DNA of 64,000 nucleotides from Candidatus Thorarchaeota archaeon (lineage in GTDB: Archaea > Asgardarchaeota > Thorarchaeia > Thorarchaeales > Thorarchaeaceae). Below are positions 1 to 64,000 of the stretch, in pieces (position 1 is the stretch's first letter; every line of letters begins with the position of its first letter). The position numbers and the translations under genes are program-made. Under the pieces are notes generated by a model. The model saw nothing but the letters and a program-made list of their open reading frames with translations. It had not been told where the DNA came from and made no database searches. The DNA lies in contig JBHLRS010000018.1 of assembly GCA_048882325.1 (NCBI GenBank), forward strand, positions 42 to 64,041, given 5' to 3'.

Positions 1-786
1 CTCAGCCCCACTTCTTGCTATAGCTCCAGCAACCGCAATAGCAAGACCTCCTATTGCAATCCAGAGATTGAAGGTGAACCTTGTTTTTATGAAGGAGAAG
101 AACGCAGCACCAATGAGAAGGAACGCTCCAGTCACAGACATCAGAGGAGAAAAGTTCCTGACATGTTGTGACATTGCATGTCCTGCTACTGCAATTCCAT
201 TCACAAAATTCTCAGTGAACACTTCAGCAGTGGCTGCATAAGCTCCCATCCAAAGAGTCAGGACGATGGCAAATATCATGTATATATGTCCATGAAGCAT
301 CTTACGATCTGAGTCCTTCATATTCCGTCCTAAAAGTAGAGCTATCACAATAAGCACAGTATAGGTGCCAATCCCTGCAATTGGATACTCCATAGCTCCG
401 AATGTGAGTGCTGAGAAATCAGTGTGTGTACTCAGCGTCATCATATACGAGAACATGACGATGATTGCCATTAGGACACCATCAATTGCCAACAGGCCCC
501 TTCTGGAAAACACATTCTTAGCAAGGATGAGGTACAGCGCACCGCAACCCATTATTGCTACCTGGGATGCTGAGAGTACGAGGTATATTCTGTAAATCCC
601 AACATTCCAACCTACGAACTCAGATAGAGCCTCAAACCCTGCAGTCACAGCAAACATGACCAACGAGACGAACCATACAAATTGGTACAGACGCCTTCTA
701 CGTTGCCATTGCTGAAAGACTAGGTACATGAACATAATTGCAACAATTGTTGTAATCACCGGAAAGACAGACATAATTGTAGCCAT
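1..786 (-). CDS. Multi-pass membrane protein, partial (runs off the window start)
   Basis: Read manually: ATG at 786, MATIMSVFPVITTIVAIMFMYLVFQQWQRRRRLYQFVWFVSLVMFAVTAGFEALSEF..., hydrophobic helices; absent from the ORF track because no stop lies in the window. Confidence 0.8.
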   Translation of the reverse strand, partial: MATIMSVFPVITTIVAIMFMYLVFQQWQRRRRLYQFVWFVSLVMFAVTAGFEALSEFVGWNVGIYRIYLVLSASQVAIMGCGALYLILAKNVFSRRGLLAIDGVLMAIIVMFSYMMTLSTHTDFSALTFGAMEYPIAGIGTYTVLIVIALLLGRNMKDSDRKMLHGHIYMIFAIVLTLWMGAYAATAEVFTENFVNGIAVAGHAMSQHVRNFSPLMSVTGAFLLIGAAFFSFIKTRFTFNLWIAIGGLAIAVAGAIARSGAE

Positions 787-820
787 TTACATCACTAGCA
801 TTGAGCTGAGGTAACAGCTA

Positions 821-2299
821 TTAATCCACTTTCACGGATTTGGACTTTCGTATATAGAGAACTATTCCTGCAATTACAATTATTGATGAGCCCAAAAGGA
901 TGATCACTGGATTGAATGACTCCTTATCGCCATAAATTGCATGAGCATAGTAGACATCCATTTCATTATTCCTGCCGTCTGACCACACTATATGTGGAAC
1001 ATCATTCGAATCTAGCTGTATCGACATATATTCACCAGGCCTTGTGAACGAACTGGGAGTCCGTGAATCTGCAACAGGAACTGGATTGGAGAATAACGGG
1101 AAGTCGTGTTCATCACCAGTGAATGTCAAAGTACGATAGTATGGTCTATAGTAACCGTTCTGTTCATCATAGTATATGATGTGGAGCCGCCCCGAAGCAT
1201 CAATAGTCATCTCAGGATTCCACTGATTTCCATCCACTACAGGATTTACCCGCAATCGATCGCTCCACGTGATCCCATAATCATCTGAGTAACGAAGATA
1301 GACATCAAACGAGTTCTCCCCTTCATCAAAACCATCAGCCCAAAGGACATAGAGTCTATCCTGCTGGTCAAATCGTAGGACAGGTAGTGTAATCTTACCT
1401 GGAGCGGATGTGGAGTAGTTTCCGCCATCATTTATGAACTGGCTTTCCTGAAAAGTTATCCCCCCATCTAGGCTTTTTGAGAACTCTATATTCCCCCAAT
1501 TCCCTGATACTGGTTCTAAGTAAAGCCATGTGACAAACACCTGCCCCTCATTACTCAATGCCAAATATGGTAACCCTTTCCAGGGAGTTTGCTCAGTAAT
1601 ATTGCACACCTCTTGGAACGTATCTCCACCATCCAAGGATCGAGTGAGACGGATTGTGGCATTCCCAATCAAAGTAGCATCATCTGTGTCATCATAAACC
1701 AAGTATATTATTCCATCATCACTAACCACCATCATTTCCTTGTCTGCGAAGAACTGTCCATAAGAAGCTGTTATTGGTGTCCAAGAAAAACCATAGTCAT
1801 TACTTTTTGCGACAGTTATTTGAGAGAGCAAGGGACCAGCAATAGAATACTCTAAGTATGCATAGTACAGTGTTCCATCATGCCAAGCCAACCAGGGATC
1901 AGACTGCCCTGTTGTTCCGCTTGTGAACATAGGCATGTTGTAGGGACTTGTCCATGTAGAACCACCATCTCCAGATCTGGTCACACTGACTCGAATACCA
2001 GGTCCATTATGTGTAGTAGCCTCCTTCCACCCGACAAACAATGTATCATTATCACTAATAGCCATGGAAACTTCAACATGGTGCGGGTATGTAGAATCAT
2101 CGGTCGAAAGAAGAACATTAGAGGAGAAACCGCTCACTTCAGGAATGGGTTCCGTTGAAGTGCTGAGATATGATATTCCTTCATCAGTGTAATTGTCAAT
2201 CACCACGCCTTCAGCAAGAAACTGGACTGACATTACTACTAGGAGCCACAAAACAAGAACTTGCAAAGCCCTACTTGTCATACTCATCGGAACCTCCAT
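821..2299 (-). CDS. Secreted, membrane-anchored BNR/Asp-box (sialidase-like beta-propeller) protein
   Basis: Signal peptide, repeated S-x-D-x-G-x-(T/S)-(W/F) Asp boxes (SGDGGSTW, SNDYGFSW, SLDGGDTF, SDDYGITW), C-terminal TM helix plus basic tail. Confidence 0.85.
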   Translation of the reverse strand: MEVPMSMTSRALQVLVLWLLVVMSVQFLAEGVVIDNYTDEGISYLSTSTEPIPEVSGFSSNVLLSTDDSTYPHHVEVSMAISDNDTLFVGWKEATTHNGPGIRVSVTRSGDGGSTWTSPYNMPMFTSGTTGQSDPWLAWHDGTLYYAYLEYSIAGPLLSQITVAKSNDYGFSWTPITASYGQFFADKEMMVVSDDGIIYLVYDDTDDATLIGNATIRLTRSLDGGDTFQEVCNITEQTPWKGLPYLALSNEGQVFVTWLYLEPVSGNWGNIEFSKSLDGGITFQESQFINDGGNYSTSAPGKITLPVLRFDQQDRLYVLWADGFDEGENSFDVYLRYSDDYGITWSDRLRVNPVVDGNQWNPEMTIDASGRLHIIYYDEQNGYYRPYYRTLTFTGDEHDFPLFSNPVPVADSRTPSSFTRPGEYMSIQLDSNDVPHIVWSDGRNNEMDVYYAHAIYGDKESFNPVIILLGSSIIVIAGIVLYIRKSKSVKVD

Positions 2300-2517
2300 G
2301 TCTTCAGGTGACTAGGCGTTCAGCGGAATAGTAGGATGTCAATCAACAATGCATACTCTATGAACCGTCGTCTAGTTGTTGGTTAACATCAAGTAAACTC
2401 CTGTCACCAGAGAATCAATCCAAGGTCTGTGAAATATTATAATCTCTATTATGTTAGCAACTGCTAATGCCATAGGCAAACCGAGAAAAACCTCTGAGGT
2501 TGTTCTGATGAATAAAA

Positions 2518-2886
2518 TCAGTCTCTATTCAAATACATTCCAACAATCAGAGCGGCAATGAAAATCAAGGCAAAGGGTATCCATGTGCCAATCGGACTAT
2601 AGAACATTGAATAATCCTGAAGAATTATCGTAGCAGTTAGAACGAAGTCCAGTAAAATAACTGTAGCAACAATCACTAATGCTGTAATGATTGGACTAGA
2701 ATAGTTGAACTTCTTGTAGTATATGTACGAGAATATGGCCGACACAAAAGGTGCGGCAGCAGCATGAACAACTAAGGCGGAGTCTATATCTTCTAATGTA
2801 GCCATGCTTATTCCCATCACTGCAAAACATACAAAGTAGATTATGATTGCATGAACGAGTAATGTCAAAGCTTCCTTTGTATTCAA
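2518..2886 (-). CDS. Small 4-TM membrane protein
   Basis: 122-aa ORF with four hydrophobic segments. Confidence 0.75.
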   Translation of the reverse strand: MNTKEALTLLVHAIIIYFVCFAVMGISMATLEDIDSALVVHAAAAPFVSAIFSYIYYKKFNYSSPIITALVIVATVILLDFVLTATIILQDYSMFYSPIGTWIPFALIFIAALIVGMYLNRD

Positions 2887-2997
2887 TTTCTATCACCCAA
2901 CAAGAAAGTAATGTTTGGTGTGTTTCAAAACGGAACTAAATCAGTTTCGGAGCTTTCAACGCATCTTTAACCAATCAGACAGTCAGCAAGAACACTC

Positions 2998-3543
2998 CTA
3001 CACAATTTCGCCTTGTGATGCAGTAGCTATTCGAACTAATCCCAGAACTACAAAAACACAGGACAATATCAGTCTGAGTGTGAAAAACCCGAGTCCTGGG
3101 AAGATTGCTGTGAAGAATCCGAAGAAAAACGCTAATCCACCACCCAGAATGTTTCCCCCCCCCTCACCCAGGTTGGTCTGGACTTCTCGTTATAACCAAC
3201 AATGATTCTTGATAGTCCAACTAGCATTATTGCGAAAGTCAAAATGGTGAATCAGAAAAGTGACGGTCAAACTACTAAAGACAAATGATAGAATTGAGAG
3301 TGTAATCGCTCCTAGACCACTCAGAATCTTCATCGCACGACTTGTCCTTGTTAGCGTTGTCATGCTCGTACCTTTTCCAACTCTCACCAATCCTATCAGA
3401 GAGAGCCCAATCGCGATGGTGATTACCAATGTTGTTTCTGCAAGGTCTGGACTAATCAAAATCCATGCTCCAACCAGAACTATTACCAAACCAATGAATA
3501 TGTCAATGCCTTTTAGCCAATCTGGATACTCTTCAAGCGACAT
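2998..3543 (-). pseudogene. HdeD/DUF308-like membrane protein with two compensating frameshifts (pseudogene or sequence error)
   Basis: N-half in the ORF track; the hydrophobic sequence continues in a shifted frame (TILTFAIMLVGLSRIIVG), then returns to the original frame after a G9 tract (C9 at 3155-3163): NILGGGLAFFFGFFTAIFPGLG...GEIV*. Confidence 0.7.
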
Positions 3544-3718
3544 AGACCAATTCAAGACCATCTGTCAAAATGAGGTTTATGTTTCATATAGTCTGTTTCT
3601 TTTGATAAGACATGGACTATAGCAAGAGCAGGTGAGTAGAAACTCCCTTTTCCCTAACCTGTTAGTCATCGCGTCCCTTTGCAAATTCCTTATCTTCTGT
3701 CGAAGTCTAGCCTGTAAT

Positions 3719-3967
3719 ATGATCGAAGTTCTTCTTTATGGCGATGTCAAGATGTTGGTGAGGAAAAGCATTCCAGACGCTAATTCCATATTCCTTTTTG
3801 ACTATATTGAAGGAGAGCACCTTCAAGATTTGCTGGATCGATTGGGATTGAAACCAGACGATGTGGGAGCTTGCTACATTAACAACAATCTTGCAGCACC
3901 TGGTAATTTGATTCGCGACAAGGATACCATTGAACTAAACCAACCACAAAAATCTGTATACGAGTAA
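3719..3967 (+). CDS. MoaD/ThiS-like beta-grasp (ubiquitin-like) protein lacking the C-terminal GG
   Basis: MIEVLLYG...LQDLLDRLGL...YINNN...LIRDKDTIEL pattern typical of MoaD/ThiS. Confidence 0.65.
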   Translation: MIEVLLYGDVKMLVRKSIPDANSIFLFDYIEGEHLQDLLDRLGLKPDDVGACYINNNLAAPGNLIRDKDTIELNQPQKSVYE

Positions 3968-4019
3968 TCAGAACATTCTCTGACTTTTAACCATAACAGA
4001 GTTTCCTATTCCCCTCCGC

Positions 4020-4463
4020 CTATGGGTATTGCTCAAACATAGATATGACTCTGGTGAAGAGATTGACATTGGCTTCAGTGAGATATGTGTATACTATGTA
4101 AGCATGAATTGGCCCGTCTGAAACTATTTCTACTATATTCGTTGAGTGTCTCGATTCAAAGTTGTAGCTAGCGATTGTTGATCTGACCGAAGCTAGGAGT
4201 ACTGTACTTGTGGAAACCCATATGCCTGTCTGGTGCATAAAGCGTATCTCAGCGGTCCTGTTGCACATCACTCTGACGTGAGTGACTCTTGGACCACCGA
4301 ATCCAATCTCGATGCGATATTGGTCTGACGAAGTAAACTCTTCAGACTGAGCCACTTCAACCTCCTGTCTGAAAGGAATTGAACAGATTACTATTGCTAG
4401 AATCAAACCAATGGCAATGAATAAGTCAGTCGATTGCCGCTTCCATCTGGTCGGATACTGCAA
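4020..4463 (-). CDS. Hypothetical protein with N-terminal TM anchor
   Basis: GAGGT RBS before TTG at 4463; hydrophobic LFIAIGLILAIVICSIP followed by a beta-rich domain. Confidence 0.6.
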   Translation of the reverse strand: MQYPTRWKRQSTDLFIAIGLILAIVICSIPFRQEVEVAQSEEFTSSDQYRIEIGFGGPRVTHVRVMCNRTAEIRFMHQTGIWVSTSTVLLASVRSTIASYNFESRHSTNIVEIVSDGPIHAYIVYTYLTEANVNLFTRVISMFEQYP

Positions 4464-4627
4464 GATGCAAACCTCTTCCTTTCTATTAGGATTTTTCCGC
4501 TTATTGCATTTTCCTGATGAACAAAAATAAAGAAAAAGCGCGCTGAGATACCTTTTCGAACTTGTATGAATCACAGATGCCACGATAGTATGCGCTCTTC
4601 AATAGAACACAATGTCAACGACACAAT

Positions 4628-5455
4628 TCAATCGGATTCTAGAGACTCATTCATAGCCCCAGTTCGATATCCAAAAGCATCAAGAGCCACATAGCTAAAT
4701 CCTGCACGTTTAGCCAGATTGTGCAATTCATCAAGTTTATTCTCATCAAATAGTTTCATTCTCTCATCTCTCCCCACCTCAATCCGCACCAAGTCCCCGT
4801 GGTACCTTGCACGGACACACTCCACACCAAAGAGTTCTCTGACTTCTCTCTCAACCCTGTCGATTTTCCTTATACGGTCCTCTGTGATTTCTGTGCCGTA
4901 GGGAAATCTACTGGAGAGACATGCCATAGAGGGTCTATCTGCGACTGAGAGACCGACCTTTCTAGCGTACATACGAATTTCTTCTTTTGTGACTCCTGCA
5001 TCCAGAAAAGGCGAAACTACACCCGCCTCCTCGAGCGCTCTTGCTCCAGGTCGATGTCCACCCATCTCACTAGCATTTGTACCCTCTAAGACTAGGTCCA
5101 TACCGTAACTTTTTGCAGTTTCCAACCATACAGACGACAACTCCTTCTTACAGTGATAACATCTGTCTACTGGATTCTTGACCAGATCTTTGTTCGAGAG
5201 CTCATCTACTTGGACAATTACCAATTCAAGGTCTAATTCCTCTGCGACATGTTCAGCTGCTTTCAATTCTGTTCTTGGGAACGTAATGCTGTCGACAGTC
5301 AACAGTTTTGTTTCAGCTGACGCCTCTTTGGCAATGTGTGCAAGCACAGTGCTATCTACTCCTCCACTAAAAGCAACAAGGACCCTTTTCCCACGAAGGG
5401 TGTCACTAATTCTCTCAAATTTGGCACTACTGGTCATCATCTTACTGTCCACCAT
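4628..5455 (-). CDS. larE: ATP-dependent sacrificial sulfur transferase, LarE family
   Basis: PP-loop AFSGGVDS, RCYHCK, HRPG, ACLSSRFPYG, GYRTG motifs. Confidence 0.92.
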   Translation of the reverse strand: MVDSKMMTSSAKFERISDTLRGKRVLVAFSGGVDSTVLAHIAKEASAETKLLTVDSITFPRTELKAAEHVAEELDLELVIVQVDELSNKDLVKNPVDRCYHCKKELSSVWLETAKSYGMDLVLEGTNASEMGGHRPGARALEEAGVVSPFLDAGVTKEEIRMYARKVGLSVADRPSMACLSSRFPYGTEITEDRIRKIDRVEREVRELFGVECVRARYHGDLVRIEVGRDERMKLFDENKLDELHNLAKRAGFSYVALDAFGYRTGAMNESLESD

Positions 5456-5587
5456 CAAGTTTCTTTTGGCAGTCTTAAGCATTGAGAATTGGTCAAATTC
5501 AATACGTCTGCAGGCAGAACAACCACTTCATCAGCTTTATCTTAAAATCCACGAAGCTCAGAGAAGCTTTACCCCAGGTTCAGATCA

Positions 5588-6625
5588 ATGGAAGTAGTGA
5601 AACAGTTGAATGAATTTGATGGAGTGTTGCTCAGATGTGCTGAGCTTCAGTATCACTCATTGGACAGCAGAGAGCATCTGATTTCACAACTCATTAGGAA
5701 TCTAAAATCTGCACTGAGAGAACATGAAATTCCATTCGACAAGATTCAACCTGTTTGCCAGTTTGTCTACATCAGTACTAGTGATGCCTTAGGGGCCACC
5801 CATATAGCATCTGGGGTATTTGGTGTTTCATCTGCATCTCCAGTGAAAATTTCACGTGACACCAAGTCCGCTCTGCCCTTGGATACTCACAGCAAGGAGG
5901 TATGCGACGATATGGTGTTTCTATTGACGGAGTGGACTGATGGTGTGGGCGGTCTGCCCACTGGAACTCAAGGAAAAGTAGTATGCACAATTTCCGGAGG
6001 TCTTGATTCTCCTATTGCAGCTTACAAGATGATGAGGAGAGGCTGTATCCCAATCTTCCTTCATTTTGACAATGTTCCCTTTGGGGATGAATCCACTCGC
6101 AATCTAGCTATCCGGCAAGCAAAAAGGCTCACCGAGTACCTCTATGGTCATGAAATCAAGATGTATGTTGTTCCTCATGGTGAAGATCTGACTGAAGTTC
6201 TCCGACACGCACCACGAAAGATGACATGCATCTTCTGCAGGAGAAATATGTACAGACTGGCGCAGGAGGTAGTTATCTTAGAGGATGCTGATGCGATAGT
6301 AACAGGTGAGATAATAGGAGAGCAAGCTTCTCAGACCACTCGAAACCTGCTCGCTGAGGAATCAGCAGTAACTGAGATTCCCATCATGAGACCCTGTATA
6401 GGCGATGACAAAGATGAGATCTTGAAGATGGCGATGAAGATTCGCACATACGAATTTGCTCACGAGGCTGTTTCATGCTGCTCACTGCCTCCCAAACACC
6501 CCACTGTCTATTCCGACCTTGAAATCATCGAATCCACAGAGGAGAAAATGGATATGGGTTGGATAGCTACGGAAATTTCTGATTCCGAGGTAATCATCTT
6601 GAAGGACGGTGGCGAGAATATCTGA
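5588..6625 (+). CDS. thiI: ThiI-like sulfurtransferase (THUMP domain appears largely missing)
   Basis: GVGGLP, SGGLDSP PP-loop, CIFCRR, TGE..GEQASQT, RP..G.DK motifs. Confidence 0.85.
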   Translation: MEVVKQLNEFDGVLLRCAELQYHSLDSREHLISQLIRNLKSALREHEIPFDKIQPVCQFVYISTSDALGATHIASGVFGVSSASPVKISRDTKSALPLDTHSKEVCDDMVFLLTEWTDGVGGLPTGTQGKVVCTISGGLDSPIAAYKMMRRGCIPIFLHFDNVPFGDESTRNLAIRQAKRLTEYLYGHEIKMYVVPHGEDLTEVLRHAPRKMTCIFCRRNMYRLAQEVVILEDADAIVTGEIIGEQASQTTRNLLAEESAVTEIPIMRPCIGDDKDEILKMAMKIRTYEFAHEAVSCCSLPPKHPTVYSDLEIIESTEEKMDMGWIATEISDSEVIILKDGGENI

Positions 6626-6902
6626 CCCTTTCATCATCAAACTCTGTTCTGATGGTGCAGCTTTTGAGGTAAAATCCAAGAAGCGCGTCAAACTTGATCT
6701 CCCCTCAATCAGTGAGAAGCTGGCATCATTGATGGGGATGAGGATTCGAGTCAGCTTACCAGTGATATTAATTCTTGAAGGCGAGGACGGCCAATCCATA
6801 ACTGTCTATCCATCAGGGAGATTGCTCCTCCGGAAATTCCTATCTGAAGAAAAGGCTCGACAGACAGTTCTTGAAATTTCACCTAGCCTCTATTCTGATT
6901 AG
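6609..6902 (+). CDS. Small hypothetical protein, overlapping the end of thiI
   Basis: 97-aa ORF overlapping thiI; ITVYPSGRLL beta-hairpin motif. Confidence 0.7.
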   Translation: MARISDPFIIKLCSDGAAFEVKSKKRVKLDLPSISEKLASLMGMRIRVSLPVILILEGEDGQSITVYPSGRLLLRKFLSEEKARQTVLEISPSLYSD

Positions 6903-6963
6903 TATTGAAACTGATTGGGTTTGGCTTGCCTATTGAGTCCCTTCTTCATGTTACAGATGCCCC

Positions 6964-7359
6964 CTACAACATATCGGAACGAAATAGGTTTCTAATCCCC
7001 CAGGGATAGACGAACAGAGGTAGAAGTCCCATGAGGCCAATCAATCCAGCATCTACAACAATTTGAATGACAGTTTGAGCAAAAACAATCATGATGAAGG
7101 CATGGATAATGTTTGAAAGAATCAAGAAATCAATAAACAATTTGTGCTTCGTGGGGTCTCTCGCAGCCAAAATCATTACTAATCCAAAAGAAAAGTAGAT
7201 TCCACTCATCATGATCTCTGTTGGGAGATTTCTTGGCTGCCACAACAATTCGTTTCCTAAGAAATATGGTCCAATGGCAACTACAGTAGCGCTAAGTAAT
7301 CCAAAGAGATACAAATAGTATGATAGGAACCTCTCTTTGTCCAATCTAATCTCCCCCAC
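6964..7359 (-). CDS. 4-TM membrane protein
   Basis: Hydrophobic 131-aa ORF. Confidence 0.7.
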   Translation of the reverse strand: MGEIRLDKERFLSYYLYLFGLLSATVVAIGPYFLGNELLWQPRNLPTEIMMSGIYFSFGLVMILAARDPTKHKLFIDFLILSNIIHAFIMIVFAQTVIQIVVDAGLIGLMGLLPLFVYPWGIRNLFRSDML

Positions 7360-7490
7360 TAGAAGATGAACTAATGCATATTAATACACGAGTTGGGGGA
7401 ACCCCTCCGGAAAAAGGGAAGGCTGACAGGATCGAAAGAACAAACAATAACCCTCTCATTTGATTTACCTTACCTCTCTTCATTTGTCAG

Positions 7491-10400
7491 TCAAACATCA
7501 CGGGACCGTCTTTTCCACAGATAAACAGCTACAACCACAAAGACCAGTATGCCTGATGAAGAGAGAATGGTCATCATAATCACATCAGAGGTAGTCAGTT
7601 TCAATGTGATCACAACTGTTGATGACGCGTTGTTACCAAACAGGTCAAAAATAACCAAACTGACCTCCCACTCACCAGGAGCCTGCCTAAATGGATACAC
7701 AATATCATCGCCATTCCATGACCCCTGTAATTTGAGATTACCATTGATGTAGATGCTGTAATTCCAGGGAGTCATATCGTAAACATCCCATTCAATTTCG
7801 TACGGAATTTGATTCGTCCAAATCTCGAGGTTGTCAATGTGCGTAATCTGCGGTCTCTCGGTATCAGATCCTTGCTCTTCATAGTTCAGGGCCACAATCG
7901 CGTCAAGCAAGACTACTTCGATGTCGCGCAGTTCTAATCGTATGTATCTAACAGTATTGTACTCAATGGATTCTAAATCGAAGCTGTGTGTTCCGGAAAA
8001 CACTCCAAGCTCTATGAATGGCTGATCTAAATCGGGTGAAACGGATATCGCGTAATTTCCGCCGCTTGAAAAAACCTCGAAATCAATTCCCGCCTCATTG
8101 AGTATCTCTTCATTCTCACCCATATCAAGTGTCAGATAGCCGGGGGCGTAATCCTCGTAAATGCTTGCAAACGCATTATCAGGAACACCTATCGCCTGGT
8201 CACCGTTTGAAAACCATGCAGATCTAGAAGCTACGACAGAATCAGCGTACGCGTCGCCAAAGTCAACGAATATCGATAACCAGATCGTACTCGATACTGA
8301 GTATGAACCATCAGTTATCAACAAGGTAATGTTGTAATTGCCTAGACGCCAACCATCTGCTTGCCAGTCATGAATCCTCAGGGTAATGGTAGGGTCTTGC
8401 TTTGCCTCATTCCTCAGCAAAGTCCCGTTTCTGAAAAGCATCCACCGGGTCCCACCATGGACCTCCCATTTGTATTCCACAGTCTTTTTCGCCCATTCGA
8501 TCATTGCAGAACTCGGTTCATCTGTTAGTACTGGTGGACTTGGAGGGATGACATCTAACCAAGTGGTGTGAGATACAACGTTTAACGCAATATCCTGCAA
8601 TACCATTGTGATATTGTACACACCTTCATCAATATCAGAGACATTCCAAACTATGTCGTGATTCCCACCACTCCAAGAACCAAATTGCTTGAGTTTCCCA
8701 TTTTGATACAGAACCCAATCAGTTGCCGAACGATCAAAGACTGACCAGCTCATGGTGGTGGTTGTATTCCAGTCTATAGATGTGTCACTAGGTGAAATGT
8801 AGAATTCGGGTGCAGCCGAGGGGTTCACTACAACCCAAAACGAATCAGAATACACAGTTCCAGAGGAGTTTGTAAATACTAGAGTAATGTGATATCGACC
8901 GGTTGAAAGGAGAGTGAGATTCAGCATGATGTCCGTTCCATCCCATGTTGCTTGTTCAAGAAGGGTGCCGTTTGCTGACAGTTCGTAAGAAACTGAATAT
9001 GATGTCACACCACTCCAAACGATTAACTGATTGGGCGAACCAATTTCTGTAACGAGAGGCCCAGTTCGATCAACGTGGAAAGCTCGAACACTCACATTAA
9101 CTGAATCAGAGGTTGTGTGCCCAGCTTCGTCCTGGACCGTCAGAGTGACATTATGGTTTCCAATGTTGAGAACTCCGATGTTCATGTCTATATCGACTGA
9201 CCGCCAGAACTTGTCGAATTCAATTGTTCCTGCTGCAGTCAGTGAATCATCGATATACAACTCGTAGCTGCCCGGCAAGGTCCGCTTTGGTCTGAAGTTA
9301 TACCATGCCTGCCAAGACAGATTGAGATCGGTTCCATCACTAATCAGGATATCAGTGTGTGAGGAGAGAATTGGAGAGAATCTAATTCTCTCCATCCTAT
9401 AGACTCCATAGATGACATCTTCTGTATTTCTAAATGACATCTCCCATACAATCTCTCCATCTTCATTCACCTCAACAAGACGAGCGCCATAAGGCCCAAC
9501 CTCTCTCACTTCAGTACCAAATGTTCCCAACCTGTTACCGTTTGCCAATCGATCAGCATCACCCCACCATGCGGAATAGTAGCTCGCATCACCAGTCCAT
9601 GTCCAGATCTCCTGTGCTGTCATGGTTTCCTCATCAATCTCGATTTCGAGTATTCTCGATCTTTTGGAGCCAAAGGCGGTCTGGTTGTGAAAATCATTAT
9701 CAAAGAGGATGAAGCGGTCATCATCAATCTGCTCGAGAGAATGAGCATGGTAGAAGAGATTAGTTCGCTCTTGGCCAAATCTGTCAAACAATGTGAAATC
9801 CCCATACTCACCAAGAGCCCAGATAACCTCTCCAGTGGCATGATCAATCTTGTAGAATGTATTTACGTTACGTACATTCAGAAAAATGACATCTTCATCA
9901 GCGTCATAGAATATTGAATTACTGTGTGTAACATCAATCCGATCTTTACTACGGTCCTCATATGGACACCACTGAGTATAATCAACGAAATCATGAACAT
10001 CCAGACTCCAGACCAGAGAACCATTAAAGGAGTACTCGATAACCTTATCGAATCGATACTCCTCTCCATCAATCTCCTCACTCGTAAGGATAAGAGTGAA
10101 AATTGTGTTGTCATTTGGATTGTACTCATACTCATGATGTCCCTGAATATTGAGATATTGATACTGATCAGTTTCCAAGTTCCAGAGAACAGCACCGCCT
10201 GAGCCATCGCCAAGAATGGTCGTAGAGTTAATCATCTCGACTGGTTTGGCGATATCCGGATTCTCGAGAATCAAATTTCCATCCATATCAAAGATTACTA
10301 ACGAGTTCTCCAATCGATGACTACGTAGATTCGCGTCAATCGCAGGCAAAACGAATAGATTGTATCCATCGAGATAACCATCAGCCTTTGTAATATCAAA

Positions 10401-10592
10401 GGTTATCCCTCCATAGAGTGGACTCGTCAGGTTAGCCATGTGTATAGATGATTCACCTGTTGGAATAGTGACTCCTGGTTCATTGTTGGAAGACCCTCCC
10501 GAAATGGATACGAGTATAATGGTAATCCCTACTCCACTCAATATAAGTGCGATAAGCAAGAGTGTGATCAGAGTATCCCTAAGCCTTTCCAT
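7491..10592 (-). CDS. Large surface protein: arylsulfotransferase-like propeller, Ig-like repeats and C-terminal TM
   Basis: ASST-type motifs GHHE, THSNS, HAHS, LFDN, GDADRLANGN; repeated G.(Y/H)NITL.. beta-sandwich units; TM at both termini; GGAG RBS before ATG 10592. Confidence 0.8.
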   Translation of the reverse strand: MERLRDTLITLLLIALILSGVGITIILVSISGGSSNNEPGVTIPTGESSIHMANLTSPLYGGITFDITKADGYLDGYNLFVLPAIDANLRSHRLENSLVIFDMDGNLILENPDIAKPVEMINSTTILGDGSGGAVLWNLETDQYQYLNIQGHHEYEYNPNDNTIFTLILTSEEIDGEEYRFDKVIEYSFNGSLVWSLDVHDFVDYTQWCPYEDRSKDRIDVTHSNSIFYDADEDVIFLNVRNVNTFYKIDHATGEVIWALGEYGDFTLFDRFGQERTNLFYHAHSLEQIDDDRFILFDNDFHNQTAFGSKRSRILEIEIDEETMTAQEIWTWTGDASYYSAWWGDADRLANGNRLGTFGTEVREVGPYGARLVEVNEDGEIVWEMSFRNTEDVIYGVYRMERIRFSPILSSHTDILISDGTDLNLSWQAWYNFRPKRTLPGSYELYIDDSLTAAGTIEFDKFWRSVDIDMNIGVLNIGNHNVTLTVQDEAGHTTSDSVNVSVRAFHVDRTGPLVTEIGSPNQLIVWSGVTSYSVSYELSANGTLLEQATWDGTDIMLNLTLLSTGRYHITLVFTNSSGTVYSDSFWVVVNPSAAPEFYISPSDTSIDWNTTTTMSWSVFDRSATDWVLYQNGKLKQFGSWSGGNHDIVWNVSDIDEGVYNITMVLQDIALNVVSHTTWLDVIPPSPPVLTDEPSSAMIEWAKKTVEYKWEVHGGTRWMLFRNGTLLRNEAKQDPTITLRIHDWQADGWRLGNYNITLLITDGSYSVSSTIWLSIFVDFGDAYADSVVASRSAWFSNGDQAIGVPDNAFASIYEDYAPGYLTLDMGENEEILNEAGIDFEVFSSGGNYAISVSPDLDQPFIELGVFSGTHSFDLESIEYNTVRYIRLELRDIEVVLLDAIVALNYEEQGSDTERPQITHIDNLEIWTNQIPYEIEWDVYDMTPWNYSIYINGNLKLQGSWNGDDIVYPFRQAPGEWEVSLVIFDLFGNNASSTVVITLKLTTSDVIMMTILSSSGILVFVVVAVYLWKRRSRDV

Positions 10593-10714
10593 ACGAATTG
10601 TCTCCTGCTTTCCTCCGATATCTTGGTATCTCTTTCTCATTTCAATGGCAAATAAGTCTGAACAACCCACTTTATATTGTCAATGTAAGCAATCTCTCAC
10701 CTGGTCCAATTGCT

Positions 10715-11707
10715 ATGACGACCCCCATTGATGGCATTTCAAGAATACAGATTCCTACGCCATTCCCTGTTGGTAGTGTTAACTGCTACTTGATAGAAGG
10801 TTCACCACTCACGTTGATTGATACTGGTCCGAAAGTACCCGACAGCTTGACAATACTGCAGGAGGCACTTCATATCTTATCCTATGAGTTGTCAGACGTT
10901 GAGCAGATTCTCATCACGCACGGACATCTTGATCACATAGGCCTGACTGCACAGATTGTGAGAGAACGAGAACATGTTCATGGCATACCACCAACAGTAT
11001 GGATTCACCAGAAGGATGCCAATGCTCTGCTTAGCTATGAAAGACATGCAGAGATATACATGAAGTCCTTTGAGAGATTGATAGGAATGTCTGGTGTACC
11101 AGAGAAGATAGCACAAAGTCTGAATCCAAAGAAACTCATCGAATATTATATGTCCATACGAGAGCCAGTTCCATCAGCCCATACCTTCGAAGATATGGCC
11201 TCTTTCAAAACGGGAATTGGTGAGATCACTGCAGTTTGGGTTCCCGGACACTCTTCTGGGTCTGTATGCTATGTCTGTGATGAGAAACAGGTCATCTTCA
11301 GTGGAGACCATGTCTTAGGAGACATCAGCTCAAATCCAAGTATATCGTTTGACAGTCCCGAGAGAATTGGGATGTTGACATACCTTGACTCTCTAGACAG
11401 AATCTCATCAAAACAGGGCTACATTGTCTTCCCTGGTCATAGAGAACCTATACTTGACCTTCAATCCAGAATTGAGTCATTACATACAGAATATGAAGAC
11501 AAATTTCAGAAAGCCGCAGACTCGCTCACTTCTAAACCACTTTCAGTCTATGATCTATCAAGAATAATCTATGGGGATTATGATATCAATTCACTTGTCT
11601 TGGCTCTGGCTGAAAGTAATGATCTTCTTAGAATCCTAGAGAGTAGAAACCAAGCTAAACTGATCAATAAGAATGGAGTTCTTCAGGCTATTCGTCAGTC
11701 CAACTGA
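10715..11707 (+). CDS. Metallo-beta-lactamase-fold hydrolase
   Basis: THGHLDH, PGHS, SGDH, PGH motifs. Confidence 0.9.
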   Translation: MTTPIDGISRIQIPTPFPVGSVNCYLIEGSPLTLIDTGPKVPDSLTILQEALHILSYELSDVEQILITHGHLDHIGLTAQIVREREHVHGIPPTVWIHQKDANALLSYERHAEIYMKSFERLIGMSGVPEKIAQSLNPKKLIEYYMSIREPVPSAHTFEDMASFKTGIGEITAVWVPGHSSGSVCYVCDEKQVIFSGDHVLGDISSNPSISFDSPERIGMLTYLDSLDRISSKQGYIVFPGHREPILDLQSRIESLHTEYEDKFQKAADSLTSKPLSVYDLSRIIYGDYDINSLVLALAESNDLLRILESRNQAKLINKNGVLQAIRQSN

Positions 11708-12180
11708 TAATAATGATTGCAACAATCATCCCCACTCATGAGTTTCTTCGATATTTTAAACTCCATCTCCGGATTGAATCCTGCAACGATGTGTGGATCA
11801 GTACTGCAGTGAAAGATTAGACCATAATCAGGTTTTCCAATTTTGATATAGGTGTCTGCCATAGGACACCTTGTACAGTGAATCTGAGCGGAGTTTTTTG
11901 TTCTCTCCACTGTGAACACTCCACCAACTCGCTCAAAGGACTTCCACAATGTATTAAGAATTCCTTGGATATCATTGTTCTCCCTCGCAGTAGCAACCTC
12001 TCCCCACAACTGTTTGGTGTTTTCAGCTATAATCTCAAGAACTCTTTGTTCAGACTCAGATCCATATTCTTTTTCATACTTCTCAAGTAAGGTCTTCAGC
12101 TTATTTGGTTTTGAGCGAGCATCTCTGATTTCTGTGATTAATTCTCTCAGTTTGTCGTCACGAGCAGCTGAGTCAGTCAT
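11695..12180 (-). CDS. ATC-hydrolase-like (L-2-amino-thiazoline-4-carboxylate hydrolase)/V4R-related protein
   Basis: CTRCP...C.TD...GFNP...LM.GDDCC pattern. Confidence 0.75.
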   Translation of the reverse strand: MTDSAARDDKLRELITEIRDARSKPNKLKTLLEKYEKEYGSESEQRVLEIIAENTKQLWGEVATARENNDIQGILNTLWKSFERVGGVFTVERTKNSAQIHCTRCPMADTYIKIGKPDYGLIFHCSTDPHIVAGFNPEMEFKISKKLMSGDDCCNHYYQLD

Positions 12181-12297
12181 ATGCAAAACCAACTATAGAC
12201 ACCATAAAAAAAGCTAGTTCAGAGTAGAAAAGCAGTTGTCGAAAAAAATCGTGAAAATGGCTTATATAAACTCAAACCTAACTATTCCTTGATATTG

Positions 12298-13104
12298 ATG
12301 AAGTCATCACGAGAATATGATGGAGGAGTGTTAAAGGCACTATCCAATTCTACGAGAAGAGAGATAATCCATCTCATTGCAACGAAAGGAAGTGCATCTT
12401 ATTCACAGATTATGCAGGTTCTAGGACTTGATCCTTCTCTTGAGAGTGGCACTTTCAACTACCATCTCAAGGAGCTCATTGAAGTGGGACTGATTGAGAG
12501 CGTTAACGGTGAGTATAGAATAACTGCACTAGGAAGGAATGCACTGATCCTCATTGACCAAGTTAGAGATGAGCCTCGTGTTGACAAGTATGGTGTACTA
12601 TCCGCAGCTCTTTCTATGACACCACGAGAGGAACTTCAGCTATTCAAGGCTCAGATGGGATCTGGTCTTGGCTTTACCATCATGATCTTAAGTATCATCG
12701 CGATGTTGGTTACAGTTAACTTCGGAAATCAAGTTGGTTTTGTTGCAGCGTTTGTTTCATTCGCGCTCAGCATTGGCGTATTAATGTCTTCAGTAACCAA
12801 ACTGATACAACTCGCAAGGAAATACAATCTCGGACTTTCTGTTCTTCTCTTCATCTCTGAGAACTGGTTCCTCTTGCGGTCCCCTAATAGAGGTAATTTT
12901 CTAGCACTTAGTGTTTTTGCTGTAATTTCTGTGACCTTCTCAGCATTCTATCTCTTTCTGGCAGGTACGGGAATTATAGCATGGATTTCCGCACCTGGGG
13001 TTGCACTACTTATGATTACAATCTTCACTATTCCCTGTACTTTGATTCTTGCAGACACAGCTATCAAGAAAGTAGAGGAATTGGAGTCGATGGAAGGTGA
13101 ATAA
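12298..13104 (+). CDS. ArsR-type winged-HTH fused to four TM helices
   Basis: LKALSNSTRREII...FNYHLKEL...YRIT.LG followed by four hydrophobic helices. Confidence 0.85.
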   Translation: MKSSREYDGGVLKALSNSTRREIIHLIATKGSASYSQIMQVLGLDPSLESGTFNYHLKELIEVGLIESVNGEYRITALGRNALILIDQVRDEPRVDKYGVLSAALSMTPREELQLFKAQMGSGLGFTIMILSIIAMLVTVNFGNQVGFVAAFVSFALSIGVLMSSVTKLIQLARKYNLGLSVLLFISENWFLLRSPNRGNFLALSVFAVISVTFSAFYLFLAGTGIIAWISAPGVALLMITIFTIPCTLILADTAIKKVEELESMEGE

Positions 13105-13231
13105 AGAGACGAAAACGGAAGAGGAGTTGGATAGACTACTCGAGGTTCTTTCCAAACCATTGACACGATTGATTCTAACAGTGCTCTCTGGTGTTGAGCC
13201 TGACTTCAGCACTTACAGTGTTTCAGAATAA
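13097..13231 (+). pseudogene. Truncated ArsR-like HTH remnant (44 aa)
   Basis: GTG start overlapping the previous gene: MNKETKTEEELDRLLEVLSKPLTRLILTVLSGVEPDFSTYSVSE*, resembling ArsR helices 1-2 only. Confidence 0.45.
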
Positions 13232-13336
13232 GATTAGCATTAGATACAAAGAGCTAGATGGTTTTGGGTGGAATCGCCAGTAGGTTAGCATCATATACCT
13301 TAAAACTATTCAGAATATTAACTATAGTGAATATTC

Positions 13337-13582
13337 ATGCTTGTAATGTCAAAGAAGACAAAATTGGCAGCTGACGAGGTGCTCAATAAAGCAAAAGCCT
13401 TCTTCGATGGCTCATTTGGCTTGACATTGAAGAACTATAATCCTTCATGTTGCATTGAGTTCTCTGGAGAAATCGGTTTTGTTGAAATTACAGTAGAGTG
13501 TACAGGTGAGATTACCGAAGTCATTGTTCGGACACGCGAATGGGAATATCAGATCAAGGATTTCCTACGGAGTTTCAAGTGA
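13337..13582 (+). CDS. Small hypothetical protein
   Basis: 81-aa globular-looking ORF. Confidence 0.7.
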   Translation: MLVMSKKTKLAADEVLNKAKAFFDGSFGLTLKNYNPSCCIEFSGEIGFVEITVECTGEITEVIVRTREWEYQIKDFLRSFK

Positions 13583-13651
13583 GGATATTTTCGTGACGTC
13601 CAGTGATTGGTCATTTGTCGACCTTTTACATATGAATGATCAAAGCTTTCT

Positions 13652-14197
13652 TCAGCAATTTGTCAGGAATGCACCACTAGCAAGATGATATATCAAACGG
13701 GCAGTATCTGGATTCCATACACCCTTTTTAACATCGAAAAAGTCCTCATAAGCATCCACAGAAACTACTTCTCCAACGAAGAGGGTATGATTTCCAATTG
13801 GTACGACGTTCTTAAGTTTGCACTCGAATGATGCTATGGCCTCTTTAACAGATGTTGCATTCTTGTCTGTCTTGCCTGGTACTTCAGTCAAACCAGCAGC
13901 TGTAATTTTGTTCTCATACTGTCGACCAGTGTGAGTCCCACTCCACCATAGCTCATCCAAAGCATCTAGTGGTAAAACGTTGACGGTGAATACTCCAGCC
14001 TCTCTGATAACAGCATTGCTGTGCTTATTGGGAGAGATAACTATCCCAAACAACGGCGGATTGACAGAGAGAGGAGTAGCCCAAGCAACAGCAATTGCGG
14101 CCTTACTATTATCTCTAGGATCATTTGCTGTAATCAGATATGTAGGATGCGGGCCTGACAATGCAATGAAAGCATTGGTGTCACATTTCGCTCTCAT
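13652..14197 (-). CDS. Flavin reductase family (DIM6/NTAB) protein
   Basis: W.TPLS.NPP, FTVNVL, ECKL...GNHTLFVGEV. Confidence 0.9.
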   Translation of the reverse strand: MRAKCDTNAFIALSGPHPTYLITANDPRDNSKAAIAVAWATPLSVNPPLFGIVISPNKHSNAVIREAGVFTVNVLPLDALDELWWSGTHTGRQYENKITAAGLTEVPGKTDKNATSVKEAIASFECKLKNVVPIGNHTLFVGEVVSVDAYEDFFDVKKGVWNPDTARLIYHLASGAFLTNC

Positions 14198-14276
14198 GAA
14201 TTAACAATTGTTAAAAATACGTGATAAGCTCTTCCCTATAGCTCAAACTCGCCAATTTTGATATATCTCGAAATAG

Positions 14277-15548
14277 TTAGTGCTGATTTCTATCTCTTGC
14301 TGGATCATCAGCCCTCAAAAGAATGAACAAAGCCACAATGAGAATCAATGCAGCCACTGCAAAGGGAAACATCCCGATTAGACCCGAATGTGACGCTCCA
14401 GGTACTGGCGTTGCTGTGATGTCTGCCAAGAATCCTAGCATAAGAGGTCCCATCACGAATCCATAGTCACTAATCATACGATAGAGTCCCATTGATATCT
14501 CGAGTTTATCCTGAGGGGACACATCTGTCACATATGCTGCACTTGGACCCTGCAGTCCGATTACTGCACCATAGATTGCAACAGCTATGGATAGGGTCAA
14601 CGGACTCGTTGACAATGGGATGACTAAAGTGATCGCAGCAGATAGTAGGAGACACAGTGCAAGAGGAATCTTCCTTCCAATCCTATCAGAAAGGCTTCCC
14701 ATTGGAGTGATGGTGAGTGCTGTTGTTATTCCTCCTATTGTGAGAACCAACCCGATGGAGGTTGACTCCATCTCCAAGTTGTTTGCTGCAAAGAGAGGAA
14801 TGAGAGTGCTTCTCACACCGGTTCGCAGAAAGAACATTGTAAAGACTGCAAATGATACAAGAATAAACGATCGGTTTGAGAGGACCTCACGCATGTCTCG
14901 TATGATTCCTCCAAGTTCCAGCTGTGAAGATGCATCTCCTGAACTAGCTAACTTTGGCAAGGTCAATGTTGGTAGTATGGCTAGACCTGTGATGATTGCG
15001 TATCCAAAGAAAGGCGCTCTGATATCGTATGAGTCGGCTAGAACTCCCCCAAATGTGGGTCCGAAGATGGCTCCGAGAAGCAACATTCCCATGTAGAGGC
15101 TCATCCATTGCCCCCTCTTCTCCTCACCAGAAATCTGTGCAAGAAACACAGTGGCAGTAGTGACATACAGAGCTGAACCAGCTCCCTCAATCATTCTTGC
15201 AATTACTAGTGTGAGATAGTTTGGAGCAATACCCGCTAGAATGGATGATGTGGAGAGAAGAATGAGTCCCATGATCATTATTCTCTTCTTGTCAAACCTC
15301 CTTGAGAGGAGTCCTGCTGGTATGTCAAGAATCATTCGAGTCACTGCAAATGCTGAAACGACTAATCCCACAAGAGTATATGAAACCTGGAAACTCTCCG
15401 CATAGGTGGGAAGAATCGGAGCAACCATACTTAGTCCAAGAAGAATCAGGAAAGTTACTAATGATAGATTAAGTACTGTAACTACGCTGCCCTCATACTG
15501 AGCGTTTGGTGAGTGGTCTTCATTGGGGTCTTGTTGCTCTTCAATCAA
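14277..15548 (-). CDS. MFS transporter
   Basis: 12 TM helices; motif A GSLSDRIGRK. Confidence 0.92.
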   Translation of the reverse strand: MIEEQQDPNEDHSPNAQYEGSVVTVLNLSLVTFLILLGLSMVAPILPTYAESFQVSYTLVGLVVSAFAVTRMILDIPAGLLSRRFDKKRIMIMGLILLSTSSILAGIAPNYLTLVIARMIEGAGSALYVTTATVFLAQISGEEKRGQWMSLYMGMLLLGAIFGPTFGGVLADSYDIRAPFFGYAIITGLAILPTLTLPKLASSGDASSQLELGGIIRDMREVLSNRSFILVSFAVFTMFFLRTGVRSTLIPLFAANNLEMESTSIGLVLTIGGITTALTITPMGSLSDRIGRKIPLALCLLLSAAITLVIPLSTSPLTLSIAVAIYGAVIGLQGPSAAYVTDVSPQDKLEISMGLYRMISDYGFVMGPLMLGFLADITATPVPGASHSGLIGMFPFAVAALILIVALFILLRADDPARDRNQH

Positions 15549-15631
15549 ATTTAGTGACAGTCCTTGGAAAAGTGTCCGATGTTATCTGGCTAAAGTACTT
15601 TCAGATTGAACCATACACCCTAGAATTGAGT

Positions 15632-16687
15632 CTATTCCATCCTCTTATCCAATTCCAGCTGCCGTACCTGTTTCCTTACCGAATCTTCAATCGCATCAAT
15701 CTTCTTCCTGATGCTTTCTATGTGGGCTAACTTAGTTTCTATTTCCCGCTTTTTCTGTTCATCTAGCTTTACATGCTCATCATAAGCATCCGACCATTCT
15801 TGTCGTGTCTGTGTGAGCTGTTGCCTGAGATGATCATACATTATCTTCTTGACGTGAACTGTATTCCTCAGGTTCAGAAGCTTGGTTTCGACCTCAAGTG
15901 AGTAATCCCGGAACTCTTCCTCGGCTTTCTTCAGTTTTGCACGCAGGTCAATCAATTCGGTCATTGTGAGTGCTACTTCATCATCCTGAGGTATGGCGTC
16001 CTTTTCTACAGATAGCACTTCATCTACTGCTTCATCTGCTGCGGCTACCGATATAGCTGAACTTGTTTCAGCTGGTTGACTTGCTTCATCTGTACCTATG
16101 GTCACTTCATGCATCGTAGTGACTGTCTGACGGTCGTCCGGATTGATCATCATCCTGGTCAGTTTCTCAAATGCTCTATCGATGTTTTCACCTGTAAGGG
16201 CTGAGGTTTCAATGAAGATGGCTGGAGTATCGAGCGTCTCACTGAACTTCTTCGCGAACTCAAGACCCTCCTCATACGATACGATGTTCTCTGCAGGGTG
16301 GTACGAACGAAGGTCGATTTTGTTACCAGCAATAATCAGGGCTGGGAATTCTTCCATGAATCCTTTCGCCTCGACAAGCCACTTTGATGCATTGTCAAAG
16401 GACTCTCTGTCCACCACACTATAGGCTAGGATCAGACCACTACACCCTTCGTAATAGCGTCTGCGGAGGCTCTGGAATTGAGGTTGGCCTGCAATGTCCC
16501 AGATGACCAGACGAACCGTTTCATCATCATTGTACATCACTGTCTTTTGTGCAAAATCAACGCCTAACGATGGGATGTAATTTGACCTGAATCCCTGTCC
16601 CAAGTACTTACGGCGGATACTTGTCTTTCCTACATAACCGTCCCCGATCAGACATATCTTAAATTGCCAGCGTCGAGATGATGCCAT
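15632..16687 (-). CDS. Rab/Ras-like small GTPase with C-terminal coiled coil
   Basis: G1 GDGYVGKT, G3 WDIAGQ, G4 NKID, G5 ETSAL; Rab-like GVDF, F.SLR..YY; heptad-rich C-terminus. Confidence 0.92.
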   Translation of the reverse strand: MASSRRWQFKICLIGDGYVGKTSIRRKYLGQGFRSNYIPSLGVDFAQKTVMYNDDETVRLVIWDIAGQPQFQSLRRRYYEGCSGLILAYSVVDRESFDNASKWLVEAKGFMEEFPALIIAGNKIDLRSYHPAENIVSYEEGLEFAKKFSETLDTPAIFIETSALTGENIDRAFEKLTRMMINPDDRQTVTTMHEVTIGTDEASQPAETSSAISVAAADEAVDEVLSVEKDAIPQDDEVALTMTELIDLRAKLKKAEEEFRDYSLEVETKLLNLRNTVHVKKIMYDHLRQQLTQTRQEWSDAYDEHVKLDEQKKREIETKLAHIESIRKKIDAIEDSVRKQVRQLELDKRME

Positions 16688-16798
16688 TTTCCTCTCCAAC
16701 CTGAGGCGGCGCTGCTAATATTCCGTGTTTTTCCGTACTTATAGTCATATTTCAGCTATCTAGCAGGTCTGAAATATAAGGTTCATAGTGACTGAATC

Positions 16799-17152
16799 AT
16801 GAGCATACTGATTATTCTAAATGACCCTCCCTATGGTACTGAACGCTCGTACAATGGTCTACGACTTGCCATGACTTTGAGAAAGGATTCTCCTGATATT
16901 CCTGTGAACATATTCTTGATGGGTGATGCAGTCTCTTGTGCAGTGACAGGCCAAAAGACCCCCAATGGCTATTATAACTTGGAGCGGATGATTCGAGCAG
17001 TTTTGACGAAAAAGGTGGGCGTCATCTGTTGTGAGACCTGTCTAAACGCAAGGGGTCTGAGTGACGAATATCTCATAACTGGTGTGAAACGAGGTACCAT
17101 GAAAAACCTTGCTCCATGGACTGTATATGCTGATAGGGTTGTGACGATTTAA
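16799..17152 (+). CDS. DsrE/YchN family sulfur-relay protein
   Basis: NDPPYGTERSYNGLRLA, FLMGDAV, C..C..ARG. Confidence 0.9.
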   Translation: MSILIILNDPPYGTERSYNGLRLAMTLRKDSPDIPVNIFLMGDAVSCAVTGQKTPNGYYNLERMIRAVLTKKVGVICCETCLNARGLSDEYLITGVKRGTMKNLAPWTVYADRVVTI

Positions 17153-17222
17153 GACCGACTTTAGCCGCGACAGCAGAGATATTATGCACCAATCCCAGCA
17201 GCACTGATATCGTCCAAGGGAA

Positions 17223-18659
17223 ATGGTATCCATGCCAGATTCAGCTGTGATTGAGAAGAAGCTTCAGGATATTCTTGGTAAGAGATTCGTCAGCAGTGAG
17301 CTATGTGACAGATTGGTTTACTCGAAAGATTACTCGATTGAAGGGATAGCTGATGATTATACACCCGATATTGTCGTTAAGCCTGGGTCTTCTGACGAAG
17401 TATGTGAAGTTGTAAAGTTAGCCAGTCAAATGGACGTCCCACTTTATACTTGGGGCGGAGGAACAAGTATGTCTGGCAATCCACTGGCTGTGGAGCATGG
17501 AATTGTTCTTGATATGAAGCGGTTGAACAAAGTGCTAGAAGTTGATCCAGCCAATCTGACAATCACGGTACAGGCTGGAACCACCATCGAAGCTATCTTC
17601 AGTGCGGCTCTTGCAGAAGGGGTGTTTTTTGCTCATCACCCGGAGAGCAGTCTCTCTTCAACAATTGGAGGCGCGCTAAGCTGTATGGGTATCAGCATCT
17701 ATGGTGCGAAGTATGGTTATGTCTATGATCAGGTTCTTGCTCTTGAGGTGGTTCTTAGTAGCGGCGAGAAAATAAGGATAGGAGGTAAGAGCTACCTCTC
17801 ACTGCCAACACACAATCTATTGAACCTCTTTCTCGGTGCCGAGGGTACTCTAGGCATCATAACAGAAGTAACACTCAAGGTGTATCCGAAACCACCGACT
17901 AGGGATAGAATAAGCTATGGCTTTCCAGACATCACATCAGCCATTGAGGCATGCAAAAGCGCTCACGCTGCTGGGTGTTGGCCTGAAACCGTTTTTCTGT
18001 TTGACAGGAGGTCTCTTGTTCAGTACATGGAACGCGCACAGACTCCAATTCCGAAAGAGGTTTCCGTTGCTGTTCTCTTTGGTGCTTCTGGAAGCTTAGA
18101 GATGGTGGATGCAACACTTCAAGCTATAGCGAATTGTTCAGAAACTCAGGGTGGAAGTTTACTTCCCGAAGAACTTACATCGTCCTGGTGGAATTCTATC
18201 AATATAGGCAAGGAAACCTTCGACCAGAGTAATTTTGCCCTCTCACACACCGAATACGAACCGGATCTTGTGGATGCTTGTGTTCCCCTTAGCAGGTTCC
18301 AGGAGTATAGTGACTTTTGTGACGAGCTGAAGAGGGAATTCGGATGGGTCAATATCGACTTCGGAGCGTTCATCGTTGGAGGTCCAAGAGGACCAATCCC
18401 ATTCTGTATCTATTTCAGCGTGCCAATTGACACTCGAATAAAGACAGAGGTGGATAAGTGGTTCCTATTCAAGGAACGAATGTACCAACGAGCTCTAGAG
18501 CTTGGAGGGAGTTTATCTAATGCAAATGGTCTCGGATTAAGATCTTCCCCATGGGTTCAGAATCAACTTGGGCCTGCCTGGAAGCTTCTTACCGACTTGA
18601 AATCGTTGTTGGATCCAAAGAATATCCTGAACCGTGGCAACAGGGGGTTTAGGTCATAA
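17223..18659 (+). CDS. FAD-binding oxidoreductase, GlcD/D-lactate dehydrogenase-like
   Basis: GGGTS, STIGG, GAEGTLGIITE, DPKNILN.G motifs. Confidence 0.88.
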   Translation: MVSMPDSAVIEKKLQDILGKRFVSSELCDRLVYSKDYSIEGIADDYTPDIVVKPGSSDEVCEVVKLASQMDVPLYTWGGGTSMSGNPLAVEHGIVLDMKRLNKVLEVDPANLTITVQAGTTIEAIFSAALAEGVFFAHHPESSLSSTIGGALSCMGISIYGAKYGYVYDQVLALEVVLSSGEKIRIGGKSYLSLPTHNLLNLFLGAEGTLGIITEVTLKVYPKPPTRDRISYGFPDITSAIEACKSAHAAGCWPETVFLFDRRSLVQYMERAQTPIPKEVSVAVLFGASGSLEMVDATLQAIANCSETQGGSLLPEELTSSWWNSINIGKETFDQSNFALSHTEYEPDLVDACVPLSRFQEYSDFCDELKREFGWVNIDFGAFIVGGPRGPIPFCIYFSVPIDTRIKTEVDKWFLFKERMYQRALELGGSLSNANGLGLRSSPWVQNQLGPAWKLLTDLKSLLDPKNILNRGNRGFRS

Positions 18660-19798
18660 TGGACCGGCTTGAGAAATACGAGGACTGGGCCCGTGCTTGT
18701 ATGCATGTACGTTGTGGATTCTGTCGTGAGAATTGTCCTGCCTATAGTCAACTTCAACTTGATAGCTATGCAGCCAAGGGAAAGATGACAATGCTTTACC
18801 ACTTACTAAAAGGCAACCTCCAACTTGATGAAACGGTAGCAGAGAGGGTGTTCGCTTGTACAAACTGCGGTCTCTGTGACGTGGCGTGTGGATATAATCA
18901 GAGTGAAGCAATCCATGAGATGAAGACCGTTCTTTATGACCAAGGAGTGAGTATTCCTGAAGGTTACCAAAGTGTTAGCACCAAGACCCGAGAAAGTGGT
19001 AATCCATACTCAGTCGATCCAGTTGAAGGTTCTGAGTTTTTGCAATCCATACCGGAATCAAGTCTTAGTTCAGCTGATTACACTCTGTTTCTTGGATGTA
19101 CTCAGATCTATAGAGAGAAAGATGAGGTGAAATCGCTACTCGACATCCTCAGAGCTGCGGAAATCAGTTTCCGGACTCCAACTGAGCAGATATGTTGTGG
19201 GTCTCCAACGTATCGTGTTGGTGATGAGATGCAAGCTCGAAAACAAGCAAAAAGATTAACCACGATGCTTGAAAGTTTGGAATCTAAGAAAATACTCATG
19301 TCGTGCGCAGGATGCTATCGAATGCTCTCACATGATTATGAATCGTTGTTAGGTGAAGAATCAAAGTTCGAGCTCGTTCACTCAATGGAGTTTCTGCAGA
19401 AGCTAATTCAAGGTAATGCTCTCAAAATCAGACCTCTGAATGAGGTTCTCACGTATCATGATCCCTGTCATCTTGGTAGACACTCAGGTGTTTATGAGGC
19501 GCCTCGAAATATTCTTGCATCGATTCCAGGGGTAACTCTTGCTGAAATGGAGTGGAACCAGAAGTTTGCCAAATGTTGTGGTGCAGGTGCAGGATTTCGA
19601 TCTGGTAGAAGTGAAGATGCAATCGCAGTTGCTGGGAACCGAGTTCGAGAAGCTGAAAGAACTGGCGCATCTATACTTGTAACAGCCTGTCCCTTCTGTC
19701 TGCGAAATCTTCGAGATGGTGCTGAAAGTATTTCTTCCAGCATGAGGATTGAATCTGTTGAATCATTGATTGCTGATTTAATGGAACCATCCATCTAA
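18659..19798 (+). CDS. Fe-S oxidoreductase with CCG domains (GlcF/HdrD-like)
   Basis: Two 4Fe-4S motifs, CCG twice, YHDPCHLGR, TACPFC. Confidence 0.9.
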   Translation: MDRLEKYEDWARACMHVRCGFCRENCPAYSQLQLDSYAAKGKMTMLYHLLKGNLQLDETVAERVFACTNCGLCDVACGYNQSEAIHEMKTVLYDQGVSIPEGYQSVSTKTRESGNPYSVDPVEGSEFLQSIPESSLSSADYTLFLGCTQIYREKDEVKSLLDILRAAEISFRTPTEQICCGSPTYRVGDEMQARKQAKRLTTMLESLESKKILMSCAGCYRMLSHDYESLLGEESKFELVHSMEFLQKLIQGNALKIRPLNEVLTYHDPCHLGRHSGVYEAPRNILASIPGVTLAEMEWNQKFAKCCGAGAGFRSGRSEDAIAVAGNRVREAERTGASILVTACPFCLRNLRDGAESISSSMRIESVESLIADLMEPSI

Positions 19799-19879
19799 TT
19801 CAATCTAAGTTGCGGCTTGATTTTCAGCATATCTTTATCCGGCATGAGGTATCACCAAACAGCATTAGAGGAACAGACA

Positions 19880-20626
19880 ATGAAGTTGGAAGGAAAAACT
19901 GCCATTATCACTGGTGCGGGTGCAGGGATTGGAGAAGCCACATCGAAACTTTTTGCAAATGAGGGGGCAAGTGTTGTGTGCAATGATATCTCCGACTCTG
20001 GATTGAGAGTTACTGAAAAAATCAGGTCTGACGGAAAAGAAGCGTACTTCATCAAAGGCGACATCTCTGATGAGGAATTTGCTCATAAGCTGGTTTCAGA
20101 CACGATCGAGAGATTTGGTCAGCTAGACGTGCTTGTGAATAATGCTGGGATCGTCATACCCGGAAGGGTTGACAACACAAGTTCTGATAACTGGGACCGC
20201 ACCATAGAAGTGAATCTTCGAGGAGCCTATCTAGTGTCCCGGTTTGCAGTTCCACATCTAAAGAAGACAAAAGGAGCTATTGTCCATGTTGGATCTGCTG
20301 TCGCTTTGAAGGGGGCAAAGGACAGAGCGGCATACACTGCGTCAAAGGGAGCGCTAGTAGCTCTCACTCGAGCTATGGCTGTTGACTACATGGAGGATAA
20401 TATACGAGTCAATTGCATCAATCCTGGGACAACTGACACTCCCTCTTTGAGAGACCGCCTTTCCAAGTTTCCTGATCCAGAAACAGCTCGAAAACAGTTC
20501 ATTGAACGTCAACCACTCAGACGTTTTGGCACATCAAAAGAAATAGCAGAGGGGATTCTATACTTAGCCACAGCTGAGTTCTGCACAGGAACTTGTCTCT
20601 CTGTTGATGGAGGCATGGCGGTTTAA
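19880..20626 (+). CDS. SDR family oxidoreductase
   Basis: TGAGAGIG, NNAG, YTASK, VDGG. Confidence 0.93.
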   Translation: MKLEGKTAIITGAGAGIGEATSKLFANEGASVVCNDISDSGLRVTEKIRSDGKEAYFIKGDISDEEFAHKLVSDTIERFGQLDVLVNNAGIVIPGRVDNTSSDNWDRTIEVNLRGAYLVSRFAVPHLKKTKGAIVHVGSAVALKGAKDRAAYTASKGALVALTRAMAVDYMEDNIRVNCINPGTTDTPSLRDRLSKFPDPETARKQFIERQPLRRFGTSKEIAEGILYLATAEFCTGTCLSVDGGMAV

Positions 20627-20677
20627 CCTGCAACCATACCAACAGTCTAATCGCAGAAGATCCACGCAACTCTGACC

Positions 20678-20839
20678 ATGACAAAGAAGATTGGAGAGTT
20701 GTCCCTCTGTGAAGAATGTGCGCCTCTGTATTGAGAAATGGAACTTGCAGAGAGATGTGAGGACTGGTGTAGAGAGATGAAGTTCTGCAATCCATAAATC
20801 ACCAAACATGCTGTGAACAAGTCTGAATTAATCATATGA
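20678..20839 (+). pseudogene. Small Cys-rich (zinc-binding) protein with two in-frame stops
   Basis: MTKKIGELSLCEECAPLY*EMELAERCEDWCREMKFCNP*ITKHAVNKSELII; TGA at 20732, TAA at 20795. Confidence 0.65.
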
Positions 20840-20925
20840 TTATTGACTGGGTCTATTGACCAATCGTTATAATAGGCGCGACGATATTGTAGAGGAGTTT
20901 CAAGACATTCATAGGAGATAGTCTT

Positions 20926-22881
20926 GTGAAGGAAACCTTCGAATTTGGTGGTGAGATCGTCTGGCAACCATCACCTGAACAAGTGAATGAGTCCAATCTC
21001 ATGAAATTCATGAAGGAACATGGAATTGAAACATTTGACGAACTCATGCAGCGATCTACCGAGGACGTTGCATGGTTCACTGATGCACTTCTGACCTTTC
21101 TTGATATACGATTCTATGAGCCATATGAAAAGGTTGTAGACCTCTCGAAAGGAATTGCTTGGCCAAAATGGTGTGTCAATGGCAAGATGAACGTTGTACA
21201 CAACTGTCTAGACAAGTATATGGGAACACCCATTGAAACCCAACCAGCTTTGATTTGGGAAGGTGAAGATGGATCGACTAGCTCCAAAACATATGGCGAG
21301 CTGTTCAGAGACGTCAACAGGATGGCAAACGCACTCCGTGAACTCGGCTTAGGACTTAGAGATCCGATTGGAATATTCATGCCAATGATTCCTGAGATAG
21401 CAGTTGCACTACTTGCAATCGCCAAGATTGGTGGCATCATTCTACCCTTGTTTTCTGGTTTTGGAGTCAATGCGATTGCGGACAGGTTAGGTGATGCTGA
21501 TGCTAAGGCAATATTCACCGTGGACGCATCACTACGACGTGGAAAAACTATTCCTATGAAGCCAGTTGCTGACGAAGTCGCTAAGCGGATTCCCTCGCTG
21601 TCACACATGATTATTCTAAAGCTGACTGATGTTCCTATAGAGATGAAATCTGACCGTGATCACTGGTGGAACGAGTTGGTGGAGAACCAATCAGAAACTG
21701 CTCCTACCGAAATTACGGATGCAGAATCTCCGGTGATGATTATCTACACTTCGGGCACCACAGGTCTTGCAAAGGGAGCTGTCCATACTCATTGCGGTTT
21801 CCCAATCAAATCAGCTCAAGACATGGCATTCGGCACTGACTTACATGCTAGTGAGATTATCTACTGGATGACTGATATGGGCTGGATGATGGGTCCGTGG
21901 CTTGTCTTTGGAGCATTGATTCTGGGCGGCACCTTCTTCCTCTATGATGGTGCACCAGATTATCCAGGTCCAGATCGATTGTGGGAGATTGTTGAAAAAC
22001 ACAAAATCTCGATTCTGGGAGTTTCACCAACTCTAATTCGTCTCTTGATGACTCATGGCGAAGACCCAATCAAACTGCATGACCTTTCGTCGCTACGTTA
22101 TCTTGCATCTACTGGTGAGCCTTGGAATCCTGACCCGTGGATGTGGCTATTTGAGAAAGTTGGTAAAAGAAAAATCCCAATCATAAACTATTCAGGAGGG
22201 ACTGAAATCTCGGGAGGAATTGTCATGGGCAATCCGCTTCTTCCTCTAAAGGCGTGTGCCTTTTCCGGGCCATGTCCGGGTATTGCAGCAGACGTGTTTG
22301 ATGAGAATGGGAAGCCAATTCGAGATAAGGTCGGTGAGCTTGTCATCAAATCGCCTTGGATTGGGATGACGCGCGGATTCTGGAAGAATCCGGAAAGATA
22401 TGAGAATACCTACTGGTCTCGCTGGGAGAATGTTTGGGTCCATGGAGACTTTGCTGCAATTGATTCAGATGGGCTCTGGTATATTCTTGGCAGGTCTGAT
22501 GATATCATCAAGGTTGCAGGCAAGAGATTCGGACCTGCTGAGGCGGAGTCAGTCTTAGTGAGCCATCCTGCTGTTGTTGAGGCTGCAACAATTGGTGTTC
22601 CACACAAGATAAAGCTGAATGAACTTGTGGTATTTTGTGTACTCACTCCAGGAACTGAGCCATCTGAAGACTTGCGCGAGGAGCTGAAGCAATCAGTGGC
22701 AATAGCAATGGGCAAACCACTGACACCCAAAGCGGTCCTTTTTGTCTCTGATTTGCCAAAAACACGGAATGCTAAAGTGATGCGAAGAATGATCCGAGCC
22801 GCATATCTCGGAGAGGACCCGGGTGATACAGCATCTCTTGTCAATCCAGAGGCTGTTGAGGAGATAAAACGAGCGCGTTAG
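20926..22881 (+). CDS. AMP-forming acyl-CoA (acetyl-CoA-type) synthetase
   Basis: YTSGTTG.AKG, STGEPWNP, GRSDD, LPKTRNAKVMRR. Confidence 0.93.
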   Translation: MKETFEFGGEIVWQPSPEQVNESNLMKFMKEHGIETFDELMQRSTEDVAWFTDALLTFLDIRFYEPYEKVVDLSKGIAWPKWCVNGKMNVVHNCLDKYMGTPIETQPALIWEGEDGSTSSKTYGELFRDVNRMANALRELGLGLRDPIGIFMPMIPEIAVALLAIAKIGGIILPLFSGFGVNAIADRLGDADAKAIFTVDASLRRGKTIPMKPVADEVAKRIPSLSHMIILKLTDVPIEMKSDRDHWWNELVENQSETAPTEITDAESPVMIIYTSGTTGLAKGAVHTHCGFPIKSAQDMAFGTDLHASEIIYWMTDMGWMMGPWLVFGALILGGTFFLYDGAPDYPGPDRLWEIVEKHKISILGVSPTLIRLLMTHGEDPIKLHDLSSLRYLASTGEPWNPDPWMWLFEKVGKRKIPIINYSGGTEISGGIVMGNPLLPLKACAFSGPCPGIAADVFDENGKPIRDKVGELVIKSPWIGMTRGFWKNPERYENTYWSRWENVWVHGDFAAIDSDGLWYILGRSDDIIKVAGKRFGPAEAESVLVSHPAVVEAATIGVPHKIKLNELVVFCVLTPGTEPSEDLREELKQSVAIAMGKPLTPKAVLFVSDLPKTRNAKVMRRMIRAAYLGEDPGDTASLVNPEAVEEIKRAR

Positions 22882-22900
22882 AGTATAAAAAAAGAAGGAC

Positions 22901-22930
22901 AACGGGGAAGTTTATGCAACTTCTCCCGTT
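22901..22930. terminator. Inverted repeat between convergent genes, likely terminator
   Basis: aacggggaagtt...aacttctcccgtt flanked by an A-run and a T-run. Confidence 0.55.
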
Positions 22931-22939
22931 TTTATGTTG

Positions 22940-23005
22940 CTACTTCTTCTTTTTCTTAGAAGCTGTTGCTGGTTTTGCTTTCTTTGCTGGTTTCTTCTTA
23001 GACAT
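22940..23005 (-). CDS. Lys-rich micropeptide MSKKKPAKKAKPATASKKKKK (21 aa; may start upstream at ATG 23020 or GTG 23077)
   Basis: Read manually; the frame is open up to a GTG overlapping the acidic peptide's TGA. Confidence 0.6.
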   Translation of the reverse strand: MSKKKPAKKAKPATASKKKKK

Positions 23006-23073
23006 AGCAATCAAATCCATGTCTGGGCTCAGATTGGCCGAGTTGCTACTTGGAACGACGACTAAACTTCGAC

Positions 23074-23151
23074 TCACCAGTCGTCGTCATCGTCGTCTTC
23101 CCAATCATCGTCGTCGTCTGCATCCCAGGTATCTTCATCATCGAAGTGCAT
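23074..23151 (-). CDS. Acidic Trp micropeptide, copy 1: MHFDDEDTWDADDDDDWEDDDDDDW
   Basis: GAGGTGA RBS before ATG; paralog at 26831-26911. Confidence 0.75.
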   Translation of the reverse strand: MHFDDEDTWDADDDDDWEDDDDDDW

Positions 23152-23398
23152 TTATGTCACCTCACAACAGTGTCTGACAAATCAAGAGTAAAAGATGTCT
23201 AGTGTTTTCTTACATGTTTATACTCCTTTAATATTCAAAATAGAGGCTTTAAAATCCAAAAATGTTGAACAGAGATTTATCAAGGCATTTTGATAAGATA
23301 TAGGCTGTTATACGCAGTAGACAAAGATATTAACGGTTTTTGTAGTCGCTTAAATGTGTCACTCAAGACTTATGTTTTGATGACAAACACAACCCACG

Positions 23399-24238
23399 AT
23401 GACCGAATCTAGTATTGATGTAATCACTCCAACAACATCTGAACTGAAGGGAAACTCCCGACTTATTGTATTACTTGGGTCACCGGAGGGAACAAGAAAC
23501 ACATCCAAGAAGCTCTCTACATATCCTGATGTTGAACGGCTTCGCAGAGGCTTGTTCATTGTTCATGGATATTCAGAAAAGCATGCTGCAACTCTAGATT
23601 CTCAACCATCAATCTCACTCATAAAAACCAGAGAAATACCTAGTTTCCGGGAAAAGGTTGAGGATGAATATCCAAATCGTGTTTACACCATTGTTTCGTT
23701 CAGTTTCAAGGATCCAACAGCAAAACAGAAGAAACGTGTTGAACGTTTAATTCGAAAAACAACTGCAATACGACTTAGACCGGGTGTTATCATTTTTCCA
23801 CTCTTTCGAGCTAAAGATCGCAGACGAATTATTGGTACTGAAGAAGATAGAGTTTTGATTGATTCACGAGAATTCAGCAGGTCTGTCCATGAGATTGGTG
23901 GAAACACTATACGATGGGCCCGTCTCAAAGTCACAAACTCAAGTGGTAGTCATCACGTAAAACAAGCGATTGAGAATACTTTCAGTAGAGACCTTCATGC
24001 CCTAGAGGACAAGATACGAAGTCTTCGAGAGCAATCCAGGGATAGCGATATCTCAATAAAACGATTGAAAAAGAACTATGGACAACTTTCCCGTAGTTTT
24101 CGAGAACTGAAGACAAAGTGGCTATTGGCTAAGAAGTTATGGTCCTACGACGCAGAGAAACCCCTCAAACGAATCTACAACATTCTAATCAATACTAGAC
24201 GCATGATATTGACTGAAGAAGCACGACGTGCAGATTGA
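23399..24238 (+). CDS. Hypothetical basic protein with ChrB-N/PaaX/Cas2-like ferredoxin domain and coiled coil
   Basis: YTIVSFSF...RVERLIRKTTAIRLRPGVIIFP resembles the ChrB_N/PaaX pattern; helical C-terminus. Confidence 0.6.
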   Translation: MTESSIDVITPTTSELKGNSRLIVLLGSPEGTRNTSKKLSTYPDVERLRRGLFIVHGYSEKHAATLDSQPSISLIKTREIPSFREKVEDEYPNRVYTIVSFSFKDPTAKQKKRVERLIRKTTAIRLRPGVIIFPLFRAKDRRRIIGTEEDRVLIDSREFSRSVHEIGGNTIRWARLKVTNSSGSHHVKQAIENTFSRDLHALEDKIRSLREQSRDSDISIKRLKKNYGQLSRSFRELKTKWLLAKKLWSYDAEKPLKRIYNILINTRRMILTEEARRAD

Positions 24239-24254
24239 GGTGTGAACCCATCCA

Positions 24255-26276
24255 TCAAGAATCGCAATTTGTGCATCCTGCATAGAGGACCTGAACTCCA
24301 CCGAGGCATCCATCCCGAAACACAGTAGTTCCCTTGAGCTGAAGCTCGTCCGCTAACATGAATATCTTCTCTACATCCTCAGTTGTTGCATTGTTTGGAA
24401 GGTTGACCGTCTTACTCACAGCATTGTCAGTGTGTTTCTGAAAAGCAGCCTGCATCCGGATGTGCCACTCAGGGTCAATCTCATGCGCAGCCTTGAAGAC
24501 CCGTTTCACATCAGCTGGTACTGCATCAATATGCTGCACAGACCCGGTCTTTGCCACCTCATGTTCAATCTCATCACTCCAAAAACCTCGATCAACTGCG
24601 ACCTGTTCAAAGAGTGGGTTGACTTCGCTTAGATGGATTCCTTCAGCCAACATCCGACTGTGAGCAATTGCAAAGAGTGGCTCAATACCACTACTGGTCT
24701 GAGCAATAAGACTGATACTTCCCGTAGGTGCTATCGTTATGAGACTAGCATTCCTCTTCCATTTGTTTCGCTTCTTCAAGAGGGCAAAGTTCTCGAAGTT
24801 GCCTCTGATTCTTGCTAGTTCAGCAGAAGCTCGTTCTGCCTTTTGACGAATGAAGGCCATCACCTCTTCAGCTTTCTCTAATCCCTTTACTGAATCATAT
24901 GGAATCCCCAGTTTAATCAACAGCTCTGCAAATCCCATTATACCGAGACCTATCTTCCTGTTTGATTTGGTCACTTTCTCGATTTCAGCTACTGGAAAGA
25001 CATTCACGTCAATAATGTTGTCGAGAAAACGGACTGCTAGCTTTACAACTTCCTCTAGTCTTGACCAGTTTATCTCACCATCTTTGACCATTTTGGAAAG
25101 ATTGATGCTACCTAGAACACAAGACTCGTAGGGTAACAAAGGTTGTTCACCGCACGGATTTGTAGATTCTACAAGCTCTCCTTTCAATGGATGTTCATCA
25201 TTAATCCGGTCGATGAATATAAGACCTGGATCTCCAGTGCTCCAAGCATTGTGCACTATTGCATCGAATATCACTCTAGCACTGATTTTCTGTGTTACTT
25301 CCTTGTTATGAGGTGCAATCAACTCAATTTCTTTCTCATTTTTCAAAGCATCAAGGAATGGTTTTGTAAGTGCCACTGATATGTTGAAGTTTCTGAAAGA
25401 CTGTTTGTCAGACTTGCACGCAATAAACTCCATTATGTCTGGATGATCACAGCGAAGAATCGCCATATTTGCTCCTCTTCTACGTCCTCCCTGCTTGATG
25501 ATTTCTGTTGCTGTATCATAAACTTTCATGAACGATAATGGTCCACTAGCCACTCCTCCAGTGGTTCCCACAGTGGATCCTACAGGTCTCAATCTAGAGA
25601 AGGAGAAACCTGTCCCGCCTCCTGACTTCTGAACTATTGCCATGTTCTGAAGTGATGTGAATATGGATGTCATATTGTCCTCTATGGGGAGAACGAAACA
25701 AGCACTGCATTGACCAATCTCTGTACCGGCATTAAAGAGAGTTGGACTATTAGGAAGGAACTCAAGGTTTGCCATCATGTAGTAGAACAGATTATCATAC
25801 TCTTCTACATCTGCGTTATCATCATACTTCTGTTCTATACTAGCGACAGCTTCAGAAACTCGTCGAAACATTTGTGATGGGGTCTCCAATGGATTGCCTT
25901 CTTCGTCCTTCAGAAGGTATCTTGAGAGAACTGTTGCTGCGTTCGGACCGAATTTGAGGTCATCAACCACTCCCATCATTTGCAGTATCTTACGCGCCTC
26001 ATGATGCTTCTCGCGGTATTTCATATAGCGACGGGCAATCTCCGTGAATCCTCGCAACATCAGTGTGTCTTCTACAATGTCCTGTATCTCTTCTATATGG
26101 ATGACATCACGTTCTTGTTCATGAATGATTTGGACGACTTCCTTAGTTAGTCCTCTCACAGGTCCTGTGTCTGCACTAATAGATTCGAATGCTTTTGCGA
26201 TGGCAGCTTCAATCTTGGATTCATCAAAATCTACTATTCTCTTGTCTCGTTTCTCTACTCTCACTATGATCCTCAC
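24255..26276 (-). CDS. nrdJ: Class II (adenosylcobalamin-dependent) ribonucleotide reductase with N-terminal ATP cone
   Basis: VEKRD..IVDFD.SKI ATP cone; PNSPTL, SACFV, QGGRRRGANM, TNPCGEQPL, TIAPTGS; C-terminal CxxC. Confidence 0.95.
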   Translation of the reverse strand: MRIIVRVEKRDKRIVDFDESKIEAAIAKAFESISADTGPVRGLTKEVVQIIHEQERDVIHIEEIQDIVEDTLMLRGFTEIARRYMKYREKHHEARKILQMMGVVDDLKFGPNAATVLSRYLLKDEEGNPLETPSQMFRRVSEAVASIEQKYDDNADVEEYDNLFYYMMANLEFLPNSPTLFNAGTEIGQCSACFVLPIEDNMTSIFTSLQNMAIVQKSGGGTGFSFSRLRPVGSTVGTTGGVASGPLSFMKVYDTATEIIKQGGRRRGANMAILRCDHPDIMEFIACKSDKQSFRNFNISVALTKPFLDALKNEKEIELIAPHNKEVTQKISARVIFDAIVHNAWSTGDPGLIFIDRINDEHPLKGELVESTNPCGEQPLLPYESCVLGSINLSKMVKDGEINWSRLEEVVKLAVRFLDNIIDVNVFPVAEIEKVTKSNRKIGLGIMGFAELLIKLGIPYDSVKGLEKAEEVMAFIRQKAERASAELARIRGNFENFALLKKRNKWKRNASLITIAPTGSISLIAQTSSGIEPLFAIAHSRMLAEGIHLSEVNPLFEQVAVDRGFWSDEIEHEVAKTGSVQHIDAVPADVKRVFKAAHEIDPEWHIRMQAAFQKHTDNAVSKTVNLPNNATTEDVEKIFMLADELQLKGTTVFRDGCLGGVQVLYAGCTNCDS

Positions 26277-26350
26277 CGGCGGAGTTCTCTCTCACAAGAA
26301 GAACTGTCTATACTCCTATAAGGCCCCCTACTATATTTTACTTTAGTACA

Positions 26351-26749
26351 ATGAGATTATGGAGCATACACCCAAAGTATCTTGACTCAAAGGGGTTAGT
26401 CGCTTTGTGGAGAGAGTCTCTTCTTGCACAGAAGGTACTTCAAGGCAAAACTAAGGGATACCGGTTTCATCCTCAACTTGATAGATTCAAAAACGCAGAG
26501 AATCCTGTCGCGTCAATTGGATTCTACTTGTACCATGTCTATTTAGAAAGCAAAGAGAGGAATTACAAGTTCCAGCTGTCTAAGATTGATACTCTTGAGG
26601 ATGTGCCCAAAATTAGAATCTCGTATGATCTATTACATTCTGAATTCCAGCACTTACTTGGTAAATTGGAAACTCGCGATAAAGCGAGATACAAACAGAA
26701 TCTCAGCTTTGATAAAATCGAGCCTCATCCACTTTTCGTAACAGTATGA
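26351..26749 (+). CDS. Pyrimidine dimer DNA glycosylase/endonuclease V family
   Basis: MRLWSIHPKYLD.KGLVALWRE.LLAQKVL.G.TKGY..HPQL.RF. Confidence 0.92.
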   Translation: MRLWSIHPKYLDSKGLVALWRESLLAQKVLQGKTKGYRFHPQLDRFKNAENPVASIGFYLYHVYLESKERNYKFQLSKIDTLEDVPKIRISYDLLHSEFQHLLGKLETRDKARYKQNLSFDKIEPHPLFVTV

Positions 26750-26762
26750 GGATGGTGGGGTA

Positions 26763-26828
26763 ATGGAAATCAAACCAATTGGTGTGATCAGAACTCCCTT
26801 CAAATCCAAGAAAGAAATCTTGGATTAA
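26763..26828 (+). pseudogene. N-terminal remnant of TrmO/TsaA tRNA methyltransferase
   Basis: MEIKPIGVIRTPFKSKKEILD* matches the typical TrmO N-terminus (IKPIG.I.(S/T)PF). Confidence 0.6.
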
Positions 26829-26830
26829 GA

Positions 26831-26911
26831 TTACCAATCGTCATCATCTTCGTCCCACTCATCATCCTCCCAATCTTCTTCTTCCCAGAGATCATCATCT
26901 TCGAAGTGCAT
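26831..26911 (-). CDS. Acidic Trp micropeptide, copy 2: MHFEDDDLWEEEDWEDDEWDEDDDDW
   Basis: GAGG upstream of ATG; same MHF start and DW* end as copy 1. Confidence 0.75.
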   Translation of the reverse strand: MHFEDDDLWEEEDWEDDEWDEDDDDW

Positions 26912-26974
26912 TCTTCTGCCTCTAGCTGACCATCTGAGGAAACCACGACACTGAGGCATTAATGAGTTTCTAAT

Positions 26975-27787
26975 CTAGAAAATATCCAAATCATGACCTG
27001 AAAAGACCTCTCCTGTGTATCGGTCTGATACTTCAGATACCAGTTCTTCCTCGGTCCGCCCCCATAGAAGTTGATGATACATCACCAATACTCTGGGTTT
27101 CACATTGCTGGCTATTTCCGCCAACTCATAGGATGAAGTATGAACAGCTGAATGGTACCTCTGCCACTCTTTAGATAGACTCTGAAGTCCTATTGCTGAA
27201 TACACTTCATGAATCAGAACGTCGCAACCTTTTGCCGCATTGATAAGGTTCTGAGTTGGGTATGTATCACCTGAAACAACAATGGTCCTATCTGGAGTCA
27301 CCAACTTGTATCCAAAGGCGTCCAATGAACCGTGGTCCACTCTGAAAGCTACCACCTCCATGAAGTCATCCTGATAGATTGGTCCCCCAGATATTTCGTG
27401 TGTGTCGACTATATACGATGACTTTTTGGCAGGTTCCAACCCATTAATACGTTCGTTAATGTCAATCTCGAATGCTGCCATGATGTGTTTAGTCATATCA
27501 CTGAGACCCTTGGGTCCATAGACCTCTAAAGATCCAGACCTTCCTACAACTCTAGGGGTAAAGATGAGATCAGGATAACCTATTGTGTGGTCTGAATGCA
27601 GGTGTGTGAGGAAAGCTCGGTTGAGATTGGCTATGTTGATGCCTGCTTTTGCAGCTCTTCTAACAATCCCTGTACCAAAATCAATGATGTATACCGCTTC
27701 GTCAACTGTTATTGCAACGGCTGGTCCTGATCTGTCAGCATCGGGATTTGGATTTCCAGTTCCCAGGAGTATGACCCTACTCTTCAA
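26975..27787 (-). CDS. RNase Z-like MBL-fold hydrolase
   Basis: LLGTG.P, THLHSDH, VSGDT, LIHE, HTS motifs. Confidence 0.88.
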   Translation of the reverse strand: MKSRVILLGTGNPNPDADRSGPAVAITVDEAVYIIDFGTGIVRRAAKAGINIANLNRAFLTHLHSDHTIGYPDLIFTPRVVGRSGSLEVYGPKGLSDMTKHIMAAFEIDINERINGLEPAKKSSYIVDTHEISGGPIYQDDFMEVVAFRVDHGSLDAFGYKLVTPDRTIVVSGDTYPTQNLINAAKGCDVLIHEVYSAIGLQSLSKEWQRYHSAVHTSSYELAEIASNVKPRVLVMYHQLLWGRTEEELVSEVSDRYTGEVFSGHDLDIF

Positions 27788-27817
27788 ACGTGCAACCTCC
27801 TTAAACAGGTTCAAGCT

Positions 27818-28261
27818 TTACTGTTGCTCTTCCTGTTTGACCAAATTATCAAGTACTCTATGAAGGAGCAACTCGAGCTGGTCTATCTCTTCAGGTTGGA
27901 ATCCCTTGTAGAATATATTCGTCATCTCAACAGAAACCTCGATATAGACATTCAACATCTGCCTGGTCTTCCCAGTCATCTCGATCAGGACTTTCCGCCG
28001 ATCCTCATCAGATTGAACCCTCTTCACCAGTCCTGCGCTTTCAAGAGTGTCTAATAGCTCACTCAGTGTGGACTTTCGCAATAGTGTCTTCTTAATCAGT
28101 TCATTGATTGGAACACCATCTTCTTGTAAGAGGGCAAACAAAATCCTTCCTTGTCCGGGGCTGATATCGAGGTCACGTTCCTTGAGAAGCTCGGAGAAGA
28201 CCCTCCTTCCAAGATGGTGGATCTTTGTAACTAGAAATCCACCCTCTCTTTGTGACATCAT
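27818..28261 (-). CDS. MarR family regulator
   Basis: L..LE..GLV.R.....DRR...I..T wing motif. Confidence 0.92.
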   Translation of the reverse strand: MMSQREGGFLVTKIHHLGRRVFSELLKERDLDISPGQGRILFALLQEDGVPINELIKKTLLRKSTLSELLDTLESAGLVKRVQSDEDRRKVLIEMTGKTRQMLNVYIEVSVEMTNIFYKGFQPEEIDQLELLLHRVLDNLVKQEEQQ

Positions 28262-28263
28262 TC

Positions 28264-28731
28264 TTAATCACCTAACTCCAGTCTGAATGTAGAATTTCCA
28301 GTCCAACCTTTGGCAACAGTTGGTATGATTCTTAGTACAGTGTGGTCTGGATCATCATATCCCTTGGGATAGTACCGTTCCCAGCCTTCATGCCAGATGC
28401 TCTTCTTTAGTTCCGAATCCTCAACAATCTCAATCTCTCCTCCAAACATCACTCCCTGTGAAATCTCTGGTTTACAGTAGTAAACAGAAGCTGCTGGTCT
28501 TGCCTGAATATCTCTGACTTTATCGGATGAGGTGTTGGTGGAAAACAACATCATAAAATCATCGTGATGCTTGGTAAAAATTGATGCAAGCTTCGGAAAT
28601 CGATCTTTGTTCCTGAAACTGAACATTGCTCTTGTCTGCGGAAATCCCTTTTCATCAACTGTTGTCACGTAAGCTGGCCATCCCGTTTGCAAAAGGTCAA
28701 GGCACATTTTTCGGATTTCTGCTTCGTTCAT
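28264..28731 (-). CDS. Pyridoxamine 5'-phosphate oxidase-like (general stress protein 26) FMN-binding protein
   Basis: TVD.KGFPQTR, STNTSS.KV, W...W.RYYP.G.DDPD. Confidence 0.88.
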   Translation of the reverse strand: MNEAEIRKMCLDLLQTGWPAYVTTVDEKGFPQTRAMFSFRNKDRFPKLASIFTKHHDDFMMLFSTNTSSDKVRDIQARPAASVYYCKPEISQGVMFGGEIEIVEDSELKKSIWHEGWERYYPKGYDDPDHTVLRIIPTVAKGWTGNSTFRLELGD

Positions 28732-28747
28732 CGCAAACACCCAAGAA

Positions 28748-28783
28748 TTAGTTCGGAACCTAATCAACTAGTTCGGAACCTAA
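28748..28783. promoter_or_regulatory. Tandem near-palindromic operator (TAGTTCGGAACCTAA x2), candidate MarR site
   Basis: 15-bp direct repeat with 20-bp period; TTAGTTCGGAACCTAA is almost its own reverse complement; lies 17-52 nt upstream of the PNPOx-MarR-MBL operon. Confidence 0.7.
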
Positions 28784-29142
28784 CTAATAAAACCTTTGGT
28801 TCTAGATGTCCTGGTGAAAACAAAGTAGAACTCATAAAACTTAGAGGTGTAAAGCGAGAGAAAAAGCGTATCCACTAATTAGCATCGCGTTTTTTTTCTA
28901 CATCATTCGCATTCAATGGTCTAGACTAATCTGGTAATTACATACCGAAAGGTTCTGGGGGTTCTGTCTGAGGATCGTTCATTGTTATCTTATGTTTCTA
29001 GACGACAGTCTATACAAACTAGAACGAGAAAATTAGCAACTCAGAATGAAAGTTGCTTCCTGAAATGCAATTATCAAAAAAAAAGCAGCTTCAAATTGAA
29101 AAACCAGAAGCTCTTAAGTCTGGTTTTCGCATTGAAAACGTG

Positions 29143-30780
29143 ATGACTGATATTGAAACTCTGGTCTTGGCATTATGGCAAGACTGTTCTAATCTAATTA
29201 CGCAACGATTTGGACTTGAATCAGATACCGTCCTCAATTCAGTTGAAGTCATCGAAGCACATGAAACCGCGAGGATTGGAGGATACTACGTCCCTAGTAG
29301 CAAGAAGATTCGGATACATCTCACAGCTTTACAAGGACTAATTCCACTTGAAGGCGTTGTCTATAGAGAGTGTTTGATTAACAATCTTCCTCCTGAACTC
29401 TGTATTGAAGCAAAGTATGACTTGGCCTCAGAATTCGCTCGTCAGACATTAAAGAAGAATGATCGACTCAAATGGGTGAAAGAATGGCAGACAATTCCTA
29501 CTCGAAGAATCCGAGGTGATTTGATACATACATCCTACAAAGCTATGGAGTGGTTAATTTCACTCGGAGGCGCTGGTGAATTGGACTCCTTAGTTCATGA
29601 GTTTGTGTCATTAGCACGATATGGAAAATCGTTCGATTTTGAGGAATATGTCAAGTATCTCAATCTAAGAACCAGAAATATCGTAGTGGAGCTCACTCAC
29701 GCAGATGTTAAGATTGTTGATGTCTTACTCAAGGATGCATCAGCTTCCTATAATCAAGTGGCAAAGATTACTGGATTGAGCCCTTCATGGGTATCTACCC
29801 GAATCAATCGTCTAAAGAGAAAGTACGTCTTAATGAATTTCATATCTGCCCCATTCTCTCGAATTGGGATTCGCACTTTCTATATTCTACTTGCTGGGCC
29901 CTCTTGGAGTGACCCCTCCAAACTTCTTGATGGATGCCCCTATTTGTACGACGTTCGCTCGATACTTAATGGCCCTTGGCAGCTAATCGCTCGTTTTGCT
30001 GTTCCTGATAGTACAGAAACCCTTCGATCCCTTGACCAGATGTCATCAATCCTCAATAGAAACGGGATAGCTGTTGATGTTGCTGAAACGTATTCAGTTG
30101 GCATATCGAACTCGTTTTATCATTACAATCCAGCAAATCGTAAATGGGAAATCCCTTGGGTTGCTATGAGGGGTTGGGGGCATAGGATTACCGATGAATC
30201 ACTCTTCGAACTTGTAGAACGAATCGATTTTCCGACCAAGACAACTGACGTCTATCTAGATGAGCTTGATATGAGCATAATTACATTGATTCAGAACGGT
30301 GTCACCTCTACAAGGGCAGTGAGAAAGAAGCTTTCAATTGGGCAGACCAAGCTTACAACTCATCTTAGGAAACTCCGAGCTGAAGGTCTAATCCGTAGTA
30401 TCTGGAGCGTTCAAAACATCGGTCTTGTAGAACGTGTGGCAATCCGAGCGACTGATCGAAGAACTGCTGATATTCTGGATGCATGGTCGAGGGAGCTTCC
30501 CCGAGCATACATGCGGTACGAAGAGAATCGGAACTTACTCTTGATGACAGACCTTCCCGTAGGTGGATCCATGCAGCTTATGGACACACTTCGGTCTCTC
30601 AAATGGCCTGTTACAGTTTCACCCCTCAGTAGTGGAACATGGGGTCATTGGAAGGTCCCTTACAACCTTTGGGATGTTGAACGCCAAGGTTGGCAAGCTC
30701 CAAGGGATGAGATTGCTTCCTGGTTGAGTATGCTTGTAGAAGAGAGTGAGAACTTAACTGTTGAAACGTCAAGTTCTTGA
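29143..30780 (+). CDS. Large regulator-like protein: N-terminal domain plus two AsnC/Lrp-like wHTH-RAM modules
   Basis: LTHADVKIVDVLLKDASASYNQVAKITGLSPSWVSTRINRL and LDELDMSIITLIQNG...HLRKLRAEGLI. Confidence 0.75.
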   Translation: MTDIETLVLALWQDCSNLITQRFGLESDTVLNSVEVIEAHETARIGGYYVPSSKKIRIHLTALQGLIPLEGVVYRECLINNLPPELCIEAKYDLASEFARQTLKKNDRLKWVKEWQTIPTRRIRGDLIHTSYKAMEWLISLGGAGELDSLVHEFVSLARYGKSFDFEEYVKYLNLRTRNIVVELTHADVKIVDVLLKDASASYNQVAKITGLSPSWVSTRINRLKRKYVLMNFISAPFSRIGIRTFYILLAGPSWSDPSKLLDGCPYLYDVRSILNGPWQLIARFAVPDSTETLRSLDQMSSILNRNGIAVDVAETYSVGISNSFYHYNPANRKWEIPWVAMRGWGHRITDESLFELVERIDFPTKTTDVYLDELDMSIITLIQNGVTSTRAVRKKLSIGQTKLTTHLRKLRAEGLIRSIWSVQNIGLVERVAIRATDRRTADILDAWSRELPRAYMRYEENRNLLLMTDLPVGGSMQLMDTLRSLKWPVTVSPLSSGTWGHWKVPYNLWDVERQGWQAPRDEIASWLSMLVEESENLTVETSSS

Positions 30781-31146
30781 AGCAGTTCTCACAGTAACAG
30801 CATTTAGCGAAAAATCAAATTTCGTTAATAGATGCTACCAGTCTTATTGATCCGTCTTTTCCAAACAGGGTTTTCTGCCTTATAGAATGCATTTCTTGTG
30901 TGCCATCAATTGCTTATATTCTACAAATCCGAGGATTACTGGGGACCAGGGACCGCCTAACACGAGAAGAAGCCCACACAATGGCATTCCTCCTAGGTGG
31001 GGGGAGTCCCCAGGGGTCTGTTAATATCCAGACCCCACCCCTTATTCCTAGGTCCTCTGCGACATTCAACTGACTGATGAAGCCAAAAGAAACATGCATG
31101 CCTTGAATCTGATGACATCTTAGCATTCACTAGGAGTCTGATAAAA

Positions 31147-31833
31147 ATGACAACACCAAAAATCCATGTTGCGATACTTGGAAATCAAAAAACAATTCAA
31201 CATCTTGCTGTAAGGCGTCGCATTGACAGGTTACTCATAGTCTTTCCCAGGGAAAAACTTGAGCTTGCTAACAATCTTGTCGAGCAATTCTCAAACCTGG
31301 GAGTCCCTGTTGAACCAGTTGATGTTGTTGTGAGTGATTTCAACAGTATTCTCTCATCCATATTGGCTGCTTTGAATCGTCAGAAATTCGACGATCACAA
31401 CATAGAGTTCAGTATAACAACTGGAAATTGTATAATGACCTTGGCGGCGTGTGTTGCTGCAGCAATTGTAAATGCATCAGTCATTTGTGCTATAGGGTCA
31501 GAGCTGCCATACTTGTCTGAAGTGTGGCCTTCTGAGTTAGTCAATCTTACTAATAAGAAACATGAGATTCTCAAATATCTAGATAGCTTCAATACTCCTG
31601 TGACACAGAAAGAAATCTCACGAGATACTGGAATCAGACCGTCCGGAGTATCAAGACACCTTAGAGATCTGGAACTTGCTGGTTATATTAGAAGATATCG
31701 AATTGCCAGAATCAAACAGGTTCAGATAACAGAACTTGGGTCTGCAATTCTTCACCACAAGCAGCTTAGGAGAAGGCGAATCTGGAGTTCTTACATGAAC
31801 CGCACTTCAGAAGGAATTCAAACGGTTGGGTGA
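31147..31833 (+). CDS. CARF (Csa3/DUF6293-like) plus wHTH transcriptional regulator
   Basis: Rossmann-like N-terminus with SITTG..IMTLAA (NxTGG-like) motif; C-terminal ArsR/MarR HTH (VSRHLRDLELAGYI). Confidence 0.75.
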   Translation: MTTPKIHVAILGNQKTIQHLAVRRRIDRLLIVFPREKLELANNLVEQFSNLGVPVEPVDVVVSDFNSILSSILAALNRQKFDDHNIEFSITTGNCIMTLAACVAAAIVNASVICAIGSELPYLSEVWPSELVNLTNKKHEILKYLDSFNTPVTQKEISRDTGIRPSGVSRHLRDLELAGYIRRYRIARIKQVQITELGSAILHHKQLRRRRIWSSYMNRTSEGIQTVG

Positions 31834-32782
31834 AAACATGTACAAGTCCGATTTTTACCCTCTAGAGTCAGGAAATGAGTCCATGTTTAGTGATTACTCA
31901 GCCCTGTATAATGCTGTGGACTCGTTAGACAACCCTGACCATATTAAACTCACAAAGGACTATTTTCAATCTTCATTTTCAACATCCAATATTGACCCCG
32001 AGAGTGATGTTGTGCTAGTACGAAATTCAAGTGGGCTGCTGATAGCATCAGGAATAATAGCCCCTCAAAATGGTTCGCCATCCACATCAAGATTGATAAT
32101 TCAGGTTCACCCATCATACAGACAACAGGGCTTGGGTTCAAGATTACTTCATCATCTGACTGAGCTAGGACGTGCACGAGGGTCTACTGAGTTTGTTTGT
32201 AGGATTCCAAGTTATAGACTATATGTCGCTCCCTTCGTGAAGAAGCACAGCTTCATGCATGACTCTTCATGGATCAAAATGCGAATTGAACATAAGATAC
32301 CTGTTTCAACTCCCTCACTTCCTTGGGGATTGACCATCCGTGGAATCAATATCAAAAAGGAACTAGGAGTATGGGCTGATATCCAGAATACAATATTCAA
32401 AGATTATCCACGTTATGAAGTGGTTGATGTTGAAACATTAAGATTCTTGACAGAGCAAGGTAGCTTCGATCAAAACTTGGTTGTCCTCTGCATTGCTTCT
32501 GAGAAACCTGTGGGGTATGGTTTTGGCTATTCACTCTCATCGGAAAACGGGGAGAAGATTCTCAAGATTAGAGGGATGGGCATTTTACCCGAGTACAGAA
32601 GGCACAGATATGGTCAGGCCCTGTTGTACGAACTTCTGAATCGTGCGTACATAAAGGGACATACTTCCTCAGAAGTTGTGATTTCAAGCACAAATCGACT
32701 AGCTATTCGTTTCTATGAAAAATGTGGTTTTCAGGAGTACTACAAGTACCTTTGGTATAAACGTGATATTTCAAAAGAATAG
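31826..32782 (+). CDS. Tandem GNAT acetyltransferase (MshD-like)
   Basis: VHPSYRQQGLGS and LPEYRRHRYG acetyl-CoA motifs; N..AIRFYEK.GF. Confidence 0.88.
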   Translation: MGENMYKSDFYPLESGNESMFSDYSALYNAVDSLDNPDHIKLTKDYFQSSFSTSNIDPESDVVLVRNSSGLLIASGIIAPQNGSPSTSRLIIQVHPSYRQQGLGSRLLHHLTELGRARGSTEFVCRIPSYRLYVAPFVKKHSFMHDSSWIKMRIEHKIPVSTPSLPWGLTIRGINIKKELGVWADIQNTIFKDYPRYEVVDVETLRFLTEQGSFDQNLVVLCIASEKPVGYGFGYSLSSENGEKILKIRGMGILPEYRRHRYGQALLYELLNRAYIKGHTSSEVVISSTNRLAIRFYEKCGFQEYYKYLWYKRDISKE

Positions 32783-32864
32783 AAAGAAATCACTCACTCC
32801 ATCCAGCAAAAATAATCTTCCTTTTTTCATGTATGTTATATACTAAATTCATGTTGTTTTCACT

Positions 32865-33164
32865 ATGGCCGAATTAAGAAATGAAACGATGCAGCTGGCA
32901 ATAAGAGTCATTGCTGAGCTGGGTCTTTCTGACCAAACACAAACAAAATGTTTAGCCATTTTGGATGAACACAGAACAAGGGAACTCTTGACTGAGAAGA
33001 ATGCTAATGGAATCATCGCTGGAGCAATCTATATTGCTGCCATTCTCACAGAGAATCGTCTCACTCAGGGATTATTAGCTGATTTACTAAACATCTCTGT
33101 GGCGACGATTCGCAAATACTATACATTGCTAGTCAAAGAACTTGAGATTAAGAAGAGGGATTAG
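32865..33164 (+). CDS. Stand-alone TFIIB/TFB cyclin-repeat protein
   Basis: ELGLS...IIAGAIYIAA.L....LTQ..LA..LNISVATIRKYY is the TFB core-repeat HTH. Confidence 0.82.
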   Translation: MAELRNETMQLAIRVIAELGLSDQTQTKCLAILDEHRTRELLTEKNANGIIAGAIYIAAILTENRLTQGLLADLLNISVATIRKYYTLLVKELEIKKRD

Positions 33165-34069
33165 TTGCCCTTCTCTTCGTTTCTCTTGTCCCTCACCATT
33201 GCCATGAATTCTGGAGTGATGTGAGTGATGCCCTCCGCCTTAGCCTGATCTACGACACCTTTGAACACTCTGTTCAGAAATACTCGTGGAACGTTCATGA
33301 TCATTGCACATGCTTCATCATCCCAGGTAATTGATGGGTCAAAACGTTTGGCTGCATAGGTAATTGTATTCAGAGTTGTACCTCTGTCCTCAGGAATTCT
33401 GATTTTGTATGGCTTTTTATTTTCCATAAACCAAAACCAGAGATTATCTCGGAAGCCGAGGGCTGTTGGAAGTTTTGGTATCGTTTTCTCATCGACCCCC
33501 CTTATAATTCCCTCTTTGAATTTAGGCTTCAAGAGGATGTGATCGACATTGAGTAAAAAGTTGTCACAACCATCAATCAGTTTATGTTCAGAATTGTCCC
33601 AAGTGCACTCAAAGACTTGGATGGATTCTTTCACTATCTCAGGGTAGTTTCCACCATTACCATTGTCAGGACGCATTGATGGGAGAAGAGTGAATATACT
33701 TCGCTGCATCTTCTCTGGTGTTGTGTCGCCTGGCCATCCCAATTGGACACAGTTTTCCATGAACTTTTTTTCATCAGGGATGAAGTTAATGGCACATACT
33801 CCTGTGCGCTTGATGTTCATTGCGGTGTTACTGTCCTCACGACATATCAACATCATTGCGTATCTATTAGCTATGAGGTGCGGAAAGCATAACGAGTAGG
33901 GCCCGAGGTTCGTCTGCCCCTCTTCGGAGAGAGTACTCACTAATACTACAGGCATTGGGAAGAAACTACTTGTTTGGTAAAAATTGTCAAGTTTGCGAAT
34001 CTCTTGGAAATCGTTGCTCATGTCAATGGAAGCCTCATCTATGTGTCTGTCAAGGTCAATTTTGGACAA
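33161..34069 (-). CDS. Flavin reductase-like domain fused to C-terminal PCP_red (BchB C-terminal-like) domain
   Basis: PMPVVLVST...N.GPYS...NT..NI..TG; C-terminal W.DEA......VP..F....V...A...G...IT. Confidence 0.75.
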   Translation of the reverse strand: MSKIDLDRHIDEASIDMSNDFQEIRKLDNFYQTSSFFPMPVVLVSTLSEEGQTNLGPYSLCFPHLIANRYAMMLICREDSNTAMNIKRTGVCAINFIPDEKKFMENCVQLGWPGDTTPEKMQRSIFTLLPSMRPDNGNGGNYPEIVKESIQVFECTWDNSEHKLIDGCDNFLLNVDHILLKPKFKEGIIRGVDEKTIPKLPTALGFRDNLWFWFMENKKPYKIRIPEDRGTTLNTITYAAKRFDPSITWDDEACAMIMNVPRVFLNRVFKGVVDQAKAEGITHITPEFMAMVRDKRNEEKGN

Positions 34070-34181
34070 TTGGTCCCGCGCGTGGTTCGCTCAGAAAGTT
34101 CACTAATATAGCTATCTAGAATAAATGTGAAAAAGAGGTTTTGAGGAGGCAGTTGAGGCCGCCCCCTCTGGTTGGTGTGTA

Positions 34182-35129
34182 CTACCTTCTCCTGACAACA
34201 ATAGCTGCCAGAATGATTATGACTGAAGCTCCAGCTACGATTCCAATAGTCATTGGGTCGAGAACAGGACTGGATTCGGAGGAAAGAACACCGAGTACAG
34301 GGTCATACTCAAGAGTGTCATCACCGAAGTTCTCGAAAGAGAGATAGACTGCATTTCCAGAATATTCTCCCGAGGCTTCACCAAAACTGGCTTTTACCTG
34401 TAGAGTATTGTTGGCTGCAAGTGCGGTCTCCTCGTACTCAAAGTAACCATTCTCAAACTGAAACTTAGTACCAACTTTGTGGAATCCTGATGGATCGTTG
34501 TCACCTTGATTCTGTCCATGTGCACTCTCAGTCACTGTAAACATGAGAACAAGGATAGAATCCTCATATGTCCAGCTCCAACCTTCGACGACGAGATCGA
34601 ACTTGAACTCCCCTGGATTCTCAAGATACATGTGAACGTTTACACTAACATTCACATCAAAGGCTGAGAGACTCGGTAGGTTTCCATAGTCAACCCCGGT
34701 ACCCTCCGGACGAGGATTAAACGTGGCTTCTGTGGTGAAGTTGAAGTGCACCTCAGTGGTGTTTCCACCATTTTGAACAGCTTCAAAACCACTAAAGTCC
34801 CAACCTACTGTAGGTAGAACAAATGGAGCACCAATCATGACATCAGTATCATTGTCGAAAACGCCATTTGTATTGGTGTCATTCGCTTCAAACATTCTGA
34901 CAAACATGACATGGTAGTCTACAGTCGGATTGTTGGGATCCCACCAATGAAAGTGTGGTGCTTGATCATTTCCGGTGACCTTGATTGCTATATCATCCGT
35001 TTCAAGCGACACAATGCCCGCGGAATATTGGTATAGAATTCCCGTGCTTTGCGCGGCTGCAAGTGGCACTCCCATCCCTATCAGCATAAGGGCAAAGAGT
35101 GCAAGTGATGTTTTTTTGTAGATGTTCAC
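34182..35129 (-). CDS. Secreted, C-terminally anchored surface glycoprotein
   Basis: Signal peptide, several N-x-T/S sequons, KFDL..EGW.W, YDP.LG, TM plus RRR tail. Confidence 0.8.
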   Translation of the reverse strand: MNIYKKTSLALFALMLIGMGVPLAAAQSTGILYQYSAGIVSLETDDIAIKVTGNDQAPHFHWWDPNNPTVDYHVMFVRMFEANDTNTNGVFDNDTDVMIGAPFVLPTVGWDFSGFEAVQNGGNTTEVHFNFTTEATFNPRPEGTGVDYGNLPSLSAFDVNVSVNVHMYLENPGEFKFDLVVEGWSWTYEDSILVLMFTVTESAHGQNQGDNDPSGFHKVGTKFQFENGYFEYEETALAANNTLQVKASFGEASGEYSGNAVYLSFENFGDDTLEYDPVLGVLSSESSPVLDPMTIGIVAGASVIIILAAIVVRRR

Positions 35130-35275
35130 TGAATCACCAAGAAAATCCTCGAAGGATTATTATTAAAGGAGTATTGAACAGAGAAGGGGCGAGGGTGGAC
35201 CAAAGAGGCCTATAATCCCCCCTTTTCTCAGTTAAAAGTTTATGAATGCTTAATATCCTTTGAAGGACTAAATCA

Positions 35276-37276
35276 CTATCCAAGCAGATTTCGTGCTTTC
35301 TTGAGAACATTCTCTACTGTGAACCCATATGCCTCAAAGACGACCTTTGAAGGAGCGGACCTCCCGAACCTTTCAACCGAAAGGATATCACCGGTATCAC
35401 CTACCCATTTCCTCCAACCCTGCGAAACCCCGGCCTCTACAGCAAGACGCTTGGATATACTTGGGAGAAGAACTGAATCACGATAGTCTTTGCTCTGGCT
35501 TTCAAACAGCTCCCAGCTTGGGAAGGATACGAGTCGTACACTGACTCCCTCCGCGTTCAATTTCTCTCCAGCCTCTACAATCAATGGCACTTCAGAGCCT
35601 GTGGCCATGAGTATGATTTCTGGGGTCTTCCCGAGGTCTGCGAGTACATACGCGCCTTTTTTCAGACCAGATGCTGGAGCGTATTTGCTTCGATCCAGAA
35701 TTGATATCTTTTGCCTCGTCAATGCTATGAGAGTTGGCCCATGAGTTCGTTCAATGGCAATTTTCCATGCCTCGACGACCTCGTTTGCATCACCTGGTCG
35801 AATCACCACCAAATCGGGTATAGCTCTGAGTGATGCTATGTGTTCTACGGGTTGATGAGTCGGACCATCTTCACCAACACCTATACTATCATGTGTGAAG
35901 ACCCAGATGCTTCGATGCCTAGAGAGTGCTGAGAGACGAATCGATGGACGCATGTAATCAGAAAACATCAGGAAGGTTCCACTAAACGGAATGATACCAC
36001 CATGAGCCGCCATCCCATTCACAGCTGCTCCCATGGCATGTTCACGCACTCCATAGTGGATATTTTGTCCCTCTGGTGAATCTGCTTGAAATGATGGACT
36101 GTCGTTGATCCATGTCTTATTCGAAGGGGTAAGGTCCGCTGAACCACCAACCATCTCTGGAAGTTTGACAGCTAACGCGTTGATGACTTTACCTGAGGCA
36201 CCTCGTGTTGCCAGTGGTCCATCCTCAACACTAAAACTTGGCAGATCACTGTCCCAGCCCTCTGCCAATTCACCTTTCATTCTTCGGGACAACTCTGCAG
36301 CCAACTCAGGGTATGCCTTGTTGTACTCATCAAACCGCTTTTTCCACTGGTTCTCTTTCTCTTCGCCCCTCTCACCAATCTTACGATAGAAGTCTAGAAC
36401 ATCATCAGGGACAAAGAACTTGGGCTCTAGAGGCCAACCGAGTTTCTTCTTGGCTCCTTCAAGCTCCTCTTCACCTGCAGGCTCTCCATGAGCTTTTGCT
36501 GTGTCCTGTCTGGTTGGCAGTCCATAGCCAATATGGGTTTTACAAAGAATTAGTGACGGACGAGGATCTTTCTTCGCGCTCTCAATGGCTTTATCCACAG
36601 CATCAACATCATTCCCATTCCTTACATGTTGAATATGCCATCCGAGCGCCTCAAACCTAGCCCCTCTATCCTCTGAGAACGTTAGGTCTGTACTCCCGTC
36701 AATTGAAATGCGGTTGTCATCGTAGAGAAGAATCAACTTTCCTAGTTTGAGGTGTCCTGCAAGGGAAGCAGTTTCAGATGACAGTCCCTCCATGAGGTCT
36801 CCATCGGTCACGATTGTGTAGATGTAATGGTCCAAAATCTTATGGTCTGGTTTGTTGAAAATAGCTTCGAGATGAGCCTCAGCGATGGCCATGCCTACTG
36901 AATTGCCCAGACCCTGTCCCAACGGTCCAGTGGTCACCTCAACACCAGGTGTACAGAAGTTCTCAGGATGTCCTGGAGTCTTGCAACCCAATTGCCTGAA
37001 GTCCATGATGTCCTCCTTGCTCAACTCATAACCGGTTAAATACAACAATGAATAAAGTAACATGGATCCATGTCCTCCAGAGAGGACAAATCGATCTCGA
37101 TCCCACCATTCTGGATTCTTTGGATTGAATCGAAGATGCCTAGTCCAAAGCGCATAGGCCATTGCAGCGGCTCCCATCGGCATTCCTGGGTGTCCTGAAT
37201 TTGCGCGTTGAACAGCATCAGCAGACAAGAAACGAATAGTGTTGATTGAACGGTCTTGGAGGTTCGCATCAGGCAT
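35276..37276 (-). CDS. tkt: Transketolase, single-chain bacterial type
   Basis: [26 protein letters not shown]-like [24 protein letters not shown]. Confidence 0.97.
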
Positions 37277-37367
37277 CAGGTCTGTCTCCTTACAAGATTA
37301 GGGAGATAATTAGTCGGCTTGACGTCTCGCCCTCTTTTTGATTGTTTTGTTTCATTCGTTAGCCATT

Positions 37368-37937
37368 TCACGGTTTACCGACTTCAGTACCCGGAGGATA
37401 CTCTTTGAAGAACTCGTCCTTGAGGATGTCCATCATGATGAAGTCATGGAATGAACCATTTACATAGGCTCCTTGACGATACACACCAGCTCTCCTAAAG
37501 CCAGCTTTTTCATATGCGCGTTGTCCACGCTCATTCATATCAAGCGTAACGAGGTATACGCTATTTAGTCCAAGAATGTGAAACGCAATCCATAACATTA
37601 CACGGGTCGTATCAGTGCCATATCCTTTCCCTAGATTCTCAGGTTTGTGAATGGCAATCCCAAACTCTGCTCTCCTGTTTTGTTTAGATATGGCAAAGAG
37701 ACTTACAGTTCCAAGAAATTCCCTTGATGTTTTGTCCTCAATTGCAAGTACCATTCCCCCATCCCGCCATGGATCCATAGTTGTGGAACGCTCCAACCAC
37801 TTCTTTTCGATATTTCTGGACATCGGAATCTGATTGTTCAAATACTGACGTATCTCGAGATTGTTCCAGTTCTCCATTATGATATCAAGATCCTCCATCT
37901 CAAGCGCTCTTAAACAGACCTTCTCACCATAATACAT
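37368..37937 (-). CDS. RimJ/RimL-family GNAT acetyltransferase
   Basis: AEFGI.I...GKGYGT, N.RG.RAYEKAGF. Confidence 0.9.
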   Translation of the reverse strand: MYYGEKVCLRALEMEDLDIIMENWNNLEIRQYLNNQIPMSRNIEKKWLERSTTMDPWRDGGMVLAIEDKTSREFLGTVSLFAISKQNRRAEFGIAIHKPENLGKGYGTDTTRVMLWIAFHILGLNSVYLVTLDMNERGQRAYEKAGFRRAGVYRQGAYVNGSFHDFIMMDILKDEFFKEYPPGTEVGKP

Positions 37938-38009
37938 ACGCAGAATTGGCTGTGGGTTGTAGATAAAGCTGACTCACAATCGGCTCAGTTCGATAGACTC
38001 TTTACAGAT

Positions 38010-38633
38010 TTGCCCAAGACCTCTAAATTGGAGACTGGGACTGTGAACACTCGGAAAGAATTCTTTGATGAGCCTCTTGTCAAGGTTGATTTCCTAAAAG
38101 CAAGATTTCCTAAGATATGTCCCGTCTGTGGAGCATCAGCAACTACACTTGTGCGACTGAACATTGCCAAGGCGAATAAGATTCCATTACGCCCCTCGTT
38201 AGATTATTTATCCCCACGGAGGCAATGGAATAAACAGCATGAATTAAAGGTTCTCCCGATTTTTGTTTGTGAGAATCATTCTGATCCAGATTCCGGTACT
38301 GACCGATACCAGTCTCTCTGTTTGATTATTGATGGTTTTCTCTTGGCTTTTGTGGTATTTAGCCTTCTAATGATTGGTGATAGGATTGCACGAGCTCGTC
38401 CAATATCCCTCTGGTCGTTCCTCTACTTCGGTCTTTTTGGATTTGCAATGCTCCTTACAATTATAGCTTTTCAGCCAAATGTGCTTGAGAAGGCTGTGAG
38501 AATTATCGGATTTGATTCAGGAATGCGGAATGTGTTGCTTGCCTTCAAACGACCTGAATATCGAGAACAGTTTCTGCACGAAAATCAGATGTATGCTGAA
38601 CTCGTGAGTTGGATTAAGCGAGCTGATGGTTAA
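38010..38633 (+). CDS. Membrane protein with N-terminal Cys/His zinc-binding motif
   Basis: FPKICPVCG...CENH, then two TM helices. Confidence 0.75.
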   Translation: MPKTSKLETGTVNTRKEFFDEPLVKVDFLKARFPKICPVCGASATTLVRLNIAKANKIPLRPSLDYLSPRRQWNKQHELKVLPIFVCENHSDPDSGTDRYQSLCLIIDGFLLAFVVFSLLMIGDRIARARPISLWSFLYFGLFGFAMLLTIIAFQPNVLEKAVRIIGFDSGMRNVLLAFKRPEYREQFLHENQMYAELVSWIKRADG

Positions 38634-38655
38634 GCTAAAAATCTGCATAAAGTGC

Positions 38656-38760
38656 CTATGTTGCTTCCATCATAAGCACTTCATGGACAGTTAGGCAACG
38701 ACGCTTTGCATTGTCGTTGAATGATCTGGTGGACTTCTCTGTGATGCGACTCATTGTCAT
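38656..38760 (-). CDS. Micropeptide C: MTMSRITEKSTRSFNDNAKRRCLTVHEVLMMEAT (34 aa)
   Basis: Third ORF of a tightly packed array; AGGT upstream. Confidence 0.5.
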   Translation of the reverse strand: MTMSRITEKSTRSFNDNAKRRCLTVHEVLMMEAT

Positions 38761-38767
38761 CAACTAC

Positions 38768-38854
38768 CTACCTGTACATGTACGAGTGGGTCAATGCATC
38801 AGTAGAGAGTTTCTTCCCATAGGTTCTCTTGGTCTTCTTCTTTGCCAACGCCAT
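38768..38854 (-). CDS. Micropeptide B: MALAKKKTKRTYGKKLSTDALTHSYMYR (28 aa)
   Basis: GGAGGT RBS; paralogous to peptide A. Confidence 0.75.
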   Translation of the reverse strand: MALAKKKTKRTYGKKLSTDALTHSYMYR

Positions 38855-38860
38855 GTCATT

Positions 38861-38962
38861 CTACCTCCGATAGGTGTAAGCATGGGTCAGAGCATAGGTC
38901 GAGACCTTAGCCCTGTCGTGCTTCAGCGCAGACTTAGTTCGTGAGTTAGTTGTTAGAGCCAT
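38861..38962 (-). CDS. Micropeptide A: MALTTNSRTKSALKHDRAKVSTYALTHAYTYRR (33 aa)
   Basis: TATATATA box at 38995-39002 upstream; paralogous to peptide B. Confidence 0.75.
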   Translation of the reverse strand: MALTTNSRTKSALKHDRAKVSTYALTHAYTYRR

Positions 38963-39072
38963 GATATTTCACAAGAAGTACTGCTCAGATTGAGTATATA
39001 TAGCGAAGCCACTTCTTAGGGTCACAGAAAGAAGTCACATATTGTTACTATCAGAGTGAATGAGAACTGGAT

Positions 39073-39459
39073 GTGAGTATGTTGATACAAGGCATGGATG
39101 TCATCTATTTACACGCTCGAGATGCAAAGAAAACTGGAAAGTGGTATGAGGAGGTCCTAGGACTCAAAGTGAAGTATAAGACATCTGATTCCAGCTGGTT
39201 GGAATTTGACTTTGAAAAGAGTCCATCGACCAGATTTGCAGTCGAAGCTGCTCCATCACCAGATGCATCATCTGTCAAACAACAAGGAATCATGATCTCA
39301 TTTAGAGTTGCGGATATCCACAAGGCGGTTGATAGACTTGAGAAGCTCGGTGTTGTTTTCCATGGAACTCCGAAGGTTAAGGAGGAAGGTGTTTCACGGT
39401 TCGTTACGTTTCAAGATCCTGAGGGCAACTGGCTTCAGCTCTCACAGAGAATCAAGTAA
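39073..39459 (+). CDS. VOC/glyoxalase family protein
   Basis: WYEEVLGL, FRVADI, FQDPEGN. Confidence 0.9.
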   Translation: MSMLIQGMDVIYLHARDAKKTGKWYEEVLGLKVKYKTSDSSWLEFDFEKSPSTRFAVEAAPSPDASSVKQQGIMISFRVADIHKAVDRLEKLGVVFHGTPKVKEEGVSRFVTFQDPEGNWLQLSQRIK

Positions 39460-39517
39460 AAAAGAGAGTGTTGATGGGCGCTACACCGTAGGCCCAATTC
39501 AACATGATATCTGTCAA

Positions 39518-39898
39518 CTAGAGTTTGAGTTCAAGTTCGCTCTTCCAGAGACCGTGGATGTTGCAATAAGATGTAGCCATCAGAGTGCCTGGTTTTTCGG
39601 TCTTGAAGACAAATTTAGCTACAGGTTCGCTATATATTCCACTTGTATCTGCTCCTTGAGCAGATTCACCATGTGTATCGAAGGTCGCATAGCCAATCTC
39701 CAAGGGGAACTTCTCCCCCTCTGGCCAAAAGAAGAGGTCCGCCCATTTGATGTGGTGGGCTGTGGTGTTTGGATGTGCAATCTCCTTGCCTACTGAAACC
39801 ATGACGTAGACCTTTCCATCCTCAATCTTCTTTACTTCAATCACAGGTACATGTTTTTCACTTTTCCAATCATCAGTCTGTATCCATTTTTTGGACAT
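39518..39898 (-). CDS. sor: Superoxide reductase (neelaredoxin, class II)
   Basis: EKHVP, HPNTTAHHI.W, YCNIHGLW. Confidence 0.95.
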   Translation of the reverse strand: MSKKWIQTDDWKSEKHVPVIEVKKIEDGKVYVMVSVGKEIAHPNTTAHHIKWADLFFWPEGEKFPLEIGYATFDTHGESAQGADTSGIYSEPVAKFVFKTEKPGTLMATSYCNIHGLWKSELELKL

Positions 39899-40081
39899 AG
39901 TTCCCTACCTCAATACTGTTAGTGTCACAGTTGAATTATTAGACTGCGCACACCAAGGTCTAAGGCCTTGTTTGTTAAAAAAGTGCGGTTAAGACCGTTA
40001 ACGATACGCATTAGTACAATACTACTCAGAGGCTCAAGGTTATATGCTTCTTCTTTTGCCGGTGAAGTATAGTCGACGTGG

Positions 40082-40681
40082 ATGGTTTCTAAAATGGAGT
40101 TGGAGTACTTTCGACCCACAGGAAGGAGCTCTGCAGTCAATATAGCTCTACTTGCCATAATGACTGCACTTGCTACAATAATGACTCTTGTAATCCAAAT
40201 ACCATATCCCGGCACAGGTGGATACTTCAACCTGGGTGACACTATGGTGATGTTAGGAGGTCTTCTTTTAGGTCCTATTGGAGGCTTTCTCTCAGGAGGA
40301 ATTGGATCTGCACTCGCAGATTTGGCTGGTGGTTATACATTTTATGCACCAATCACACTCTTTGTCAAGGGCTTTGAAGGAATGGCTGTTGGCTTCTTCA
40401 GCTTCGAAGTAAAAGAACATGTTCGGATGAGTAAGTGGGATTTTGTTGGAGTACTAGTTGGTGCAACCATAATGCTGACAGGGTACTTTCTTGCAGAAGC
40501 CCTCGCATTTGGAGTTGCCGTAGCGACAGTTGAGCTAGTGACTATTAACCTGCCACAGGTCACAATTGGTGGAGCAGTAGCCCTGATAATTGGACCATCA
40601 ATCAGATACTATCTTCGAACTATAGGTTCAGGTCAACTCATTCCTATGGAAGAGTCAATTGACGAAGCTGATGAAGTCTAG
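40082..40681 (+). CDS. ECF transporter S component
   Basis: GGYFNLGD, GIGSALAD, APITL.VKG.EG. Confidence 0.9.
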   Translation: MVSKMELEYFRPTGRSSAVNIALLAIMTALATIMTLVIQIPYPGTGGYFNLGDTMVMLGGLLLGPIGGFLSGGIGSALADLAGGYTFYAPITLFVKGFEGMAVGFFSFEVKEHVRMSKWDFVGVLVGATIMLTGYFLAEALAFGVAVATVELVTINLPQVTIGGAVALIIGPSIRYYLRTIGSGQLIPMEESIDEADEV

Positions 40682-40764
40682 AAGAAACTTTAGTCGGAAT
40701 CGTTTTTTAGGGTGTGACACTGTCGGACCATGTGGTCAATAGAACCTACTAGGATGGTCTTGAC

Positions 40765-42045
40765 ATGACTGAAAGGAAGAGGTTGAAAATTGATATTGCA
40801 AGACTGAATGAAATCAACGAGTTTCTTCTACGTGATGACAATCCACTAGTTATCGATCTTCTCAAAGTAATCGAGAAATATGGCGGTGTAGATGAGATTA
40901 ACAAGAAAGCAGAGGAGGCAAGAAAACTTGAGAATCTCATTTCACAACTTGAGGCAAAGAACTCCCCTTATGTGAAGGATCTCACATGGTTACAAGAGCA
41001 ACGCGATAATGAGGCCTTCATATCAGTACCTGATTATAGACAGAAAATTCTTGGTGACAAGGCTGCCAGTATGAAGTTTGATGATAGCTTTGCAGTCACT
41101 CTTGAGATAAGCGCTTGTCAGTACTTCCCGTGGCTTATCGAAGAAGCTAAACAATCAATTGAGAAACAGGAACTCATGCCGGGTAGATTCATCCGTGTTC
41201 GTAACATGGCAGAACAGACTGCTGACAATCAAGTCATCGCATTCGCCGCTGGGATGCAGATTGTTGGTTCCTCTTATGTTGAAACTCTTGACACTAAAGG
41301 AACCTATCCTGGACCAGATGGGGCACCTGCCAATATCCATCTTGGAGGACCTGATACAATAACAGGCTACTTTGGCGGTGTAGGTATGCCCAATGACTTT
41401 CCACTGAAATGGGCTGATGAGTACTTGAATTACTACACAAAATATGGAGTGAAACAGGTACTCAACATCAATCCCGGTAGTGTTCTAGTCGGGTACATGA
41501 TGTACAAACTCGGAATTGATATGGAATTCAAGATATCTGTCTTCATGGGAAATGACAATCCCTACGCTTGTCTGTGGACCCTGATGACAGCCAAGCTGTT
41601 CAGCAGAGATGATGGGACAAGTCCATTGATCGGGTTCAATCTCTCGAACAGTGTAGATAACACGACCCTCGAACTTGCAGCTTTCATCAGGGAAGACTTT
41701 GGATTCGAGGATGTGGTCAGATTGGAACACCATATCACTGAAACCTACAAGAGCATTGTTCGACAGCCCTATGATCGACTACCGGAACTTCTGGAAATCG
41801 CAGATCATGTCAAGAACATCAGTGCAAAGCATGAGGGTGGGATTCCAGATATTGATGCCAAACGTGACCATCCTAGCGACATTCTCGACTACTTCCGGGA
41901 GAAAAATGAGATTGAAGAGAAGGGTGAGATGCCTCTATTGACACAGAACTATCTCGACAAACATCATGCGTTGAACAGAACAGCAGAAGAACTCACGAAA
42001 CATGGTCTTTCATTTATTGCTGCACAAAACTTACACAAATCATAG
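40765..42045 (+). CDS. Soluble hypothetical protein
   Basis: 426-aa ORF with enzyme-like composition; no family recognised. Confidence 0.85.
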   Translation: MTERKRLKIDIARLNEINEFLLRDDNPLVIDLLKVIEKYGGVDEINKKAEEARKLENLISQLEAKNSPYVKDLTWLQEQRDNEAFISVPDYRQKILGDKAASMKFDDSFAVTLEISACQYFPWLIEEAKQSIEKQELMPGRFIRVRNMAEQTADNQVIAFAAGMQIVGSSYVETLDTKGTYPGPDGAPANIHLGGPDTITGYFGGVGMPNDFPLKWADEYLNYYTKYGVKQVLNINPGSVLVGYMMYKLGIDMEFKISVFMGNDNPYACLWTLMTAKLFSRDDGTSPLIGFNLSNSVDNTTLELAAFIREDFGFEDVVRLEHHITETYKSIVRQPYDRLPELLEIADHVKNISAKHEGGIPDIDAKRDHPSDILDYFREKNEIEEKGEMPLLTQNYLDKHHALNRTAEELTKHGLSFIAAQNLHKS

Positions 42046-42083
42046 AGTCAGAATGAAAATGAGAGGGTCTATACTTGACCCCC

Positions 42084-42551
42084 TTACATATCTGGCTGGA
42101 ATACATCATCATACATATTCTGTAGTCTGATCTTGTGAGCCTCTTCCTCCTTTGCGAGAGTTTCAAAGACAGATCTATGTGCAGCGTTACCTGTCAGCTC
42201 GGAAAGCGCCTTGTAGAAACTGTTTGCAGCAGCCTCTTTTTTGATTGCTACTATCAAAACATCCTGTGGTGATGACGAAGGTGCAAGAGGTACATCAACA
42301 AGGTATTGATTCAAATCCAACTTCTCCACCTCTGCTACTGTACTACAAATGAAAGTTTCACAAACACCGTCTGTCAAAGCTTTTTGCAGCTTCTCTTTGT
42401 GGATGACCTCCTGACTAGCAAGATCTTTCAGTAGTTTGGCAGACGATTTCAGCTCAGAATCTTCTGCAGCCTTCATGTAGAAATCATAAGCTTCCTCCTC
42501 CCTCTTGATAGCGAGGGAGACCAAATTCTCAAATGTCTGTTGAACCGACAA
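42084..42551 (-). CDS. Ferritin-like/rubrerythrin diiron protein
   Basis: AIKREEEA..FY...E..H repeated twice. Confidence 0.88.
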   Translation of the reverse strand: MSVQQTFENLVSLAIKREEEAYDFYMKAAEDSELKSSAKLLKDLASQEVIHKEKLQKALTDGVCETFICSTVAEVEKLDLNQYLVDVPLAPSSSPQDVLIVAIKKEAAANSFYKALSELTGNAAHRSVFETLAKEEEAHKIRLQNMYDDVFQPDM

Positions 42552-42662
42552 TAGCTATCCCCACTTCTCGCAGAAAGAAAGCTCGTATTAAGCTTGATGA
42601 TAGAGTGAGGAAAAAGAGGTAGGATACGCTAAGAAAATGCTTTCGAAGAGGAAATTTGCCTC

Positions 42663-43124
42663 TTGAAGGTGGGGTCGCTGATTTTGGAACGTAATAGTGG
42701 GAATTCACTGAATTGTGCTGAGAGTGTCCTTGTCAGAGTAAATCAGAAATCAACCTTGCCCGGATTCAATGAATCATGTATGCGTTTCGCATCAGTTATG
42801 GGAGGTGGGTTTGGTGGTGATGGCGAGCTCTGTGGGGCTGTAGGAGGAGGCGTTCTTTGCCTAGCACTGCTTACTGGGACAACAGGGGATGAACCCAATG
42901 ATGTTTTCAAACAGATGCGACAATCTGCAAGGGGGATCATCAGTGGCTTCATGAATGAGTTCTCTGAGAAATGGGGTACTGTTCAGTGCAAATGTCTTAG
43001 GGCAATGGACAAGGGCGAACTTCCCCCTGCTGGTCAGCTTCGTAAAGGCTCTCCAAGAAATCTATGTCATGAATACGTTATGTGGGCCTCTGAAAGGATA
43101 TCACGCATTAGAGAGAATCTCTAG
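42663..43124 (+). CDS. C-GCAxxG-C-C family putative redox protein
   Basis: NCAESV, GGG.G..GELCGAV.GG, C..L, C. Confidence 0.88.
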   Translation: MKVGSLILERNSGNSLNCAESVLVRVNQKSTLPGFNESCMRFASVMGGGFGGDGELCGAVGGGVLCLALLTGTTGDEPNDVFKQMRQSARGIISGFMNEFSEKWGTVQCKCLRAMDKGELPPAGQLRKGSPRNLCHEYVMWASERISRIRENL

Positions 43125-43137
43125 ACATAGTCCATGA

Positions 43138-44433
43138 TCACTTCTTGTGAGGAACGATTTCCTTCATCCCAGCTGGAAGGTACTTTTGAAGTGCCTTTGG
43201 AATCTCTACACTTCCATCCACTTTCTGATAGTTCTCAATGATTGCAACCATAGTCCGTGGATTTGCCATCATCGTGCTATTTAGTGTGTGAAGGTACGCC
43301 TTCTCAGTACCACCCTTCTTTAGACGGTACTTGATATTGAGCCTGGTCGCCTGATACGCTGTACAGTTGCTGCAAGAACCACCCTCTCGGTATTTCTGCT
43401 GTCCAGGAAACCAGAACTCGAGATCCAACTTCTTGGCGGCCACAATACCAATGTCCCCTGTGCACACGTTCACGACACGATAAGGGAGTTTCAGTGCCTG
43501 AACAAAGTCTTCTTCATTCTTGATGAGTTCTTCGTGAATACTCCATGACTCCTCAGGCAGGCTGAAGACAAACTGCTCAACCTTGTTAAACTGGTGTACT
43601 CTGAATATCCCTTTGGTGTCTTTTCCATGAGAACCCGCCTCCTTTCTAAAGCATGCACTAACCCCAGCGAGCTTCACCGGAAGGTCCGTTGGTTCAAATA
43701 TTTCTCCCATGTACATACCCGCCATCGGATGCTCTGAGGTTGCAATGAGATAGAGATCTTCTCCCTCAATCTTGTACATAACATCCTCAAAATCTGCGAG
43801 GTCGGTCACACCCTCATAGGGTTCGCGTCTCATCATGAATGGTGGATACAATGGAGTATATCCACGGTCCACTAGCATCTCAAGTGCCATCTGTTGCATG
43901 GCGATGTCAATCAAGACAAGTTCATTCTTCAGGTAGTAGAATCGTGCTCCCGAAAGCCGTGCAGCTCTGGGAATATCTCCCACATCTAGCGTTTCAAGCA
44001 AGTCTACATGACTGTGATACTCAAAGTCAAAATCTGGTCTGCCGCCCCATTCTTTCACAACCTCATTATCATCCTCATCAACACCATAAGGCACACTTTC
44101 ATGGAGAATGTTGGGGATGCTCATCTGAATACGTTTGAGGCGTTTTTCGAGTTCACTGGTTTCAGTTTCAACAGCTTTGATTTTATCATTCACAGCGTTG
44201 ACTTTTTTGACAAGTGCGGAATCATCCTTACCCGACTTTTTCAGATCGCCAACCTCTCTAGAAAGCTTGTTACGTTGTGTCCTGAGGTCTTGTATGTCCC
44301 TCTTCAAGGCTCGTACTTTCTCATCAAGCTGGAGTAACAAATCGAATTCCTTCATCTTGTCATCGTCCCGTCTTCGTTTCAAGTTATCACGAATCAGGTC
44401 GACGTTATCACGAATGAATCTGATATCTAACAT
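43138..44433 (-). CDS. serS: Serine--tRNA ligase
   Basis: MLDIRFIR, ATSEHP, FRKEAG...GIFRVHQF.KVEQF, SCSNC, HTLN. Confidence 0.97.
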   Translation of the reverse strand: MLDIRFIRDNVDLIRDNLKRRRDDDKMKEFDLLLQLDEKVRALKRDIQDLRTQRNKLSREVGDLKKSGKDDSALVKKVNAVNDKIKAVETETSELEKRLKRIQMSIPNILHESVPYGVDEDDNEVVKEWGGRPDFDFEYHSHVDLLETLDVGDIPRAARLSGARFYYLKNELVLIDIAMQQMALEMLVDRGYTPLYPPFMMRREPYEGVTDLADFEDVMYKIEGEDLYLIATSEHPMAGMYMGEIFEPTDLPVKLAGVSACFRKEAGSHGKDTKGIFRVHQFNKVEQFVFSLPEESWSIHEELIKNEEDFVQALKLPYRVVNVCTGDIGIVAAKKLDLEFWFPGQQKYREGGSCSNCTAYQATRLNIKYRLKKGGTEKAYLHTLNSTMMANPRTMVAIIENYQKVDGSVEIPKALQKYLPAGMKEIVPHKK

Positions 44434-44517
44434 AGGATGATATCACCTGTCAAGGTTTAGTAATCTGGAGTGAATTATGAGTCTAGATAAGTCGTTTCCT
44501 AGTCGTCGGCTGTATCT

Positions 44518-45156
44518 TCATCCACCCAATTCAGCGGATGGACATAGTTTATTTAGTGTACACTCGACACAGTTTGGCTTTCGTGCCTTGCACGTACGTC
44601 GACCATGAGCTCCAATAAGTCGGGCGTAGTCATTCCACATCTCCTTTGGTAGTAAATCCATCAGGTCCTTCTCAATCTTCTGCGGGTTCTTGTCATGTTC
44701 ACTAAGACCCAGGCGAAGGGTCACTCGCATGACGTGAGTGTCAACCACAATACCTTCACTCAAGCCAAACACAACCGAGAGAATCACATTCGCGGTCTTT
44801 CTACTGACACCAGGAAATTTGATCAGTTCTTCCATTTTGTTAGGGACCTGACTCCCATAGTTCTCAACCAGTAGCTTAGCTGTTTTTGTGATATACTCTG
44901 ATTTTTTGTTATAGGCTCCAAGTGGTCGGATGATGGGAGCAATTTCATCCAGTTTAGCTTTCGCCATCTTCTCAGGTGTTGGATACTTTCCAAAGAGAGT
45001 AGGAGACACTTTGTTCACACCTACATCTGTAGCACGTGCTGAGAGGATGGTTACAATGAGCATCTCGAATGGATTCTGATAATTCAGATAAGTCGGTGGT
45101 GCATCAGGGTAAGTCTTGTCTAGAATCTTGACTATTTTCACCGCTGTATTGCTCAT
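44518..45156 (-). CDS. nth: Endonuclease III
   Basis: HhH PGVSRKTAN, VDTHV.R, C-terminal CxxxxxxCxxCxxxxxC cluster. Confidence 0.95.
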   Translation of the reverse strand: MSNTAVKIVKILDKTYPDAPPTYLNYQNPFEMLIVTILSARATDVGVNKVSPTLFGKYPTPEKMAKAKLDEIAPIIRPLGAYNKKSEYITKTAKLLVENYGSQVPNKMEELIKFPGVSRKTANVILSVVFGLSEGIVVDTHVMRVTLRLGLSEHDKNPQKIEKDLMDLLPKEMWNDYARLIGAHGRRTCKARKPNCVECTLNKLCPSAELGG

Positions 45157-46742
45157 GTTATTGACGCTCCGTCATTTTCACTGCTACTGCTATTTACCGC
45201 GTTTCTAACAAGACCTTTTGTTCCAATCCAAGCAAGGATTATGAGATTAAGTAGGAGGACGATTAGGAATAGATGCCCTTGATAGAAATACTGGAATACC
45301 AAACCGCCAAAATATGGGCCAATTGAAGAAATCAGAAATACAATGAACCAAAATACACTGAGAATCTTGGCTGTGTCACGCCTTGGGAGATTCTTCTGGA
45401 TTATGGTGAGGAGCATCAAGTACCATACAGCGTCGTTGACCGACTTCAACACAATGGCAACAAATGGAGTTGAAAATATAGCTCCCAGTCCAGAAAATAG
45501 AAGATCCGCCTGGTCTATAACTGACATTGGGACCCAATATGGGAACATAGGTGCAATGAGCATAAGTATGGCACAAATTGGCATAATGCTGTAGACCAGC
45601 AGAGCTGTGTTCCTCTCTCCACGCCGATCTGACAACATACCCGTTCCCAACATCATAGGAACCGATACAAGGATGGTTATGATGGTCATCAGTATTAAGC
45701 CGGGCACCTGTATTCCAACTTGATTATAGATGTAGATGTATGCACCGAATCTGAAAAGGGCATCACTTAGGGAGTCCAAGACTACAATTGCTATCATACC
45801 CGGGACCGCCCCGAAAAGAAGCGCGACAGCTCTTCTGTTTTCTTGGATGAATGAACTGAACAGCGATACACCCTCTCTACTCGTTTCTGGAGCACTCCCC
45901 TCAAGGAGGACAGCTCTCACAATCGCTCCTATTACTAGAAATATCCCTCCAGTGAAGAACATAAGACGAAGTGCTGGACCAAAACCCAACACGGGAGTCA
46001 ACACCACAAAAACTCCAAGAGTGACAATTCCAAAAACTCTTCCAGCACTGAAAAGTGAAATCCCTAACCCACTGTGTTCCCTGGGGATATTATCCATAAT
46101 GAAGGCAGTCGACCCACCTTTGAACACATCCATTGTGGAGAAGAATAGAAGAGCAATGATGATCCAAGTAAATTCGACAGAGATACCCATAATCAGGTTA
46201 TACGCTGCCATCATAAACATGGCAACCACTGAGAGATATTTCCTGTTCGAAACATCTCCAACATAACCTCCAATTAGGCGTGAAATTGCTGAGATTGCAT
46301 TTGCTACAGCTATGACGAAACCAATCAGGATTAACTCCCACTCTAGTTCCTGCCAGAGATAGAGGTTGAAGAATGAACCCATGTAACTGAATGCAGTGAA
46401 CATCCACGAAGTAGCAAGGTATACAGAGTAGTTGCGCCACGAGAATATTGTTCTAAGTGAGTCTATCAGATTGAGACGTTTTTCCTCCTTCATTCCCTCG
46501 ATTCGTTTCTCAAGCTTTCCCAGTCTCTCTTTGATATCAGTGAGTCTTTCTTTCTCAGCTTCAATTTGTTCCTCTCTTGCAAGGAGGTCCCATTCCAGCT
46601 TGGAGGATTCATCACCCACGTCATTTTCGCTCCTTTCATCAGATTGTTGGATGAGCTTCACTATCCGCTTGTCTCCAAACTGGTTGAAATGTGTACTGCC
46701 GTTCCAATTGGGACCCGTCTGAGACTTTCTCAGATTCAACAT
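45153..46742 (-). CDS. MFS transporter with N-terminal soluble coiled-coil extension (true start may be downstream)
   Basis: About 12 TM helices, GGYVGD..NRK and GMLSDRRGER motif A variants. Confidence 0.85.
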   Translation of the reverse strand: MLNLRKSQTGPNWNGSTHFNQFGDKRIVKLIQQSDERSENDVGDESSKLEWDLLAREEQIEAEKERLTDIKERLGKLEKRIEGMKEEKRLNLIDSLRTIFSWRNYSVYLATSWMFTAFSYMGSFFNLYLWQELEWELILIGFVIAVANAISAISRLIGGYVGDVSNRKYLSVVAMFMMAAYNLIMGISVEFTWIIIALLFFSTMDVFKGGSTAFIMDNIPREHSGLGISLFSAGRVFGIVTLGVFVVLTPVLGFGPALRLMFFTGGIFLVIGAIVRAVLLEGSAPETSREGVSLFSSFIQENRRAVALLFGAVPGMIAIVVLDSLSDALFRFGAYIYIYNQVGIQVPGLILMTIITILVSVPMMLGTGMLSDRRGERNTALLVYSIMPICAILMLIAPMFPYWVPMSVIDQADLLFSGLGAIFSTPFVAIVLKSVNDAVWYLMLLTIIQKNLPRRDTAKILSVFWFIVFLISSIGPYFGGLVFQYFYQGHLFLIVLLLNLIILAWIGTKGLVRNAVNSSSSENDGASIT

Positions 46743-46885
46743 GAACGGCGTGAGAACAAGTAGGTGTACTGGCTGAGGCTATATAGATGCCTCACTTTTC
46801 ATACATACTGTACGTACTGTACTACACCGGGATTACTTCGTTCATCCCGGTTATACGCCGGGTCCATTGCATTTCACCGTGGCTA

Positions 46886-47137
46886 CTACCCGAACACTAG
46901 CACCTTGATGTTGCCGTCCGCAGTTGGGATGGCCATGATTTTCTGTGTGCCGATGTCCGCTGTAACCACAAGACTCTCAGGTGGAGCATTTGCACAAATC
47001 AGATTCCTGACTGCGAGCTCGAGGTTCACAGCAACGAGTCTAACAGTCTCTGAGTCAGTGAATGGGTCCACTTCACGTCCATTCTCGGGCGTGGAGATGT
47101 CTCCGAATATAGGTTCGATTTTGTGTGTTCGTATCAT
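46886..47137 (-). CDS. Small hypothetical protein (83 aa)
   Basis: GGAGG upstream; globular alpha/beta-looking sequence; downstream hairpins near 46845-46867 and 46773-46794. Confidence 0.7.
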   Translation of the reverse strand: MIRTHKIEPIFGDISTPENGREVDPFTDSETVRLVAVNLELAVRNLICANAPPESLVVTADIGTQKIMAIPTADGNIKVLVFG

Positions 47138-47970
47138 TTTTCCTTTTTCCTCCGATGCGTTTTACCGCAACTTTTCATTTTTATTACCAGGGCTCGATTC
47201 GATCGTCTCCGGGGTCTCTGTCCATTTTGTTTTTCTCTCCTCGAATACTTCATAGTTCTCTAATCTCTCTTAGGTCGGTCTTGGATTCTCTCCCGGAGCC
47301 AGAGGGGTGGTTCCGGAATCCAATTCTCCTTCGATGAAGATTCTCTCTTTGAACTCTCACACTGCAGAGAATGACAAGAATCCATACCAACCGTGCCAGC
47401 AACGATTCATCTCGACTGCCGCGCTCGCCTGTCTTCACCCGTGCTCTAGTCTATGAACTAGAACGGACTGGGATCTTCACATGGCGGTTGCACTACAGTA
47501 GAAATGCCGCGCACAACACCGATTGATAGCAACTCCAATGCTGCACGATTCTTAGTCATGCTCTCGTATAGAGTCCTCATACGGTCAGTGCTAATCGTCT
47601 TCACCTCCGTTGCTGGTTGTTGATATGGCGGATCCACTTGCTTGTCTTTGGCCACTGCGGCCTATCTTTCTCTCTTTCATAGAGTGCCGCCTACCTTAGA
47701 CTAACTAGAGAAATAGACTCATCTGACAATGTCAGAATTATCTATCTTCTGAGCTCAGTCTGCAGTGTGAATCCAAGGAAGACAACGGGAAACTGGTATA
47801 ATAAGGGAGCGTCGGACAAAGAACGACTTCTAGTAAGCCTCTTAGCGCTATTTTAGACATGTTTTACGTGATATGTAGAAAATACATCACAAATCATAGC
47901 ACGACTTTTACAAATCGGACTGGCGTCACATTCATAACTAAACATTTGGCCATAATACATAGGTATTCCC

Positions 47971-49068
47971 TTGACAACATCAAAGCTTCTGGGTCGTAGC
48001 GAATTGCGTTTGTTGAATAGACTAGCCATATCTCCATCCATGAGACAATCAACCCTTGCTCGTGAACTAGGTGTAACGAGGTCGGCTATAAACCAACTGT
48101 GGACGAAGCTCGAACGGGAAATTGGTTTGGAAATTCGAAGCAGTATTGATTATGGTCAATTTGGTCTTCGTCTGTTGTTTGGATGGGCACAAGCTTCAGG
48201 AATGTCTGATGTTCTTACAAAGTTCTCTCGATGGCTGAAATCAAACGCTTTAGTGACAAGACTCACACAATCAATTATGTCCTCAACCTTGGGAGAAATG
48301 GTTTATTTTGAGGCGATCATGCCTGCTGATGATCGATATTCTTGGTTTCAAAAACAAATAGACCGATTCAGGAAACGGCCCTACAGTCTTGATATCGAAC
48401 TCAACGAAGCACTGAGTATTTCACATCATTTGAACCTAGCTCTTTTCAATGGCAGAACCTGGTCATTTAGCAACGACTTTCGACTTCTAGCAACAATTGA
48501 TGCAGCAAAGGACTACGTTGATATACTTCCTGATGTAGGTACTGTGACACAGAGTAGAGGTGCCAATCTTACTGTTAATGACCTGATCATCGTCGCTGCA
48601 ATAGAATCTCAATATTTTGTGACTGCAACAGAATTGGCACAGAAATTCACAGATTTAGGCCGAAAGCCGGATGCAGGACGAACACTTCGAAGAAAGATTG
48701 CCAATATGAGAACAAATGCAACTCACCCTTATGTCACTCTTCGAAATATAGGACTTCCTCAGAAGCTCGTTGTCTGTATTAAAACAGAATCTGAAGAATC
48801 ACCTCTTTCACGCGTGCTTCACGCTCAAGCAAGCTCCTTTCCCAAAGCACGCGTCATATCTGGTTCTGTGCTGAGTGTGTTAGATCTTGAGGCTCCAAAC
48901 ACTGTTGATTGGTTAACCATGACTCAAATTCTTACGAATCTGGCAGGTAACACTTCAGAGATATGCACATTTATAGCAGACCGTAACGAGATTGAAACAG
49001 GACTTGAGAGTGTGGTGTCAACAATAGCATCACGTATGCCCTCTGGAGAAAATAGTTCTTGGCGTTGA
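47971..49068 (+). CDS. Tandem AsnC/Lrp-like wHTH regulator
   Basis: N-terminal HTH (QSTLARELGVTRSAINQ), second HTH (ATELAQKF...RTLRRKI). Confidence 0.75.
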   Translation: MTTSKLLGRSELRLLNRLAISPSMRQSTLARELGVTRSAINQLWTKLEREIGLEIRSSIDYGQFGLRLLFGWAQASGMSDVLTKFSRWLKSNALVTRLTQSIMSSTLGEMVYFEAIMPADDRYSWFQKQIDRFRKRPYSLDIELNEALSISHHLNLALFNGRTWSFSNDFRLLATIDAAKDYVDILPDVGTVTQSRGANLTVNDLIIVAAIESQYFVTATELAQKFTDLGRKPDAGRTLRRKIANMRTNATHPYVTLRNIGLPQKLVVCIKTESEESPLSRVLHAQASSFPKARVISGSVLSVLDLEAPNTVDWLTMTQILTNLAGNTSEICTFIADRNEIETGLESVVSTIASRMPSGENSSWR

Positions 49069-49074
49069 AAAGAA

Positions 49075-50535
49075 TTGGATAACACTCGTATGGGACTGGA
49101 TGATTCTCACAAGAACCCTTCAAGCAAGATTGGGTCAGTTGATATAGAAACTCCATACGATACATTGTTCCCTGATGTAAATGATTCTTCTGTTCAATTC
49201 TATCTTGATGCTATGCGAATCTATCTAGGTATCTGTTCAGGCTCCGTTACAATGGAAGACGCATTGATAGCAGTTGAACATCTAAAAACTAATCCAGAGT
49301 TCGTCGCCTACCCTACAAATCCAACTCTAGTTCCAATCAATGAATCTTTCAAGAACAAAGTTTTAGAAAACCTGAAAACCCTGAGTAAGTTCAACCTTCT
49401 AACAAGAGACTCTGTTAGGTCTGCATATACCTTTGCTTTTCTTATAGAAGAAGCTCCAATCACCAAGACTGATTTAGATGTTCTCAAAGTATTAACTATC
49501 AATCCTATAATCTCTCTTGTGAAGACATCAGAAATCTTGGATATGGCCCCTAGAACTGTTGCAAGGTCGTTAGAACGTCTTCGCGAGCGACATTTTGTGA
49601 GATTCAGTGCAATACTTGATTATACAGCGTTCAACATCCAATCAGCTATGCTGTTTTTCACTGTTAAAGAGGATGTTGAATGGACCGAGGTGGAGCAAGG
49701 GTTTTCTGAATATCCATTTACGAAAAGTTTTCTCAAAACGACAATGACAGATTTAGGATATGCAAGCTTCATGATTCCGAATAGGGAAAGAAATCTACCG
49801 ACATTTCATGATTCTATCAGAGATGTTTCAAAGACTTACTTTGACTATTCAAGCTTGCATTATCAAACTGGATCTGGTGCAAGATCGAATCTTCCACTTT
49901 TTGAATCTGGCAAGTGGGCTCTAGCAAGTGCTGTCGAGTCTCCATTCAAAGAAACAACTCATGAAATCGATGAATTACCTGTATTGTTACTTTGCAAAGG
50001 GATACAGTCTGAATTCGGAGAAACTGAATTGGCAGTTGGTAATCAGCTTCAGATAGATGTCAGATTTCAACCAAGTAAAATCAGTAAGAATCTAGCCGCT
50101 TATGGTTGGGATATTGACGCTCGTAGAGTCTCACAAGTAATTCATAAACTCAACAATCGGGCACTTATTCTCCCATATGTTGCTGTTTCTGGTCTCGGGC
50201 TAACATCGAATTTCTGCTTTGAGATTGTGTGCAATGACTCATGGAGAGACCGAATTCTCTCTACAATCGTCACTTTTCCATGGACTATGTACTATCTCTC
50301 AGCACGGGGCATTATTGTTTGGACTAGTGTACCAGCAAATCAACAGGTCGAGTACTATCAGGTATTTCGTGCTCTTCAGCAAATGAGTGGTGTTGACATC
50401 GTACAACCAATCATGACAATCAGTCAACGTGGTTCTAGGGCAACAATGGATTTAACCAAGAACTGGGAGTATTATGAAGGAGTCTGGTCGGTGAAGCCAG
50501 ACGAGGTTGACATCCGTCAATATCTCCCACCTTAA
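49075..50535 (+). CDS. N-terminal domain plus tandem AsnC/Lrp-like wHTH regulator
   Basis: ITKTDLDVLKVL..NP...SEILDMAPRTVARSLERLRER; second degenerate HTH. Confidence 0.75.
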   Translation: MDNTRMGLDDSHKNPSSKIGSVDIETPYDTLFPDVNDSSVQFYLDAMRIYLGICSGSVTMEDALIAVEHLKTNPEFVAYPTNPTLVPINESFKNKVLENLKTLSKFNLLTRDSVRSAYTFAFLIEEAPITKTDLDVLKVLTINPIISLVKTSEILDMAPRTVARSLERLRERHFVRFSAILDYTAFNIQSAMLFFTVKEDVEWTEVEQGFSEYPFTKSFLKTTMTDLGYASFMIPNRERNLPTFHDSIRDVSKTYFDYSSLHYQTGSGARSNLPLFESGKWALASAVESPFKETTHEIDELPVLLLCKGIQSEFGETELAVGNQLQIDVRFQPSKISKNLAAYGWDIDARRVSQVIHKLNNRALILPYVAVSGLGLTSNFCFEIVCNDSWRDRILSTIVTFPWTMYYLSARGIIVWTSVPANQQVEYYQVFRALQQMSGVDIVQPIMTISQRGSRATMDLTKNWEYYEGVWSVKPDEVDIRQYLPP

Positions 50536-51443
50536 TCTCCTCTTTTTGCACTCGCCAAAGTTTGTACACCTTGTTTTCTGACTCCTTGAGGAGGGCCAAA
50601 AACAATAGATGATATACTCAATTTTTCAAGAGTTTTCATATAAACTTCGAGTTGCTCACTGGGTCCACAAAATGCGAATTTTCGCAGAACCTCACTTCCC
50701 AAAGTTTTGATAACTTCTGAATCTATCTGACCTGATTTCTTCAATACTTTTCTTGCTGCTTCGATCCGGTCACGAATACCAAATGCTTCACTCACGACAC
50801 TACTTAATCCGATAGCAACCATCGCAGCTGAACCTGAAATCCCCTGGTTCCTCATGATGTCTTGACAGTCACCTACAAAGGTGGGTGGAAAAACTCCCAA
50901 GTGAAAATCATCTGTTGCTTGATCTTCCATTTGCCTCAGTGCCCACTTCACCATTTCAATATCTGAATAATTCAACAATACTCCATCAGCTTTCAGTGAG
51001 GCTTTGATCATTACTGGACCCTGAGCTCCGAGAAGTACCGAGCTCTTATGACCAGCCTCTGAAATGGTCTGTTTAATCTCATCAAGTGCATCCTTTGTCT
51101 TGTCGACCATTGTCTTTGCTGTATATGACACTCCTACACTTGCTAGGGCAAGTCTGTCGCCAGGTCCAAGTAACAGGTCAAAGCGCTCACCATATGTATC
51201 AATCAGCGTCGACATGAACTGAGCGATGTGTGTTGTAGAGTAAAGAAGTGGACTCACCAATCCAACACCAACCCTGCAAGATGATGTTGATTCTGCGATC
51301 GCAGCCGCCACTGTTGGGGCGTATCTCAATGCTGGAAAATCTGTCACCCACACTTGGTCAAGTCCACCTTTATCAGCAATCTCTGCCTTTCGAATCGTTT
51401 CTGATATTCCATCACGGACGTTGAGAGCGACTCCCCATTTCAT
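50532..51443 (-). CDS. LLM-class (Mer-like, probably F420-dependent) oxidoreductase
   Basis: A...GLD.VWV.D, GAQGP.M....ADGVLLN. Confidence 0.85.
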   Translation of the reverse strand: MKWGVALNVRDGISETIRKAEIADKGGLDQVWVTDFPALRYAPTVAAAIAESTSSCRVGVGLVSPLLYSTTHIAQFMSTLIDTYGERFDLLLGPGDRLALASVGVSYTAKTMVDKTKDALDEIKQTISEAGHKSSVLLGAQGPVMIKASLKADGVLLNYSDIEMVKWALRQMEDQATDDFHLGVFPPTFVGDCQDIMRNQGISGSAAMVAIGLSSVVSEAFGIRDRIEAARKVLKKSGQIDSEVIKTLGSEVLRKFAFCGPSEQLEVYMKTLEKLSISSIVFGPPQGVRKQGVQTLASAKRGD

Positions 51444-52444
51444 GACTTTTCCCTCCTTGAATGAACCTCTACAAATATCTCTTCCAAAGCCGCTCTCCAA
51501 TCTCCTGAAAATGGTGGTCCAATCACCAGTTCTGTTCCACCTATTTTAGAAATAGCTTCAAATCTATCAACCATGTGTTCCTTTGTTCCACTAATCGAGA
51601 ATATATCAAGTAGTTCATCATCGATGAGTTCAGCACCCTCCTTTGGACTGGATGCTGCTACAGTTTCTCGAACCCGATTCACTTTCTCCCTGTCAACATC
51701 TAGCAGGTCTAACACAGGATCCGGGGTATCTGCAATGACCAGCGCAACAACCTTACGAGCGACTTTCTGCTTTATACCTTTGAAGGTAGGAATTGTTGGG
51801 ACCCAAATCACCTTTTCGACATTGTTTCCGTTCTTACCCGCTTTTTTAGCGGCGTCGTTGACTATCCTGACTGCATGTCGTAGATAGTCAAAGGGTCCTG
51901 ACAATATCACTCCATCTGCAATCTGACCAGCTAGCTTCAACATCTGTGGACCTCTGACCCCCAAGAAGATGGGGATTTCTAAGGGGTTTTCCAATCCTAA
52001 ACCAAAACCCTGCAATGAGATATTCTCACTCTTCACATCTACCGTTTCTCCAGCCCACAGGCTCTTGAGAGTATTCACAGATTTTCTGAGTTCAGTGACT
52101 GGTTTCTCAATTTTGATTCCATGTTTCTCCAAGTCCTGGATTCCACCAATACCAAGACCATACGCGAACCTTCCAGGTCCAATCTCATCAAGAGCAATCC
52201 CTGCACGAGATATCGTGGAGATGTTATGGACCGTGACAGGGATGATTCCTGTTCCAACCCGTACCTTCTTTGACTGAAGCAGTGTAACTGCAGTCAGCAC
52301 GAAAGTTTCTTGTCCGAGTGCGATATCCTCGCCAACCCATATGCTTCTAGCGCCAAGTGAGTCTGCTTTCTGAGCAATCCATTTGGTTGCACTTACTCTC
52401 ATGTTTGTAGTAATACCAATACTCACATTGTACGATTCACTCAT
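51440..52444 (-). CDS. LLM-class (Mer-like, probably F420-dependent) oxidoreductase
   Basis: VGTGI, GRFAYGLGIG, G.RGPQMLKLAGQIADGVIL. Confidence 0.88.
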   Translation of the reverse strand: MSESYNVSIGITTNMRVSATKWIAQKADSLGARSIWVGEDIALGQETFVLTAVTLLQSKKVRVGTGIIPVTVHNISTISRAGIALDEIGPGRFAYGLGIGGIQDLEKHGIKIEKPVTELRKSVNTLKSLWAGETVDVKSENISLQGFGLGLENPLEIPIFLGVRGPQMLKLAGQIADGVILSGPFDYLRHAVRIVNDAAKKAGKNGNNVEKVIWVPTIPTFKGIKQKVARKVVALVIADTPDPVLDLLDVDREKVNRVRETVAASSPKEGAELIDDELLDIFSISGTKEHMVDRFEAISKIGGTELVIGPPFSGDWRAALEEIFVEVHSRREKS

Positions 52445-52537
52445 CTTGACCAGATCACTCCTTTCCAAGTCATGCCCTTCTCAAATATCCACCTTTTGTT
52501 AGGGGATATGTATTTCTGTGAGTGCGGGTAGTCAAAG

Positions 52538-53098
52538 ATGATTACATTGGCTCGCATTGTCTGGGGAATAACCGGTTCCGGCGATTTAGTAAGTGAGACA
52601 TTTCAGAGTATGAAGCAGCTTGAAGAAAATGCTGCCATTCGTCTTACAGTCATTGTTTCAAAGGCTGGAGAACAGATGCTTAGACTATATGGTCGCTGGG
52701 ATGAATTGACCACGTCTTTCTCAAAGGTTATGAAGGAGTCTAATGCCAATGTACCATTCCTTGCAGGTCCGCTTCAGATAGGAAAGTTCGATGCTCTTGT
52801 GGTAGCTCCCTTGACTGCAAATTCGACTGCAAAGATCGCTCATGGAATTGCTGACACGTTGATTACAAACGCAGTTGCTCAGACATTGAAAGGAACCACA
52901 CCAGTGATCTTGTTTCCCGTTGACCAGGTGGAAGAGGAAGTTCAAGCAATAGGACCTAAGGGCGAAGAATTCACAATCAAACCTCGGAAGGTCGACCTCG
53001 ATAATGTCAGACGTCTTAGAGAGATGGAACGTGTCACTGTTGTAAGTTCCCCTCTTATGATTCCCAATCTTATTGCAGACCTTCTCAAGCGCAAATGA
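52538..53098 (+). CDS. afpA: Archaeoflavoprotein AfpA family
   Basis: WGITGSGD, ANVPFLAGPLQ.GKFD, TANSTAKIAHGIADTL. Confidence 0.88.
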   Translation: MITLARIVWGITGSGDLVSETFQSMKQLEENAAIRLTVIVSKAGEQMLRLYGRWDELTTSFSKVMKESNANVPFLAGPLQIGKFDALVVAPLTANSTAKIAHGIADTLITNAVAQTLKGTTPVILFPVDQVEEEVQAIGPKGEEFTIKPRKVDLDNVRRLREMERVTVVSSPLMIPNLIADLLKRK

Positions 53099-53107
53099 GG
53101 AATTTGC

Positions 53108-53755
53108 ATGGGCAAAGATACTCGGAAGCATTCTCTTGTTCGAAAGAGGGTGATCGAATGGTATGAACAAAGTGGTCGTCGTTTTCCGTGGAGAGAAACC
53201 ACTGATCCTTACCAGATTCTGATTGCTGAGATACTCCTCCGAAGGACTACAGCCGCTGCTGTATCGAGAGTGTATCCTGAGTTCTTGAGAAAGTTCGACT
53301 CTCCTGCCCGTCTTGGCAAATCTCGAGAATCAACAATAGCAAAAGCCTTGTCATCGCTGGGATTACAGGAACTTAGAGCTAGACAACTCAAGAGGACTGC
53401 AACAATCATAATGAAAGACTATGATGGCACAATTCCAAAGTCCAACGAGGAACTCCAATCTCTCCCTGGTATCGGGCTGTACATTGCGTCTGCGGTACGG
53501 AATTTTGCATTTGGTGAGCCTGCACCTCTACTTGACGGAAATGTAATCCACTTTGTTTCCAGAGTTTTTGGAGTCCAATTCACTGGACCTAATGATGCAA
53601 AAGCCTGGGAATTTGTAAACAAGTTTGGTGGGCCGCATCAACCGGAGTTTTACTGGGGTATCATTGACCTTGTAGCAACGGTATGTCTTAGGCAAAATCC
53701 CAGATGTTCTATCTGTCCTGTTTCCGGAAAATGCAATTGGTTTGTTAGTCACTGA
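53108..53755 (+). CDS. HhH-GPD mismatch DNA glycosylase (MIG/MutY-like)
   Basis: FPWRETTDPY.ILIAEILLRRT, LPGIG.Y.A, DGNV, FeS cluster motif. Confidence 0.9.
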   Translation: MGKDTRKHSLVRKRVIEWYEQSGRRFPWRETTDPYQILIAEILLRRTTAAAVSRVYPEFLRKFDSPARLGKSRESTIAKALSSLGLQELRARQLKRTATIIMKDYDGTIPKSNEELQSLPGIGLYIASAVRNFAFGEPAPLLDGNVIHFVSRVFGVQFTGPNDAKAWEFVNKFGGPHQPEFYWGIIDLVATVCLRQNPRCSICPVSGKCNWFVSH

Positions 53756-53759
53756 GATT

Positions 53760-54131
53760 TCAATCCAAATCAGGGATTGATATCTCAACGGAGAGTTTCT
53801 CACCACATGGACATGTTGCATTGATTGGGTAGACATTGGGAGTATCAATGCTGATTTCGGCTCCCTGCATGGCAGCCTTGTCTATCAAAGCCTGCATGTT
53901 ATGAACCATGTATCTAGCAAATCCAGCAACAACATCTGGAATGGCCATATCATTAATCCAGTACACGAATCGAGTACAACTAGGGCAGTGGCTCACGAGA
54001 ATGTGCGTTCCATCACCACAGTTCGTGCAGGTGAGATTGGTATGATGATACTCTGGTGCAGTTGGCATAGGAAGACTTAGTCGATTCTCACCACCGCAAC
54101 GATAACAAAAATAGCTGAACTCTTGTTCCAT
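53760..54131 (-). CDS. Multi-zinc-ribbon hypothetical protein
   Basis: CYRC, CTNC, CPSC, CPC pairs; GAGGT RBS. Confidence 0.8.
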   Translation of the reverse strand: MEQEFSYFCYRCGGENRLSLPMPTAPEYHHTNLTCTNCGDGTHILVSHCPSCTRFVYWINDMAIPDVVAGFARYMVHNMQALIDKAAMQGAEISIDTPNVYPINATCPCGEKLSVEISIPDLD

Positions 54132-54252
54132 TAATGATACCTCTTTCGTTTCAAGTCCTTGTAGTTTCATTGAATGACCCAACACTATTAGAACATTGTT
54201 TTGTGGTTCTAATAAGGCATGATTCACACCATATTGAGGAAGTGAAGATAGA

Positions 54253-54453
54253 ATGTTGATACAACAACAGAACACGAAATTGATGTCCTTGTTACTCGTG
54301 TTCCTCACCGAGAACTACCTTACTGAATTACGACCCTGCAATGTCTGCGATACAACCGCTCCCCGATATGAACGCTGTTTTTTCATCAATGGTCGGTGGG
54401 TGTGTGCTGATTGTGTACTCTATAGAATCAATGGTATTATGCACCCATGTTAG
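54253..54453 (+). CDS. Small zinc-finger protein (start uncertain)
   Basis: CNVC...WVCADC treble-clef-like motif. Confidence 0.6.
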   Translation: MLIQQQNTKLMSLLLVFLTENYLTELRPCNVCDTTAPRYERCFFINGRWVCADCVLYRINGIMHPC

Positions 54454-54507
54454 CACCTACTGAACCGAACAGTGTAAAAGTAAGTACTGGACCCTGAATC
54501 TAGTCAG

Positions 54508-55284
54508 GTGGTTCCATTGAAGAAACGAGTTCAACCACATCTAAGAGTTGGAGAAGGCGATGTAGAGAAACATGTTGTAATCACAGGTAATCCTGATCGA
54601 GTACCGATTATTGCCTCGAGGATGAAAGATCCTGAAGAGGTATCACGATATCGAGGACTTGTTACTTATCGTGCATATACACCAAAAGGTACACCAGTGA
54701 CCATCTCCGGCACTGGAATGGGTGTGGCATCGACTCACATCTGCATTGAGGAGTTAGCCAAGCTCGATTGTGAAGTGATTATTCGTCTTGGCAGTTGTGG
54801 AGGTATCGATCCCATTGTAAAGGTGGGTGACGTTGTTGTTCCGACAGCTTGTGTACGAGACGAACGTGCGAGTCTTAACTACGCTCCAATGGAATATCCC
54901 GCAGTAGCATCACCTAGATGGTTCCTTGCACTCTATGAAAGCATCTTAGAATTACTTCCACGTGAACGAGTACATGCAGGTATCAATTGGACCTCGGACA
55001 TCTATTACGTAAACCCAGCACTGAATAAGCTTGACCTCTGGACCCGCGCCAAGGTCAAGAGTGTTGAGATGGAATCTTCTCTGCTATTCACCTTTGCACA
55101 AACTAGAGGTTTGGAGGCTGCTGCAATCCTGTCATGTGATGGCAATCTCCACGGCGCTCAGAAGACCGAACAGGCTGAAGAAGGAGAGGCGAGTGGAGAG
55201 CAAGACCCGTTACTGGTTGAAGCAATAGCAAAGTCACTTGACGCCTTGGTTATGGCAATCGACAGGATGGAAGAGTCCAGGTGA
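54508..55284 (+). CDS. Nucleoside (uridine-type) phosphorylase
   Basis: GNPDR, GTGMG, RLGSCG, VEMES. Confidence 0.92.
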   Translation: MVPLKKRVQPHLRVGEGDVEKHVVITGNPDRVPIIASRMKDPEEVSRYRGLVTYRAYTPKGTPVTISGTGMGVASTHICIEELAKLDCEVIIRLGSCGGIDPIVKVGDVVVPTACVRDERASLNYAPMEYPAVASPRWFLALYESILELLPRERVHAGINWTSDIYYVNPALNKLDLWTRAKVKSVEMESSLLFTFAQTRGLEAAAILSCDGNLHGAQKTEQAEEGEASGEQDPLLVEAIAKSLDALVMAIDRMEESR

Positions 55285-55299
55285 CCAAGCAGGTTTTTA

Positions 55300-56433
55300 G
55301 TGGAGTTATGTATTGGTAGAAATACTATGCAGGAGTCTGGGGTTCGCAGTAGCGTTTTTTGTGATTCTAGTCAGCAGATTACGCTAAGTACCTTTGACAA
55401 GGTGAGTAATCCTAGGTCCATCCATGGTATCTATCCATACAGAGGAAAGATGTCTGCATTAGACGCCGCTCATGTCATCTCACAGCTACCACCAACTGCC
55501 ACACTCTTGGACCCATTCTGTGGTACGGGTACAATCGTCTACGAGGCACAGGCACGCGGTATGAAAGCAATAGGTGTTGACAACAATCCACTGGCATGTG
55601 TCATTGCGAAGGGGAAGACAGAACCAATAGATGTCGAGTCCACAATTGCCAGGCTTTCACATGCAATCTCAGAGGCTCAATTTCAGACCAATACTCCGCA
55701 AATGCCCACAGTGTCCTCGAAGTATTTCCATCCAGAAACAGCAGATCAGATCATGAGGATTAAGCAGGTTTCTGCAGACTTCAATTCATATCTACTTTCA
55801 GCATTCTATGGAGCAATCTGTGTTGCAGCTCGTGCCTGCAACGGGTGGTTGTGGACTTCCACATCAATCGGTAAAATCAATGAGCCATTGCGAAGGATCG
55901 ACTTCTACTCCACCCTACTGAGAAAGGCCAAAAAACACATAGAGTTCGTGAGTGATGGTCCTCCAACCAAGATCTATACTTATGACACACGCTTAATCCA
56001 TGAAGTCATTGAGGAAGAATCAGTTGACATTGTGTACACAAGCCCTCCCTATTTCGATGCACTTGACTATACTAACTACTACTCCAAGATAGTGCTAGGG
56101 ATACTTGGCATAGATCGCGTTTCGGTACGTAAAGGACTCATCCAGCGCTATTCTACATATCGAGAAGACATGAAGGAAGCGCTGAGTGCTATTGATAGAG
56201 TGGTACATGATGAATCGCTCATCATCTTTGTTGTTGGAGACCGTAAGGTACGAGGTAATCTGATCAGGGGCTCTGAGTTTTTCACTGAAATTGCTCCTTG
56301 GGATAATCCCTATGTTGTTGAAAGAGAGTACACAAACACTGCAAGTGGCATTTGGGACAAGATAAACAAGACTCAGAGGAAAGAGCAAATCTTGGTCTGG
56401 GACTTGACAAACGGGGGTCGGAGGTCAGAATGA
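55300..56433 (+). CDS. DNA amino-methyltransferase (SAM motif first, probably N4-cytosine)
   Basis: H.IYPY.GK, DPFCGTGT, TSPPY. Confidence 0.88.
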   Translation: MELCIGRNTMQESGVRSSVFCDSSQQITLSTFDKVSNPRSIHGIYPYRGKMSALDAAHVISQLPPTATLLDPFCGTGTIVYEAQARGMKAIGVDNNPLACVIAKGKTEPIDVESTIARLSHAISEAQFQTNTPQMPTVSSKYFHPETADQIMRIKQVSADFNSYLLSAFYGAICVAARACNGWLWTSTSIGKINEPLRRIDFYSTLLRKAKKHIEFVSDGPPTKIYTYDTRLIHEVIEEESVDIVYTSPPYFDALDYTNYYSKIVLGILGIDRVSVRKGLIQRYSTYREDMKEALSAIDRVVHDESLIIFVVGDRKVRGNLIRGSEFFTEIAPWDNPYVVEREYTNTASGIWDKINKTQRKEQILVWDLTNGGRRSE

Positions 56434-57260
56434 CTCACCACTTGGTTGTGATTGCCGATAGCACCCAAATGGAAGAGATTCAGGACGCATCGGTTCACCT
56501 CGTTGTTACATCTCCGCCTTATTGGAATTTGAAAGACTATGGTGAGGAACAGGGAATTGGCAAGAATTCCTCAACCTATGATGAGTACTTTACTGCTATC
56601 TGCGAAGTTTTTCGCGAGTGCGTAAAGAAACTTACACCTGATGGAAAGCTAGTGGTCAACATCATGCCCATTCTTTTAACCGGCAAGAACACCAAGTTCA
56701 ACCGGCGGGTCACAAAGACAATCCTCCCCGAGCTCGAGGAGTTCATGTCCTCATTGGGTAACATGTACTTCCACTCATTGTACATTTGGGACAAACGGAA
56801 AGCTGTCCGGTTTAGTTCATGGGGTTCATATCCATATCCACCGAATCTACTCTCAACCTATCCTTATGAGTGGATTATAGTCTATTCCAAGAGTGGAAAG
56901 AGACCCCCAGTTGACCCTGAACTAAAAGAGGCCTCAGTAATCTCACACGACGAATTCACAAACTGGGTGCAGAACTCTATTTGGGAGTTTCAACCAGCTT
57001 CAGCCAAACACGAGAATCATCCCGCACCCTTTCCAGAGGAACTCCCTCGGAGATGCATTAGACTGTACACGTTTGTGGGTGATACTGTGCTCGATCCATT
57101 TGCAGGAAGCGGTACTACACTCAAGGTCGCCCGTGATCTCGGAAGAAATTCGATTGGTTACGAGATCAATCCAGAGTACGAACGAGTGATTCGTGAAAAG
57201 ATGGTTTCTGTGTCAAATGATGATGACGATACTATTGAGTTCATCATACGCCAAACCTAA
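56430..57260 (+). CDS. DNA amino-methyltransferase, beta class
   Basis: TSPPYW first, HPAPFP, DPFAGSGTT later; ATGA overlap with the previous gene. Confidence 0.92.
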   Translation: MTHHLVVIADSTQMEEIQDASVHLVVTSPPYWNLKDYGEEQGIGKNSSTYDEYFTAICEVFRECVKKLTPDGKLVVNIMPILLTGKNTKFNRRVTKTILPELEEFMSSLGNMYFHSLYIWDKRKAVRFSSWGSYPYPPNLLSTYPYEWIIVYSKSGKRPPVDPELKEASVISHDEFTNWVQNSIWEFQPASAKHENHPAPFPEELPRRCIRLYTFVGDTVLDPFAGSGTTLKVARDLGRNSIGYEINPEYERVIREKMVSVSNDDDDTIEFIIRQT

Positions 57261-57316
57261 TTAGTTCTCAATGTTACGATGTGTTATCGGGTCAAGGGAA
57301 TTGTACCACAAAGGTC

Positions 57317-58564
57317 ATGATTCTCAAAGGGAGGTTAGCAGAATCTTTGACATATGATGTCATTGTCGTTGGAGCAGGACCTGCTGGTTCAATCGCTGCG
57401 CGTGATTGTGCCAATAAAGGCTTCAAGACTTTGTTATTAGAGAAGTACCCACTCCCACGAGAGAAACCATGTGGTGGTGCGGTCATGTATCGGGGACTGC
57501 GTACGATTGGAAAGCGAGTTCCTGAACATATCATCGAACAACGGATTTTTGGTCTGAGGTTCCTCCTGCCTGATGGCAGCGCTTCTGAGTTCGTTTCAAA
57601 CAAGCTGATTGGTATCACGGTCTTTCGTGATCGCTTTGATGAGTTTCTCGCTAGAGGTGCGAGTGATGCAGGTGCTGATCTTGTTGACAATGCAAGAGTG
57701 GTTGACGCTAGAATTTCAGAAGAGGCTACACATGTTCGAATTGCAGATGGACGCAAATATAGCGCCAAATATCTTCTTGGCGCAGATGGTGTAAACTCTA
57801 TAGTGAGCAGAGCATTGGGTCTCAGACCAAAGCGGAAGGATCTGTCAAGGATTGGGCTAGGAATGGAAGCAGACTTCCACGTTGGAAAAGAGGGTGTAAT
57901 GAAGGCGACTGGAGGTAACCCAACCATCCTGGAGGTATGTGCCGTCGACCATCGAGTCAGCTACGGGTGGGTATTTCCAAAAAAGGAACATCTAGCAATC
58001 GGTATCGCAGGTGCAGGTGTTCATATGCGTGCACTCAGACCAAGGTTTGATAACTTCTGCAGAACAGTTGAAAAGCGGATTAATATTAGTCTGAATCTGG
58101 AGAAAAGGCGAACCTTCTTTCTTGGAGGAGATGGTCTGAGAGGAAAGAACGTTGCAGACCGTACTATCTTGATTGGTGATGCAGCAGGGTTTGTGGATCC
58201 TCTAATGGGGGAAGGCATCGCCTATGCCATGAAATCAGGTGCGTTTGCGGCTGAAGTAATCAGCAAGGCATATGATGAGGACCGGTACGACAAAGAACGA
58301 CTCTCTGAGTATCAGGATCTTTGCCACAACGAATTCTCTGCCAATTTCGCACTGGCTTCACGCGTAGGAGTTAGAGGGCCCTCAATGGCTGAGATGATAC
58401 TACCTAAAGTGAACGGACACAAGATTGCCTCTGATGTGATGACAATGGTCGCCCGGGGAGAGATTGGCTATGCAGATATCCCCTATGTTGTCCTCAAAAG
58501 ACTGCCACGCGAGATTCCCACTATCATCAAACATGTCGTGCAGTCTCATCTCACCTCATCCTGA
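57317..58564 (+). CDS. Geranylgeranyl reductase family flavoprotein
   Basis: GAGPAGS, KPCGG, R..FD, GADG, YGWVFPK, GDAAG.VDP..GEGI. Confidence 0.92.
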   Translation: MILKGRLAESLTYDVIVVGAGPAGSIAARDCANKGFKTLLLEKYPLPREKPCGGAVMYRGLRTIGKRVPEHIIEQRIFGLRFLLPDGSASEFVSNKLIGITVFRDRFDEFLARGASDAGADLVDNARVVDARISEEATHVRIADGRKYSAKYLLGADGVNSIVSRALGLRPKRKDLSRIGLGMEADFHVGKEGVMKATGGNPTILEVCAVDHRVSYGWVFPKKEHLAIGIAGAGVHMRALRPRFDNFCRTVEKRINISLNLEKRRTFFLGGDGLRGKNVADRTILIGDAAGFVDPLMGEGIAYAMKSGAFAAEVISKAYDEDRYDKERLSEYQDLCHNEFSANFALASRVGVRGPSMAEMILPKVNGHKIASDVMTMVARGEIGYADIPYVVLKRLPREIPTIIKHVVQSHLTSS

Positions 58565-58602
58565 AAAACTTCATAGGTCCTTGTGCTGCGGTCGGTCTAA
58601 CG

Positions 58603-59592
58603 ATGAAAGGATATTGGGCAGGACTTGTCATTGCGTTATTGGTCAGTTTCTCATCAAGTACTATCACGATGCAGCAAATCTCCCATGTTCCTGTGTTCAG
58701 TGGGTCTGATGCATACTCGTATCTTGTCGATCAATGTGATTTTGGCCCTCGCCCTCCGGGTTCAGACAACCTCAGTCTATGCAGGTCAATGATTGCTGAC
58801 ACCTTCGAATCCTTTGGATGGGAGGTCACATTCCAGAATTTCACCTACAAGGAGGTTGAGTGTGTCAATATTGTAGTCACATGGAGTTCTGTCAATAACT
58901 CGTCAATTATTCTTGGGGCTCACTATGATACCCGACCTCCTGGCTCCTCAAGTTCAGGGTCTGGTCTGGGCGCTAACGATGGTGCTAGTGGAGTTGCTGT
59001 ACTGTTAGAACTTGCAGACATTCTCCCAATTGAAGCCCGTTCCAGCGTGGAGATTGTACTCTTTGACGCTGAGGACTCTGGTGGGATCTCCGGATGGGAC
59101 TGGATCCGAGGTTCGACATACTATGTTTCTCAGCTAAGTACCGAACGTAAAAACTCCATCCAAGCAATGGTCTTACTTGACATGGTGGGTGACATCAATC
59201 TCGAACTACCCCGTGAACGCAGTTCGACCAGATCCCTTCAGAACTCAATCTGGGACATTGCTGACCAATTGGGACACAACGATACATTCGGTGATACATA
59301 TCGCGGACCAATAATCGATGACCACCAGCCTTTTCTCGATGCTGGTATCCCCGCGGTTGACCTCATTCAAGTTCCATTTCCATCATACTGGCACACGTTG
59401 GAAGACACTCCTGACAAATGCAGCGCTGAAAGTCTTGAGATAGTGGGTGAAGTCATGGAGGTCTTTGTCGTGGAAAGTGCAAACGGAGACACAGCCTATC
59501 CACCTAATCCTCCCACTCTACTTATCATAGGAGTCATCGCAACTCTAATTATGGCTATACCGATAATCTATGCCCAAATGAAGAGGAAATAG
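58603..59592 (+). CDS. Membrane-anchored M28 peptidase/glutaminyl cyclase-like protein
   Basis: Signal peptide, GAHYDTR, GANDGASG, FDAED, LDMVG, DDH.PF, WHT; C-terminal TM. Confidence 0.9.
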   Translation: MKGYWAGLVIALLVSFSSSTITMQQISHVPVFSGSDAYSYLVDQCDFGPRPPGSDNLSLCRSMIADTFESFGWEVTFQNFTYKEVECVNIVVTWSSVNNSSIILGAHYDTRPPGSSSSGSGLGANDGASGVAVLLELADILPIEARSSVEIVLFDAEDSGGISGWDWIRGSTYYVSQLSTERKNSIQAMVLLDMVGDINLELPRERSSTRSLQNSIWDIADQLGHNDTFGDTYRGPIIDDHQPFLDAGIPAVDLIQVPFPSYWHTLEDTPDKCSAESLEIVGEVMEVFVVESANGDTAYPPNPPTLLIIGVIATLIMAIPIIYAQMKRK

Positions 59593-59660
59593 AATCTTAC
59601 ACACCTTTAAACCACCCCTTCATTATACTCTGATTGTAATCAGTCCCACGGTGAATCAGA

Positions 59661-60548
59661 TTGGAGAAGGTTGAACTCTACAAACCCACAGAAGTATCCC
59701 CCTCTCCACTCACGAGCATATCAATCACACCCAAAGGTCGATTACTTGCTTGCGGTACAATGGATTGTAACATTCTGTTTGTGGATTCGGCATCTGGGAA
59801 AACAAAACATGGGATTACAGGTCATTCTGGTGCAGTGACCGATGTTGCATTTGGGGCAAGTGCAAACTCTGTTCTATCCTGTAGTTGGGATAGAACCACT
59901 CGTCTGTGGAACCGGAAGAACATTGACGAGTCTCTTGTTCTCAAACACCCCTCAGAGGTGAAGTCCCTAACAGTGTCGTTAGGACTAGGAAGAGGTGCTT
60001 CTGGTTCACGCGACGGTATGGTGAAGATTTTTTCATTACGAAGCCTCAAGACCCTCCGTAATCTTCAGGCTCATCGGTCTGACATCTCGGGGATTAAGAT
60101 TATTGAGGAGGAACAGAAGATTGTTACAGCTTCATATGATGGGACTTGTAGACTTTGGGATCTATCTACATATGATGCAGAAAAGACCCTAGTAAAACAG
60201 CGCAGTCGAATTCGGTCTCTTGCCCTGGACACCGGTGGCAAACATGTCTTCATTGGTTATCAAAGTGGTAAGCTTGTCAGAATCAATATAGATAACACCA
60301 GAGAAAAGACTGACATCACAGGTCATACGGACCTTGTCAGTGCTCTGTCAGTGGATCCAACTGGAAAGTATCTTGCATCTGCTAGTTGGGACCGAACAAT
60401 CAGGATTTGGTCTTTGGATGATTACAGGGAAATCGCAAAGGGTCAACTGGTGACTGGAATAGCAGCAATCGCATGGTCTCCTGATGGGTCCATCATCTTT
60501 TCAGCAGACCTGTCAGGAGCTATAACATCGTGGGTGTTATCGCGTTAA
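59661..60548 (+). CDS. WD40-repeat beta-propeller protein
   Basis: GH...V...S.S.D.T.RLW repeats (about 7). Confidence 0.92.
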   Translation: MEKVELYKPTEVSPSPLTSISITPKGRLLACGTMDCNILFVDSASGKTKHGITGHSGAVTDVAFGASANSVLSCSWDRTTRLWNRKNIDESLVLKHPSEVKSLTVSLGLGRGASGSRDGMVKIFSLRSLKTLRNLQAHRSDISGIKIIEEEQKIVTASYDGTCRLWDLSTYDAEKTLVKQRSRIRSLALDTGGKHVFIGYQSGKLVRINIDNTREKTDITGHTDLVSALSVDPTGKYLASASWDRTIRIWSLDDYREIAKGQLVTGIAAIAWSPDGSIIFSADLSGAITSWVLSR

Positions 60549-61136
60549 TCAGATATCCTTGAATTTGTATTTCATTGCTCTGATATCGATGTCTGCGAAA
60601 CCTTCCTTGTTCCAGGTGATTCTGATTCGCCCATATGACTTGTTTACTTCTCCTTCTTTCGAACTCCTAAGTAAGACTGCTATCTTGTCTGTAAGTCGAT
60701 TCCTACTGCGCTTATCGAAGGGGATGGGAAGTAGGGTTCTATCCGAGAGTGCCAAAATGACTGCCTTCTCATCCAAACGCACTATGGGTTGAGAAAATAT
60801 GAGTCGTATAGGCTTGAAGAATGGAGTCTTATCCCTCATGCTACGAATTGTCTTCGAAAGCTTTCTATGTTTAGTAATCTCCGCACTTGCAGTCCGTACA
60901 ACATCTTCTAGATACCTTTGTCTCTTGTCGTACTTGCTACCAAACTCGTCCTGCAGTGTTTCCAAGGTCTTTGAACGAGACGAGAGTCCTCGTTTTAGAA
61001 TCTGCTTTATTGTCCAATTAGTCGCAGCACCATATTTCTGAAGCTCTTCTTCTAGAATGATCTGTTTGTCTCTGGTCAGAGTCACGCTCAGTAATTTTAG
61101 TATCTCTACATCCTGCATGGACAACACTGTTGTCAA
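60549..61136 (-). CDS. Basic hypothetical protein resembling the TnpB/Cas12f REC-WED N-terminal half, no RuvC
   Basis: LKLLSVTLT..KQIILEEELQKYGAATNW, helical lobe, P.FK..RLIF, beta strands; ends before any RuvC-I G(I/V)D motif. Confidence 0.55.
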   Translation of the reverse strand: MTTVLSMQDVEILKLLSVTLTRDKQIILEEELQKYGAATNWTIKQILKRGLSSRSKTLETLQDEFGSKYDKRQRYLEDVVRTASAEITKHRKLSKTIRSMRDKTPFFKPIRLIFSQPIVRLDEKAVILALSDRTLLPIPFDKRSRNRLTDKIAVLLRSSKEGEVNKSYGRIRITWNKEGFADIDIRAMKYKFKDI

Positions 61137-61164
61137 AAATCCAGACTGGCCTAATCAATCTAAC

Positions 61165-62196
61165 CTAGAGACGCTGTGCCAAGAACTGCGCCTCTGCGAT
61201 TATTCTTGTTATCTCCTTTGGAAGGATGTCATATGCACCATGTTCCACGAGAATCTCTTCATAGAATCCCGGCTCAGTTTCACTTAGTTGATCCATGAAG
61301 ACATCATCAACAATACTGGAGAACTCCTTGAGTGTGATGAGAGCTTGACCTAGTGAAAATGCAGCCTGTCTCATCTCAAGAACAGCAAGTTCATAGTCAC
61401 CATTGTAAGTCAATCCCAGAGACCCATGATACTCCCTCTGAGCTTGTGATAGGAAACCTGTGGCAAGTTGTGCTTGCTCGTCAAGAGAAACCTCACTCAT
61501 CCGTGACTCAGCAATGTCCAACCATTGACGTAGATCATTGAGCACAGTCAACAGCTTTGACTCATTCATCCCCTTTAGTTTGAAGGCTCGCAAGAACAGA
61601 GAATACGTCATTGGATCAAGCATTCTGACTTCTGTCAAGACCTCGGCTGGCTTGAGTATTAGGAAGACATTGTTCACCATGAGGATAACACAGCCCAGAT
61701 TGAAGATACCTTGGCGCAGCTCATGTATTGCGCTTGGGCCTTCATCATCCTCTGCAAATTTCTTTGCCCTGTTTAGATGCTCCATCGCTTCACTCTTGAC
61801 CTGAGAGATGGACTCTTCAGACCATACATAGCCTACCGTCTGTTTCTGCCAGTTTTCGACCATTCCTTTGGTGTCATGCATTACTAATGAGTTTCGTAGC
61901 CGATTGACGACCTGAGATATTATTGTGACATCCTTTGTGGCTCCACTGAATACATCCTCAACATCCTTCACAGTCATGAAGACCATGTCCACAAGCACCT
62001 CCTTATGGGTTGACATCAGTCTCACTGGTGCCTCATCAGCATCCCAGATAATGCAGATGTCCAAGTCCGAGTTTGCAGTGGCTGTCCCTGTCACATACGA
62101 TCCATAGACAAATATGCCCTTGACATTCTCATGATTCTTCCATTCTTTCACAGTGTCTTTCAGTGCATCAGTGAAGCGTTTGCGAATGTCAGGCAT
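61165..62196 (-). CDS. Pol-beta-type nucleotidyltransferase domain plus two HEPN/KNTase_C-like helical bundles
   Basis: YGSY..G.A...SDLD; repeated helical A..(H/F)L..A.....A..E(L/M)RQ segments. Confidence 0.8.
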   Translation of the reverse strand: MPDIRKRFTDALKDTVKEWKNHENVKGIFVYGSYVTGTATANSDLDICIIWDADEAPVRLMSTHKEVLVDMVFMTVKDVEDVFSGATKDVTIISQVVNRLRNSLVMHDTKGMVENWQKQTVGYVWSEESISQVKSEAMEHLNRAKKFAEDDEGPSAIHELRQGIFNLGCVILMVNNVFLILKPAEVLTEVRMLDPMTYSLFLRAFKLKGMNESKLLTVLNDLRQWLDIAESRMSEVSLDEQAQLATGFLSQAQREYHGSLGLTYNGDYELAVLEMRQAAFSLGQALITLKEFSSIVDDVFMDQLSETEPGFYEEILVEHGAYDILPKEITRIIAEAQFLAQRL

Positions 62197-62322
62197 GTTC
62201 TCTGTATTCCTCCAAAGTTCTCTTCATCAAATGACTAACGATTTTCAAAGTGGCGGATGTCAATAAAGATATCTGATACGAGTCCCGACACTAATTAATA
62301 GTCGATTAGTTATAGCGTTCTC

Positions 62323-63030
62323 ATGCCCCGAGTAGATGGTAGAGCCAATGATGAGGTTCGACAGGTTGAGTTCACTCGTAATTTCCTCAAACACCCAGAA
62401 GGCTCGGTTTTAATTGCAACTGGAGAAACTAAGGTTATTTGCACAGCAACTGTTGAGGAAGGTATTCCAGGTTGGCTCAATGGTAAGGGGCAGGGTTGGG
62501 TCACTGCTGAATATGGGATGCTTCCACGATCCACTGATGACAGGATGAATCGATACAAGGTGAGTGGAAGGGCTCAGGAGATTCAACGTCTCATTGGACG
62601 TTCTCTCAGGGCCGCTGTGGATATGACACGCATAGGAGAATATACTGTCCGGATTGACTGTGATGTCATACAGGCTGATGGTGGCACTCGAACTGCATCC
62701 ATCACAGGTGCATACGTCGCTCTCTGTGATGCAATTCAATACATGATTGACATGGACATTATTTCTGAGAGTCCTATCACTGGTAATGTGGCTGCAGTGA
62801 GTGTAGGCATTATCAATGGTGAACCTCTTCTAGATCTATGCTACATGGAGGATGCACAAGCAGATGTTGATATGAATATAGTCCAGCATGGAATTGACTT
62901 TGTAGAGATTCAAGGAACAGCTGAAGGTGCAACTTTCGATCGCACAGCTATGATCCAGATGCTAGATCTTGCCACGAAAGGAATCTCAGAACTCATAGAT
63001 GCTCAAAATAAAGCATTGTCAGTGAGATAA
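62323..63030 (+). CDS. rph: Ribonuclease PH, bacterial type
   Basis: [47 protein letters not shown]. Confidence 0.95.
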
Positions 63031-63051
63031 AGCTCGAAAATATCGCCTCTG

Positions 63052-63070
63052 GCAAAAGCTTTATACGTAT
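63052..63070 (+). promoter_or_regulatory. Putative archaeal BRE/TATA rRNA promoter (second candidate near 63175-63188)
   Basis: gcaaaagcTTTATA and gcaagcTTTAAA upstream of the 23S leader. Confidence 0.5.
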
Positions 63071-63522
63071 ATCCTTCAGAAAAAGACTGCTCTCGTCGAA
63101 GAGAAGGTCTTATGCGACGTGAACGTCGTGAGGCTGTTCTGGTATTGCTGGTGACGGAAATACCCTCGACGCATAGCAAGCTTTAAATCGCAGGCCAATT
63201 AGGCTGGCGGAGCGCTCACTGAAACTGTGATGCGCTAGCGTTAGGTCCGGAGTTCAGAGTTCTCGAACACTGAACAAAGGTTCATCGGGACCAGGTCATG
63301 AGAACGGTACCATTCCCGGTGGAGGACCGTCAACGTCGAAGACTCGGTGAAGTGTGTCATGGAGAGTCAGACGCGTGGACTGCAGAGGATGGAGGTACAC
63401 TGATTCAAAAGAATTGTAGGGAAAAGTTACTACAATAACTCCTTGGCATGATTAGTGATAATCATGTTCACATTGAGTGGACAACAGGTAATACTGTGTC
63501 AACACATGAGTAGATTTGCGAT

Positions 63523-64000
63523 TCGCTAAACGGCCAGTGGTGGATGACTTGGTTGGCTAGCCGATGAAGGGCGTGACAAGCAGCGAAATGCCTGGGGTAG
63601 ACGCATGAAGTCTGTGATCCCAGGGTTCCCGAATAGGACTTCCGAGTATGGGCTAATACCCCATACTGATCGAGGGTCAAATCTCGATTGGGAACGCTCG
63701 GAACTGAAGCATCTTAGTACGAGCAGGAAGAGAAAACAAATGTGATTCCCTGAGTAACAGCGAGCGAAAGGGGAATAGGCCAAACTGAATCCCTGTGTGA
63801 CGAATACAGGGAGATGTGGTGTTAGGGCCTGGACAAGTGCCTCTGCAAATGAAGCCGAAGTTGTCTGGAACGACGTGGCATAGAGGGTGACACCCCCGTA
63901 GGCGTAAAGTGCAGGCATGTCTAAGGATCCAGAGTAGCGCGGGTTGGTCTTCTCGCGTGAAGATCGCAGGTACAATCTGCGAAGCCTAAATACTCAGCCA
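63523..64000 (+). rRNA. rrl: 23S rRNA, 5' part (runs off the window)
   Basis: GGTGGATG..TTGG, CCGATGAAGG.CGTG, GAACTGAAGCATCTTAGTA, GAGCGAAAGGGGAATAG, GGGTGACACCCCCGTA, CTAAATACT signatures. Confidence 0.96.

Follow-up and report, generated by a model that had tools for sequence, protein, structure and literature searches.

A predicted operon of three micro-genes is one of hundreds in a single Thorarchaeota family

Asgard archaea are known nearly solely via genome annotation, and gene callers miss genes of about 30 codons. The minus strand of the window, a stretch of 64,000 nucleotides from an Asgard archaeon of the Thorarchaeota, contains three unannotated, back-to-back micro-genes of 33, 28 and 34 codons, designated A, B and C. 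Are such short frames more than chance and, if so, what would three such small products do?

ORF A spans positions 38861..38962 of the minus strand (from the ATG at 38962 to 38864; stop 38861-38863) and encodes 33 residues followed by TAG. Its product is hydrophilic, carries a charge of +6 and has the C-terminal motif STYALTHAYTYRR. ORF B (38768..38854; 38854 to 38771, stop 38768-38770) lies in the same reading frame and encodes a 28-residue paralogue of A with a charge of +7 and the motif STDALTHSYMYR, again followed by TAG. ORF C (38656..38760; 38760 to 38659, stop 38656-38658) encodes 34 residues from its ATG, or 35 if started at a TTG one codon 5', bears the C-terminal motif LTVHEVLMMEAT and also ends in TAG. 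TAG is an ordinary stop in these genomes and terminates 641 of 1901 long frames. The intergenic gaps are 6 nt between A and B and 7 nt between B and C. The ribosome-binding sites of B and C are each built from the last Arg codon or codons of the preceding ORF together with its stop. For B, the Shine-Dalgarno sequence GGAGGT (38863-38868) consists of the last two Arg codons of A and the T of its stop. In a set of loci that does not include the window copy, 24 of 27 A genes have the next ATG 3-7 nt behind their stop. A T5 run after a predicted hairpin (38637..38641, minus strand), 15 nt 3' of the stop of C, probably marks the end of transcription. The convergent gene adjoining C, which encodes a Zn-ribbon membrane protein, ends at 38633, so that co-transcription of anything else downstream of C is impossible. 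The original prediction, drawn from the letters of the DNA, had located the three ORFs, the TATA box, the GGAGGT and both gaps exactly as we find them, and had read the final Arg codons as doubling as the next ribosome-binding site, as they do.

The region upstream of A contains several conserved elements, all on the minus strand. The TATA box, TATATATA, occupies 38995-39002, at a distance of 32 nt from the ATG of A. Given this distance and the usual archaeal TATA-to-start distances, the 5' leader is probably only ~6-12 nt long. A conserved GTGGCTTCGC box (39003..39012) abuts the TATA box and may take the BRE position. Farther 5', a 17-bp palindrome, AGTAACA-ATA-TGTGACT (39033..39049; family consensus AGTCACA-N3-TGTGACT), constitutes a putative operator and is near-invariant across the upstream regions of 30 cassettes. 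A third half-site, TGTGACCC (39019..39026), follows the palindrome at a conserved spacing of 8 nt. The initiation region CTTGTGAAATATC (38963..38978), directly 5' of the ATG, is also conserved, and its TTGTGA is able to pair with TCACGA in codons 7-8 of A. All six pairs are present in at least four of the five class I sequences, without covariation. An attenuator RNA is unsupported: the RNAalifold covariation term is +1.36 kcal/mol, calculated at low power from only five class I sequences, and the window operon has a z of -1.75.

The ORFs are more than chance: the architecture recurs, the frames stay open and the substitutions are codon-patterned. The A-B(-C) arrangement is found at three further places in the host genome, which holds nine A/B-type ORFs in four cassettes, the window operon being one of the four; the predicted unannotated operon of three micro-ORFs is borne out. 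All 24 genomes of the genus that were compared (24 of 24) keep the frames, of ~30-42 codons, open. Among 19 A genes of 33 codons, the non-consensus fraction at codon positions 1, 2 and 3 is 0.12, 0.10 and 0.23, and 171 non-independent pairs give a dN/dS of 0.37. The C-terminal motifs of A, B and C each have a dN/dS of ~0.3 (0.28-0.31). Judged by these patterns, A, B and C are real, selected genes rather than chance frames, with amino-acid selection on A and B centred on a C-terminal motif of ~12 residues. The conservation might alternatively stem from an RNA or DNA element close to the promoter, the frames being incidental. Such an element would suit the 5' end of A, where codons 2-11 have a dS of just 0.29 and a dN/dS of 0.69 and are therefore constrained at the nucleotide level, and the dS of 0.67 for A as against ~2.0 for adjoining genes in the syntenic loci. 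This alternative is nevertheless close to refuted. Copies are open in the hundreds, none of the listed matches has an internal stop, variation falls mainly at third codon positions, and all three motifs show the low dN/dS given above. The amino-acid motifs also persist where the DNA has diverged, and the region between 38600 and 39100 has neither an Rfam match nor covariation. An intergenic stretch of 300-400 nt that seems devoid of genes in these MAGs can thus contain an entire operon.

The A/B family is present in 68 of the 85 genomes of a single Thorarchaeota family and in 0 of 224 genomes across 29 other families of the same phylum, so the motif proposed for the window does recur in relatives, and with open frames. 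Within the genus, the A/B profile matches 3 to 14 times per genome. Five cassettes bearing identical B peptides were seen in one genome. The window operon is one of hundreds in this single family, where cassettes number roughly 450 or more. The family maintains several hundred ~30-codon genes under selection, behind an exceptionally well conserved promoter and operator unit and with links to efflux pumps of two kinds. Across the nine own-genome members, the columns M1, T22, A24, Y29 and R32 are invariant. The motif originally described, K[VL]STxALTH[AS]YxYR, is present, but it is only one variant of the family-wide core, [ST]T.A[ILV]..[AS][YF].[YR]R. The accompanying description of A and B as duplicated peptides, in which a basic linker of variable sequence leads to a short C-terminal motif, fits two paralogues whose motif is under selection. 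HbYX is a C-terminal motif that opens the proteasome gate; an HbYX reading was dropped, as it fits only the B peptides ending in [MLI]-Y-R and neither A (..YRR) nor the ..FRR type.

The expectation of novelty also stood. Neither A, B nor C matches a family in Pfam, NCBIfam, PADLOC or PHROGs, the A profile matches no PDB chain at E <= 1, and the ESM Atlas holds no usable match for A. The suggestion that the motif might also occur inside a larger protein, as mimicry, found no support among 1.84 billion representative proteins or in the host genome, where one profile search spanned only frames of <=150 aa. Five long matches of the A/B profile (P0002, P0004, P0011, P0015 and P0018) are false and represent translated repeat arrays in which ISTHALTW.AT is repeated. 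A mobile or viral origin was likewise rejected: the conserved 5' end of A has no match in 2.9 million viral contigs, and the ORFs match neither PHROGs nor PADLOC. No paper on the A/B/C family was found in a non-exhaustive literature search that covered titles and the opening lines of abstracts; large small-ORF atlases, e.g. 10.64898/2025.12.15.694180, might list members. A, B and C thus belong to a previously undescribed multicopy gene family, confined to one Thorarchaeota family in the searched genomes.

The operator and promoter recur together with the peptides. A GT[CA]AC-N5-6-GTGAC pattern with a TATA box within 60 nt occurs at only seven places in the 3.6-Mb host genome, and a longer operator pattern has 19 matches, versus none for reversed-pattern controls, in five genomes of five genera. 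A 45-nt promoter pattern that includes the GTGGCTTCGC box has 74 exact matches in 185,579 species genomes, and these are found in Thorarchaeota-type MAGs only. An A/B-type ORF lies directly 3' of 66 of the 74, and four of the remaining eight have <=94 nt of sequence left. Because 66 of 74 exact matches lead straight into such an ORF, the micro-peptides are the principal output of the conserved promoter. The architectures behind the 66 promoters are A-B-C (25), A (16), A-B (15), A-A (5), B-C (2), B (2) and A-B-B (1). A large same-strand gene stands directly behind the peptides in only ~10 of the 66, and the peptides therefore mostly stand alone.

In sister cassettes, the third slot is taken in place of C by an MFS efflux pump, of the MFS_3 or of a second, MFS_1 type. 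The original remark that no transporter is adjacent is correct for the window copy, which has no dedicated transporter or immunity gene, but does not hold for these sisters. A-like and B-like ORFs lie upstream, with 5-7 nt coupling, in 13 of 13 MFS_3 loci examined in four genera: the host copy C8, L007, L016, L025, L032, L018, L020 and L024, and L052-L056 in three further genera, whose peptides have diverged beyond the reach of the A/B profile. The MFS_3 pump is DHA3-like and related to Mef(A), Tet(V) and EntS (TIGR00900 at 2.6e-64, below the curated cut-off). The MFS_1 pump lies downstream of A/A'/B' ORFs. In one case a Peptidase_S41 gene is found 23 nt behind a B-like ORF, and at locus L015 a gene for a GNAT protein follows A. 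Only ORF C stands behind A-B in the window; the pump, protease and GNAT cassettes have a coupled downstream gene. No ABC transporter is found inside any cassette. Co-occurrence of the peptides with the MFS_3 orthologue is not strict, since at E <= 1e-40 the orthologue is found in 0 of 3 g26, 0 of 2 g27 and 0 of 7 g29 genomes, genera that do have A/B.

The C family is present in 53 of the 85 genomes of the archaeal family. The N-terminal part of C is variable, and its last 12 codons have a dN/dS of 0.27 versus 0.77 for the preceding 12. The selected C-terminal 12 residues are acidic and hydrophobic and form a motif unrelated to that of A and B. A predicted complex of A, B and C with C as the partner scores 0.02 against a mark of 0.32 and speaks neither for nor against binding. 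Two apparent B-C fusions of 70 aa, P0013 and P0059, were set aside. Exactly one in-frame TAG separates B and C in 46 of the 50 listed matches from 86 genomes, and no full-length fusion occurs among the 50. The Q at the junction is probably a gene-caller translation of TAG as Q or a rare variant, and the two proteins are therefore not used as evidence.

A and B are 27-37 residues long and cationic, with a mean pI of 10.5, charge of +5.1 and GRAVY of -0.59 for A (n=33) and of 10.8, +5.8 and -0.64 for B (n=28), yet they are hydrophilic and, as helices, non-amphipathic. Their helical hydrophobic moments (0.26 for A, 0.29 for B) are below those of shuffled controls, and z exceeds 1.64 in 0 of 33 and 0 of 28 peptides. 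AlphaFold2, run on 33 A sequences, predicts a single helix of residues 5-32 with a mean pLDDT of 66.8. Neither A nor B contains a signal sequence.

These properties invite comparison with multi-peptide leaderless bacteriocins, including aureocin A70 (AurA-D), garvicin KS (GakA-C) and the cereucins. According to PMC6131525, these are encoded by two to four tandem homologous genes of ~30-44 codons with dedicated transporter and immunity genes alongside. The peptides are cationic (pI ~10.5-11, charge +4 to +7), lack a leader, form hydrophobic or amphiphilic helices with a saposin-like fold and are antimicrobial in unmodified form. A, at 33 aa, and B, at 28 aa, are similar in being tandem, homologous and leaderless, unannotated in genomes and, in sister cassettes, accompanied by accessory genes, and their pI (10.5/10.8) and charge (+5.1/+5.8) match the cationic character. 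Tandem layouts (A-B(-C), A-A, A-B-B) occur behind 48 of the 66 peptide-bearing promoters. Unlike the bacteriocins, A and B have a GRAVY of ~-0.6, compared with -0.14 to +0.7 for those tabulated in PMC6131525 and +0.4 to +0.7 for the multi-peptide ones, and they are non-amphipathic (z > 1.64 in 0 of 61; helix pLDDT 67). The cassette also differs in lacking an ABC transporter or membrane immunity protein, the host is an archaeon, and sequence similarity is absent. Bacteriocins of the LsbB type, as PMC6131525 describes them, have a conserved C-terminal receptor-binding stretch, and the multidrug transporter LmrB gives both secretion and immunity. A fairly hydrophilic leaderless peptide of ~30 residues, a conserved C-terminus, a variable N-terminal part and a drug-type efflux transporter are shared with this type. 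LmrB is, however, ABC-type and the pump here MFS, the LsbB motif is absent, and the operon encodes three peptides, as against a single one in the LsbB type.

Microcin C provides a further parallel. According to PMC9239234, its producer is protected by MccC (an MFS exporter), MccE (a GNAT acetyltransferase) and MccF (a serine carboxypeptidase), and the seven-residue precursor requires the adenylyl/cytidylyl transferase MccB. The likeness is that a ribosomal peptide gene comes first in operons with an MFS pump, a GNAT protein or a serine peptidase. By contrast, no MccB-type enzyme is found here, the protease is S41 rather than MccF-type, and the genes are split over separate cassettes. The resemblance is one of logic only.

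Which function do these features suggest? The best reading, which we hold tentatively, is that A and B work in trans and are partnered by a gene, C or a pump, whose product handles them. The locus would be an operon complete in itself and chained at the level of translation, whose three microproteins all act in trans, with A, B and C on one transcript unit behind the lineage-wide promoter. A and B would be the bioactive products, made in bulk once an operator-binding factor turns the regulon on, and would act on a specific target via their C-terminal motif, not by membrane lysis. C may neutralise or escort them, its acidic helix pairing with the basic tails of A and B. Expelling or inactivating A/B or a fragment may be the task of the pumps, the protease or the acetyltransferase, following the producer-protection logic of ribosomal peptide antibiotics. 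This reading is favoured because all 13 MFS_3 loci carry coupled A/B-like ORFs, with MFS_1, S41 and GNAT cases besides; because A, B and C are selected, multicopy, variable in copy number and the main output of the promoter; and because the tandem cationic peptides resemble leaderless bacteriocins and the pump, GNAT and peptidase set matches microcin C protection. It is weakened because A and B are hydrophilic and non-amphipathic, with neither signal sequence nor adjacent maturation enzyme; because the MFS_3 orthologue is missing in g26, g27 and g29 despite A/B there; and because MFS pumps are known for exporting small molecules and peptides of about seven residues, not 30-mers. Should the peptides be exported or toxic, they would be the lineage's first ribosomal peptide weapon or signal. 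A possible but more doubtful alternative is that A and B are intracellular stress microproteins that bind a polyanionic or otherwise conserved target (DNA, RNA, the ribosome or a protein machine) via the motif, with C as a modulator and the pumps just co-regulated. Spores offer an analogue in their multicopy, dispersed, co-regulated small DNA-protecting proteins. A charge of +5 to +6 in ~30 hydrophilic, non-amphipathic residues would suit such a role, as would the many dispersed copies behind one promoter, the pump-free majority of cassettes and the stable synteny of class II cassettes, the window type, in 7 of 7 loci compared. The operator, moreover, also precedes peptide-free genes, for a bactofilin-domain protein, a 369-aa membrane-type protein and one MFS_1 pump. 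Left unexplained are the translational coupling to 13 of 13 MFS_3 genes in four genera and the slot that C and the pumps share, and profile and PDB searches detected no nucleic-acid-binding fold or family for A, B or C.

The peptides might instead act in cis, as a relay of uORFs whose nascent chains work in the ribosome and whose termination beside the next start gates the last gene; we regard this as unlikely. Leader-peptide control of resistance or efflux genes has bacterial precedents in erm (ermC), cat, tetA(L), which involves reinitiation, mef (mef(E)/mel), tnaC and speF (speFL). The cassettes are similar in having short ORFs with a conserved C-terminus directly before efflux pumps, the pump start lying beside the uORF stop. 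The relay would account for the placement of each ribosome-binding site within the last codons and stop of the prior ORF at 3-7 nt spacing, for selection focused on the C-terminal ~12 residues, for a peptide length close to that of the ribosomal exit tunnel and for varied cargo genes that each have their own cis copy; the kinship of the MFS_3 pump with Mef(A), Tet(V) and EntS points the same way. However, a large gene to regulate exists in only the ~10 of 66 copies, some cassettes consist of A-B alone, and two or three paralogous uORFs stand in series, unlike in leader-peptide systems. The syntenic locus L009 keeps A and B intact beside a decayed C, orthologous GNAT cargo occurs with A (L015) and without it (host copy C5), and C is built like A and B though nothing lies downstream. 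The distance from the motif Ser (ST.A) to the stop is 12 residues in B, 13 in A, 14 in the ...YAYMTVVR type or 15, which is unexpected for a fixed tunnel register, and no conserved alternative RNA fold emerges from the covariation and z values given above. Less likely again is a version in which A and B, as nascent peptides, sense a ligand or stress and a two-step termination-reinitiation relay gates the last gene atop operator control. We know of no nascent-peptide control in archaea, and a nascent-chain relay, if true, would be the first regulon-wide case of such translational control there; in eukaryotes, to which Asgard archaea are the closest lineage, uORF control is common. Still more improbable is a RiPP-like reading, in which enzymes encoded elsewhere modify the C-terminus, a protease cuts it and MFS pumps export the small product; the original prediction had named RiPP precursors as one of several options. 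The abundance of Thr, Tyr and His in the conserved C-terminal motif would fit, small products suit MFS pumps better than 30-mers do, and sister cassettes are followed by an S41 protease gene or by one for a GNAT protein. The motif His is, however, often Tyr, Arg or Ala, leaving T, A, Y and R alone invariant in the motif, and the motif of C is unrelated. In addition, a Pfam scan of 8 + 19 + 32 proteins flanking the four own-genome cassettes, within ~6-7 kb, found no maturase domain of the radical-SAM, YcaO, lanthipeptide or other type, in line with the earlier remark that no modifying enzyme is adjacent.

The cassettes are a test case for Asgard translational coupling and small-protein function, and the defined regulon with its operator sequence is a bait for an Asgard transcription factor. 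A 165-aa gene with weak HTH matches lies divergent from the peptide promoters in seven loci. It was considered as the operator-binding regulator and rejected: its AlphaFold2 model (pLDDT 81) resembles tandem winged-helix kleisin-partner proteins, with ScpB, JetB, MukE and Nse3 as the best Foldseek matches (E = 5e-5, TM 0.39), and by this model the protein is probably ScpB-like rather than the operator-binding factor. An SMC gene is located 4 kb from the 165-aa gene.

The minus strand of the window encodes an operon of three micropeptides, and every sequence element of the original prediction is borne out by a reading of that strand over 38500–39200 together with the ORF listing. A TATA box (TATATATA, 38995–39002) precedes ORF A (38864–38962; TAG stop at 38861–38863), which is followed after 6 nt by ORF B (38771–38854; TAG stop at 38768–38770) and after a further 7 nt by ORF C (38659–38760; TAG stop at 38656–38658). 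The final two arginine codons of A, with the first base of its stop codon, constitute a GGAGGT sequence (38863–38868). C is the final gene of the unit, since a convergent gene ends at 38633; a run of five T residues lies 3′ of C at 38637–38641 on the minus strand. In addition, a TTGTGA sequence 5′ of the ATG of A is pairable with TCACGA in codons 7–8, enclosing the start codon (38940–38978, minus strand). Both arms resemble operator half-sites, and the pairing may represent either a hairpin in the RNA or a site on the DNA.

A search of the source genome with B returned paralogues on three other contigs, where the A-B(-third gene) layout recurs. A profile built from nine peptides of this genome identifies nine A/B members in four cassettes, each consisting of a promoter and A/B-type ORFs, with or without a third gene. 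Within the genus, all 24 other genomes match the profile (24 of 24), as do 68 of 85 in the archaeal family; all A/B genome counts are lower bounds, because three genomes scored as negative contain A-like and B-like ORFs, diverged in sequence, where the genes would be expected. No internal stop occurs among the matches listed. None of 16 genomes outside the family is matched, nor is the one genome from the sister family. At E ≤ 1e-4, the profile is found in 58 of 76 family genomes versus 0 of 224 genomes from 29 other families of the phylum. ORF C belongs to a separate family, present in 53 of the 85 genomes and nearly always directly behind A and B. Public protein sets hold about 30 members, 29–70 aa in length and without names. 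Five entries of 130–340 aa (P0002, P0004, P0011, P0015, and P0018) were rejected as members, because they are repeat arrays translated in three frames (ISTHALTW.AT / FQLTRSRGAR / FNSRAHVERD) and match the profile by chance.

A candidate fifth, diverged cassette lies on contig C27 of the source genome (13446–13700, minus strand), where the profile search gives a possible tenth A/B member (E = 0.019). Behind an ORF ending in ..YYDYARIK come AGGAGGT and a frame resembling B (..TTEALAFAWLHRKGA), for which CTG is the necessary start. The candidate is without a canonical promoter upstream and neighbors an AhpC/TSA peroxiredoxin gene.

Selection acts unevenly along the three genes. Among 19 A genes of 33 codons, third codon positions depart from the consensus most often (fraction 0.23, versus 0.12 at first and 0.10 at second positions), and dN/dS over their 171 pairs, which are not independent, is 0.37. 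The ratio is 0.69 in codons 2–11 of A, 0.38 in codons 12–21, and 0.28 in codons 22–33; it is 0.31 in the motif and 0.55 in the linker of B, and 0.27 in the last 12 and 0.77 in the preceding 12 codons of C. This regional pattern indicates that amino-acid selection resides in the C-terminal motifs of A, B, and C. In codons 2–11 of A, dS is just 0.29, versus 0.75–0.88 further along the gene, and the conserved MALTTNSR start reflects nucleotide-level constraint at least in part.

The ~100 nt 5′ of A are nearly identical across 30 cassettes from many species. A 17-bp palindrome (AGTCACA-N3-TGTGACT) is joined there by a third half-site (TGTGACCC) and a GTGGCTyCGC box, and the TATA box and an initiation region that is likewise conserved complete the stretch. 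Operator and TATA box occur at seven sites in the source genome, three of which are peptide cassettes; the other four front an MFS_1 pump (directly), a 369-aa protein, a bactofilin-domain protein, and a 920-aa GNAT protein (Pfam). A 28-nt promoter pattern has 19 matches in five genomes of five genera versus none with the reversed pattern, and the gene types behind these sites are those of the source genome. A 45-nt pattern has 74 matches in 596 Gb of species genomes, a census that overlaps the former in that some stretches come from genomes common to both. An A/B ORF stands immediately behind 66 of the 74, and four of the remaining eight have hardly any downstream sequence left. By label, 73 stretches belong to Candidatus Thorarchaeota (51), Promethearchaeota (9), "uncultured archaeon" (12), and Candidatus Hermodarchaeota (1), with no bacterial carrier among them. 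The source names of a neighboring protein are Thorarchaeota or Promethearchaeota, and Odinarchaeota once.

A second conserved element is present within some cassettes, 3′ of A or of the promoter. It is sequentially composed of three direct TGGTCAC repeats ~11–12 nt apart, GTCTCAGAAACAGCATATC, and an inverted GTGACCA, and stops ~20 nt ahead of the next start. The element is found on the minus strand of source-genome contigs C14 (~24985–25065) and C5 (~7250–7330) and at loci L015, L017, L018, L020, L024, and L029. It looks like an array of the half-site that is also found in the promoter operator and may thus serve as a roadblock within the cassette or as a second point of control. A spurious conserved frame of 40 aa can also be read from it.

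In the window's class of cassette, A, B (..Y[MLI]YR), and C (..EVLMMEAT) are followed by a convergent Zn-ribbon membrane protein of ~200 aa. All seven loci compared show synteny of this arrangement, neighbor included, with C intact in six of them and decayed in one (L009). The convergent protein (38010–38633, plus strand) has a rubredoxin-like CxxC..C motif and predicted membrane helices, and gave no family match. Its relatives begin at an ATG ~5–12 codons inside the TTG-started frame of the window, which probably puts the true start after 38010.

The other classes are A-B-C behind polX; a diverged form in which a TAG separates B and C, themselves in frame; A-B with a 446-aa MFS_3 pump 5–7 nt behind; A, an array of three direct TGGTCAC repeats with an inverted copy, A′-B′, and an MFS_1 pump; A with that same array and a GNAT protein; and a B-like ORF 23 nt ahead of a Peptidase_S41 gene. 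The MFS_3 pump best matches TIGR00900 (drug:H+ antiporter-3 type; 2.6e-64, under the curated cut-off) and is related to EntS, Mef(A), Tap, and Tet(V). A-like and B-like ORFs precede it in 13 of 13 loci examined; at a fourteenth (L068), an A-like ORF is followed by a 360-nt gap. Pfam was run on 23 of 31 candidate downstream ORFs, leaving out seven of 101–144 aa and one scanned before. Genes 108–339 nt behind A-B or A-B-C (AlkZ-like, DinB_2, three flavodoxins, a methyltransferase, a HAD hydrolase, and a PAS protein) are probably separate units. Of the 50 matches listed for the diverged class, 46 have B and C in one frame with a single TAG between them, a TAG that is conserved from genus to genus. 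Two 70-aa public entries (P0013 and P0059) were rejected as B-C fusions; their Q sits exactly at the in-frame TAG of the genomes and is probably a gene-finder call of TAG as Q.

A and B have a net charge of +5 to +6, a pI of about 10.5–10.8, and a GRAVY of about −0.6, and C is near neutral to acidic. AlphaFold2 (33 sequences) predicts A as a single helix over residues 5–32, at a modest mean pLDDT of 66.8. A and B lack amphipathicity as helices; in all 61 peptides, the hydrophobic moment lies under that of shuffled controls. The peptides have no match among curated families, solved structures, or Atlas clusters. The suggestion of RiPP precursors is not supported: none of the ORFs scanned up to about 6–7 kb from the four source-genome cassettes is of maturase type. 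No paper on the family was found among titles and abstracts; small-ORF atlases may list members.

Tentatively, we favor a reading in which A and B would be products and the third gene, C or a pump, would deal with them. The preference rests on evidence for peptide products, a tie to pumps, and evidence against a cis-acting leader. C is built like A and B, yet without anything downstream, which argues for the peptides as products. A functional tie to pumps is supported by the deep conservation of A-B ahead of MFS_3 in four genera, by the second pump type, and by the single slot that C and pumps occupy. A role as intracellular stress microproteins is conceivable but doubtful. That A and B are cis-acting leaders in a uORF relay is still less probable. 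Bacterial leader peptides are the nearest known counterpart in position relative to pumps. A purely cis-acting leader is opposed in that most cassettes stand alone and A-B cassettes exist without any third gene. It is further opposed by a motif-to-stop distance varying over 12–15 residues, the lack of a conserved alternative RNA fold, and the occurrence of orthologous cargo with and without A. All of these points likewise argue for the peptides as products.

The physico-chemistry of A and B argues against membrane-lytic, bacteriocin-like action, and we know of no precedent for MFS export of 30-mers. Handling of the peptides by a third gene would therefore require either a specific target together with release by another route, or a processed fragment. 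Multi-peptide leaderless bacteriocin operons and LsbB-type peptides are nearest in gene layout and charge (PMC6131525), and the microcin C protection set in accessory-gene logic (PMC9239234). The operon fails a defining feature of each of these systems, as of bacterial leader peptides.

A Thorarchaeota-specific 165-aa protein, encoded on contig C8 of the source genome (67251–67745, plus strand), is divergent to a peptide promoter, and its gene lies 70–90 nt from such a promoter at seven loci (L016, L018, L020, L024, L025, L085, and L114). The protein was demoted as a candidate cassette regulator, its model being a tandem winged helix closest to ScpB, JetB, and MukE. On C8, a gene of 260 aa has been inserted between the 165-aa gene and the cassette, along with a duplicated fragment (52 codons) of the former, and 4 kb away is an SMC gene.

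In the window, a weak Rfam match to the C/D-box snoRNA model snoTBR5 (40771–40863, minus strand; 20.3 bits versus a gathering score of 44, E = 0.27) falls at the 5′ end of a gene starting at 40765 and is most likely due to chance. Five loci of one genome from another genus (L060, L061, L062, L064, and L065) have identical B peptides and nearly identical promoters, with C in only two of the five, which suggests that the cassette was recently amplified, or underwent gene conversion, inside that genome. The surroundings of the diverged cassette on source-genome contig C31 (13000–27000, L040) contain an ABC-2 type transporter (three genes), an MFS_1 gene, an OPT oligopeptide transporter, a TrmB-family regulator, and a 265-aa protein with weak PadR/HTH matches.
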